A stretch of DNA of 57,028 nt, the filler included, from Platydemus manokwari (taxonomy: Eukaryota): NCBI GenBank assembly GCA_037951405.1. It is 4 parts of 4 records of this genome, joined end to end, with 100 filler letters (N's around TTAATTAATTAA, not from the genome) between each part and the next. Parts side by side here need not be neighbours in the genome. Positions count along the whole stretch, not along the records: positions 1 to 20,588 come from JBBMOY011522522.1; 3 more parts are not named here. One strand, 5' to 3'. A program made the position numbers and the translations under genes. This document shows, one piece after another, positions 1 through 57,028 of the stretch. The notes beneath the pieces are model-generated. The model searched no databases and had not been told where the DNA came from. It saw only the letters and a list, made by a program, of their open reading frames with translations. Each line of letters begins with the position of its first letter. The stretch's first letter is position 1.

Positions 1-455
1 CAATTTCCAGACTGTCGATTGAATTGTGGAGTTTTAGTGAGAAATTTACTCCCAAGTATCTATAGTAATCTTCTACTTGCAGCTGAGGAATCTGTTGGTT
101 GTTGATTGTCAGGCTTTTGGTTGTCTCTTTTGATTTAATATTCCAAACATGTCCGCATTTGATGGGCTTAAATCGAATTCCCAGTTGTTCCACGATTGGC
201 AGCGATGAGTTTATTAAGTTTTGGCATTCTTGTACGCTCTTGGTGAGGATCGCGATGTCATCAGCGTAAGCTAGAGTTGAAATTCGGTGACTTGCTAGCA
301 TTATCCCAGCATTTTGCACATGTCCCATTTGAACTAAAACCGGATTTATTGCGACATTGAACAAAAGCATAGAGATAGGGCACCCCTCCCGAACTCCTCT
401 TCTGATGCCAATGAATTTGGTTGTGTATTCTTTACACTGGAACGCGGTTTGGTAG
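1..455 (-). mobile_element. Non-LTR retrotransposon reverse transcriptase fragment, open frame running off the window edge
   Basis: Manual minus-strand translation has no stops: ...TTKFIGIRRGVREGCPISMLLFNVAINPVL...STLAYADDIAIL...LGIRFKPIKCGH...YYRYLGV. These are LINE RT motifs in the correct order (YADD at 257-268). Not in the ORF track because the frame has no stop inside the window. Confidence 0.93.
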
Positions 456-461
456 TTGTTG

Positions 462-810
462 TGTTGGGATAGCACGCTACATAGAACAGTATATAAAAAC
501 TCCCTAAACTCCCTATAAATAAACTCCATACAGATATCATGCCCTACAATAAATCCCCCATAGAATTGATATATAAAAACTCCCTATATATCGCTAAATA
601 TACATTTCCGGTACTTAAAATATTTTCTGAGTGTGGACTGATCTGCTGCAAGCCATCAATAACAGTCAACAGTCAACAATACAATCTTCAACAATACAAT
701 CTCCGTCAACAGTATAGTCTCCAAAAAAACAATAAAACTGATTCACTTATAATACTTTTATGCTTTGCTTATAATAAACTGTAGTGTGTTTTGATATTGT
801 TTATAACGCT
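462..810 (+). mobile_element. LTR-like segment interrupting the RT (3' end uncertain)
   Basis: RT similarity stops near where TGTTGGG begins (462). The segment has a duplicated TATATAAAAACTCCCT, a duplicated CAACAATACAATCT and two AATAAA. No clear terminal CA or TSD. Confidence 0.35.
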
Positions 811-906
811 TTTATTGTCATTATTGTATTACGTCAAAAAGTGTATTTTAATATTCAATATTATGAATCAGTTTTTATCTTTTGTTTATGTAAAAAATAC
901 GGTAAA

Positions 907-1649
907 TAATAAGGATGCGGAGGAAGATAAAAATAAATAAATAATAAAATTAATCAATGATAAAAATAAAGTCAAATAAATAATAATTAATATGGAGTTG
1001 ACTATAATAAATAATAATAATAAATAGTAAAAAGCTTAGTAAAAGAGTAATAATAAACAGAATAAATATAATTATAAAGTACAATAAAATCATTAATTAT
1101 TCACACGAAACGTGTGGAAAAATCATCAAAAAATGATCGGCATGAAGAGCCGTACAAGTGGGTGGACACGATCAGCGAATATAAATAATGGCGCTGATCG
1201 TAATACCACTACCACAACTAACAACAGATAATCAATAGTCATAGTTGACGAACAAACGCTAGCAGTTAAACTATAATCAGTGACATCAATTACCGCGACG
1301 ATAATCGACACAAGGATTACCTATCACAATTCATCTTACGAAAGCTGGTGAAGAGAATCAATCACATTAAAGCGAAGCGGATCCAAAAGTTGACGACGAA
1401 ATTGAAGTTGGAGTAATCGAAAAACATTCGACCCGAGACTCGAAAAACTTCCACAGCAGAACAAATTATTATATTTCAAGAATCAGTGCCCCAGCGGACG
1501 TTCACACGTCAGTAGTAAGAATTAAGTTCTTGTGTTCGATTATCATTCGTTCATTTATTAATTAACTTTACTTAAATTTTAAATTCTGTAATAATAGTGA
1601 TAATCATTAATATATAAGCTATTAATATTTATTCTCCGCATCATTATTA
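907..1649. mobile_element. Element bounded by a 16-bp imperfect inverted repeat (solo LTR or MITE)
   Basis: TAATAAGGATGCGGAG (907-922) matches the reverse complement of CTCCGCATCATTATTA (1634-1649) at 15/16. The core is GC-richer than the flanks and has TATAAATA near 1180. Confidence 0.5.
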
Positions 1650-2988
1650 ATCTTCCATCCGACACCGGATTTCTCGTTAATCGCTGAGGCGAGGTACGAG
1701 GTATTTGCTCGAATTTTGTTGTTTATTTTTACTGATTAATTGTTAGTTTCATTTTTCCTCAATAAATATTTTAATAACCCAGAATTTGTTCTTGATTATA
1801 AATAATAGCTGGAAAATTTGAAATCTCATATCATTTTGTTTAGGCCCAGAAAGCCAACGCATTCTCTGTGCTTCAGCTTAACATATTAAATTCATTTTCC
1901 GACATCTTCGTCTTCAATACCAGGTGTTGAAGCCCCATAGGATCAGTGACTTTAGATTTCATCGCGCCAAGTAATTAAACAACATTCAAAAATCAAGACC
2001 CCACTCCAGTAACATTATCATTTTTTCATCCAATAATTCCAATGGAGGAAAATTATCAACAAATGTGACAGTGGTAACGCAAATTTCACAATAATTAAAA
2101 TATTCAGTGAGGTAATGACAAAAAATAATGCTATAGGATCGTAATTGTCATGAAATTATTATTATTTAATTATTTTTAGAAGGATCAACTTGGGAATAAG
2201 TATGATGCCATCATCCGCGGTAATTCAAACTCCAATAGCTTACATTGGAGTTGTTGAGGTTAAGAAGTTCGAAGTTGCAATAAAAGGAGAGATTATTTGA
2301 TATCCAAGATTGATGGCCGTTCTTGTCCCTCAACGTCATGTATATCTTCAATTCTCTTCATTTTGAATAGAGAATGATTGGCAAATTTCCTTTTAAAAAT
2401 TAGAGTGCCTAAAGCAGGTTTATGCATAAGATTGTTGAATGGATATATAATGTATATACAATGTTTCAGCAGCGACCATTAACAGAAAAGCATAAAATAT
2501 ATTTTGGATAGGTTAATAAGCGGAACAAAAAAGATCTTAAAATTGTATTAATCAAAATAAAATTTAAAATTAATTTAAGAATTTCTTTTTTATTCTTGAA
2601 GAACTCATTTTTTAGCAGGATGAGAAATGTCCCAGACATTAGCGATGATCATTAAAATATTGTTGCTGCTGCCAATTGAAAGCCAGATTAAGGTGGAGAC
2701 TTTTTGGTTGTATATTGATTAATATAAGTTATATTGGAGCCAAGTATTTATTATTCGTTGTTATTCAACAATATGTCCTAGCAAATTTAAATTTGGAATA
2801 TAGTTATTGGAGAGCTAACGACATTTTAACCAAATTAACTGTAAAGTCGATGTGTGAGGATTTTTATATGAATTAAATTTTCAAAGATTTCATTCAGATT
2901 TTATATAAATAATATCAATTTGTTTATATAATTGTATTTAAATAAATAATTTATTGCCGTGGATTTTCAATTCGTTTTTAATGCGTGC

Positions 2989-3027
2989 TTTATAGAAGAA
3001 TAGTGCCATTTTATAGAAGAATAGTGC
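2989..3027. repeat. Short tandem duplication (TTTATAGAAGAATAGTGC x2, period 21)
   Basis: Exact 18-mer at 2989-3006 and 3010-3027. Confidence 0.8.
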
Positions 3028-4399
3028 TTACATGAAGAATTTTCTAGAAGAAAGAAAAAAGAAAGAAAACAGATTTTCTGATTTTATTATATTGTTAAAA
3101 TCTTACATTAAAATCTTAAATTTCTGATAATCTAAGAATCGATAAGAGAATTGAGAAAATTGGAATTTATTATCGATCAACCTGCTACAGCAACAATATT
3201 AAAAAGTGACAATAAGAAGTTCGTAAATATTTTTATAACTATTATTAAAGCTACTGCAATACAAGAAATTACAATTAGCAGTGTGCTGCTTAATCCTTCG
3301 CGCACCATTCACGTTTAATAAATGGTGTGAAGGTGTAGATGTTTGTGTTTAGTTAGTTAATAGAATGGTGGAAATTCATAAAGATGGCTTTGTCTAATCG
3401 TAAATTAATAAATTAAATTACTAGATTGAATATCAAAAATAATTACTAGGGTTTGGAGAACGGAAATATGTAAGATGTAGCTTGTCAAAGCAGATTCCGC
3501 AAATCGTCTGCTGGTTTTTAATTTAAACTTGCTTCAGATAGAAAATTACCAAATATGTGTTGGGAATATCTCAAATTCAACAAAAATTTCTTCCAATAAA
3601 TATTACTTTCGGCAGATTTCTGCACTTTGAAGAAATATGCGTAGTTAAATATATGCTGGTTTATGTGCTGGTTTTTGTTCACAAACTTCTTGTGCAATAA
3701 TCTGACCAATCATATTAATTATATATGTTTTTTCTGTGTAGGTGGTCTTTGTTTGCTATTTCTTTATACTATTTGCATTGTTGTGTGTTACCATTATGCA
3801 TTTGCATTTGTTTGCTTTGTTCTTTATCCAATTGGACACAGATAATTTCTGTGCTAGTTTGATGTCTTTGTTCGTCCTTTATATTATTCGAACAAGAATT
3901 TATTTCCTCTTTATTTTGTTTCATAAATGCTTTATTTGTTTTGTTTAAACAAGGGCATAATTTTTGTTCTAAATTATATACTTTGGTGCTTTAGATTGAT
4001 TTTAATTTATCTTTTATTGAATTGCTCATAAGATCACTTGTACTATTTTGGAATATATTTACATGAAGATTATTCGAATTTACATGCAACCTAATAATCT
4101 GCTTAGTTGTCAGAATCATCAATTATCAGACTACTAATTACATACATTCAAATAAAAGAGCAAATCATCTATTATAAATTGTTTATTTGAGCTTAATTGT
4201 CACCAAATTAAATCACCTATAAATTCCAGCAATTATATGCCAATTAAACATTTTATTTTACCAATATTTTACGTCAGTTGAACATATCTGAATAAATATT
4301 TATTCTGAAGTCAATATATAAATGGGAATTTGGAGGAAAATTATGTTAAATAAAAAATTATCAAATAAAACAACACCTTACGAGTTCTTATCACATTTT

Positions 4400-4780
4400 T
4401 TGATAAAATATACCAAAGAGTACCTTTCAGGTAATGAGGCATCTTAAACGAACTATTTCACAATACTTGTCATGCTAACGTGTAGGAGAACTACTTAAAT
4501 GGAAGGCATTTGGTTCATGAACACATTTACATACTATTTTAGTGTTAAGCCATAAATAATTAATTCTCGAGTTTCCTGAAGTAATGAAAGCCGAAATCAG
4601 ATATTATCTTGGTGTTCACAGCATTTTTGTAAATCAATTCATTTTTAACATTCAATATTGAAAGCTTGTAAATTTCCATTGTGCCATTATCAATGATTTA
4701 TACAATTCAATATATAAATTCGCAGTGCCAACTCAATAGTTATCTTTTCTTTGTTAGGCTATATCCAATATATACTGAAT
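4400..4780 (-). mobile_element. Highly decayed LTR-retrotransposon integrase core (tentative)
   Basis: Short peptides IIDNGT, TKIISDFGFH and VLFG fall in the order expected for rve motifs, but with many stops and frameshifts. Confidence 0.3.
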
Positions 4781-6513
4781 AGTCATATTTGTAAATCAGT
4801 GTTAATCAATGAATGTAACAACAAGTTGTGAAAGCTTAGATTTAGAACTAGCTCTCAACTACCACTTGTAATAATTTTCCCTATATTTACCTTTATACTA
4901 ATTGCAGAAACTAAGAAGAACCAAACAGACCCAGTGACCGACACTCAATATATTAATTGTCGAAATTATTCTCAATGTCAATCAACGCTGGTTTAATGGA
5001 TCAAAATGTATTCAGCTCACATTTGCCATTGGTTGGTATGTCATTTGATTTATCATCACACAGATAAATGATTAGAATATAATCAAATAAATCTATTCCT
5101 GACTAAAATACAAGAAACAAATAATAAATAAATAATTCTGTGTATAATGTATTTAGTTTAAATGATTATAAATAGCAATAGGCTGTCTTTTTTATGTTGG
5201 TTATAAAGCAAAAATAATCGAAGTTATTAATAAAATAGATCAGAAATAATTGGATGAATTAATAATCAAAATAAAATTTCGATTTTTCATGATTATTTAT
5301 CATGCATAATTCTATCTGCATAGCAATATTATGGGAAACTATGGATTTTAAAATTTAAGGACAAATCAGCGTAGCAACACGCTAAATAACGATAGGAATT
5401 CACAAATGAACATAAAATCAATCATAACTCCAAAAACCAAAAAAACTATAAAAGAGCAAAAAACATAAGATAGTACTAATAATTTTCTAAGTGGTAATCC
5501 ATGTAAATTATCGTGAATTTGTCAATGTTACGAAATGAATTTTACATTATACAAAGAATCATATATTCTATTTCGATTTTAGTTGAATTTCAAGCTCATT
5601 GTGGTAAATTATTTATGTTTCATTGTCGTATAATTTGTAACAATTTCCTGCAGATTAGTTACAAATTTCTAAATCATTTTCCCACAAAAACCAATGGGAA
5701 TTTGTTGGAATCAAAAATCACACCCATTGCTTTACATCGAAATAGATTTTTATTTATCTTGAGGTCAGAACACAACTTGCTTTTAAAATATAATATTACA
5801 CATTTATTAATTTTTAATATAGGAATATATATATTTAGATGTTTAGATATCCATTCAATATTTAAGAATTAATTAATAGTCTAGTGAAAGCGAAAAACAT
5901 ACTTCAAATATGCTTTAATCGATTTTATTTTTTTTAATTTTACATAATTTTAACAGAAAATTATTAATAACTTTAAAAAAATTGTGCTATGGTTTGTTTA
6001 ACTACTTTCAACCATCTTAATAAATTAAAGAGAGAAATATTTTGAAATGAAATACTAGTTCAGTTCACAGAGAACTTTGTTCAAGTCGTAAATATGCAAA
6101 TTCCATTTATTAATTTCGACTTAGAATCGAAAATGCATTAATATTGGATAATAAATGTTCCACTCAAAGGACAAAAGAATTTGCAAAAACAATTTATTTA
6201 TCAAACAATGGTGATAGAAAGATTGAGTGCTGATTGATTCAGAGTAAATTTATGTTTCTGATCGACCCATGTACCACATAATGTGGCTGAAGTTTCCATA
6301 TTTGTTGTTTTGTTTAACTGATAAAATATATTAAAGTCAAACTATTCGATCCACAATCGAAGAATAAACCGCAAATCCGAGACTACTGAGAGTTTCATAG
6401 ATACATGAATTTTGAATTTCAAGCCATTATAAAAATGATGAGAATAAAAGAATTGAATATTCGCCAATAGGCTGAATTAACCAGGAAAAAGAAATGAATA
6501 ACGTTTAACATAC

Positions 6514-6862
6514 CAGTGGTTCTCAACCCCGAGGTTGTTACCCTAAATGGGTCACCGAATTATGGTAGTTGTACAAACCATCACATGTGAAAAATCGTGA
6601 TTTATCATGCTGCTGAATAAATAGTTTGCGATGCTAATTAAACTACTGTTAACTATTACCTAGACTACTACAGTTAGGTATTTTATAGGTAACGTTATTA
6701 TCTGAGAATCTTATTATTATAGGTTATTCATTACTTGTTGTAAATCAAAGAAATGTTGCAAAATGGTTTTATTAAATATGAGTTATAACTTATTTTTAGT
6801 AAAATTGATTTTCTTTGGGGTCGCCAAGATCTTAAAAATGATTCGCCATTGAAATGCCGCTG
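6514..6862. mobile_element. hAT-superfamily MITE (349 bp)
   Basis: Left TIR CAGTGGTTCTCAA, degenerate right TIR TTGAAATGCCGCTG, subterminal GGGTCAC/GGGGTCGC motifs. 8-bp TSD TAACATAC (6506-6513) / TAATATAC (6863-6870) matches 7/8. Confidence 0.85.
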
Positions 6863-7465
6863 TAATATACAATCATATAAGTCTTGAACTCAATTATATA
6901 AACTAGCCCATTGTAATTTTAAATCAAAACAACGAAACTATCAGCAGAAAAAATCGATGTTTGTTAAGCTATTTTTGTTAAAAATTAAATATTTATTTTC
7001 AACAATTTTTGTTGTTAGTTTTTTAATATTAGTTAGTAGCTTTTGGTTTTCAGTATATATTCCTAATGAAAATGTTGTACCAACATACAAAGTAATGACA
7101 GCCATAGCACAACTGTGAAAACATCTTAAAAAGCTTATATTATGGCTTACAAAAATTATTCTAATTTCATTTACATATTAATTTAAATTATTACGTTTTT
7201 ACAAAATCCAAATTTCATGATGCTTTTATATCAAATTTATAATTAAATCTTATCTTCCGAAAGAATATTCAATAAAACATGAATATAATTTACAAATAAA
7301 TAATTTAATCTCAAATAAAAAACGAATTTAATAAAGGTATCAAATAGTACATATATATATTATGACAATTCTATTCGTTCTCAAAAATAAAAATACAACA
7401 CGACATAATAACATTGAAATGACGAACAAATAACTACAACTATTAATTAAACCTCCACCAAAAAT

Positions 7466-9609
7466 TTAGTAATATCTCGATTGAGGATCTAAACAACAAA
7501 CTATTAAAAACCATGAGTTATAATCGGGTAAGCTTACAAAAACTGTCCCGATCACTAAAACCCCTGCCAGGTGCTGGCATTCCACGACTCATTTCTCTAT
7601 CCCTTCTATCGTATTCAATACTTAATGATTTGTTGTAAAATTCATCCCTCTAATTATATGAATTTGATAATCGTTTTCATTGATTAAGTGAAATATATAC
7701 CATTGGTATCATTGACAAAAATACGGAATGATTTCCCAGCCTATCTCTGTTCTTTGACATTGCATTATATGCTTCATCTTCATTTGCAAATTCAGCGTCG
7801 ACTTCACCTTCCGATGCACCACTCTATTTGTGTAGAGATGAATATTCAAACATAATAAATTGCCAATCATTTTTCTTTTCGTACCATAAATTTCATTATT
7901 ATATTCAATGGAACGAGTGGTCTGAAAAATCGAAAAACATCGTCCGGTCGTGTATTCACTGACACCCCTTTCATATTAATAATCACCGGATTACGACTAT
8001 AAAACCGCTGTGAATCTGGATATGGAACACCATCATCCATCGAACGTGGACCTCTAGACAGTGGTGGGGATTTGTCAAATCTTTTCATGTGCATTTCTAA
8101 TAAATCAACCAAATTTCATTTGTGTTCGAAAAACAAAGTCTAATGCACCAATTTACCATTAAATTCCATTTGTCGACGAATTTCATTATTTGCCTCCTCG
8201 ATATTGCTATCAAATACTTCAATGTACCTAATTATAATATCGGGTTTAATACCAATATATTCATAAACAAAATATAACAAAATATAATAAATGCTGTCCT
8301 ATCCTTCAATACAGTTAATTTTTTTATATATATTTTTTAATCCTTTACTCGTCCTGTGCTACTAAACCTATCACTCAAAATCCATCACTTAACTAATAAC
8401 CTAATATTTTTTTTCATTATTCTTTTTAAATCCTATGATTTTTTTTTAAATTTTGATAAAGTTATCCATTCCCATTCAAACCTGTGAGCAATTTTATTCC
8501 CATTCCGTTCCTTGGCAAGTTTTGCATCATGGTATGTTGCAAACTGAACAAAAGCATCTCCTAGCGCCTTTCCATTATGATCAACGAGAATACTCATTCC
8601 GTCCGGCAAAATTTTCAGTCCTAAACGTTTACCAAATAATATTAACAAATCTACACACAATTAACTAATTTCCGAAAATCGTCCAAATTAATGAAACAAA
8701 AATAAAAAGTAAAAAAAAATAAGATACGAAATTCTTGTTTTTTTTTTGAAATCTGAAGACTTTCACAACCAATACATTAATTTGTTTTTGATCCACTTGT
8801 TCCAACCCCATCTTCAGATGTTTTCGATTTTTGAATGCCATTCTTGATTCATAAAATACCATTTTCCATTCCAATATTTCTTAATTCGAATTATTTGTTC
8901 CGAATGATGTTAAAAATATTCTTTCCAAATAATAATTCCACATTCTCAACCCAATCCAGCAAATCCGTATAACGATATAAACCAATACCGTTAAAGTCTT
9001 TATCAAAATTCCAGTCGAGTGTTAATATTGGTAATGAAAAGAAGCAAAAATCTCCAGCTCCTGATTTCTTAAACTAAATAATACCTTGGAAGAATTCTTT
9101 AATATCTGTTTTTGATGCATTATAGGGTAATCCTTTAAGCCGTAAGACATAGTTCTCATTCATTCTTTCATGAACTGGACTCCTCGAACGTTCACGCCTG
9201 GGACGATCTCGTCCGTTTTCATTGAGATTAATCTGTTGATCTTTACACGCCTTAATCATATCAGATTTTGTTGATGTGAATACTTAAAACATAATGTGAA
9301 GATCTTTTAGAAACACTTAAATAAATACCCTCTATATATCTACGACCCATATGTTGATTATGTCTATCTTTAGCTTTGTTCAGATCCTCTTCTGTTTCCA
9401 ATTCTATAAAAGCTTCACCCCACTCTATATTTCGCTGACTTATAGGAAAATGAATCCCTCTTTTACTTCCCTTAATATTAATTCCTGGATAACATAAATA
9501 AACACATGCAGGTAGCTTAATCCAAAAGTTTACCAGGTAAAAATTCAATTATATCATCCATTGTAGTGCGATAAGGCATTCCTCTCAATTTTACCCAGTA
9601 TTCAGACAT
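7466..9609 (-). CDS. hnRNP F/H (GRSF1/glorund-like) family RNA-binding protein with three quasi-RRMs, ~369 aa, 9 exons
   Basis: Exons 9609-9534, 9484-9329, 9282-9085, 8620-8482, 8227-8157, 8096-7885, 7823-7701, 7649-7538, 7488-7466; all GT-AG and phase-consistent. qRRM motifs VKLRGMPY..GEAFIE..MGRRYIEVF and LRLKGLPY..GDAFVQF..IAHRYIEVF, plus a divergent third domain. The last exon is less certain. Confidence 0.92.
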
Positions 9610-12600
9610 CTTGGATACCACTAAACTTGTAATTTACGGTAAACAAATTAAATCAATTAAATATATTTAAACAAACTTTCGAACTAAGTTAAAGCAAATA
9701 GATAAAATTAATTATATATTTAAATAATTAAATTTTATATTTTATATTTCTATATTGCCTAATTAAAAAAAATTACAGTTTGGAATCAATGCTCTATGCT
9801 TCTTTCTTAACAAAGTTGTTATTTTAATCTAACCACTTTGAAATATCGTATAGGTCAATTTCAATCTAATATATCATTAAAATCACTAGTATAGTAGCCT
9901 TATTTAATAAAATATTTTCAGTTATTCAGCTTACTTACAAACTATGTTTGTGTATTTAGATTAAAATTTATTAAAAAAATATATCTTAACTTATTATTTA
10001 AATTAATAACTTTGAATAATTTACTGAATCCTCTAAGAATTTAAAATGTTTACAAGATTAATAAAGAAAAACTCATTTAGTTTGATAATTAGTTGAAAAT
10101 TATCAAGCAAGCTCCATTTAATACACGACTTAGGAAACTCAAATATGCTTTTGAGATCTGTCGTCAAAGATTCAATTTGTGCAGAAAATAAAAGAAAAAA
10201 TTCACTCTATAAGGTGGACGATTCCGCTGGTCAAACCAATTAAATTAAAATGATTCAAGAAATTGAGAGAGATCTACGATGATTTGAAAAAGATTTTGCT
10301 ATTTTTATGTATACAATATTGTAACAGTACACGAAATGTTATTTTCGTTATTCAAAAAAATTCATCTAATTATGTTATAAAATAAATAATTCTTGTTACT
10401 GAACATAATCCAAATTAAACATATTTTTTCGCAAAAATCGAATCATTTACACGTTTTTTAGGACAGACTTAATTTTTGGTAATTAATTATTATTTATTTT
10501 TTTGGATCAATTGACCACAGTTCAACATTATATCGCCGGCTTATTGCGTCATGTGTAATTCAACTTGTTTTTATCACACCTTACTATTTTGTGGGTGTCG
10601 CAAATGTATGTCTGCTTACCACCAGTGTTTTATCAGCACACAAGGTTGATGTTGCGCAATTTTCATTTACTTATTCATTTTATGAAGAGTTCTTCTCAAA
10701 TATTTCTTCTCTATCTAATTAGATGGAAAAGAATTTTATTTAAAACACATAAATACAAATAAACAAGAATTAATATATAAATTATTAGCTTTCTTGGTGC
10801 ATGTTATACAAAGTTATTTTCCCATTTTACTCTAATGACTTTTTATGAACTGGTCACCATAGATGGTTAATTGTATTTTCAGGAATTCTTAAATCATTAA
10901 AAGTGCTTTAAACTCAATATAATTGTATCATGATAATATCAGCAAAGTTATCGATAAAAACTAATATTACACAAATAGATTACATCATCAATTGTTAATC
11001 GAATTTGGGTGTACTGCGTTTCTACGAAATCTTAAAAGTTGAGATAAGCAATGCTCAAATTCGATATTTATCTTATTATTGATAAAACCCGCCAATTTGA
11101 AAATAAAATTAATAAAACAATTAATTAAATCATATTAAATTAAATTTCAATCGTGATCCCTATTGGACATTTTAAAAAGTTCTGATTCACGAAATCGTCC
11201 CAAGATCAAAATCTGTAATAATTGATCTTGTGATGTTTATCTTGAATAAAAATATAAATAACTAATTTATAAATTAAACCTTATCTTGAATAATAGACTT
11301 CAATGTGAAATCAATGATTTAAGGTGTTTTATAGTTCAAGTAGAATATCTGACTAAATATTTAAGTATTCAAAAAATAGTTCATAAATTATTTGTGGAAA
11401 TTTTTACTTTAAATGCCGGTGACCACGGAAACCAATTAAAAATATAATTCAAGTAAATTTCAATATTTTAAATATTCAAAAATATGAAGAAAATAATGAA
11501 GCATATACAGTGAACAAATAGTGATATATTTAAGTTATTTATTGTTTACAATGTTTTACCCTGATGTTTTGATAGTCCATCAATCATAATCATTTGAAAA
11601 TCACATTATTGGAACAAGCACATGAAATCAATTAATAAATCAATTAATAGATAATCAATATAGGCACAAAATAAATTATTGTAATCCATTAAAACAACTA
11701 ATTAAGTAAATTTAAAATCAATTAAAGACCGTCTGAAAACTGAGTGACGAACGTAAGCAAATAAACACAAAAGAAATTACTTGTCAAAAAATAATTTAGT
11801 GAAATGAATTACTTCGCAATTAAAATCACACAGTTATGTTTTGAAAATAATTTGCAGTAAATTTGAAAACGGAAACCGTCATTAGAAAATGCCTTTAGCA
11901 ACCAATAATATCGGCATAATACTGCGCTGAAAATAAATAATAAACCAGCCAACGGGAAGTGGGAATTACGGAAAGAACGAGATATACATTCAAGGATTTG
12001 ATTAAAATCTATAATTTCTTGCACTAGATTGATTCCAATTAATTATTTTCCGAACAATAATTCTCAGTAATTAAACAAGTATATTCTTCATAAAAGAATG
12101 ATTATCACTGGTTGAAGAAGGAAAAATTTATTTAACCTGAATAGTAGTTTTTTAAAATAGTTGTAAAATAAGACAAATATTTCTCTCATTTTTATTTTAA
12201 ACGGAATTAGAAGAACATGCAAACCAATTTTTTTGATTTTACAAATTCTGTACGATGAACATTTATTAATTTTTTGAAAACAAAAATTAAAGGATAGGTT
12301 TTGCAAAAATTGTCCTCTTTCTGACTTAAATTGCCATACTACTTTTACAGATATGTTTTTCACTATCATCAGCTACCCATTACAAATATTCGTGAGCTAA
12401 CGTAAAGCGAAAAAGAAGGCTTCAAATGAGGAAATCTCGAATCAGAATGTCAGAAAAATCAATCCTAATAATTCAATTTAAAAGCCGATGTGAGGACTTG
12501 TGCGACCCCGTAGTGGAGACTGTTATGTTTATCTATAATAAATCTTAGTATTTTTACGATACTTCTCTCTTGTAAATTTACCCAAAAACACAACTTTTAT

Positions 12601-13343
12601 TAATCATAATTATGTTTTATTACATGAAGGTTATTAAAAAAATTTCATTGAGATCTGAATTCTTATTAACATTAATGATTTAAAACACATAAACTATTAG
12701 CTGCTAGGAATCAACTATTCGATAGGAATTACTCAACACATATCTACTTAGCATCCTACTAGCATTATACCAAACAATCGATAGTTGATACATAATAATA
12801 AACCCACCAGCTAAATACCCATCTATACCATTTTGAACATGAATAACTCAATCATGAAGACATTATCGATCTGTCATGTGAAACACGAAGCCCATACCTT
12901 AGTCAGTGTTAATTTACTGAGATCAGATATTATTTATCATTTATCGAATGAACCTTGATTAAAAAAATAAATAAATTCATATTTCAATGTACAACTAAAT
13001 TATCTATCAACTGTATCAATATATATATTTTTTATCAGTTCTACGTGTGATTGTACAAACACAGATCTACATTGAGACCAACATAATTAATGAAATAAAA
13101 AACCAAAAATAAAAAAATAAATTAAAACATTATATTTCAGTTTAAAACACTTTGTTTTACAGAAAACTTGTTTCAATTCACTACAATTCAACAAATCAGT
13201 GGATATATTTTTCATATATTTTTCAATATTCAAGAATTAAATACATGGTTAATGGGAAACATAGGCATGTACATGAATATTCAAAGGAAAATCTGTCACA
13301 CATCAACATAATACATACAGTAAATGGATCGATATGTGAGATA

Positions 13344-13370
13344 TATGTATGTATGTATGTATGTATGTAT
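13344..13370. repeat. (TATG)n microsatellite just downstream of the UAP1 stop
   Basis: About 6.75 perfect TATG units. Confidence 0.9.
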
Positions 13371-13517
13371 ATAGGTCGAAATAAAATCACCGCTACTATC
13401 ACAGAAGATACCCAATGTCAATAATAATAATATTATTATTCTGATTATTATTACTATTTAATTCAAATAATTGAAAGCTCAAAAGAAACATTTGCTAACA
13501 CAGGCTGTCTTGGATTT

Positions 13518-16500
13518 TCACTCATCATCAATTTTGCTTTCCAAGTGCAAAATCGATCTTTCCGCAGATTTCGTGACAAGATGGGAAACATTTTCCAAAT
13601 CCTTTTTGATGGAAAGAAATGATAATTAAAAATCACAGTTTTGATGGAAACGTCAAACTCACTTCTCCACTGTACGATACCAGTGGTGATATTTCGAAAA
13701 CCATTCCTTTGACTTTATCCCTGAGATTAGAATCATGGACATGTTCAAGGACGAGTTGATTGTGATATTGGAATATATCATCCCTTGCTGTTTCGGGACA
13801 ATCTGATCGACTACCGGGTGAATTTTTTATCGGCGAAAATTCGCGATTTCTTTCTACTTCCCAAATGGCAAACGTACTGAAATTGTAGGCAGAGATTATC
13901 ATCGATTGAGTGGTTTTCAACATTATTATTCAATATCAGAATATTTTCCAATTTTATTTTAGTTTATTTTGCTTTACTATTTAACTCCAATAATAATAAT
14001 TTCCTCTAAAAATTATTCAGTGTAATTACCAAGGTTACTGCACAATATCCATGACAACCAAACAATTACAAAATTATTTATGTCTAGGCCATTCAGAAAA
14101 TCAAGCAGTTTATGTAAAAACATTTAACGAAATTCGAATATTAATTTATTATTATTTGTTAAAATGGTAACAATAGTAATTTGGATTACATTTATCAAAT
14201 ATAAACATACTTGGCCAATGGAAATACATCGAAGACAAATCGTTCCATTTTGATACCATTCTCCTTCTCCGGTTTTTCAAATAATCCCGTTTTAAGATTG
14301 ATAAAAGGCACTTTTTTAATTGCAATATGTTGAACTATCAAATCAGTGATATCGATTTGACAAATTCGCTCGAGAAATTCAGTACTGAACAGATGCATAC
14401 AGATATTGCCACAACGATATTTCAATTTGTTTTCATCATTTTCATCGAGCATTGTTGCGGTTTCAGTTGAGATTTCACTGTATTCTACGACCTAGATAAT
14501 AGGAAAATGTTGTATGAATTGTGTGGAAATAGATGGAAAATTAGTTGGATGAATTATTTTGAAATAAATATTTCATATCAAGAGGAAAACGCTTTTATTT
14601 TTTTTACATCAACACTCTACTTAATACCTTCAAAAGTTAAAATTAGTTTTTGCGTGATATCTGATAGATTAAAATGTTTCTAAATAATAATGAAATGTTT
14701 GTTTTAATATTTGGGATAGACCGCATAATAATATCTATTCAAGGTGAAATACTAAACCGATGTTTTATTGATTACAAAAATAAATTAAAAATTATCAAAA
14801 AAACTAGAATATAGTTAAGTAATAAATTAAGAAATAATAATAATTCATAAAATATAGAAAATTCTTAAAGATTATTCTTAAATAATAAAATCAGGAAGAA
14901 ATATCAATATATAAGTTCCAGATATCTTTAATGAAGAATTAACGAAAATAATAATCTACTTGGAAATGTCCGTTGACTTTACCAACTATTCCAACTGCTT
15001 CCTTCGGTTGGATTTTCTCAACGACTTTTGCAGCACATTCAGCACCTTGTTCCACAGCGAATCCAAGAAATACTGGATCGGCTACTTTTACCAGTATGTT
15101 GTCAACACCATACACCATAGCATACTTAATATTGCGAGCCTTCATATCATCAATCAATTTGTAATTGTGTAAAGCTCTATACAAGCCACCATTTCCATCT
15201 AAAACGGAAAATCATCGAGTTTGGAAATCATCGACGTTATATTTTAGATTTATAATAAATTATATAATAAATTGCTTTTATCAACATTTTATAACAACTC
15301 GTGATAATAAATAATTAATAGGATTACAATTTTTCATTTTGATCTCGAAAACCATCTCTCTGATCTTTGTCGCACAGTGAAATTTTTTTCAAAATAAAAT
15401 AAACAAAATCCAAATATAAACATGTGGATATCAAATATTTATTCAACACTTTAGGCAGATCATTAACGATGTTGATATTTCGGGTTTGATAATTTTATAA
15501 ACATTTACAAAAAAATATATAGTTTCGAAATGTACTTCAATAATGATCGACAATTTAAAGTATCGAATAATATTTCAATATCAATAACAGTGTTCTTCAA
15601 AAATTATTGAAAAAAGAATAGATTTAATATTTCACTCTCTTTTAGAGTTTTACAGGATCTTAAAAAAAAATCATAACGGTTCAATATGAGAATTTCAGTA
15701 TTGGTTGAAAACAACAGCTGTCAATGAAATCATTAATCTACAGGCAAATAATCATGCTAGTAAAAGAGAAACATGATCAGAAGATTGATATTAAAATTTG
15801 AAATTGTTCTAATTATGATAGATTGTTTAAGAAGGAAATTAACGCTTACAATAAATAATTCGTATTTTAAAAACCAATCATAATCCGATTTCTAGACAAA
15901 TCAGAAAACATGAATTGAAAATAAAATTTATTGATTTTGACAATCCATTAATGAGGTAGTAGTATCTGCAATGAAAGATAAACTTGATTATTGATTCAAA
16001 TATATGCGTGTATGGATTAAAACGAGGTAATCCCCACTATTTGAAAATCAATCTTAAGCAATGAAAAAGTAATTATTTGTCAGATTAGAAAACGCAGGAG
16101 TGTTTTCATTGATTATATTACTTATTGTTTGGCATTAAAATACCAATTCAAATTGATCCTACACAATAAATTAGTAACACACAATGAAATAGTAAATCAT
16201 TTTTACTAATAAAAATTGATTCCTTGATTGAAAAAAGTCTAAGTTGACAGGAAAGTACAAATACAAACCAATTAAACACTCGAAACACTTCAAATTATCC
16301 GTTACATACTCTATATCATACTGATTTACGCTCAATCTCAATGAGTACAAATACGAGATTAGAAATATATAAAAAAAAACTTTTTCTAGATCAAGAACTA
16401 TATTTATATTTCATTTTGACGAGAAACCTTATTTTCAGTATAAATAAACCAGTGAATGTCAAGTGAATGTCACTGATATCATTTGTTATTTACGATTAAC

Positions 16501-19500
16501 AGATAAACAAAGTCCTATCAATGATAGGTCGAGTTTGAACTTTTACATAAATACCATTATTCTCCGACAAGATGACACAGATGGATCGACCTGATATCAA
16601 ATATAGAGAGAGTAGGTAGTAATAAGAAATAAACAAAAAATTCGAAAATTTTTTTTATCCAAATCGACGTGATAAATTCACTAACTGGTTTTGAAAAATC
16701 ATCAAATCATCACTATGTTATTACAATGTTAATATCAAAGCCATCAAATAATTCCGGTGTTAAGGCATTCATTAACCTTAAAATATAATACAATGCTGTA
16801 TTTATAGACTACTTATGTGCCGTGAGGTATATTTAAGGAGCAAGATAATGAAAATGAATGTGTATTTCATTCGATATTGGTATAGATAGATAATAAATCT
16901 ACAATGTTAACAAAACTATTGACGAGAATCGATTAAAATTTTACTGATGGCCATAAGTGAAAATGAGTATTGATGCGAAGTTATATCTATATATAAACAT
17001 TCAGAACTTTAAAATATATGATTAAGATGGTATAAGATAAATTCTAAAAATTACCAGGTGATTTCGACACTCTAAATTTCGATTCGAGAAGTATTTTTCC
17101 ATCGAAACCAACAACGGGTAAAGTACATTGTTCGAAAAATATAATCTGATCATGTTTGAGTCCGAAATAATCGTTTTTTCGGAAAAAATCCATAGTGTCA
17201 TCTCGAGTACAATCGGAAGTCATGACATACCTGAACAAAAATCAAATGGCGTAATATAACATATTTCTTATTCTAAAGAATGTGAAAATCTTTATTATAA
17301 TACTGTGAATTTATGTCCGCAATTAAATATCATTGCAGAAAATAACGATCAAAAATTTTAGTTACAAATCTACATCAACATCATCAATATTTAATGCATC
17401 CAATGATTGCATCGTGTGTGCGATGATATTACACATGCGATTCATTATTTATAATACAGAAAAAATTGACTTGACACCATATTCAATAATATTCTGCAAC
17501 GGCTATAAATGACAGATATGGTCACTAATTTGGTTCTTTAAGATTTGATTATTATTTGTTCACATTATTATTGATTATTATTTTATCATAAGATTGATCA
17601 TATTTTTATGTAATATAAGATGAATAAAATTATTACTAAAAATATCAGCAAATGACGGAATCAAAATAGAAATTAAAATCAAGATATTTCGCTTTTTAGT
17701 TAATTAAAATTGGAGATTTATTTTTCAAGATCATTCCAATTGTTTTGCTCTACAGATTATGCTTGGCAATCTTTGGTCACAAATTGGAGTAGGATTTGCT
17801 TTCCAATAAAACAAACCAATATATTTTTTTTCACCGAAAAATACTATTACTGTCAGTTAGACTGATTTCTGGCAAAATCTACTGGTAAAGTGGTTTTGTT
17901 AAGCATAATTATCACAATGGCACTATATCAAATATCAATAAATAATCGGATTTTTTTGAAAACTTGGAACGAATATTATTATTTTGTTTGATGAGTTAAA
18001 TCGGAGAAAAATAGTTATATATATATATATATAATCATTATTTTATAAATCTGAAAATGATATTAATAGGAATGATAACATAAAATATATGAAAACTGTT
18101 CTAAAATTAATAAGAAATAATGATAAATAATCTGAAATAAAAAGGAATATTTCTAAAAAAATGATATGAAACACCATAAAACAATCATTGAGTTCAACAC
18201 ATCAACTACACACACACATGCGCACACACACATATCGTATATTTCATTGATCATATTCAATGCTGCCATCTGCCAAATAAATCAAATAAATCCAAATATA
18301 GCCAAATTGATAACAGTTGACTCATCAAGTGGTCAATGGGTTTGAAACATGTAATGGCTACTCGAAATGATGTCATTGGATAGATGTTCGAGAAGGGTAA
18401 TTAATGAAGACAAATGCAATCAGTTCAAAATTATATATCAATCAAGTAATAATCAATGGGTTCATACTATTATGAATTTATGATTAATAATAATTTTATC
18501 GATATTGAATATAATAATAATTATTATAATATTTACCACATGATCGGTGCCGTTTTACCAAAACGCCTGAGAGCCAGATATTGCAATCTCAATAACCGTT
18601 CAGCCTGTAATTGAAAGAGAGATTTATCTGATGGCAAACCGACCTTATACATTCCTTTAGGGTATTTGAAACCCAATCTGGTGCCTGCCCCACCTGACAT
18701 TAGAATCGTGCAATACTGACCGTTGGACACATATTCCAAACCTTAATTGAAACAATTGAAAATATTTACGTTATCAATAAAAAAATCGTAATAATAATAA
18801 TAATAGCCACATAAATATTATTAATGAAAACAATAATATTAATAAAAATATTATTAATAATAAATCTCTCTTTTGCTATCGAAAAATTATCACAAAATAA
18901 ACAAAAAAAATCAATAAAATTACAAAAAATCAATAAAATTAAAATAAAATCGAAAATCAATAAAATTGAAAAATCAATAAATTATAATAAAGATCAATAA
19001 AATTATAAAAATAAATGTCTACCAATATCATTATATTTATCCAATTGTTCCCGGCTACAATCAGTCCAACTGCCACACTGTTCAGGAGATGGTGGCTCTA
19101 ATTCATTATCAACCATTTTCTTCCTGGTCATTACAGATTTCTGTTTAACATATAATCCACATCATTACATAATAATACAAACAACAATATTGATACAAAT
19201 TATGAAAACAAAACCCCACAAACACTGAACTAAAAATAACGTTTCCAACCTCTAAAATTATATTCTACTATAAATATCCAAACGCTAATTTCGACTTTAA
19301 TCATTATAATTAAATAATAATAAATATTCGTTAAGATTACAAATGGCTTAAGAGCAAAGATCGAGGGAACTTTTAATGAGCAAATCAGCTGTTTTAAACC
19401 ATAAAAAGTATAGACGATTTTCGAATTTATGTTTATTGAGCTTATTGTGGGTATTGTATATCAAAATATCATAGGGACCAACTTATTATAATTATCCTCA

Positions 19501-20187
19501 CATTCATATATTACCTCGTTTAAAATATTTAAAATATGACGGAATAATTATATATAACTGATTATATATAATTAATTATATATAATTAATTATATATAAT
19601 TAATTATATTTAATTAATTATAAATAATTATAAATAAGTAAATATATAAACATAAACAAGTATTTTTTTCCACTTTATAATAATCAAAGATGGCATTTGG
19701 GTTTATTAAGAATAATTTATAACTATTGTCATCAACTATAAGATTAAAGATTGGAAATTTTAGAATATAAATTTTCGATCATTTTGTTTTAAACAAATAA
19801 TTAATAAAAACAAAATAAAATTGAACAGCAAAGTTAAAAAAGTTAAAAGCATGCATAATAATTAGTAACATGCTACAAATATAAGTATGGCTATTTTCTA
19901 ATTTACTAACCTCTTCTGCTTTCTAAAAGAAATATAAACGTTAGTAATAATATTAATATTTTTTTTATCAACTCATATCGATATAAATTGTTTGAAAATT
20001 ATTTTCAAATGTTATGATTGATTACCGTAAGATCATTGAAATATCGGAGAAAATCAATTTCCTCAATGTCTTTCTTCAGAAGTTCTCTTTCCGATTCATT
20101 TAATTCATCCCAAAAGGTTAACAAATGTTGTTGACCGAATTTTTCTAAATGTTGTTGAAGTTCTTGTAATTCGTTGGTAATCGTCAT
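13518..20187 (-). CDS. UAP1: UDP-N-acetylglucosamine pyrophosphorylase, ~496 aa, 9 exons including a 12-nt microexon
   Basis: Exons 20187-20026, 19922-19911 (microexon), 19140-19023, 18741-18537, 17230-17055, 15198-14960, 14491-14211, 13876-13663, 13601-13518; all GT-AG and in phase. Motifs FGQQHLLTFW, GGAGTRLG..PKG, KSLFQLQAER, WYVMTS, FFEQ, SPDGNGG, VDNILVKVADP, VVEYSEI, GNICMH, GIKMERFVFDVF, EFSPIKN, EISPLVSYSGE. Confidence 0.96.
19561..19610. repeat. Tandem array of the palindromic 14-mer AATTATATATAATT (~3.5 copies) in a UAP1 intron
   Basis: Perfect units at 19574-19587 and 19588-19601, with partial units on both sides. Confidence 0.85.
19850..19946 (-). promoter_or_regulatory. Splicing-regulatory elements around the UAP1 microexon
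   Basis: On the transcript strand: branch point TACTAAC (19946-19940), pyrimidine tract plus AG, donor GTTAGT, then GCATG (19873-19869), ACTAAT (19866-19861) and TGCATG (19855-19850). Confidence 0.7.
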
Positions 20188-20588
20188 TGTTTTCAGAATA
20201 TCACTATAATATAATAATTACGTAGATAATTGATAATTTATAAATATCATTTTTAGTTAATTTCATTTCAAGAATTTATAAATTTAATTAAAAGTATTAT
20301 TTCAATGAAATACTTATTCGAGACAGAGATTGTAATAACAATAGCAACAAATTAACGAGATGTTGCACTAAAATAAATTTGTAAATATAATACAAATAAA
20401 ATAAAATTCTTAATAGTATAGTAATTACTGTAACTAACCGTTGTAATTTAAAGTGAATTTTAAAAAATTTGAAAGAGATTATATATCCAATTGATTTGAA
20501 ATAATGAAATTGATTTATTTAAACTACACATGACAAGTAAATTAATTTTACTAGTACTAGGCAAGTAAACAAATCGATTTGCTGAATT

Positions 20589-20688
20589 NNNNNNNNNNNN
20601 NNNNNNNNNNNNNNNNNNNNNNNNNNNNNNNNTTAATTAATTAANNNNNNNNNNNNNNNNNNNNNNNNNNNNNNNNNNNNNNNNNNNN
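20589..20688. other. Artificial contig-join spacer
   Basis: 44 N + TTAATTAATTAA (stops in all six frames) + 44 N; identical to the other two spacers. Confidence 0.97.
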
Positions 20689-21753
20689 CATTCTTTCCCA
20701 CACATTCTTTGATAATTATAAAATTATTTTTATCAATAAAAATATTAATGTCTGAATTTTTGTTTTACCAATATTTAAATTTAACTTTGTACATTAAATT
20801 AAATTCTAACTTATAATTATTTCCTACGACTAAAGTTATTTATAAATAACGTTTTCGCACTTATTTGATTAGTAAACTTATAAGAATCTTGTAATGCAAC
20901 ACAATAAACACTAAGTCTTATTGTTCATATTAAATTGAATAGACCTTTAATAATTATTTATTGGAACTACATCTTCGTTTTTAAATTAGAAGTCAATCAC
21001 TTCAAGACTTTATTCAATATATAATTTATTCCATTATTTATTCAAAAATTACACTGACAGGTATTGAAATTTTCCTATTCTAATATAGATTTACCTTTAG
21101 TTATTTAATTTCCACCGAACATCTCTTTAGATTTTAAAAGCATAATTGTTAATATATTATCTGAATCATCATTATTATTTTTAATAATAAACAGTTTTTA
21201 TATCAATTATCTGGAGAAATGCAAAAAACAATATTACTTACAATACACACTAGATTAATCTTAAATTAATCCTTTATACAAGTCATATGTTCAAAGCATA
21301 ATGAATTGGAGGTACTTATACAGGCAGAGAATTATTCCTAATTAGTTTTTTTGTTAATTTTACTTTTAATTTGCTTATATTGAAACTGTTACTATTGTCA
21401 TTACAAAGTAAATCATTTAACAACTGTGCTTCATAACATTTCGAGTTTGTTTTAGTGATAATTTTTAAAAACTTTTATTTTCAAATAAGTCACATATTTT
21501 AAGCAATTGTTTTAAGTAAATATTTTTAAATTAACATTAGAAAATATTACAATTTTAATCAATAAATAATTATAATCTTAATTATTATTTAGTAATTATA
21601 ATTATTATTGAAATATTAATTATAATTATATTTAAAAAATACCATTTCTATTAAACTGTTTTATTATTTTTTATTTTCTGTTTACTATTCACTACGATAG
21701 GATGATGAAATGTTTATATTAACATTCATATGAACATTTTTTTCATTGTTAAA

Positions 21754-22448
21754 TTGATATTTTATCTTACCTTGATATGTTATCATCTGGATTTGGCTCT
21801 ATCAACATGTCCAATCAATTACAAACAATGTCGATCAATATGTGTTTATCAAGTGACAAATGTTTATCAAACATCCAATAAATCATTAGATTTAGATACG
21901 AAAATAGAATTGATATATAACTGTGTATCAAGAAAGAAATTATTTTTGCAGGTATCACAGACCTATTGATTGAAAGATATACAAATAAAACAAAATTGTG
22001 AAATATCGATGCATCTTTAAATATTGATACAAAATTATGGACAGAACGGAACCGAATAATGTTTATGGTTGAGAAGATTGTTCAGTGTAAACTTCAAACG
22101 GCTCAAATGATTATCCGTGAAATAGTATGCAATCAACATTATGTGTAAGTGACAATGCTCTAAAAGCTGATTCAAAACATTTTAAAACTGACGAATTAAA
22201 CATCTACAACGAAGCTGAAGAAACAGATTGTTACAATTTTGTTACTTCGAAAGGTAATATGCTTTATTGAATTCGATAATGAATTGATATTTGATTTCAG
22301 ATGTGTTGGAAAGTAAAAATGCAAATCGTTATTATGCAATTATGATAGCAAAGCTTGTGTATTGGTGATGTATACAAGCAGTACTCTACCTGCAAGCCGG
22401 AAGCTATTAAATCAATATTGGCAAGGATATCAATCGAGAAAACCATAA
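21754..22448 (+). pseudogene. Unprocessed pseudogene of the C-type lectin/PAN-like gene at 25148
   Basis: Colinear with 25148-25896. The start ATG is now TTG, 30 nt are deleted (CKTCYSVGGR), there is a 1-nt frameshift near 21945 and at least five in-frame stops. The intron acceptor and the terminal KP* are retained. Confidence 0.92.
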
Positions 22449-22809
22449 AAGAATATTAAAATCGATTTCATTTTCTAATTACACTCATGATATTCACGTG
22501 ATACTTTATTAATTCATCATGTCATTTAGTATAAATACATTGAAGTTGTTAATTAGGATATAAGTAATAAAATATCAAATATAAATAGTGATAACATTAA
22601 ATATATACTGTAAGTAGATATTTCTGTAATTGATCGGAACAACGCGAATACTTGACTATTTGAAATTAAAATAAAAACTGAACTAAATAAAATTAATAAA
22701 TTAAATGATATTGGAAACGTTAATCAAGCGATTATTTTTTACTTATTTACAGTAACTGTTTATTTACAGTATCATCAGTCAAGCGAATTGAGTTATTATA
22801 ATCTAATAG

Positions 22810-23390
22810 AAATGATTGTTAGAACGTCAATCAACTCTTTATTTTTACTATTATCTTTGCACATCAAATTTTAATGGATTTCCAAAACAATGGTCATTGC
22901 TAACTAAAACGTCCACTATCAAAAGCAAGTTAATGAAAGCTAATTGGTGATCAAATATCAAAACTGTTTTAAATAACAATGATAAATATATAACTTATTC
23001 GGTTGAATAAAATTATTATCATCAATTTGTAATTGCTAGAAACGTCAATTTGGTTTTATTTCTATTTTAATTTGATCGATAGCAACTTTGGTTTGAATTA
23101 CGAGCCAATTAATTAAAGTTTTCATTTCAGTTATCAAGGGTAGGCTGTGTTGCAAAAATTTTTATCATCAAACGACTGAATTTAATATAATCGTCTAATA
23201 TAATCCATTAGAAATGATTATAAAAAGTCAATCATTTCTGGTTTTATTTTACCTACATCAAATTGTATTGGATTCCTGAAACAGTGGTCATTGTTAACTT
23301 AAATAATTTCTCTGGTGAAAGAAAATAAATGATCAAATATCAAATGCTTTCAAAATAAGTTCGATTTTTGAAAGATTTTTAAAATCGAAT
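22810..23390. repeat. Degenerate ~200-bp tandem repeat (about 3 units) downstream of the lectin pseudogene
   Basis: Recurring GTCAAT anchors near 22826, 23044 and 23227; units 1 and 3 also share ATCAAATT..TGGATT..ACA(A/G)TGGTCATTG.TAACT and TGATCAAATATCAAA. Confidence 0.6.
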
Positions 23391-23399
23391 AACTACTTT

Positions 23400-23840
23400 T
23401 CACAATTTTTTCCACCTTGATTGTGACGTAAGAATTTTGCTGAATTTTGCTTTTAGATTTTGAATAAGCAGCACTAAGCCTACTAGATTGCTGAATGTTT
23501 TCATTATAAACGACAGATACTTTGTTTTTGTCATAAATTGCCCATGGAGTTCAAAATTCATGTCAATCTGTTCCAGAAGACCAAACTCTTCAGTTGAAAT
23601 CATAATTTCTGTAGTTTGTCTATTGTATACCGTCCATTCAGCATAAATATTACAATTCCATACCTTGTGTTTGATGCTTCGTGACATATTTGGCCAGAAG
23701 TAAATATTTTGAATGTAATCGACCGATTTCTTATTACCGATATTGCACAAATCCTCATGAAGGTATCCCGATAGTTTCTGTGATTTAAACTCTACCACAA
23801 AAATTTGCTTATTTCTATTCTCATGTTGAACTTTGTTCAT
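23400..23840 (-). mobile_element. Decayed Ty3/Gypsy integrase (zinc-binding region and start of core)
   Basis: ORF contains LHEDLCNIG..IQNIYFWPNMSRSIKHKVWNCNIY..LEQIDMNF, the H..H-G / YFWPxM / CxxC pattern with two zinc ligands lost. Confidence 0.8.
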
Positions 23841-25147
23841 GGATGTTAATATTCATCTTGAAAATATGAAATATATTTTTCAGGCACGAATTCTACGTTT
23901 ATAGAGTTTATATTGGATAAAAATAAAACTTTGGATGACGAACTTTGGATAGATTAAATAAAAGATTTTATAGGAGATAAAACATTTCAATTTAAAAATG
24001 AAAACCTGATGAAAATATTATTAGAGATTATTTTTTTAAAATCAATATTATATAATATTATCAAAGATTAAACCTATTTTAAAAGAATTAAAGGAGTAAA
24101 CAGAAACAATGATATTTGTGGAGAAGATTTTAAATAGTTTCTTTTTAATTATGTGACAACATATTATATTAATTAAGGTTCAACATGAGACATTCATAAA
24201 ATATATTATATTGAATACAAAACATGCAATTCCACCCATTTCATTAAAAAAGAAATATTGGAATAAATCATAAACATAAAAGACCTTGGAATATATAAAT
24301 TTTTTAAATATAATACAAATTTGGTTGTAGTGACAAAGAGAATTTTATGGCATAGACCTCAGAGCAAAAATAGTTTTTGAGAGAGTCTCTGAAAAAAAAT
24401 CCCTTTGTTCCTACTCTGATCAATGTAAACTATAGACCACATAAAACCAACAATAATATAAGCATTAACTGTTTTCGTTAAATCAATAATACTTTTTCAA
24501 TATGTTTGGATATTGTTCCTATTTGAAATAAGATTTTCAAAGATATTATTCATTTTTTTTGTCTAATTGTTTACCATATTGATCACAAAAAATATTTCTT
24601 CATCATTTCTACAAGTTTTTCCATTTTATCTTCTATGATTTTCAAATATTTAACTTTAACATCGATTATGTTATATTCATTTTTTATAATCTTTCATCAT
24701 GGCACTTATTGATTTACATATGGAATCGAGTTTATCAATACGTTATTTACTATTTTAAATTAAGTCGGGTTTTAGCGAAGTATAATCTCTGAACCTATTT
24801 TCAAAATACATTTTAATTTATCACTAAAATGTACTCAAAAAGTTATGAAGTACATAAATTTTCCAATAGCTACAGTTACGTTCCATTATATAAATAAAAC
24901 TGCAATTAATCAAGAGAAATGATTATAAATATTTATTATTATTATTATTATTATCAATAATATATTTATCGGGAGATAACTTTCACATCAAAAATAAATT
25001 AATGTTTGTAACTAAACTAATTCAAATTTCTTAACATTTATTTGTTACACTAAAGACAATATTATTGCTCCACTATTCATTATCGATTATTATTGGATGA
25101 TAATTTGTTTATGTTGACTTTGAAAAGAATATTACTTCATTCCTAAA

Positions 25148-25896
25148 ATGAGATTTTTTCTTATCTTAATATCTTGTTATATGCATTTTGCTCATTCAAC
25201 ATGTCCAATAAATTACCAACAATGTGGATCAATGTGTGTCTATCAATCGACGAAAATATATCAAACATTCTGTGAATCATGTAAAACATGTTATTCTGTT
25301 GGTGGAAGATTAGCTTTGGATACGGAAATAGAATTAATATGGAACTGTTTGTCAAAGAAAATATTATTCTTTGCTGGTATGGCAGATTTATTGATTGAAA
25401 GATTTAAGAATAAAACAAAATGGTTGAATATTGATGGATCCTTGATGAATAATACTAAATTATGGGATACATTTGAACCAAATAGTGGGTTCAATGGTGA
25501 AGATTGTTCAGTGTATACAACAACCGGCTTTAATGATTACCCGTGTAATAGTAAGATGTCCGTAGTTTGCGTAAAAGATAATGCTATGATGTCTGATTCA
25601 ATTCATTTTAAAAGAAACTATTCTTATATCTATAACAATGACGAAGAAACTGGTTGTTATAAAATGGTTAATCCAAAAAGCAAACTACATTGTGCTTCAT
25701 TGTAAAATATTTTATTAAATTTGATAATGTGTTGATATTTGTTTGCAGATGTGTTCGTGAAAATCAATGCAAATCATTCTTCTATGATAATACTAATGGC
25801 TCATGTGTATTAGTGATGTATACAAGCAGTACTCTGAATGCAAGTTGGAAGAAATCAAATCAAAATTGGCAAGGATATCATTTTGTGAAACCATAA
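25148..25896 (+). CDS. Secreted C-type lectin domain protein with C-terminal PAN/apple-like domain, ~233 aa, 2 exons
   Basis: Exons 25148-25701 and 25749-25896 with a 47-nt GT-AG intron in phase. Signal peptide MRFFLILISCYMHFAHS, CTLD motifs CP..Y..C..CVY, C..GGRLA, W..IDGS, WDTFEPN, EDC, FNDYPC..VVC, then HCASLC...CKSFFYD....CVL. Confidence 0.9.
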
Positions 25897-26004
25897 AAGA
25901 ATTTTGAGGAACTATTTTATTTACTAGTTCAATTCATGATAATCAGAAATTAGGTGAAATTTCCATTTCAGTTATTTAACGTAAATTGCTTTGTTGTATC
26001 TGGA

Positions 26005-26490
26005 ATGGTGATAAAAATGTCAATTAACTCTATATCTGTTGTTGTTTTGTTCATCCCAATTGAAATGGATTTCTAAACAATGCACATTGTTAATTAAAAC
26101 ATTCACTACACGAAATCAAATTAGTGACCAAATATCAAATGTATTGTAAATGCTATTTAACGATTTATGTAGTTGAACATGTTTAACATCATCTATTTGG
26201 AATTATAAAAATGTCAATCAAGCAGTTTTTTTAATTTTTATTCTATTCATTTCAAATTTTATTTGACTTTCGTTACAATGACCATTTCTCTCTTGAAAGT
26301 CATTTTGTTTAAAATTTTCTTTTTGGTAATCCATTGTCAACTGTGTTGCAAACAAGTTTGATAATTAAATTATTTTTAAAGTTGAACTATAACAATATAA
26401 TCTATTTGGAACGTCACGTAACTCTTTTTTATTGGATTTAAATTTTTATGAATTTCAGGAACTATTCTAAATGTTAACTAAAATAATAAA
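26005..26490. repeat. Second copy of the degenerate ~200-bp tandem repeat, downstream of the intact lectin
   Basis: GTCA anchors near 26019, 26213 and 26413; alignable by eye to 22810-23390 (e.g. AATGGATTTC.AAACAATG..CATTG.TAA.TAAAAC). Confidence 0.6.
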
Positions 26491-29400
26491 CAATTCGTTC
26501 ATGAATATTTTCTATAAATACTCCATTTTAAAGATTTATAAAAACTTTGATCATGTCTTTATTTTGGCTTTTTATCGGCGTTTAATTTCGGGGGAATTAT
26601 GAAAAAACGGTAGATTTTTAGTTTAAATAATACGTGTCACTTAAGCAAATTAATGAGCAAGAGTGTTCAAAAATTTGTCGGTTGGTTAACTATTTATAAA
26701 GTCGGATAAATGCTTTTGACAAGCAAGCCGATCGTGATTATTATGTAAGAACTCATTTGGTTTTTGTTAACATATGTTAATGCTGACTTTTGACAGGTTA
26801 ATGTTGACAGACACATACCGACACTTAATCGTTAATATTTATTACTAGTTAGATAAAGGTTTAGATTAGATTAGCAAAAAAAATTCCAAATAGTACGTAA
26901 TTTTTGAAAACATTACTCTTTAGGGTGTAAATATGGGATGAATGTAGTAAAGAAACTAAATAAACAAAACACGTTATATTTGTTTAAATAATTGTTTAGT
27001 TTAATTTTTTTAAAATAAATATTATGTCTACAAATGTTGATGATGTAACTGGCGTTCTCGCTATACAAATCAATGCAATTACATGACATCAGCAGACAAA
27101 GAGCTTGCCGAAACAATCCATGAGTTTCACGATTTGATCGCTTCATAGTCACAAGTAACATCATGTGGAAGTCATTGGAAGTCATTTTAACAGTTAAAGC
27201 GTCAAGATTTCATCGAATTCTTCTTATTAGCTATCACATATCGTTTATGAAAGTTCATGAAATTCAGTATTCAGCTTATTTATTACGGTGTCTGATGAAA
27301 TGTTATTAAATTTAAATTTAATTCGTATTCGATTTAATCATGATGTGTTCACATAAGCAAATTAGTGATTAAATATTTTGATATATTCTTTAAACATTAT
27401 GAGGTTTACAAAGAAGAATATTGAGCTGCCTGTTCAATCTTTTACCAAGTTTTTTTATGATATCGATGTATTGTAGAATTACCAATATCGATCTGAAATT
27501 CACAGTTTCGAGATTTTTTACGAGATCCGAGGCAAGAATTCTGTCGTATCATTTATTAATGTATTTTCTCTTGACTTTATCTTCTACCTAAATTTCATTT
27601 TTATCATAAATTTACATTTCAGTAAATATATCTATGGTTTATAAAAGCTCATTTTTCATAAATATATCTTAGGCAATATTTTAAGGAGTGTGATCATTAT
27701 AAATTGAATTGATATTTTAAAGATTTATTTTTATATAAAAATGTTTTTTATCAAGTTCAATGAATTTATTGAATTTATTTATTAAATATAATTTGTGACT
27801 TTTCAATTCGTGATGAATTTTGATGAGTACTTTATGAAAAAGTAGCAACTGACAAGGCGTGTAAAAAGCAATTTTTTTAACCAGATATGTTTCATGAGGT
27901 ATTTTTCATAATGCACTTCATAAGCTATATTTCATTAATCTTTCATAAATAGATGCATAAATTATTGACAAATTTGCTCCAATAAATGTGTTATTTTTTG
28001 AAGAAACTAAGGCTGTTTTATCGGCCAATAATAAAACGTCTAATTATTATAATAATATTTATTTTAAGATAACATCAACACACTGTTCAATCCATGTATG
28101 ATTCGAATTATTATATTTTTAACTATCTTTATTATGTAAATTTTGCCACAAAATTATTTTCAAAGAACAACTTTTATTTGACATTAAATGGTTTAATAAT
28201 TTTTTACTATTATGTTCGGTGCATTTATAAACTGTTGATCAATCGGGCAATATGAGATGAAAGCGAAAAATATATGAATGAAAATTATGTATTGGAACCC
28301 ATTACAAAATTCAAAAGATTGTTGAAAATGTCAATAAAATCTAAAATATAGCAAAGAGAGGATGGATGAAATAGCAAAGAATCAGTTTTGTAGTTTTTTG
28401 TAAGGGACCAAGACTTAAAATATATTATCTTATGCGTAAACATAATTTATGCATAACTACTGATAGTAGACGACCACTCTGATCTTAGATGATTATTTTT
28501 CTTATATCTTTATGATAATCACTTTTTTCTTTTTGTTTATTTACTACTTTGTTGTTACTGAGTCTTTCATATTTAAATTCGAAGCTACTTTTATATTTTT
28601 GCTTATGTGCATTTATTATTGCTTTATCTTGAAGTCATTTCATGCTATCGTCGACGTGGATAAACCATGTAGTTTTGTGGATTTCAAGCTTTCAAATATG
28701 TAATGTCATTGTCCATTATGACGAGAATGGGATTGGTTACTTTGTTTGAAAATATCATGAATATTCGTTTTCAAATTATCAAGGGTTATCAAAATCTTTT
28801 ACTATAGAATTTTAGGATAAAGTATATTGATATTGTATTTCGGAATTTTTGTGTTCAAATGAAGAACTTACCCCAAAATTTCAGGAAGCATTAAAAAAGG
28901 TTCTGAGCTTTTATACTTCATAGGAATACACCAATCATATCTTGTGTATAAATCAAAAACAACTGAAATATATTTAAATCATCAAATTAATTTTGCGCAT
29001 AACAATTAAATATAAAATATGAGTACTAACTTTAACTTCATTTAATTCGTAAGCTTAAGAATCATTTTGCTGCAATGGCAATCTTGTTAACTCCTATTTC
29101 CAAAAATATATTTCTACTTCTTCATCCATGTTCTCATATACTTTCTTCTTTGCTAAATCTTTCATTTCATAATACTTAATTAAAAATCATTCTAATTTTT
29201 ATCTAAAAGTAGAATAGGAAATATTATTCATACTGTGTATCATTTTGAAATCCATAATATGTATATCCTGTAAATTTTTCGTAATATAATCATCATTTGC
29301 TGCATGGTTCTTTCATCAATTTTATTTATAGGTTAACATTCTTCTTTTGGGATAAGAGGAAATGCTATTTTCCAGTTTTTTATACTGATTTGTAATTTAA

Positions 29401-29728
29401 TCAAAATTTTGTAAATCTTCTTGAAGATTGCTATTAGTTCCTGTATATACTTTAACTATGTACTTTAGTTTAATGAATTACATTTATTAAATATATAATC
29501 TGATTATCTGAGTCAACCTCGATTTCATATAGTTCGCATTCCTTTTCTGTCTATTATTCTTACTTTTATACAATTTTTAATTTCATTCGTTCTATTTATG
29601 CTAGTTGTATTATCACTGGTACTGAATATATAGTCATTGAAATTGTTTATAATCTAATTAAAGATTGTAAACATTAAAACATTATTTCAAGCTTTTTTAT
29701 CCAAACATACAAATTATTACCTTGAAAG

Positions 29729-29828
29729 NNNNNNNNNNNNNNNNNNNNNNNNNNNNNNNNNNNNNNNNNNNNTTAATTAATTAANNNNNNNNNNNNNNNN
29801 NNNNNNNNNNNNNNNNNNNNNNNNNNNN
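29729..29828. other. Artificial contig-join spacer
   Basis: 44 N + TTAATTAATTAA + 44 N. Confidence 0.97.
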
Positions 29829-30647
29829 AAATAGAATAATACATAAAAAGCTCTAATTATAAAAATGATTTAATAAACAACGAATTCATTTTAATGCAAC
29901 AAATTCTTTTTGTTTAATCAAACTTAAAGACAAAAAATAAAACCCAAACCCATTATTAGAAAATCCATGGTCACTGGAGAGATAAATTATTCGAGAATAG
30001 CAACAAACTTTAGCAAAGTAGTGTGATGTTTCTAAATTTAGTAACTGATATAATAGTAATTACTGAAAATCAGCACTTCTGATAAAGAGTCAGGTCTTGC
30101 AACTTTCAATATCATTGTTTGAAAGTTTGATCATTATAATTTAAATATATTCTATTATATCTGGTTATCTGAAAATTATCTAAACCGCCATTTATATTTA
30201 ATATTTATTTACATAAATCTATGAATATTGTTGTTTTTAATAATTTATAGTTAGTCATTTATTGACTCATCATTGATATAATTTGAAATAAATCAATAAC
30301 ATTATTATCAAATAATTCATCCGTATTCAATTATAACGTGATTCATTCGTATTTAATATAAATTTGGCTTTGTTCAATCAATGTTTGTTATATGTTTATA
30401 AACTGCTAATATACAGAGTGAAAAGTGAAATAAAATATTTCATTTTTGTTATTCTCATATCTAAGTTATTGAAATATTTTATGTAAATATTTTTCATTGA
30501 GTATCATTATTATATACAACTACTTATCATTAGAATATATCAGCAATTGAAAATTTTATTTTTTTATTTATTGTCAATCTGTTAGGGAAAATGTATAAAT
30601 TATATGTTCTTTAATTACATTTCTAGAGGAATTCTATGATTTTAGTT

Positions 30648-30892
30648 CACTGGTTTTCAACCAGTGTGCCGCCAGTACACTCCAGGGCTTCTGCAGTTTC
30701 TAAATTTCTACATTAGAACAACGAACAAATAAACAACATGTTAAATTCAATTTCGAAAATCTATTTTATTATTATTGTTTAAATATATTAAATTTAACAT
30801 AATTAAACTCACTCCATTATTACGCAGGGTTTCTCGAGTCATGGAAATAATTCGGTGGGGTTCCTCTCTAGCAAAAAGATTGAAAACCACTG
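30648..30892. mobile_element. hAT (Charlie/Buster-like) MITE (245 bp)
   Basis: TIRs CACTGGTTTTCAA / TTGAAAACCACTG match 12/13. 8-bp TSD TTTTAGTT / TTCTAGGT matches 6/8 and resembles the NTCTAGAN target preference. Confidence 0.85.
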
Positions 30893-31000
30893 TTCTAGGT
30901 CTTTTTCTTAATCCATTATATTTTTAAACAATTCAGTAATAATCACCATCATTTTTTATTCTCAATAATCACATAATCCGTTTATTAAACATGATTTTAG

Positions 31001-31634
31001 TTCAACGAATCAAAATTATTTAAGATCTCATTTAGGAAAATATGTTGCGTAATATAAAAGTAATTATTCTATTTATCCACTTATCTCCATAGAAACATAA
31101 TTACATTGTCTTTGTAAACTAAAATAACAATTAAAAGTCTTGAAAATACTTTATTGATTAATATGTGACAATTCGTTATATATTTGTATAATTAACTACA
31201 GTTTATTTCTGAAATTTTCAATTACCTGAGAGATGCTAAAGAAATTTTGACAAATCCTCGAAGAAAATCAATTGAAGAACATGTAACCAATCCCAAACGA
31301 GTAATGTTTTCATTTTAACAACAACATTACATCAGTGTTTGCTTACAGAAATGTTTCCATCCCACGGTTCCGTCAGATTTAGCTATTAGTATTTTTATTA
31401 GAGATTCCACATTGATATTAGCTGCATATTTATTGGAATTCAATCAACATAAGCGCCATGAATTGGCTGGACGAATAACGGTTTAATTTAATAATTGGCG
31501 CCTTATTGAAATAATGTTTCGATATTAAATAATAGGTCGAATGCATTGTACCATGGATTACTGATGTGCTAAATCATTTGACGTATTCGATCAATACTTG
31601 TTTGTTTGTAATGAACAAAATCAAAAAGAGTTAA
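31001..31634 (+). CDS. ROGDI: Rogdi (RAVE/Rav2-like V-ATPase assembly factor) homolog, 3' portion only
   Basis: Exons 31202-31300, 31349-31480 and 31536-31634 (48- and 55-nt phase-0 introns) give FISEIFNYLRDAKEILTNPRRKSIEEHVTNPKRKCFHPTVPSDLAISIFIRDSTLILAAYLL...VECIVPWITDVLNHLTYSINTCLFVMNKIKKS*. This fits remembered Rogdi motifs (P.LPSDL.I..YI...L...Y.L; VEC.IPWL.D.L). Exon 31001-31048 is tentative and the 5' exons were not found. Confidence 0.85.
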
Positions 31635-34600
31635 CTCATATGTAGATGTGTTTCATTTGCATCGATTCGATATCAGATATATTTCTCTCGGCATTTGTTA
31701 CTATTGTGAATTTATTGATTGTGATATTTTCTATGATTAATAATTATGAATATGTTTTGAATCTCCAATGATATTTATTTCAGACCTCAAATAAAGATTC
31801 GGCTTTTCAAATTTTATTGATTTTTTTAATAGTATTTTTGTTGGTTGATATTTGTTTATTGTAATTTATTGGATTTTTATTTGTTATTTGAAAATTTTCA
31901 TGATAAAATGATTTGTCAAATATTAATTTGTACATATATTTGCCACATTTTGTTACACGAATTTCTAATCGGGAAATTGGGGATCTTTTTGAAAATTTAA
32001 TCATAACTCACTGTGATATTTTGGGATCACATAAAATTACGAATAATTGTGATGGACTATCGATATTTTATCAATACGAGTTGATTATTCTAAGCACTTA
32101 TTTTGATAAATTGTTGGGAATTAGCCAGCAATCAAAATTAAATATTAATTAATAAATTATTTGACTATCTAAATGCTCTCTAATGGATGACATTTCTGTT
32201 GAAAATTGAATATAACGAGATTTATTCATAAATTTAACGAAAATTTATTCGAAATCTAATTATAAAAACAATTTTTCGAGTTAAAATTCCAGTAAGGCAC
32301 ACATCATAAAATAGAGAAAGAAGATGTTAAAAAATTATTTATTTTAATGTTGAAATAAAATTTATAATTCTTTGTTTTTTGCTTTATTTTATCTTTAAAT
32401 AAAAGTTTTTTTTTATTTCTGAAATTTTTTAAATGTTTATTTTTGTAAAAAAATTTAATAATAACTTTATTTAGGTATGGTTCCCCACAAATAGTCTGTT
32501 TATTGGATTGTATTGGATAAATTCGGCCTTTTGGATTATAGCTTGGAATTCTTTCTGGATTGTTGCTTGATGCTCACTAGCTTTTATGAGGTTCATGACT
32601 TTTCTCTCGCTTGACCTCTATTCTTTTTAGCTCCTCTGGCCTTTTTAAAACTTACTCCACTGTTGCCATCTGTTTTAAGCCGTTTTCTCTTCGTGGCTTT
32701 CATTTTCGATTAATTCACATTTATTGAAAATTGTTGCATGTCGAAAGACCTCATCAGTTACTAACTCGACCACATTAAATATACATGGTTATTCTCCTTT
32801 TTGTTATTATAAATAGACAATGTCATTATTGCTTTAATCAGTCTCAATGAGTTCTTCATTAAATCTGCGAGTGTAATGAACCTAATCATTGTATTTTTCA
32901 CCTAACCAACTTTATTGTATTTACCAAATAAAGTATTCATTATATATATATGAACTATCAGTATCAGTTTATGTACACTAATTTCTAAAACTCACCCATG
33001 AAAAAGAGCAATGTAAAATTATTTATTATCCATATTTAATCAATATCCGCGGCTTATTATTTCAAATTTTTATTGCCACATAAAACCGATGTCGATTGAC
33101 ACCAAATAAAATTTTAAAAATTACAAACTGATTTTGTTACTGCAATATACAAAAAACGTTATGCTGAATCTTACAAACTCCTAGATGAAGCCCATGGTTA
33201 ATAGGTTCCTTCATTGTTGAATTTAAATCAATTACCTTTAAGATATTTGAGGCAAAACGCGATAATATGAGATACAATGGTGTATAACATTGATCAGTAT
33301 ATTTCACAAATGTATCTTTTTGTTGGGTGTTTCAGCAGAATACTGATATTGTATGTAGCAATTGTGCATGCAATAACTGTAGCTGCTGCCATGTATATAA
33401 GCATCGATGAGTCACTCGTAGAAATTCTCGACAATTATTAGATAATGCCATGCATGCATATTTTATGTTCATGCATTTATTTTGTCTTAGAAATATTCAC
33501 TAAAATTAAATTTATCATATTTTCTGTTAATAAATTTATTTTGAGATATTATTTTATAGACACCTAGAATAACAAGTAATTTGACTGATAATGTATTGGT
33601 GTTTATTTTATTAGAATATTGTTTCGATGGATAAGTTTATTATATGGTAAATTCAATGGATTTTATTTATTAATATAAATACCAGATTTTATCGATTATA
33701 TTGATTATAATTTTTGATTTAATTTATACTATATTTTATTTCTATCCAGTGTAAAGCTTTAATGATGAACAAAAATAACAATTGGATTGTATCAAAATTA
33801 GCTCGGGTTCGTTACAGAATCACAAAGATTGTGACATTACAACTAAATATTCATTCAATAATAATCCACTACAGCGAAATTAATTTCAGTTTTTTGTTAA
33901 TCAAGTTAGAATATGATTAAGTCACAATTCAGAATTAGTAGACTTCAGTTTTTAACAGATAAATTTCATTATTTCGTCTCCTATCTTTATGTTATTCTTG
34001 AATCATATGGGAACCGAATAAACTCAGTAACCAGTATCAATAAAAATTGTTAAAATTGTAATTAAATTTAACGAATTAAAATTTGGATGACTTTCAATTT
34101 GATAAAGCAATGCAGCTATTATCTCCTTAGAGAGACACAACTTAAATCAAATTCTAACAAAATTTATTAATTCGAACAGGTGGTTTAGAACATTTTTGAG
34201 TGACAACACTGTCAAAATATTGTAATATTGTTGGGTACAACCATATAACAAATGAACAATAAATTGTGCATAAACATTTTAATTTTTACTGTGACTCATC
34301 CCTGAATTAAGAATTTTATTTTACCTAAAATAAGAAATAAAAGAATACTGATATAGAATTAAAATCAAGAAGTTGGTAAGTATAGTAAGCACATGAACAA
34401 TTTTACTAAAATAGTAATCAAAACTAATAATATCATAACGAAATAAAGTAAAGAAAATATGTAATTAAAAGAACTATATAAATATAAGATCGTCAAGTTA
34501 AAAGCTCTGTTTAATTATCGATTCATCATAATCGTGATTCACACGTAATACGAAAATCATTTATACTGAAAGTAATTATCAATACAATTTAATCCGGAAC

Positions 34601-35399
34601 TTAATTTCGAATTTCCAAATTTTATCCGATTAAGAATTCAGCTCATTATTCACTCTCAATCTCGAACATTTCCGAATCGATATTAAAACGTAAAAGCGTA
34701 AATATTCTCACGGAAGATTTAGCCTGACATATTGCCTTTGAAGAATCTAAGTGAATAGTTTTCTACAAAACCCCTCTGATTAAAACATTGTTTACAAACA
34801 ATCACCTTAACTGAGAAGATTTGTTTATGAAATCTTTCTAAGTGATTAATTAATTCAATCATCCAGTTGCAAGGCATTGAGCCAAATTTTCTTTATTAAT
34901 AATTAATATCTTTATAATAATAAATTATATTGAATAATTACCTATAACTATATAGTAAAAACTTTAGCTTGAAACAAGTTCAAACAAAGTATAATTCAAA
35001 AAATATTATCAATATTAAACTGTGCGACGATCATGTGATTACACAGACACTACATCCGACCACTTTTAAGCTATTCAGTAAAATGGGTCTCTTATGAGCA
35101 CGGCATTGGGAGTTATCCCACCCGGAAAAATAGTTCTATTATAACAGAACCCTAATAACAATAAATATTTTCAATAGCTGTCTGATTATTTGCCTTATTA
35201 TAGATCAGTATTCAGTATTTTAATCATTAAATTTTATTGAATTTGTTGCTTACTCAATTATTTTAGAGCCTGAAACATGGAATATATTTTATTGCCGAAT
35301 TATTTATTCTTTTATTGATCTAAATTTTGAATATTTATGTTTGTCCATAATTATACATACACCTATTGAAGTCAGGTGTATCAATTAATTAAATTTGAA

Positions 35400-35700
35400 A
35401 ATAATCATATAGACACCACGCACTGACAAGCCGATAGAAAACTAGAACTCCTTTAGATTCATAAATCTACCGGATAAAACCATGGGAAACTGTAACGATA
35501 TCAGTAGCCAATGTTAAAGTATAAGTAATCAATGTTCTATATCAGAATATCCGTGTTTGAATGAATCAATAATGCAGTCATCAGAGATGAGGACAATTGA
35601 AATTAAGAGAAATTATAAAGCCAATGACAATATTAGTATTTATAAACAAAATTTGGACACACTTTTAAATTTCATCCTTACCCATAACTCCTTAGTCTTA
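35400..35700 (+). mobile_element. Decayed LTR-retrotransposon integrase remnant (tentative)
   Basis: PDK / PWETVTI across a frameshift near 35470-35505 resembles the start of the rve core (P..PW..V..D). Confidence 0.3.
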
Positions 35701-37960
35701 ATACATAATCTATAATTTTTATACATTATAGACGAACTCCAAGAGTTAAAAATAATCATTAATAAAAATAACGTAAATCTTACAAATAAATAATTAAATA
35801 GGATAAGTTATGTATTAATACGTTATTAATAGGTACATAAAAATAATCATCATTAACAGATAGATTGAAAAATCATTATTATGCTGTGCGTAAAAAAGCA
35901 AGCAAAATACCTACAAATTCTAATGAATAATAAAAGGTTGATACAGAGAAAACCGACGAGCTCACGTGCCATTAGCCAATAAGATATCACTAAAATGTCA
36001 ATCCACTAATAGAATCATGTAACCTATTCCCAAACATCAGCAAGCATCAAGAATCGCTAGAAGAGAATCTATTAATAAAATAGTATGTAGATAGTTCTAG
36101 CAAATAAAATAGTAAAGCGACAAGGCACCAGATAAACAAATCCGACAATTCTATGAAAGGGGTTGAATCTCTAGAGAACAACTACCAATCTTTTGTGATC
36201 GAACTCTTTTTAACAGTTGCAATTATTTATGTGAATACTCTGACAACCAGTCTGTTATGGTCTCTGTTTAATCTTTGGGTGCTGATTCCATTGAAATTTA
36301 GTAAATGAGATTTATGTTTTGAGTTCAGTTTAGAGTGCGAACGTTGACAATTTGATTTTAAATTGAACCATTGTAATTTATAAATATAATTTTGAGTTTT
36401 TAGGTTTACTTGATATTTAATACTTTTTGGGGAAAACAAAATCAAGGTGTTTCAGAAATAATGAAAATCTAGAAAAATCTAATTAAATTAAAGTAAAACT
36501 TATTCTAGTACAAGAAATTCCTATTCAAATCGTTGGTCAAAGAGTTCTTGCAAATTTCTCAAGTTGACCAACATTACCTATTAAACAATTCGGCATCAAT
36601 CCCATTGAATTTGTCGATTTTATGACTCATTACTTCAGTAAATGCCTGAATACGGATGGGAAAAATGAACAATTATACAATCATTAGACATATAACCACA
36701 TTGACCTACGAAATATCGTAGAATAGTAGGCAAATAAAGGTGTTTTTTCAAAAGCTTATCAGTTGAGTCATAGGTAAAATTATTCAACAAAAATTCAAGC
36801 AATGAGATTGAATAATTTTCATCTCATCTGTCAACATTTGCTGAAAAGACTTTATGATCTTAAGGTTTATTGGCTAGCGCGTGCAAAAAGTTACCAAAGA
36901 CCAATTTTCGAAAGGCATTCACAGCCATTTCAATGAAGTACTGCGTTTAGCTTATTACACCAATAGGAGGATATTACTAAAAAAATGATGGGAGTTGAAA
37001 TGAACCATACTTCAGTGCTCAAACAACCCAAAAAGAAAATCTCAAAATTGGCAAAATTAAGAGACCATCTTCAGTTTCTTGTCTAACACGCAACATCCTG
37101 AAATTTTGAAACAAAGAATTCCTACAAATTAAACTTTTTATTACATACGTATTTCCAATAATTTTTAAGAATAAATATAGATTTTATAAATACTTTTTTC
37201 AATGTTTATGTAAATAATAAATTAGATTAAAAAGTTTTCTCACATTGTTAAGGTTTTGAGTGTTACCTATAGAAAGATTTTGTTAATTTATCTAATATTG
37301 ATATGTAGTATATTAATTTTTACACTTTGATTAATGTTGTCCGAGAAGCAAATTTGATTATATAGAGCATTTTCATTTATATGCGATTTTCGTTTTGGAT
37401 TTTAATATTATAGTTGGTATAATTAATAGTGAAAGCATTATTAGTGTTTGAATAATTTATAAGTTAATATGAAACATAGATTGGAAAATGATGTTTTGAT
37501 CTAATGAGTAAGCGGACGACTATGCTAATCATCAATTACTTCGCATATATGAGTTTTCATAATTTCAATCGATTGGGAGAAACATTATTTTAATAAGATA
37601 TGAATATTCTTTTGTGTTTAATTAAAAAATATAATTATTGCTTGATTAATCAATTTATTTAAGAAATTATTATACATTATACAGTGCATTTTAAAATTTT
37701 CAATATAAATTAAATTAATTAATTATAATTACATTTAATACAAATATTTTTAGTCTAAATATTTACTTATTGCTAAATTTAGAATTAAGAATATTATTTA
37801 TTCAAAATTTCAGAGGGTAAAGTAAATCAAATAATTTTACCAGTATTACTTTTGTGAAAATTAAATAAGTGAAATCTAATTTTTATTCAAGAACGTTCTT
37901 AAACATTTGTTTTAATTTGTATAATATTTCAATAAATCGTTATCGTTTAGTTACTAAGAT

Positions 37961-39837
37961 ATGTTGGTATGTTTTATTAGTGTTCAAAATGTAATTTTTC
38001 TTAATGAAAATTGAAATTTAGCCTGGAGCTCAAATTGTTTTATTAAAAGAGGGTACCGACACCTCTCAAGGAATTCCTCAAATAATGTCCAATATAACAG
38101 CTATTCAATCAATAGCAGAAGCTGTTCGAACTACTTTGGGTCCTAGAGGCATGGATAAGTTAATAATTGATGAAAAATGTAAGATTATTTGTTACATCTT
38201 TGAGTAATGTTATAAGTTATTTTAATTAGCAAAAGCAACGATCTCTAACGATGGAGCAACCATTCTCAAATTATTAGATGTTATTCATCCAGTTGCTAGC
38301 ACAGTTGTTCAGATAGCATTATCTCAAGATGATGAAGTTGGTGATGGAACAACTAGTGTCATACTTTTAGCCAGTGAATTTTTGAAACAAGCAAAATCCT
38401 TCATAGAAGAAGGTGTTCACCCTGAATTGGTTCAAAAAGCTTACAAAAAGGCATCTAAATTAGCATTAAACTATTTGCACGAATTATCAGTGAAAATTGA
38501 AAAAGGAAATGATAGTGAAAGGCGAAGTTTATTGGAAAAATGTGCATCCACTGCTTTGAGTTCCAAATTGGTTGCTACTTATAAAGATTTCTTTTCCAAA
38601 TTGGTTGTAGATGCAGTAAGCAGCTTAGATCACTTACTTCCTCTCGACATGATTGGAATCAAGAAGGTTATAAGTTGATGAATTCTAAATATTTAATTTT
38701 TTTACATCAGGTTCCTGGTGGATCTCTCCAAGACAGTCAATTGATTGCCGGTGTTGCTTTCAAGAAAACATTTAGTTATGCTGGTTTCGAAATGCAGCCA
38801 AAATCATATCAGAAACCAAAGATTTCATTACTTAATATTGAATTGGAATTGAAATCAGAGAAAGAAAATGCAGAAATTAGAGTTAATTCAGTCGAAGTAA
38901 AAATTAATTAATTATAATTAAAAATTATAAACTATCTTTTCTAGGAATACCAAAAAATTGTTGACGCTGAATGGCAAATTCTTTATGATAAGCTCGAAGC
39001 TATTTATAAGAGTGGAGCTAAAATTGTTCTTTCCAAATTGCCCATTGGTGATGTTGCGACACAATATTTCGCTGATCGTGATATGTTTTGTGCTGGTAGA
39101 GTGACTGAGGAGGATCTTAAAAGAACAATGGCTGCATGTGGTGGTGCAATTCAAACGACTGTGAAAGATATCACTGATGATACTCTTGGTAAATGTGAAT
39201 CTTTCGAAGAAGTACAAATCGGTGGTGAAAGGTTGTCCACTAGATATTTATTAGTTTTTTATTGATATAATTTAGATTTAATATTTTTGTTGGATGTCCA
39301 GAAGCTAAAACTTGTACCATAATTCTTCGAGGAGGTTCTGAACAGTTCATGGAAGAAACCGAACGATCATTACATGATGCAATCATGATTGTAAGACGTG
39401 CTATGAAAAATGATGCTGTTGTTGCTGGTGGAGGAGCTATTGATATGGAAATTAGCAAATATTTGAGAGATTATTCTCGAAATATTCAAGGCAGAGATCA
39501 ACAATTTATTGGTGCAATGGCTAGAGCTTTTGAAATTATTCCACGACAATTGTGTGAGAATGCTGGTTTCGATGCAACCAATATTTTAAATAAATTGAGA
39601 CAAAAACACGCACAAGGAAAAATTTGGTGTGGAGTTGATATTTTGAATGAAGATATCGCTGATAATTTTGAAGCATGTGTTTGGGAACCAGCTCTTGTAA
39701 AATCAAATGCTATCACAGCTGCCACTGAAGCTGCTTGTATGGTTTTGACTTTGGATGAGACTGTTCGAAATGCTAAATCAAAAACACCTGAAGATAATAG
39801 ACCAGTGAAGATGCCTGGACGTGGTAGACCATGTTAA
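37961..39837 (+). CDS. CCT7: T-complex protein 1 subunit eta (CCT-eta), ~544 aa, 6 exons
   Basis: Exons 37961-37966, 38022-38178, 38230-38666, 38711-38896, 38945-39231, 39276-39837. Motifs [98 protein letters not shown] and a C-terminal GRGRP are characteristic of eta. Confidence 0.98.
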
Positions 39838-40698
39838 TTTTTGTTCTGCGTTATGTAGGATGTTTGTTAAATAAATCTTGGTTTAATATAAATTTTTAAT
39901 TGGTTTTTTATTAATTTGATTTTTTAAATTTTTAACTAGAAATAGTTTAAAATTTTATACTTTTATTTTGTCATTACATCAATGTTTATCTTTATAAGTA
40001 ATAATGAAGAATGAGATTGAAATTTATTATTATGTGAATTGATTTAATCATAATAATAATAATAGCATTGATGAGTATGATTAAAAAGTTATATCTATAA
40101 ATGTTAAACAGGAAAAGTTGTCGATGAGTTAAAAGTATAATTTTATTAAAAAATTAAAATAGCATTTTATAGAAAAAATAAATAGATAATAGACTAGAAA
40201 ATAAATAAAATAATAATAATTATTAAAGTACAAATATAATAATATATAATATAATTTAAAACCAAATTGGTAAGAAAAATGTCGATTTAAGAGTGAGAAA
40301 ATCGAGAAAAATTCAAAAAGGTGAAATGATGAAAGTTTGTCCAGATTTATTGGACTTAAGAATGAAATAAAAATAGCAATAAATCATAGAAAATGAACAA
40401 CACTGTATTATTTCATTTAAACTGCAGTGGAACATTTGAGAAGATGAATCTCACTAAACAGAAAAATATTGACAACGTACTCTTATTTGAACGAATATTA
40501 AATTCGATAGAAAGTTTTTATTGAAGAGTGAAATTATATTATCCATAGATTATTTCTGCAGAAAACTTTTAATTTCACCATTCACAGAGATCATGATCAA
40601 CATCAGTTGTTTATTTCTCACTTTAAATAATTTTTGTAATATTCATTCAAGTCAATCATAATAGCTCATTTAAATATTTATAGTAAAATCTTTATCCC

Positions 40699-40882
40699 TG
40701 TCGTTGATTATTTTCAATTTTGAGATCTGCTTGTGTGGATATCGCATAGTTATCTGCTTGCGCTGTGAGCCACGCATTTTGATTGTTTTCATGTTACATT
40801 TCAACTGTTAGATTGTTCGTTTTTCTAAATAAATATTTTTTAATCAATGAGTTTTTAGTTGAGATAACCACACATGACGACA
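40699..40882 (+). mobile_element. Solo-LTR candidate (184 bp)
   Basis: Termini TGTCGT...ACGACA (6-bp inverted), internal AATAAA, GC-richer core. Flanks TATCCC / TATCTA match only partly. Confidence 0.4.
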
Positions 40883-42034
40883 TATCTAAACCTCGTGACT
40901 TAATGTTTATTTCTTTTCAGAGAAACGACAATCGATTTTGATTTAACTAGAATTTATGTCTCATTACAGCAATCTATACAAATCACACAGCTACACTTAG
41001 ATTATGCAGTTCATAACACCGGTAATTTCGTCCTCACACGAATTACCAAAGCCCTCTAGAGCAGTGAGAACTAAATTAAACATCAAACCGCAGTATATAT
41101 ATGATATATATTGTTGAAATAATGGAGCAATTTTAAGTCTTTTTTATCAATATTAAATAACGTTTTTATTATTATTGGTTAAGAATAGGTGATAGATTAA
41201 TCAGTTTCAACATTTTTACTTTATATTTTTCTTGTACGTGAAATTTCATAACAATTTTTCCATAGATTTTTAAATATATAATAATATTCTACAAATATAA
41301 TCCTAAATGAAAATTTAAAATAGACATTAAACCATTTTTAAAAATAAACTGTAATTAATTGCTATAAATAAATGTAAATAAATGCAAATAAATTGTTTAA
41401 ATGATCCTGAAATTTGAAATTGGTTATGCGATCAAGAAATAAACTTTGTTTTGATCCAAAAGGAAATAAAAATATATTTTCAATTGTAAAATAGCTAGAC
41501 TAATCAATAAAAAGTTTTGTGCATTGAGGGTATTAAGATCTGAATCTATCGTGACTGTCGTGGCTTTAAATCCATTTAATTATGATTGGTATTGATGTAA
41601 AGCGAGAGAATCAAAACAAGAGGAATATTACAATTATAAAGTTTGAAGTTCAATTGAGCAGAATCTGGCTGTTATTTCAAAAGACTTAAAAGAAAGAAAA
41701 TGGTAAAGAAAATAAAAATAAATAGATACTATTTTCTAAAATTATTCTTACATCTTAAGCTCATAATGCGTCGCATTATCTAACGGAGTCTTCTAGAAAA
41801 TTAATGATTAAATTTTCCAAATGTTATTGTGCAAGATTTCTTTCATAACTGAATAACTTCACTAATTGTATAAATTATTTTGAGGTTTTCCTATCTAATT
41901 TTCACAATCTCGAATAATTACTGTACCAAATATTAATGAGAATAAATATTTTTACTGCGGAAATAATACATATATCCTGTTATAAAAAACAGATTGTGTG
42001 CATTTGTTTTTTAAATTCTGAATAACCAAATAAT

Positions 42035-42463
42035 TGCTGACTCCAAAGGTTGCAAACTGTGTTTAACAAACGTACTATTAACCTAAATACGACTCACAAA
42101 ATTACAACTAAAACTGGGCTTTCATCTGGCACACGTATTAATCAGTACGACTCTAAAACGCAATACAATATCTCAAAGAAAGAAACCAAAACTTGGCTTC
42201 CAACTGGCAGTTGGCTATATTTATATCGGTATTTATACTCGAGGTCTGTCTGTAATTTTTGTGTCACGATTGTATCACATTTTCATTAGATTTATACTTT
42301 CTCATGTTTCTATTAAGCTTATTGGTTTTTGCACGTGCAAGATTGGTCAACTTCAATGTGTCTGTTGGTGTATGGCTTTGTTCCTTCTTTTAATTATCGT
42401 TTTCTATTTAATTCGATTGTGATTGGTTGGTTACCATTCTTGTATGGTTGTGTAGGTATGACA
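42035..42463 (-). mobile_element. Solo-LTR candidate (~430 bp)
   Basis: Minus strand starts TGTCATACC, has CCAAT boxes and two TATAAATA, and ends GTCAGCA. TSD is poor (ATAAT / ATGTT). Confidence 0.35.
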
Positions 42464-45400
42464 ATGTTCAAAGTGCTAAAACAAGGGTTCCAAGGTGCAA
42501 ATTTGTTTTTCTTTTCAAGATTTCGCCTCAACCAAACATATCGTTGAGTGTCATCTTTAAATTGAATAGGAATTGTATAGAAAAATTTATATAATAATTA
42601 AATAGACATTAAAATATAAATAATTTTTTAGTAATACACGTATCATGAATAAAAATATAATTTTCATTATATCTAACAGATATTACCTTAATCGTCTCAA
42701 AGAAAAAGTGAAACAAGTGATATCTTTCGGTTTTCTTCGAAATCTTTGAAAAATATTTCCAGTATCAAATGTTGAGGAAACTAAGGAAGAAATACCGGAA
42801 AACTGGCGTTATATACAGATAGAGGAACAAAGGAAGGAAATATACATATACCTGTAAAACTATAAGATCAATAGAAAAGAAATACCGAAATGAAAACTGT
42901 CAAGAAAGAAATATGAGATAGCAGTAAACAAATAAGGCCTGATAGAGGATAAAGTTGTGTACAGGAAGGCCCATAAAAGTTGGAAACAATGGAATGAGTT
43001 AAAGTAAGAATGTGAACAATTAAATATAAATAAAGAGAAAGTAAAATAAAGAATATAATACGTTGAGAAAAAGGTAAGAAAATGAGAAAGTGGAAGATGA
43101 ATCTAGATGCGTAGATCCAAACGTGACGGTTATGATCCAATCAAAAACCAATCGCAATCAATCGTGTTAATAAATAATAGAAATGTATTAACCTTTGTTT
43201 TTTATTCAAACTCAAAATCCTGGTACAATACTGTGCTGCAAAACTTGCTCAAAAAATATAATTCCTATCGATTCATATACAGAAGACTTGTTACAATTTT
43301 TATATTTTTCTGTCGGCCGTTTCTTGTTCCAATTTTATTATTTTTTTTATTTTTAAGAGTTTCATTCACAAAGTGTATTTCCTTCAAGAATCGCATCCTT
43401 ACCAATTACAATTAAAATCTGAACAATTTAAGATATTCAAAACTTCTTATTTCCGAAACATGCACACAAAAACCTTTATATTCATAAGAGCAAACACTTA
43501 TTTGAAAATCATCTAGGAGATTAAATTTTCATCATCTTCCTGTGATATTTTTTAAATTGCTTGATCTTAGTTCAAAGTACTTCACATTTTCCCTACATTG
43601 AGACCATAGATTATTAATTCAGTAAAATTTTATAAAAAATATTGTAAAATTTCGATTATTTTGTATCTAATATTTATTTATCATTCACAGTTTTTGAAAT
43701 TATTGACCATAATCTTTCAGGAAACTGCCTATTAGTATTATTATTTGTGATCAAACCAAATTGGACAATATAAAATCAAAGTAGACGTACGGGTTTAAAA
43801 TAGACATTTTTATTTAACATGGATAAGAGAAGAATAACAACAATTGTTTGATTTGTACTAATTTTTAGGATAACTCTAATAAAATCGGTACAAGTAACAA
43901 AATTCTTTTTTGTCAAAACTCATCGACAGTATGCAGCACCAGAAATATGCAAGTAACTCCTGTTTAAGTGAGTAGTGACATAATCATTTGATATAATGGA
44001 ATTTTAATTTTTGATTCATGGCAGTCTTAAATGTGCATGCATGCATTCTTGTTGTGTTGATTCATTATTATAGTGTAATAAAAAACTTGGAATTAGAGGA
44101 ATATGGAAGTTGGTAGCTTGTTGTTCCATACAAACATAACAAAGAACAATTAATAAAAGAACATCTAGAATAACATGATACATTTAATCAGTAAACATAA
44201 CTTTGAATACCAGTAAGTGCAAACTAAAGCTTCTGGTCTAACCAATATATTATAAGGTCAAAGACCTTAGCTGAGACCAGATTTTACCAGGGTAATTGAT
44301 ACTATTATTATTGCATGGATCATAATTCCAGTGGAACACCTAATTAAATTATAAGTAGATTCCCCATGGAATTTACCAAATAAGTTGATGAAATATGTAT
44401 TTGAGGGTCAGCCCTGATAAGTAGTTAAACATAATTCAATCCATTTCAATACCGCAGTGCAATCAGGTTCAATATGTCAATGCAATATATTTCATCCATT
44501 TGTTTAAAAGTATTCTGAAAGCAAGATTACATAACTTCTTGGAAATGTACTTCAGACAATAAACACTTTGTTCAAGACTAAATATTATGCACGTGTCCTT
44601 TTCAACTGGCTCTAAGTTGTATTGTTTACCTGATATGTTGTCTGCCTGATTTCCTGTTCTTGATCAATAGTTCTTCTGGGAAATTCCTGTCTGTTGATCT
44701 AGTATTAATAGTAAAATTTCTTTCTGGTCTTGATTCAGTTAATTGTTTGATTCAGTGGTTCCTGAATAATTGACTATGAGGGCTGCATTAACTTCTTCAA
44801 TAGATGTCAACTATTGCGACAACTCCCCAGCATTATAAAAGGTTTTAAGAATTTTAAGAGTCTTTTTAATATCAATTTTCGAAACTTTATCACAGATTAT
44901 TGTTTTCCTTCTCAAACCCAGATTCAAAAATTATTTAAACAGCTTTTGCATACAAATTTCGAATGTCGAAAACCGAATGAAATTTTAAGTACACAAACTT
45001 GACTAGCATTTAAGAAGCTGTCACTGAATAGATTTTGATTTCTATAGCGAATTTTCTTTAAACTGTAAATTGTGTCTTAAATAATAGTAGCTCTTTTAGT
45101 TGTTTACTTCTTAATGCATTTTTAGATATTCTGATTTCATTAAAGTTCTTTTGGTTAAAAGTGCTTTATTTATTTTGTAAAAAAACCAAACAAAGCATTA
45201 AATACTTGAATTGAAATACTTCAGATTGTTCTCTTCTCACCGGCTTTAAAACTCACTTTTTTGAAAACTAACAGAGATAGATATTTTTAATTTTAGAAAA
45301 GAATTCAACAAAATCATAATAGACATTAGATAATTTTACGAGGAGTATGAGTCCTACAAATCACTAGTTTTCCACATCTATTATAAACATACAGCAATAT

Positions 45401-45557
45401 CTTAATTCTCAGAATGTCAGCAGTGAGTAAATTCTTTTGGAAATATATTAAAAAATGCTCCTTTTTATAAATTTAGATAGTACAGAGAAAACCGCTTAAT
45501 AAAAACATACTATTAAACGAAATATCGTTTAATAAATAAAAATTTCATTTCAAAAGT

Positions 45558-45657
45558 NNNNNNNNNNNNNNNNNNNNNNNNNNNNNNNNNNNNNNNNNNN
45601 NTTAATTAATTAANNNNNNNNNNNNNNNNNNNNNNNNNNNNNNNNNNNNNNNNNNNN
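45558..45657. other. Artificial contig-join spacer
   Basis: 44 N + TTAATTAATTAA + 44 N. Confidence 0.97.
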
Positions 45658-48463
45658 GGATATTATAAAATATATATATTCGAAAACTATTTAGTATCCG
45701 TATAATGCACAAGTGTAAAATTTTTTCGGATACAATTCAATATATTAAAATTGATAATCAAAATACCTGAACACACGTCTAAAATCCGTACATGTTAAAA
45801 TATCACTGCAAGATTTACTGGCTATAAAACACCGGCAATTCTTATTGAGAATCGACTGTTATCATAGGAAGTATATTAAATGTGTGTACTTGCTGTTTAA
45901 AGTTTTGTTTTGCAATTGTCTAAACAATTCGAACACTTCCTCATATATTTTCTTCAATATCTTATATCACTGATGCGTTTCGGTGCTCGTTATTTTTTGT
46001 AGGAATGCACAAATTGAAATCTCCCGATTTCTGATTGGCTACTGCCACACGTGCTTTTGAGTGTTTGTCCGACATCATGAAGATTAATTAAAGGGTTTTG
46101 ATCAGACTTTTGGATAATTTTTATCTCATATATCGCTATGAAGTGCAAGAAGAAAAAGATGATCAGTTTTCTAAAAAGATGTTGTACAAGAGGTTCTGAA
46201 CTTGGAACCTAACCTTTTTTTTTTCAATAAAATCTATAATAATAGAAACTTATTGACGAAGCATAATTCACAGATATAAATTCCATTGGAAACAGCAATC
46301 TGCCCTCGCCAATTGATACATCAATCACAGATTTCTGCAATAACTATTCCCTTCGACATTTATCCAAAATGAAATTATATAAAGATATCGTTAAAGGTTG
46401 GGAAACTTATCATTTTTCAACTTAAGTTTATTTACCAATTGGTCAGAGATTGCAGGCTTTGATACACTCCTGAAATTAATGGTAACATCGCCATTGACTT
46501 AATGACATGATTCAGTTAAATCTAATGAATTTATAATAATGCTGATTTATGATATTTTTTCATAAAATTGTGACAAATAATTAAATAAAGCCACCACAGG
46601 ACTTCGATCACAATTTCATTAAAACAAATATTAATCTTGCCAATTTGTGATATTTTTATGGGCACTAAATAAATAAATTTATTGATACTCGATAAAGAAC
46701 AATTGAAATGAAGTCATTGGTTTGAAATTCTTTTATACGATTGACAAATCTCATTTATTGATTTTTGATTCGTAGAGATATAAATAAATTTTATGAGAAA
46801 ATCAGAGAATCAAAGATCATCACATTCTGAAAGTCCGAAACTTGTCTTCCATTTCTGGAATCAAAGACCTGTGTAATTAAAACTAGAAATATTTTAGATG
46901 CTCAATACTAACACAACCGAATTGTTAAATCTAGTCTGTTTGGATCTCCTATATTTTCTAAACACCGTCGATTAATAAAAATTAATTTTTTGGATTGTAA
47001 AATTTTTTTTATTGATTTTAACCTTATAGGACCTTTTGTATGACTGAATGTCCTTCAAAACTATTTCATCAGTTAAAAACGACTTGAATCTTACCCTACA
47101 ATTTGATTGGGTTTCTATAATAAAATTTATTAATGTTTTTAAAATTAAAATATTCTTTTAAGAAACTTTTTCATAATTTTATTATTTTTTATTATAATCA
47201 ATATTTGTCTACTCGATTGTACTTAGATTTTTTTAATATTAATATTTTTAGAATTATTTATTTATATTACTAATAATATTAATTGATTAAGATCTAATAA
47301 TATACATAAAAATTTCCTTAAAAATATATAACAAAGAACTGTTAAAAATAATTTCATCAATAGAGATAATCGATAATATTCGAGGTGACCTTTAGCAATA
47401 AAAGACTTTATACTAGCTCTGATTGTCTTTTATTAACGACAACTTTAGCCAGTGATAAGATGTGAAGTATAAGATCTTGGAGAAGAAATAGACAGGTGGT
47501 CACCAATTTGCGAATATCTGATATCTGTAATGACCTTTAGAATGTCTCAAATGATCATTTTTAAAAATACCAATTGTTTGGAATCAAAACTTGTTAAGTC
47601 ACCATAAAATTCAATAATTATTCAATAAATAGTGTTAATTTACCCCAGTCTCGAAATTTTAATCAATGAAGGTTTTTAAAACAAAGTTCCTGTTCAGTTC
47701 ATAAACTGTGATCGTAGGAATTCTTACTTTTCTATTTATCCCCAAATGAAACTCAGATCTAAATCATTAAATCAGAAGCCAATATGATCAGTACACATAT
47801 GATCTCAAAAACTCGAAATTAATCTGGTTATAATCCAATAAATCAGTTCCTCAAATCTAGATTCGACAAATCAATCATGTTATTTCTCATATGAGCATAA
47901 TTTTTGACTAAAAATTCTTCATCGAAACATCTACAATGGAATTTGATAAAATACCTCAATATTTATTTTTTTAATTATTCTGTTTTTTCTTTGATTCTGT
48001 GATCATTCTTTCAATGGTATTTCACGCCAATGATGAGGAAAGATTTACAATTAAAGGGAAATGATAATGATTTTCATTTATACATAAGTAGTTTAATTAT
48101 TACAAGAAAATTTTAAAGAAAAAATAACAAGAAAATTACATTAAAATAAAAAAGCTGTTATAGTAAGAACTGAACTGTAAAAACACACTTGGTCAAAAAT
48201 GAAAATAATTACTTACAAATATTAGAGTAAATCAGTTTAGTTAGGCGTCCGTAAGAAGAGAGTATTAATTTATATCTTTGCACCAATAAAAATATGTAAT
48301 ATTAGAGCTCAATAAAATAAAAGTAACAAATCCAGGAATACAAACATCCCCCCAAACATACATGAAATATAACAGTGAGATTAAATACTTTTGTTTTTCA
48401 ACCAATCACTTTCAGTTCCAACAAAAATTCAACATATCCCACATTTTAAATATCTTTATCTTA

Positions 48464-49360
48464 ATGAATTTCACTGTCATTCCCATCTGCTTACAAGATC
48501 CTGCTTCCAGATTTATTCCTCGTTGGTACCACAATATCATCTATTTCCCGGTATCGATTATTGGATTTATTCTTAATATTACATTGATATTATTATACAA
48601 TCGATATACGAAAGAAATTCTAGGCAAAAGAAAAACCTTTATTTTGATTATGAAAATATTAGCCTTCAATGATTGCCTGACTGCATCGGTTTTGTTTGTT
48701 GAAAGTGTAGCATTGATCAATTCCCTTAATCTCAATTCAATTGTGATGGAAGTTATCGCAAAAATAAAATTTTCAATATTCATCTCGGAATTATTGATTT
48801 TCAATATTCTAGCAATAGACCGACTGTTAATCGTTTTAAAACCTTTAGCCGAATGGTGGACAACCAAGCTGATGGTAAAAATACTTTTGTCATTTTTATT
48901 CGGTATTCAATTACCTGTAGAATTGGTCAATCGAACACTAATCATATTGCAGTTGAATTGCGTTGTCAGTGTTTATCCAAGATATTTTCTAATCTATTAT
49001 TACAGAATAATTCCATTAGTATTCGATATTATCAATGTTTTGATTTACCTGGCAATAACTATTATATTTGGTTGGAAATCTTACAAAAACAAATCAATCA
49101 ATGATGAAGCACGTTTGAGAGATTTCCTAAAATTGGCCATGATATCATTCGAGACCAACTGTATCTACGTGTTGACTACGACTCCGGTTTTGTATTTCAT
49201 GCTTCAATCGTCCGTTAAAATCTCTCGTACATTATTGAATGTTTCGTTCATTAACTGCATCATAAATTTTATGATGATTGCAATGAATAACAACTACTTA
49301 CGAGGAAAGATATTGTCTAAAATTAAAATTCGAAGAAATGAAATCTTCGTTTTACAATGA
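48464..49360 (+). CDS. Intronless orphan rhodopsin-like (class A) GPCR, ~298 aa from Met35 of the ORF (ORF starts at 48362)
   Basis: Seven hydrophobic segments. N-terminal sequon MNFT, TM1 GFILN, TM2 LAFND, TM3 LAIDRLLIVLKP, TM6 LTTTP, TM7 INCIINF, helix-8-like NNYLRGKI. Confidence 0.88.
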   Translation: MNFTVIPICLQDPASRFIPRWYHNIIYFPVSIIGFILNITLILLYNRYTKEILGKRKTFILIMKILAFNDCLTASVLFVESVALINSLNLNSIVMEVIAKIKFSIFISELLIFNILAIDRLLIVLKPLAEWWTTKLMVKILLSFLFGIQLPVELVNRTLIILQLNCVVSVYPRYFLIYYYRIIPLVFDIINVLIYLAITIIFGWKSYKNKSINDEARLRDFLKLAMISFETNCIYVLTTTPVLYFMLQSSVKISRTLLNVSFINCIINFMMIAMNNNYLRGKILSKIKIRRNEIFVLQ

Positions 49361-50286
49361 AATTCATCAATAAAAATATCACTGAATCAATACTTGATTT
49401 TATAATAAAAATAGAATTGATTTGTTCTTTGTATCCGTTGACGACATGGTTCGATTATTTCATTTATATATGTTGATCGATATAGTGGACTGAAACTAAA
49501 ATGCAATCATAACATATATCCATCACTGATTGAATGATGGAATGATGTGTTTGAGATTCTAATTGGTGCCAAATTGCATAATTTATTGAGTTACTAACAA
49601 TTAAAATACTTATAATTTCAATATTTTCTCTGCATTCTCAAAATTTATTCTATTTAGTTACCAGAAAATATTATATTAAAATTTATATAAAATCCCGTGT
49701 AAAATAGATTGGGACTCCCATACTAGTTATGCATCAACCTGAGATCCTTCATTACCAGTTATCAGTATTTAATTAATTTTTTGTTACACGTTTTTAGAAA
49801 ACTCTCAGTTAATCATAACACTTCGTTATTATCATTATATTTTCTGGGACGGATGAGGTTTTATTAACCAAGTTTCACTTAATTATGCCATGCATTTTGA
49901 TCTATCAGTCTAATCTCCCTTAAAACATTTTTAAGAAAAATTTCTTTAAGAGAAAATAAGTTTTATAGATTTCTATAAGTCTTTTAAGTGTACCTTTTTT
50001 GTTTTAAACGTGTTTCTTTGATCGGCCATATATTCATTTATATAGCGAATTCTTCTAGTATTATAATTTTAATATATTTACTCTGAATTTTATTATATAT
50101 GTATATATCGATTTCTTCGTCATCTGGGAGCTAATTGATGGTTCTAGGTAACTGGACGGACTTGGACCTTGTACACTCTCCAAGTCAAAACATCATTAAG
50201 TTATTTTGTTGTCTCAATCAATTTACTAAGAATATTTATAAAACAATTTCAATTGAAGTTTTAAACCCATATAATAATTATTATTA

Positions 50287-50290
<4 letters not shown>

Positions 50291-50318
<28 letters not shown>
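50291..50318. repeat. (ATT)n microsatellite
   Basis: About 9 ATT units. Confidence 0.85.
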
Positions 50319-50319
<1 letters not shown>

Positions 50320-50540
50320 CATATTGGGCAATTTATTACATCAAATATCAATGAAAAATTTTAGAGTAAAACAAAAATCAAGAATTTACAATTAAACAAC
50401 ATAATAATCGTTCAAGAATTTATTTAGATTGTAATTTAAAAATCAAGCAAGAACATTCTAACAATAACAATTCAAAACTATAAATAATCAGAAGTTATAT
50501 AATAAAACAAAATTTTTAAATAATTTTGGAAATCGATAAT

Positions 50541-50699
50541 TGTCACAATATAATTATCAAAATTCTTTCACCAACTCACATTGACCTTCTAATATAGAGG
50601 GCATTTTTGTTCGAGAATTAGAGCGTTGTGGTGTATATGAGTTGTTTGAATTGAGTGGCTGATAATAGATGATCGAATGACTGACTCGCTACCGTAACA
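50541..50699 (-). mobile_element. Solo-LTR candidate (159 bp)
   Basis: Termini TGTCAC...GTAACA (5/6 inverted); 5-bp TSD ATAAT / ATATT matches 4/5. Confidence 0.5.
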
Positions 50700-51723
50700 A
50701 TATTGGAAAAAACAAATTCTTTTTAAAGAATTACATTTTTCTACTTTCATTGGAAGTCGACCACTGCAAGTTTAGGCCTATCCAAGTTTCCAGAACTTTT
50801 AAATAGATCTCATAGGACTTTGAAATTGATTTAACACGTGATTTAGTAATTATAACTTAATCTGTTGTGCTTCTATTATTTAAATAAAAGTATCAGATAT
50901 TTTTAAGAAATTATATATTTTAAACTAGGCAAAACTTTATTTTTAAGTAAATAGATAGACCACGCCTATTGGTTGATTGAAAACAGTGTGTCAAAAACTC
51001 ATTTCACAGAAATTCAACACTTACACAAATTCATCCCACACAAAGACACGTGATCTTTCATTTAAATCAGTCAGAGATGGAATAAAAATTAGTTTAACAG
51101 TTATAAAATTGAAAACATTTCAAAAGGAGAACAGAAAACGATTCTGGATATTACAAATATTTCATGGACAATGTTAATGTTTTTAATGGTAAGTCGTCCG
51201 GAAGTTGCAACCCTAAGAAAACTGCTTAAAATAAAAAAAAATTGTATTATATTCTCTTGATTGTCCAAATATAGACATTCCATTCAAATCCAAAGAATAT
51301 AAAACCATTCTAATAATTTTAAGGAATTCCTTTGACATAACAAAACTATGTGATCTAAATGTGTGATTTGCTAAATAGTAGCGGCTCAATAATTAAATAT
51401 CATTTTATAAATCATGAATAATTTTGCAATAACCTTGCTATTTTTAACCATGTATTGGTTAAGTTTAAAACTACTTTAACTTAAGGGCTCGGTCTTATTC
51501 TCTTAATCCTAGTCGTTTACAAATTCCGGTGCACACTAAGTAAATACAAATACGTTTTTCTGATGAGGATATATTTTTATAACACTTTACAAGGATAAAT
51601 AACACAGAGAACAAAATCCCTAAAAAGTTATGTTAATAAGATAAGACTATGTCATAATACTTTTTTTGAATACCTTAGCTCAGAATCTACTTCTGGCAAA
51701 TACTACACAATAATACTTTTCTA

Positions 51724-51997
51724 TGTGGGCTAGGGCACTACTAACACCGAAACCACGCTCTAGTACAATACTTTTAATCCCGTACAACTACAGTTGTTGC
51801 AGGGCCAGCTACTATAACAACAAATAACATCTTACTCTTGAAGTTTTCTCGTTAAATGAGTGAAAATAAAGAGTTTATCTCGCTTTTTATATACTTATTT
51901 TCACTATGCATATCCCTTCTGTATGTATCTTGTTGCTCATACTTACTACAGCGTGAACCCATGTATTTATTCCAATTACCGGATATGGATATCCACA
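51724..51997 (-). mobile_element. Solo-LTR candidate (274 bp)
   Basis: Termini TGTGG...CCACA. Minus strand has TATATAAAAAG followed by ATTAAA, the U3-R-U5 order. No matching TSD. Confidence 0.5.
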
Positions 51998-54528
51998 AAT
52001 TCCATTTTTGCTATGTTGATATTTGATTTAACCCTTTAAAAATATTTTATTTGTAATGTTACATAATTATTAGTAATTTATTTCCATTTTGTTTAACTGT
52101 TATTTAATTTAATTTTATATAATTATATTTTGGGTTAATATTACTTTTCATTAAGTTACATTTACTTGTTTATTCTTTATTTCAGCTTTTCTACTGATTT
52201 GATTTATCTTCATTGCTTATTTTTGAGCTCATCATATTCATCAAAATTATATTTAACTTAAGACCAATAACATTACAATTTTTATTGCGTTATTTCTATT
52301 TGTCTTTTAAATATTTATTCGTGGTTAACTCTTATTAAAAATTTTAAATATTGCGTGACCTGAACTCAGAAAAATATCTCAACTTGCGTAACTTACTAAA
52401 ATGCAAATATTTGTAGAATTATTTTATAAATTATATTTGAGTTATCATTGAAGGTAAACAAATAAACAAAGATCTAACACATTATACGAGATTATAGCAT
52501 TTCGAAAGATTTTGAAAATTTAAGAGATTCTGAATGAAATAATATCCGAGAAAATGAAATAAATGCATTCAGTTTTCGTTTTAAAAATTTTAAAAAGAAT
52601 GAATAATTATTTTGTTCTAAAATGATAATTGCTTAAGATGGATTCCCATATAAATGTTGTAAGTTTAGAATCATATGAAAGATTTAGACGTCTCTATACT
52701 CAATTCCCATCTATTGTTCTCATTTATTCTACTATTTTGTTTATTATTTTGTTGATTTTAATTGTAATTTACATTTTTATTTGAAAATCACATATTAAAT
52801 AATCCAAGATTGTAAGTTTTTATAAATTCTATTCAATTAAACTGCGACTCTTCAGCTTTACTTATATATTCTAATTATTTTCAATTTCAACATGAAACAA
52901 TTTCAGATTTTGATCAACTATTTTTCATTCTTCATTTCACTTTATCCTGTTTGTGAGGATTTTAAAATAAAATAATTATTTAATAATCATTTTAAATAGA
53001 AAAATATATTTATAATAAAAGCATATAAATCATCGATAATCGATTTGAATATTTGATTTAAATATAATTATATGGTTTGAAGTTCATGGATTACGTATTT
53101 TTCATTTGTAGCCTATTTTTAAACTTCTAAATTTTTAAACTTCAACACCTTCTACTTTATTACCTAATTTCTGCTTGAAGTCGTTCTACAGCTGTCAGCC
53201 TATTACCTAAATTTCACAGACATTCTTACTGCTGGAAGGCACTTAGAATATAATTTACACCAAAATAGTTTTACTAAAAATAGTCCTATCAAATTCTTTT
53301 CTTCCAAAATCCAGTCGTAATTATCTCTCTGGCGAAACTTCCTGCAATTCCTACTCCACTTTTCATAGCAATATTAAATCATACCATATTTTGATAGTAA
53401 CCGCGCCTTAACTTCTGACTAGAATATTGACCTATCTGTTTTTAAAGATAAACAATCTCATAGTGAGATTAACTTTGATGAAATTGGAATGATTTCAATG
53501 TGAGAGCCTGACTTTTCAGACTGCTGGTTAATAAATCAAGGTATATAATATGAATAACTTTATTCTTAAATAAACTCGATTCTAAAGAAAAGTAAGAAAC
53601 TAATCTCAAATCATGTTAGTTTCAGGCACCCTACTGAGCTGTTGGATGCTCATATTGGATTTTTTTAGACTATTTTTAATGTGCGCCAAATTAAGCAAAG
53701 TAAAGCAAGGTTCCTACTTTCTATGACAGAGTTCTGCTCAATTGCAATTATCCTCTAAATATATTAGGAGTCACTTTTTCAAAATAGCATATGTTTATGG
53801 CATTATTGTTATTGGTACTTCAGGAAGGACAACACACAGTAACAATACATCTAGATCTTAATGTTAAAAAAATGAATAATTTCATCTCACTCTCAGTGTC
53901 TTTAACATCATTGCCATCACCTCTCCTGAACATTATTTCTAATATATATTTTATCTCTGTTTTTTGAATTCAGTATCATACAAATTAGACTTTTTTCATT
54001 CAGTAAACATCGACTTCGAGTAAGTTAAATAACAATGATTTGAGATGTGAAAAATTTTCGATGGTTGTTTCAGACAGCTGTCAACTTATCGTTGAGTTCT
54101 GGCATCTAGTGCTGTAGTTTGAAAAACATATCGCTCATCATTTTGATTCAGCATCCATTATCGACATTCTATTCATCTGATTTTTCATAGAGGCAACCAA
54201 TGACTAATATAAAAGATGTATTGTGGCAGAAACTCTACTAAATATGGTCGAACTTATCCTATTGTTATATAACCTTTTAAAATAAAAAAAAATAGTGTGA
54301 TCATTCTGCATATGTGAATTTAACAGCTCCCTGGCTTAAATCATGTATTAAAATTTTTCATCTTTAATATAATTTTTCTGCTAAAATATGATTTTGAAAC
54401 TAACAGACTGTAAGAGATAAAATTAAGAGAAAATTTTGAGTATATACAACCTATTTATCCTATAATCTAATGTCAATAATAAATTTCGAAGCATTGAGAA
54501 GGACACTGATCACAAGTACTGTTTCTTT

Positions 54529-56194
54529 CATTTTAATGTTTGGTTAAAGTTAAAAATAGGTCCTAAAATGAAATTTTTAATTTGTTGAATGTATTACAAA
54601 ATTCTATATAGTTTATTTAATTACATTCTTTAATAAAATGTTGAATTTTTTAATTAAGTACTTCAGAAGAATTACAGTTATTTGAAATCAAATATTAAAT
54701 ATACCGGAACTTCAAAATCTCCCAAAATTTGATTATTTGAAAAAAAGAAAATAGCAGGTCGAATTGCAATTTATTGAAAATTAGCCAGGACCCCTTTTTT
54801 AACATTAGAAGCACAATTTTTACAATTATTTTATAAAAATAATCAAATAAATAAATCAACATATCGGTAATAAACTAATTCAGTTTATTTTTTAAAAATT
54901 TAAATTTAAAACTCAAATAATCATATAGAAGTGTTGTGATTAGAATGAGAACTTGGTTTTAAAACTATTTTTTTCACTATTAGGCATCTTAAAAAATGAA
55001 ATATTAACTGAATTATACTAATAAATCAAACAATAGTTATATAAAATTAAGTTATAAAATTATCTGATGCGCGAAAATTAATTATAACGAAAGTAGGTCA
55101 AAGGACCCTTTTTCTTAACTTTAGCCTAATTTTTGTATTTATTACTGTTTCAAATTGTGACATCTATCTATTAATAACAATTCTTCAATTCAAACAAACA
55201 TGACATTAGTGTCATAATATTTTTATTCTAATCACCTATTATTATCATGTCAGAATTTTTTATAATAATTCTGATATTAATTTCATAAATAAATTTCATA
55301 ATTTATGATCATGCATATTTTTTAAAATAAATTGGACTCCATCTGATAACATAAAAAAGCATTATGTGTATGTTGATGTATTATTTGCGTATTTGAATGA
55401 GATATTTAGTTAACCGTTTCATTACTCGTGATTTATCTTTCTTCATCAATTTTTTCCTTAGTTCAAACGAGTTATTTATTCTTTGACCAAGTAGTTAGAG
55501 GGACGAAAAAGTCATCATGTTCTTTAACCTAATTAAATTGAAGTATTTTTAATTTTCATTCATTTATGAAACTCAACTCTCTTTTTGCCCTGATTTCAAG
55601 ATAGGATTTAAGTTAAGAATAGGAGTCATTTGACCTACTTTCAGAATTATCAATTTTCGCGCATGAGGTAATTTTATATGTTATTTTTGATTTATGTATA
55701 TATTTCAATTAATAGTATTCATATAATCCGATCAGGAATTCGAATTACGACAAAACAAAGCTTTTTAACGAAGTCCCTATTTTATTTACAACATTTCTAC
55801 GTGGTTTTTTGATTTTATAAATTTTAATTTATTTAATTATAAATGAATATACAAAATTCATGACATTTTTTAATCAAATTATTATAAAAATTAAAAATAT
55901 ATCTCAATTTTCTCATAATATCAAAAAAAGAGTTCTCGCTAATTTTTAATGAATTGCAATTTGATCTACTTTGATCCGTTTTCCAAACAATCATATTTTA
56001 TGAGATTTTGAAGCTCTATTCTATTTAATATTTTATTTTAAACAACTAAAATTCTTTTTAAGTACTCAAATCAAAAATTCAAAATGTTTTTAAAGAATGT
56101 AATTAAATGAACTATATAGATTTTTGCAATACACTCAACAAATTTAAAATTTCATTTTAGGACCTTTTTTAACTTTAACCAAATTATTTAAATG
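54529..56194. repeat. Long imperfect inverted repeat (arms ~54529-55128 and ~55602-56194, spacer ~470 bp); foldback/long-TIR non-autonomous element
   Basis: Colinear reverse-complement anchors along ~600 bp, e.g. TTTGGTTAAAGTTAAAAATAGGTCCTAAAATGAAATTT (from 54539) vs 56147-56183, and ATGCGCGAAAATT..GAAAGTAGGTCAAA.GAC (~55067-55106) vs ~55625-55664. Confidence 0.9.
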
Positions 56195-57028
56195 TTCTTA
56201 AATTCATTCTACTTTAATGAAAATTTAACTTCTTTAGAATGGAATAAATAGACTTTCAGCCAGAGACTGATTAAGAGATCAATGTTAAACTAGAATTTTA
56301 CCAAAATATAAATTTTATAAATTTCTTAACTTGAAAAAATTGGTAATGTGTTTTGCAGTGCTACTTGAAAATAGCTATTTCTGCTAATCTTTTTCCTTGA
56401 AACTTAAAATTCTTGAATTAAAGAATAAAAATGACAAATTGAAATATTGACAACGTCATCCTAAAACTTTCAAAATAAAATTTTTCAATAAAATTAATGT
56501 CATTTTAGATCAGGAAAATAAATTCGCCACGGTGATGAGTTTTATTATTGTTTCATAACTATATTCTATTTTTTAGATTTTAGCCTGGTAATTTATGAAG
56601 TACGAGGTGATCACGGAACGAGATTAAACTAAGGAAATGCACACAGTGAACACATTGATGCCTGTGAAAATCGACTACGACCCAGGACATTTTGACTATA
56701 AAACTAGAATTTCTGACTTTGCGTATCAAAGGAGAAATGTTTATGTTTTGTAATAAATCTTTGTATCTTCATCGTGTTCATTGTAAACCTCTGATTTGCA
56801 ATTTTTATGGTTTTTAAATATAACAAGTTGTAGCCAGTCCTTCTTTTGTATTTCGGCTCTTAGTTAAGTAATTTTATTTTTTTTATTCATTAAATAAAAG
56901 CTACCAATCATAACAAAATTTTAAATTAAATTTTATTATATATTTGAATAAGCTATTTTAATATAGTTTTTTGTTAAAAAAATGTTGACATTCTCCAACC
57001 TTAGGTAAGAAGAGATAGAAAATGAACT

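What the first reader, a model, noticed from the sequence alone, without database searches (positions are those of the whole stretch)
19850..19946. 12-nt frame-preserving microexon (KAEE) in UAP1 with perfect branch point and downstream Rbfox/QKI-type motifs
Seen on the minus strand: TACTAAC-GTTTATATTTCTTTTAG | AAAGCAGAAGAG | GTTAGT (exon 19922-19911). It is phase 0-0 between phase-0 neighbours, so inclusion and skipping both keep the frame. GCATG, ACTAAT and TGCATG cluster within ~60 nt downstream. Established: (U)GCAUG is the Rbfox site and ACUAAY the Quaking/STAR site, and downstream placement generally promotes inclusion in neurons and muscle; vertebrate UAP1 has a different, C-terminal alternative insert (AGX1/AGX2). 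Inference: a tissue-regulated microexon tuning the N-terminal region of a hexosamine-pathway enzyme, likely missed by gene predictors.
Basis: partly seen in the sequence, partly recalled or inferred. Interest (0 to 1): 0.72.

Follow-up and report, generated by a model that had tools for sequence, protein, structure and literature searches.

The report
Candidate 12-base microexon in UAP1
Inside the first intron of a sugar-nucleotide enzyme gene (UAP1) lies a 12-base stretch with splice signals far too good to be chance, so it is probably a real tiny exon adding four amino acids, but no RNA data could be reached to prove that it is used or regulated.

Summary
On the minus strand, intron 1 of an eight-exon UAP1 gene holds TACTAAC, a pyrimidine tract, TAG | AAAGCAGAAGAG | GTTAGT (exon 19922-19911, phase 0-0, KAEE). 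GCATG, ACTAAT and TGCATG follow 38-61 nt downstream.

This is more than chance. Its acceptor and donor score as high as the best in the gene. A generalised form of the pattern occurs once in the window against 0.01 expected. Only 5 comparable acceptor-donor pairs occur in 340 kb of this genome. Two GCATG within 70 nt occur in 0.06% of windows.

Use of the exon could not be tested.

Homology does not decide between inclusion and skipping. The skipped form lines up with liver-fluke, Gordionus and another UAP1 at the junction. Inclusion brings the N-terminal spacing closer to the usual value.

One caveat weakens the count of signals. The branch site (TTACTAAC) and the donor (GTTAGTAA) are exact reverse complements, so they are not independent.

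Verdict: probably a real coding microexon (about 0.6). Cassette versus constitutive is open, and Rbfox/QKI control is plausible but untested. It is a new member of a known kind, of modest interest.

The parts
20026..20187 (-). UAP1 exon 1 (ATG at 20187-20185; 54 codons; ends ...FNDLT; donor ACG|GTAATC)
   Evidence: The peptide aligns with the N-termini of solved UAP1/AGX structures.
19923..20025 (-). Intron 1a (103 nt) if the microexon is used
19940..19946 (-). TACTAAC branch-site consensus. The branch A (19941) lies 19 nt before the exon. It also contains ACUAAC, a STAR-protein (SF1/QKI) site. TTACTAAC (19947-19940) is the exact reverse complement of the donor GTTAGTAA.
   Evidence: (2 TACTAAC on this strand in 20.5 kb).
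19923..19939 (-). Pyrimidine tract and acceptor GTTTATATTTCTTTTAG
   Evidence: 12 of 16 pyrimidines, equal to the best acceptors in the gene.
19911..19922 (-). Candidate 12-nt microexon AAAGCAGAAGAG (K-A-E-E), phase 0-0, 11 of 12 purines
19905..19910 (-). Candidate donor GAG|GTTAGT, 7 of 9 matches to the U1-complementary consensus; +3 is T, unlike the 7 other donors of the gene
19850..19873 (-). Downstream motif cluster: GCATG (19873-19869), ACTAAT (19866-19861), TGCATG (19855-19850). The two GCATG copies can pair as a small hairpin.
19842..19845 (-). TAAC half-site 15 nt after ACTAAT, giving ACUAAU-N15-UAAC, the two-part form of a Quaking response element
   Evidence: Read. The motif definition is from my own knowledge.
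19141..19910 (-). Intron 1b (770 nt) if the microexon is used.
19023..19140 (-). UAP1 exon 2 (KSVMTRKKMVDNELEPPSPEQCGSW...). It has the weakest acceptor in the gene (7 of 16 pyrimidines, no YTRAY).
   Evidence: LEPP...QCGS aligns with homologues.
13518..18741 (-). UAP1 exons 3-8: 18741-18537, 17230-17055, 15198-14960, 14491-14211, 13876-13663, 13601-13518 (TGA stop)

Best explanation
Bases 19922-19911 (minus strand) are a genuine 12-nt, phase-0 coding microexon in intron 1 of UAP1. A 103-nt upstream intron ending in a consensus branch site, a pyrimidine tract and TAG would be recognised efficiently. The purine-rich exon (GAAGAG) and a donor that pairs with U1 at 7 of 9 positions would let the spliceosome define the tiny exon. 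Inclusion inserts Lys-Ala-Glu-Glu after Thr54, in the helical N-terminal domain. That point is about six residues past the position equivalent to human E44, which contacts the catalytic domain. Shown here: the DNA anatomy and its non-randomness. Inferred: that the exon is spliced in at all. Also inferred: that it may be a cassette whose inclusion is raised by Rbfox-type binding to the downstream (U)GCAUG pair, and modulated by STAR proteins at ACUAAC/ACUAAU or by the branch-site/donor stem. If the exon is real, I put cassette at 55% and constitutive at 45%.
For: The sequence is as described. The gene is UAP1 with 8 other exons in frame. The candidate's acceptor (12 of 16 pyrimidines) and donor (7 of 9) equal the best of the gene's own sites. 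It is the only acceptor with a YTRAY branch motif at about -19. The generalised composite occurs once against 0.01 expected in the window. Five comparable pairs occur in 340 kb of the same genome, so about 0.002 are expected in frame in this intron. Of 36 bare AG...GT in-frame candidates in the intron, this is the only one with consensus on both sides. Two GCATG in 70 nt is a 6e-4 event. The region is single-copy, not a repeat, and matches no Rfam family. Inclusion brings the GQ-to-hEP spacing to 54, against a mode of 53 in 125 homologues; skipping gives 50. The literature describes microexons with exactly these compensating features: strong sites, short flanking introns, exonic enhancers, and RBFOX motifs in flanking introns of alternative ones (PMC4317164). 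Hundreds of microexons, 72 of them 15 nt or shorter, are known in a planarian (PMC4978528). A gene with a STAR/Qua1 domain exists in this genome.
Against: There is no RNA evidence of any kind. No close relative was available to test conservation. The skipped form is gaplessly colinear at the junction with Opisthorchis (LTK, 14 residues, PP), Gordionus and P0004. The homologous intron of Opisthorchis has no such exon. The exon is therefore not needed for a canonical protein. The donor has T at +3, which none of the gene's 7 other donors has. The branch site and donor are reverse complements, so part of the 'perfect' signal may be one inverted repeat. No Fox-1_C match was found in the genome, which is inconclusive.
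Confidence: 0.6

Rival explanations
1. It is a chance pseudo-exon. The signals lie in intron 1 but the spliceosome ignores them, and only the exon 1 to exon 2 junction is made.
For: The skipped protein is complete, in frame and colinear with three homologues at the junction. There is no transcript evidence. The donor has an unusual +3 T. AT-rich introns offer many T-tracts: 36 bare in-frame AG...GT candidates occur in this intron. TACTAAC and GTTAGTA may be a single inverted repeat rather than two signals.
Against: The expected number of equally good in-frame pairs in this intron is about 0.002. The generalised pattern is expected 0.01 times in the whole window. In addition there is a 6e-4 GCATG pair just downstream and an exon of 11 of 12 purines.
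Confidence: 0.25
2. It is a real microexon but constitutive. It is always included, and the GCATG/ACTAAT motifs are incidental or only help general recognition. Gene models that skip it would then simply be wrong.
For: Both splice sites are at the top of the gene's range. The upstream intron is short (103 nt) and the exon is purine-rich. That is the signature reported for constitutive microexons (PMC4317164). Inclusion gives an N-terminal spacing nearer the family mode.
Against: RBFOX-type motifs are reported for alternative rather than constitutive microexons. The skipped form matches flatworm and other homologues without a gap.
Confidence: 0.27
3. It is another intronic element, not a coding exon. 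Options are a small RNA stem (TTACTAAC paired with GTTAGTAA), a decoy exon that regulates removal of intron 1, or a 16-nt variant using the next donor (GTAAAT at 19906) that shifts the frame to an early stop.
For: An 8-bp perfect stem encloses the acceptor and the exon, and a second small hairpin joins the two GCATG copies. TTA|GTAAAT resembles the real donor of exon 3. By my reading, the 16-nt form runs into TGA in exon 2.
Against: The fold is no more stable than shuffled sequence (z = -0.54). There is no Rfam match. The 12-nt donor pairs with U1 better (7 of 9) than the 16-nt one (5 of 9, by my own count).
Confidence: 0.1

Closest known systems
Frame-preserving microexons (27 nt or shorter) of bilaterian genes, as catalogued in vertebrates and in the planarian Schmidtea mediterranea (PMC4978528; PMC4317164)
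   Same: It is 12 nt, a multiple of three, and has strong flanking splice signals. The upstream intron is short, the exon is purine-rich, and GCAUG motifs lie in the downstream intron. It inserts a few charged residues at the protein surface.
   Different: No transcript evidence exists here, and conservation is untested. The UGC-type element used by SRRM4/eMIC-dependent neural microexons is not seen between the pyrimidine tract and the AG. The host gene is a metabolic enzyme rather than a typical neuronal signalling or trafficking gene.
Human UAP1 isoforms AGX1 and AGX2 (PDB 1JV1 and 1JVD)
   Same: This is alternative splicing of the same enzyme that adds a short in-frame peptide. A similar 3-residue C-terminal difference separates the Gordionus isoforms X1 and X2.
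   Different: The AGX2 insert is 17 residues in the C-terminal domain and affects oligomerisation (PMC7839538). The candidate here adds 4 residues in the N-terminal domain. The two events are unrelated in position.
Rbfox-activated cassette exons ((U)GCAUG downstream) and Quaking/STAR-regulated exons (ACUAAY)
   Same: GCAUG lies at +38 and UGCAUG at +56. ACUAAU-N15-UAAC starts at +45. ACUAAC lies within the branch site.
   Different: Only the motifs are present. Binding, dependence on the factors and motif conservation are untested. The Rbfox gene itself was not confirmed in this fragmented assembly.

Membership tests
UAP1/AGX UDP-N-acetylhexosamine pyrophosphorylase (Pfam UDPGP, PF01704) | Match to PF01704 above the curated cut-off | tested here: met
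   Exon 5 scores 46-51 bits and exon 3 scores 23.3 bits, against a cut-off of 22.
UAP1/AGX UDP-N-acetylhexosamine pyrophosphorylase (Pfam UDPGP, PF01704) | Closest solved structures are UAP1/AGX rather than UDP-glucose pyrophosphorylase, including the N-terminal arm | tested here: met
   Exon 5 matches 8yp3, 1jv1 and 1jvd with E of 1e-21 to 1e-22. Exon 1 matches the N-termini of the same chains.
UAP1/AGX UDP-N-acetylhexosamine pyrophosphorylase (Pfam UDPGP, PF01704) | Nucleotide-binding loop GGxGTRLG and an intact open reading frame | tested here: met
   LMSGGAGTRLG is in exon 3. Eight exons with GT-AG borders sum to 1479 nt in frame and end in TGA.
Microexon (27 nt or shorter, spliced into mRNA) | Length 3-27 nt, bounded by AG and GT with usable splice signals, frame kept | tested here: met
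Microexon (27 nt or shorter, spliced into mRNA) | Exon-microexon-exon junctions seen in RNA | not testable with these tools
   Only one run, DNA-like, holds the locus. No transcript-derived close relative was found in the protein searches.
Microexon (27 nt or shorter, spliced into mRNA) | Conservation of the exon and its flanks in related species | tested here: inconclusive
   No close relative was reachable. The distant flatworm Opisthorchis has the homologous phase-0 intron one codon downstream but no comparable microexon.
Alternative cassette exon | Both the included and the skipped mRNA exist | not testable with these tools
   No RNA data. Both protein forms are plausible by spacing: 50 or 54 against a mode of 53.
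Rbfox-regulated exon | (U)GCAUG within about 100 nt downstream of the exon | tested here: met
   GCATG lies at +38 and TGCATG at +56. The background frequency of such a pair is 6.4e-4.
Rbfox-regulated exon | An Rbfox gene is present and inclusion depends on it | tested here: inconclusive
   Fox-1_C (PF12414) gave no match, but the controls did not ring either. Dependence cannot be tested here.
Quaking/STAR-regulated exon | An ACUAAY core with a UAAY half-site within 20 nt, and a STAR protein in the genome | tested here: met
   ACTAAT (19866-19861), then N15, then TAAC (19845-19842), read. STAR_dimer (PF16544) scores 33.7 bits on contig C115100. Functional dependence was not tested.

The most novel reading that the evidence does not exclude
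The 12-nt exon is a tissue-switched cassette, Rbfox-activated and gated by STAR proteins or by the branch-site/donor stem. It lengthens by one turn the N-terminal-domain helix next to the contact with the catalytic domain (the equivalent of human E44-R228). Cell types could thereby tune UAP1 activity, and so UDP-GlcNAc supply, by splicing. This would be an N-terminal counterpart, evolved independently, of the vertebrate AGX1/AGX2 switch.
Probability: 0.12. Interest if true: 0.6.

Novelty: new member of a known kind. Interest (0 to 1): 0.3.

Why it matters
If the exon is used, gene models of this UAP1 that join exon 1 directly to exon 2 miss four residues. Those residues lie in the domain whose position relative to the catalytic core affects activity in the human enzyme (PMC7839538). 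A regulated version would be a rare case of microexon control of a hexosamine-pathway enzyme. It would also give a compact, testable splicing unit: the branch site, exon, donor and GCAUG pair fit within about 100 nt. If the exon is not used, it is a useful example of how convincing a pseudo-exon can look. Either way the result concerns one gene and does not change how microexons are understood.

Tried and rejected
Those places were not sent to any search tool afterwards and were masked in later scripts.

2. Close relatives.
- The representative search with exon 6 found nothing closer than about 50% identity at full length. It also found one 172-aa fragment (P0005) that lacks the N-terminus.
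- P0005 is not on record in any contig.
- Word searches with exon 1 gave nothing, and with exon 3 gave only 60-76% fragments.
- A word search with an alignment of P0004 plus the eight exon peptides returned 120 proteins, all about 50% identical or less to this gene.
- An exact 23-mer from the end of exon 1 had no hit in metagenome contigs.

3. Paralogues in the same genome. Only tiny contigs carry a UAP1-like exon 5, at about 52% identity. One 778-bp contig carries a different exon 1 with another intron position. None is informative.

4. Gordionus isoforms X1 and X2 differ by 3 residues, but in the C-terminal region, not at this junction. The two Opisthorchis felineus isoforms also differ only at the C-terminus.

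The local fold is not unusually stable.

6. The hypothesis that homology would demand the four residues was rejected: the junction region varies in length, and both forms fall within the observed range.

7. No joined step. I never searched or folded a spliced (joined) protein or mRNA model. Exons were searched one by one by reference. As a result, neither the junction sequence nor a structure of the two isoforms was examined.

Full report
**What is there**

Read on the minus strand, the window carries a UAP1 gene.
- Exon 1 runs from the ATG at 20187 to 20026 (…FNDLT, donor ACG|GTAATC).
- Exon 2 starts at 19140 (acceptor …TTAAACAG|AAATCT).
- In the 885-nt intron between them lies ATTACTAAC-GTTTATATTTCTTTTAG | AAAGCAGAAGAG | GTTAGTAAAT.
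- Both neighbouring junctions are phase 0, so the four codons (K-A-E-E) can be included or skipped without changing the frame.
- GCATG (19873-19869), ACTAAT (19866-19861) and TGCATG (19855-19850) follow at +38 to +61 from the donor.

**The gene**

Exon peptides match Pfam UDPGP. Their best solved-structure matches are UDP-GlcNAc pyrophosphorylases, including human AGX1 and AGX2. Exon 1 aligns with the N-terminus of the same chains.

I traced eight exons with GT-AG borders: 20187-20026, 19140-19023, 18741-18537, 17230-17055, 15198-14960, 14491-14211, 13876-13663 and 13601-13518. They sum to 1479 nt, in frame, ending in TGA. The locus is single-copy in the 911-Mb, roughly 2-million-contig assembly; only an AT-rich repeat inside the intron recurs elsewhere. 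I could not name the organism. The genome is about 27% G+C.

**Is it more than chance?**

Yes, on several counts.
- Among the gene's own sites, the candidate acceptor (12 of 16 pyrimidines before TAG) and donor (7 of 9 matches to the U1-complementary consensus) equal the best. It is the only acceptor with a YTRAY branch motif about 19 nt upstream.
- The intron holds 36 bare in-frame, stop-free AG…GT pairs. Only this one has consensus on both sides.
- A deliberately generalised pattern (CTAAC, 8-30 nt, YYYYAG, 3-27 nt, GTWAGT) matches once in the window on both strands. The expectation from 100 shuffles is 0.01.
- I fetched a further 149 kb of the same genome. Pairs at least as good number 5 in 339,848 nt of strand sequence, this one included. 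The product of the separate site densities predicts 3.1. That gives about 0.008 per 885 nt, and about 0.002 once frame and stop-freeness are required.
- Two or more GCATG within 70 nt occur in 6.4e-4 of windows.
- The 12-mer is 11 of 12 purines, in a stretch that is 20% G+C.

TTACTAAC (19947-19940) is the exact reverse complement of GTTAGTAA (19910-19903). The predicted fold pairs them, enclosing the acceptor and the exon. The two GCATG copies also pair with each other. The fold is no more stable than shuffled sequence (z = -0.54), so it is not evidence of a structured RNA. It does mean that the 'perfect branch point' and the donor are not independent observations. If real, the stem could loop the exon out and favour skipping.

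**Is it used?**

This could not be tested.
- The only run that holds the locus holds 93% of its words, introns included, and is not on record as RNA.
- No close relative was reachable (searches; P0005 followed up). The representative search found only a 172-aa fragment at roughly 85% identity by eye (P0005), which lacks the N-terminus and is on record in no contig. The three word searches and an exact-word scan of metagenomes found nothing closer than about 50% identity.

**What homology says**

The junction region varies in length, and the evidence cuts both ways.
- Favouring skipping as the ancestral form: the skipped form is gaplessly colinear with three homologues at the junction. In the liver fluke Opisthorchis, LTK is followed by 14 residues and then PP, as here. 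Gordionus has FND, then 16 residues, then EP, as here. P0004 has RYF, then 17 residues, then L-x-P, as here.
- Opisthorchis has the homologous phase-0 intron one codon further on (ELTK|ARGK). The next exon follows directly, and there is no comparable microexon in its intron.
- Favouring inclusion as nearer the usual length: over 125 full-length homologues, the distance from the GQxH motif to the hEP motif has a sharp mode at 53. This gene gives 50 when skipped and 54 when included. Its distance from hEP to GGxGTRL is the modal 42.
- Conclusion: both proteins look viable. The exon is not required for a canonical enzyme, and inclusion is not unnatural.

**Mechanism I think most likely (0.6)**

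It is a real coding microexon. The 103-nt intron 1a, with its consensus branch site, pyrimidine tract and TAG, is a well-defined short intron. The purine-rich exon and the strong donor compensate for the tiny size. This is what has been described for microexons: stronger sites, shorter flanking introns and more exonic enhancers in constitutive ones, and RBFOX and PTBP1 motifs in the flanks of alternative ones (PMC4317164).

Exon 2's acceptor is the weakest in the gene (7 of 16 pyrimidines), and it is used in either isoform.

Whether the exon is a cassette or constitutive is open. The strong sites argue for high inclusion. The GCAUG pair, ACUAAU-N15-UAAC, the ACUAAC in the branch site, the possible looping stem and the colinearity of the skipped form argue for regulation. 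Given that the exon is real, I split this 55:45 in favour of a cassette.

A gene with a STAR/Qua1 domain is present in the genome. The Fox-1_C search was uninformative.

In a planarian, 262 microexons are known, 72 of them 15 nt or shorter. Most are more included in differentiated cells, and many depend on mbnl (PMC4978528). The kind of event is therefore well precedented in invertebrates.

**Likely effect on the protein (inference)**

By the alignment, residue 46 here corresponds to human residue 42. The insertion after Thr54 therefore falls about six residues past the equivalent of human E44. [quoted passage not shown] Four helix-favouring charged residues there could shift that domain.

**Comparison with what is known**

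This is a candidate new member of a known kind: frame-preserving microexons with Rbfox- and STAR-type flanking motifs. It is unrelated in position to the vertebrate AGX1/AGX2 17-residue C-terminal insert, and to the 3-residue C-terminal difference between the Gordionus isoforms.

**Verdict**

Interest is modest, at 0.3. The result affects one gene, is unverified, and would not surprise a splicing specialist. The decisive test, RT-PCR across exon 1 to exon 2, is simple.

Noticed in passing
window 19903-19947 (minus strand): TTACTAAC (branch site) and GTTAGTAA (donor) are exact reverse complements 29 nt apart, enclosing the acceptor and the microexon. A second small stem joins the two GCATG copies (19873-19850). 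The overall fold is not more stable than shuffled sequence.
   Followed up: partly
window ~19540-19640 (intron 1): An AT-rich tandem repeat (TATATAATTAAT-like units) has relatives on dozens of other contigs of the genome.
   Followed up: no
window ~7860-9550 (minus strand): A second gene lies downstream of UAP1 on the same strand. Its ORF pieces carry RRM-like sequence (…GDAFVQFATYHDAKLAKERNGNKIAHRF…, …GEAFIELETEEDLNKAKDRHNQHMGRRYIE…). By eye this looks like an hnRNP F/H or GRSF1-type RNA-binding protein. Pfam support is weak (RRM_1, 18.7 bits).
   Followed up: partly
L021 (G000:C278805, 778 bp), 194-322 minus: This is a UAP1-like exon 1 (MDINILRQTWENHGQGHVFQFWDQLGENEQSSLLSCVSQIDLQ|GT…). By eye it has higher G+C than the window, and its intron position is different. 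It is either a divergent paralogue or DNA of another organism in the assembly.
   Followed up: no
L018 (C1443565) and L019 (C8686), contigs under 350 bp: Two tiny contigs encode a UAP1 exon-5-like peptide at 51-54% identity to the window's gene. They may be a second UAP1-type gene (UAP1L1-like) or foreign DNA.
   Followed up: no
L049 (Opisthorchis viverrini KL596824.1) 2001-2153 and 5513-5665: Exon 1 of the liver-fluke UAP1 is present twice, with identical translation over residues 1-51, 3.5 kb apart in the annotated intron. This is a local duplication or an assembly artefact.
   Followed up: no
window 13340-13380 and 18200-18240 (minus strand): There are two microsatellites. One is (CATA)n, just downstream of the UAP1 stop. 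The other is a GT/GC-rich run (GTGTGTGCGCATGTGTGTGTG) in intron 3.
   Followed up: no
window 19141-19160 (acceptor of exon 2): Exon 2 has by far the weakest acceptor of the gene (7 of 16 pyrimidines, no YTRAY within 50 nt), although it must be used in every isoform. How it is recognised is unexplained.
   Followed up: no
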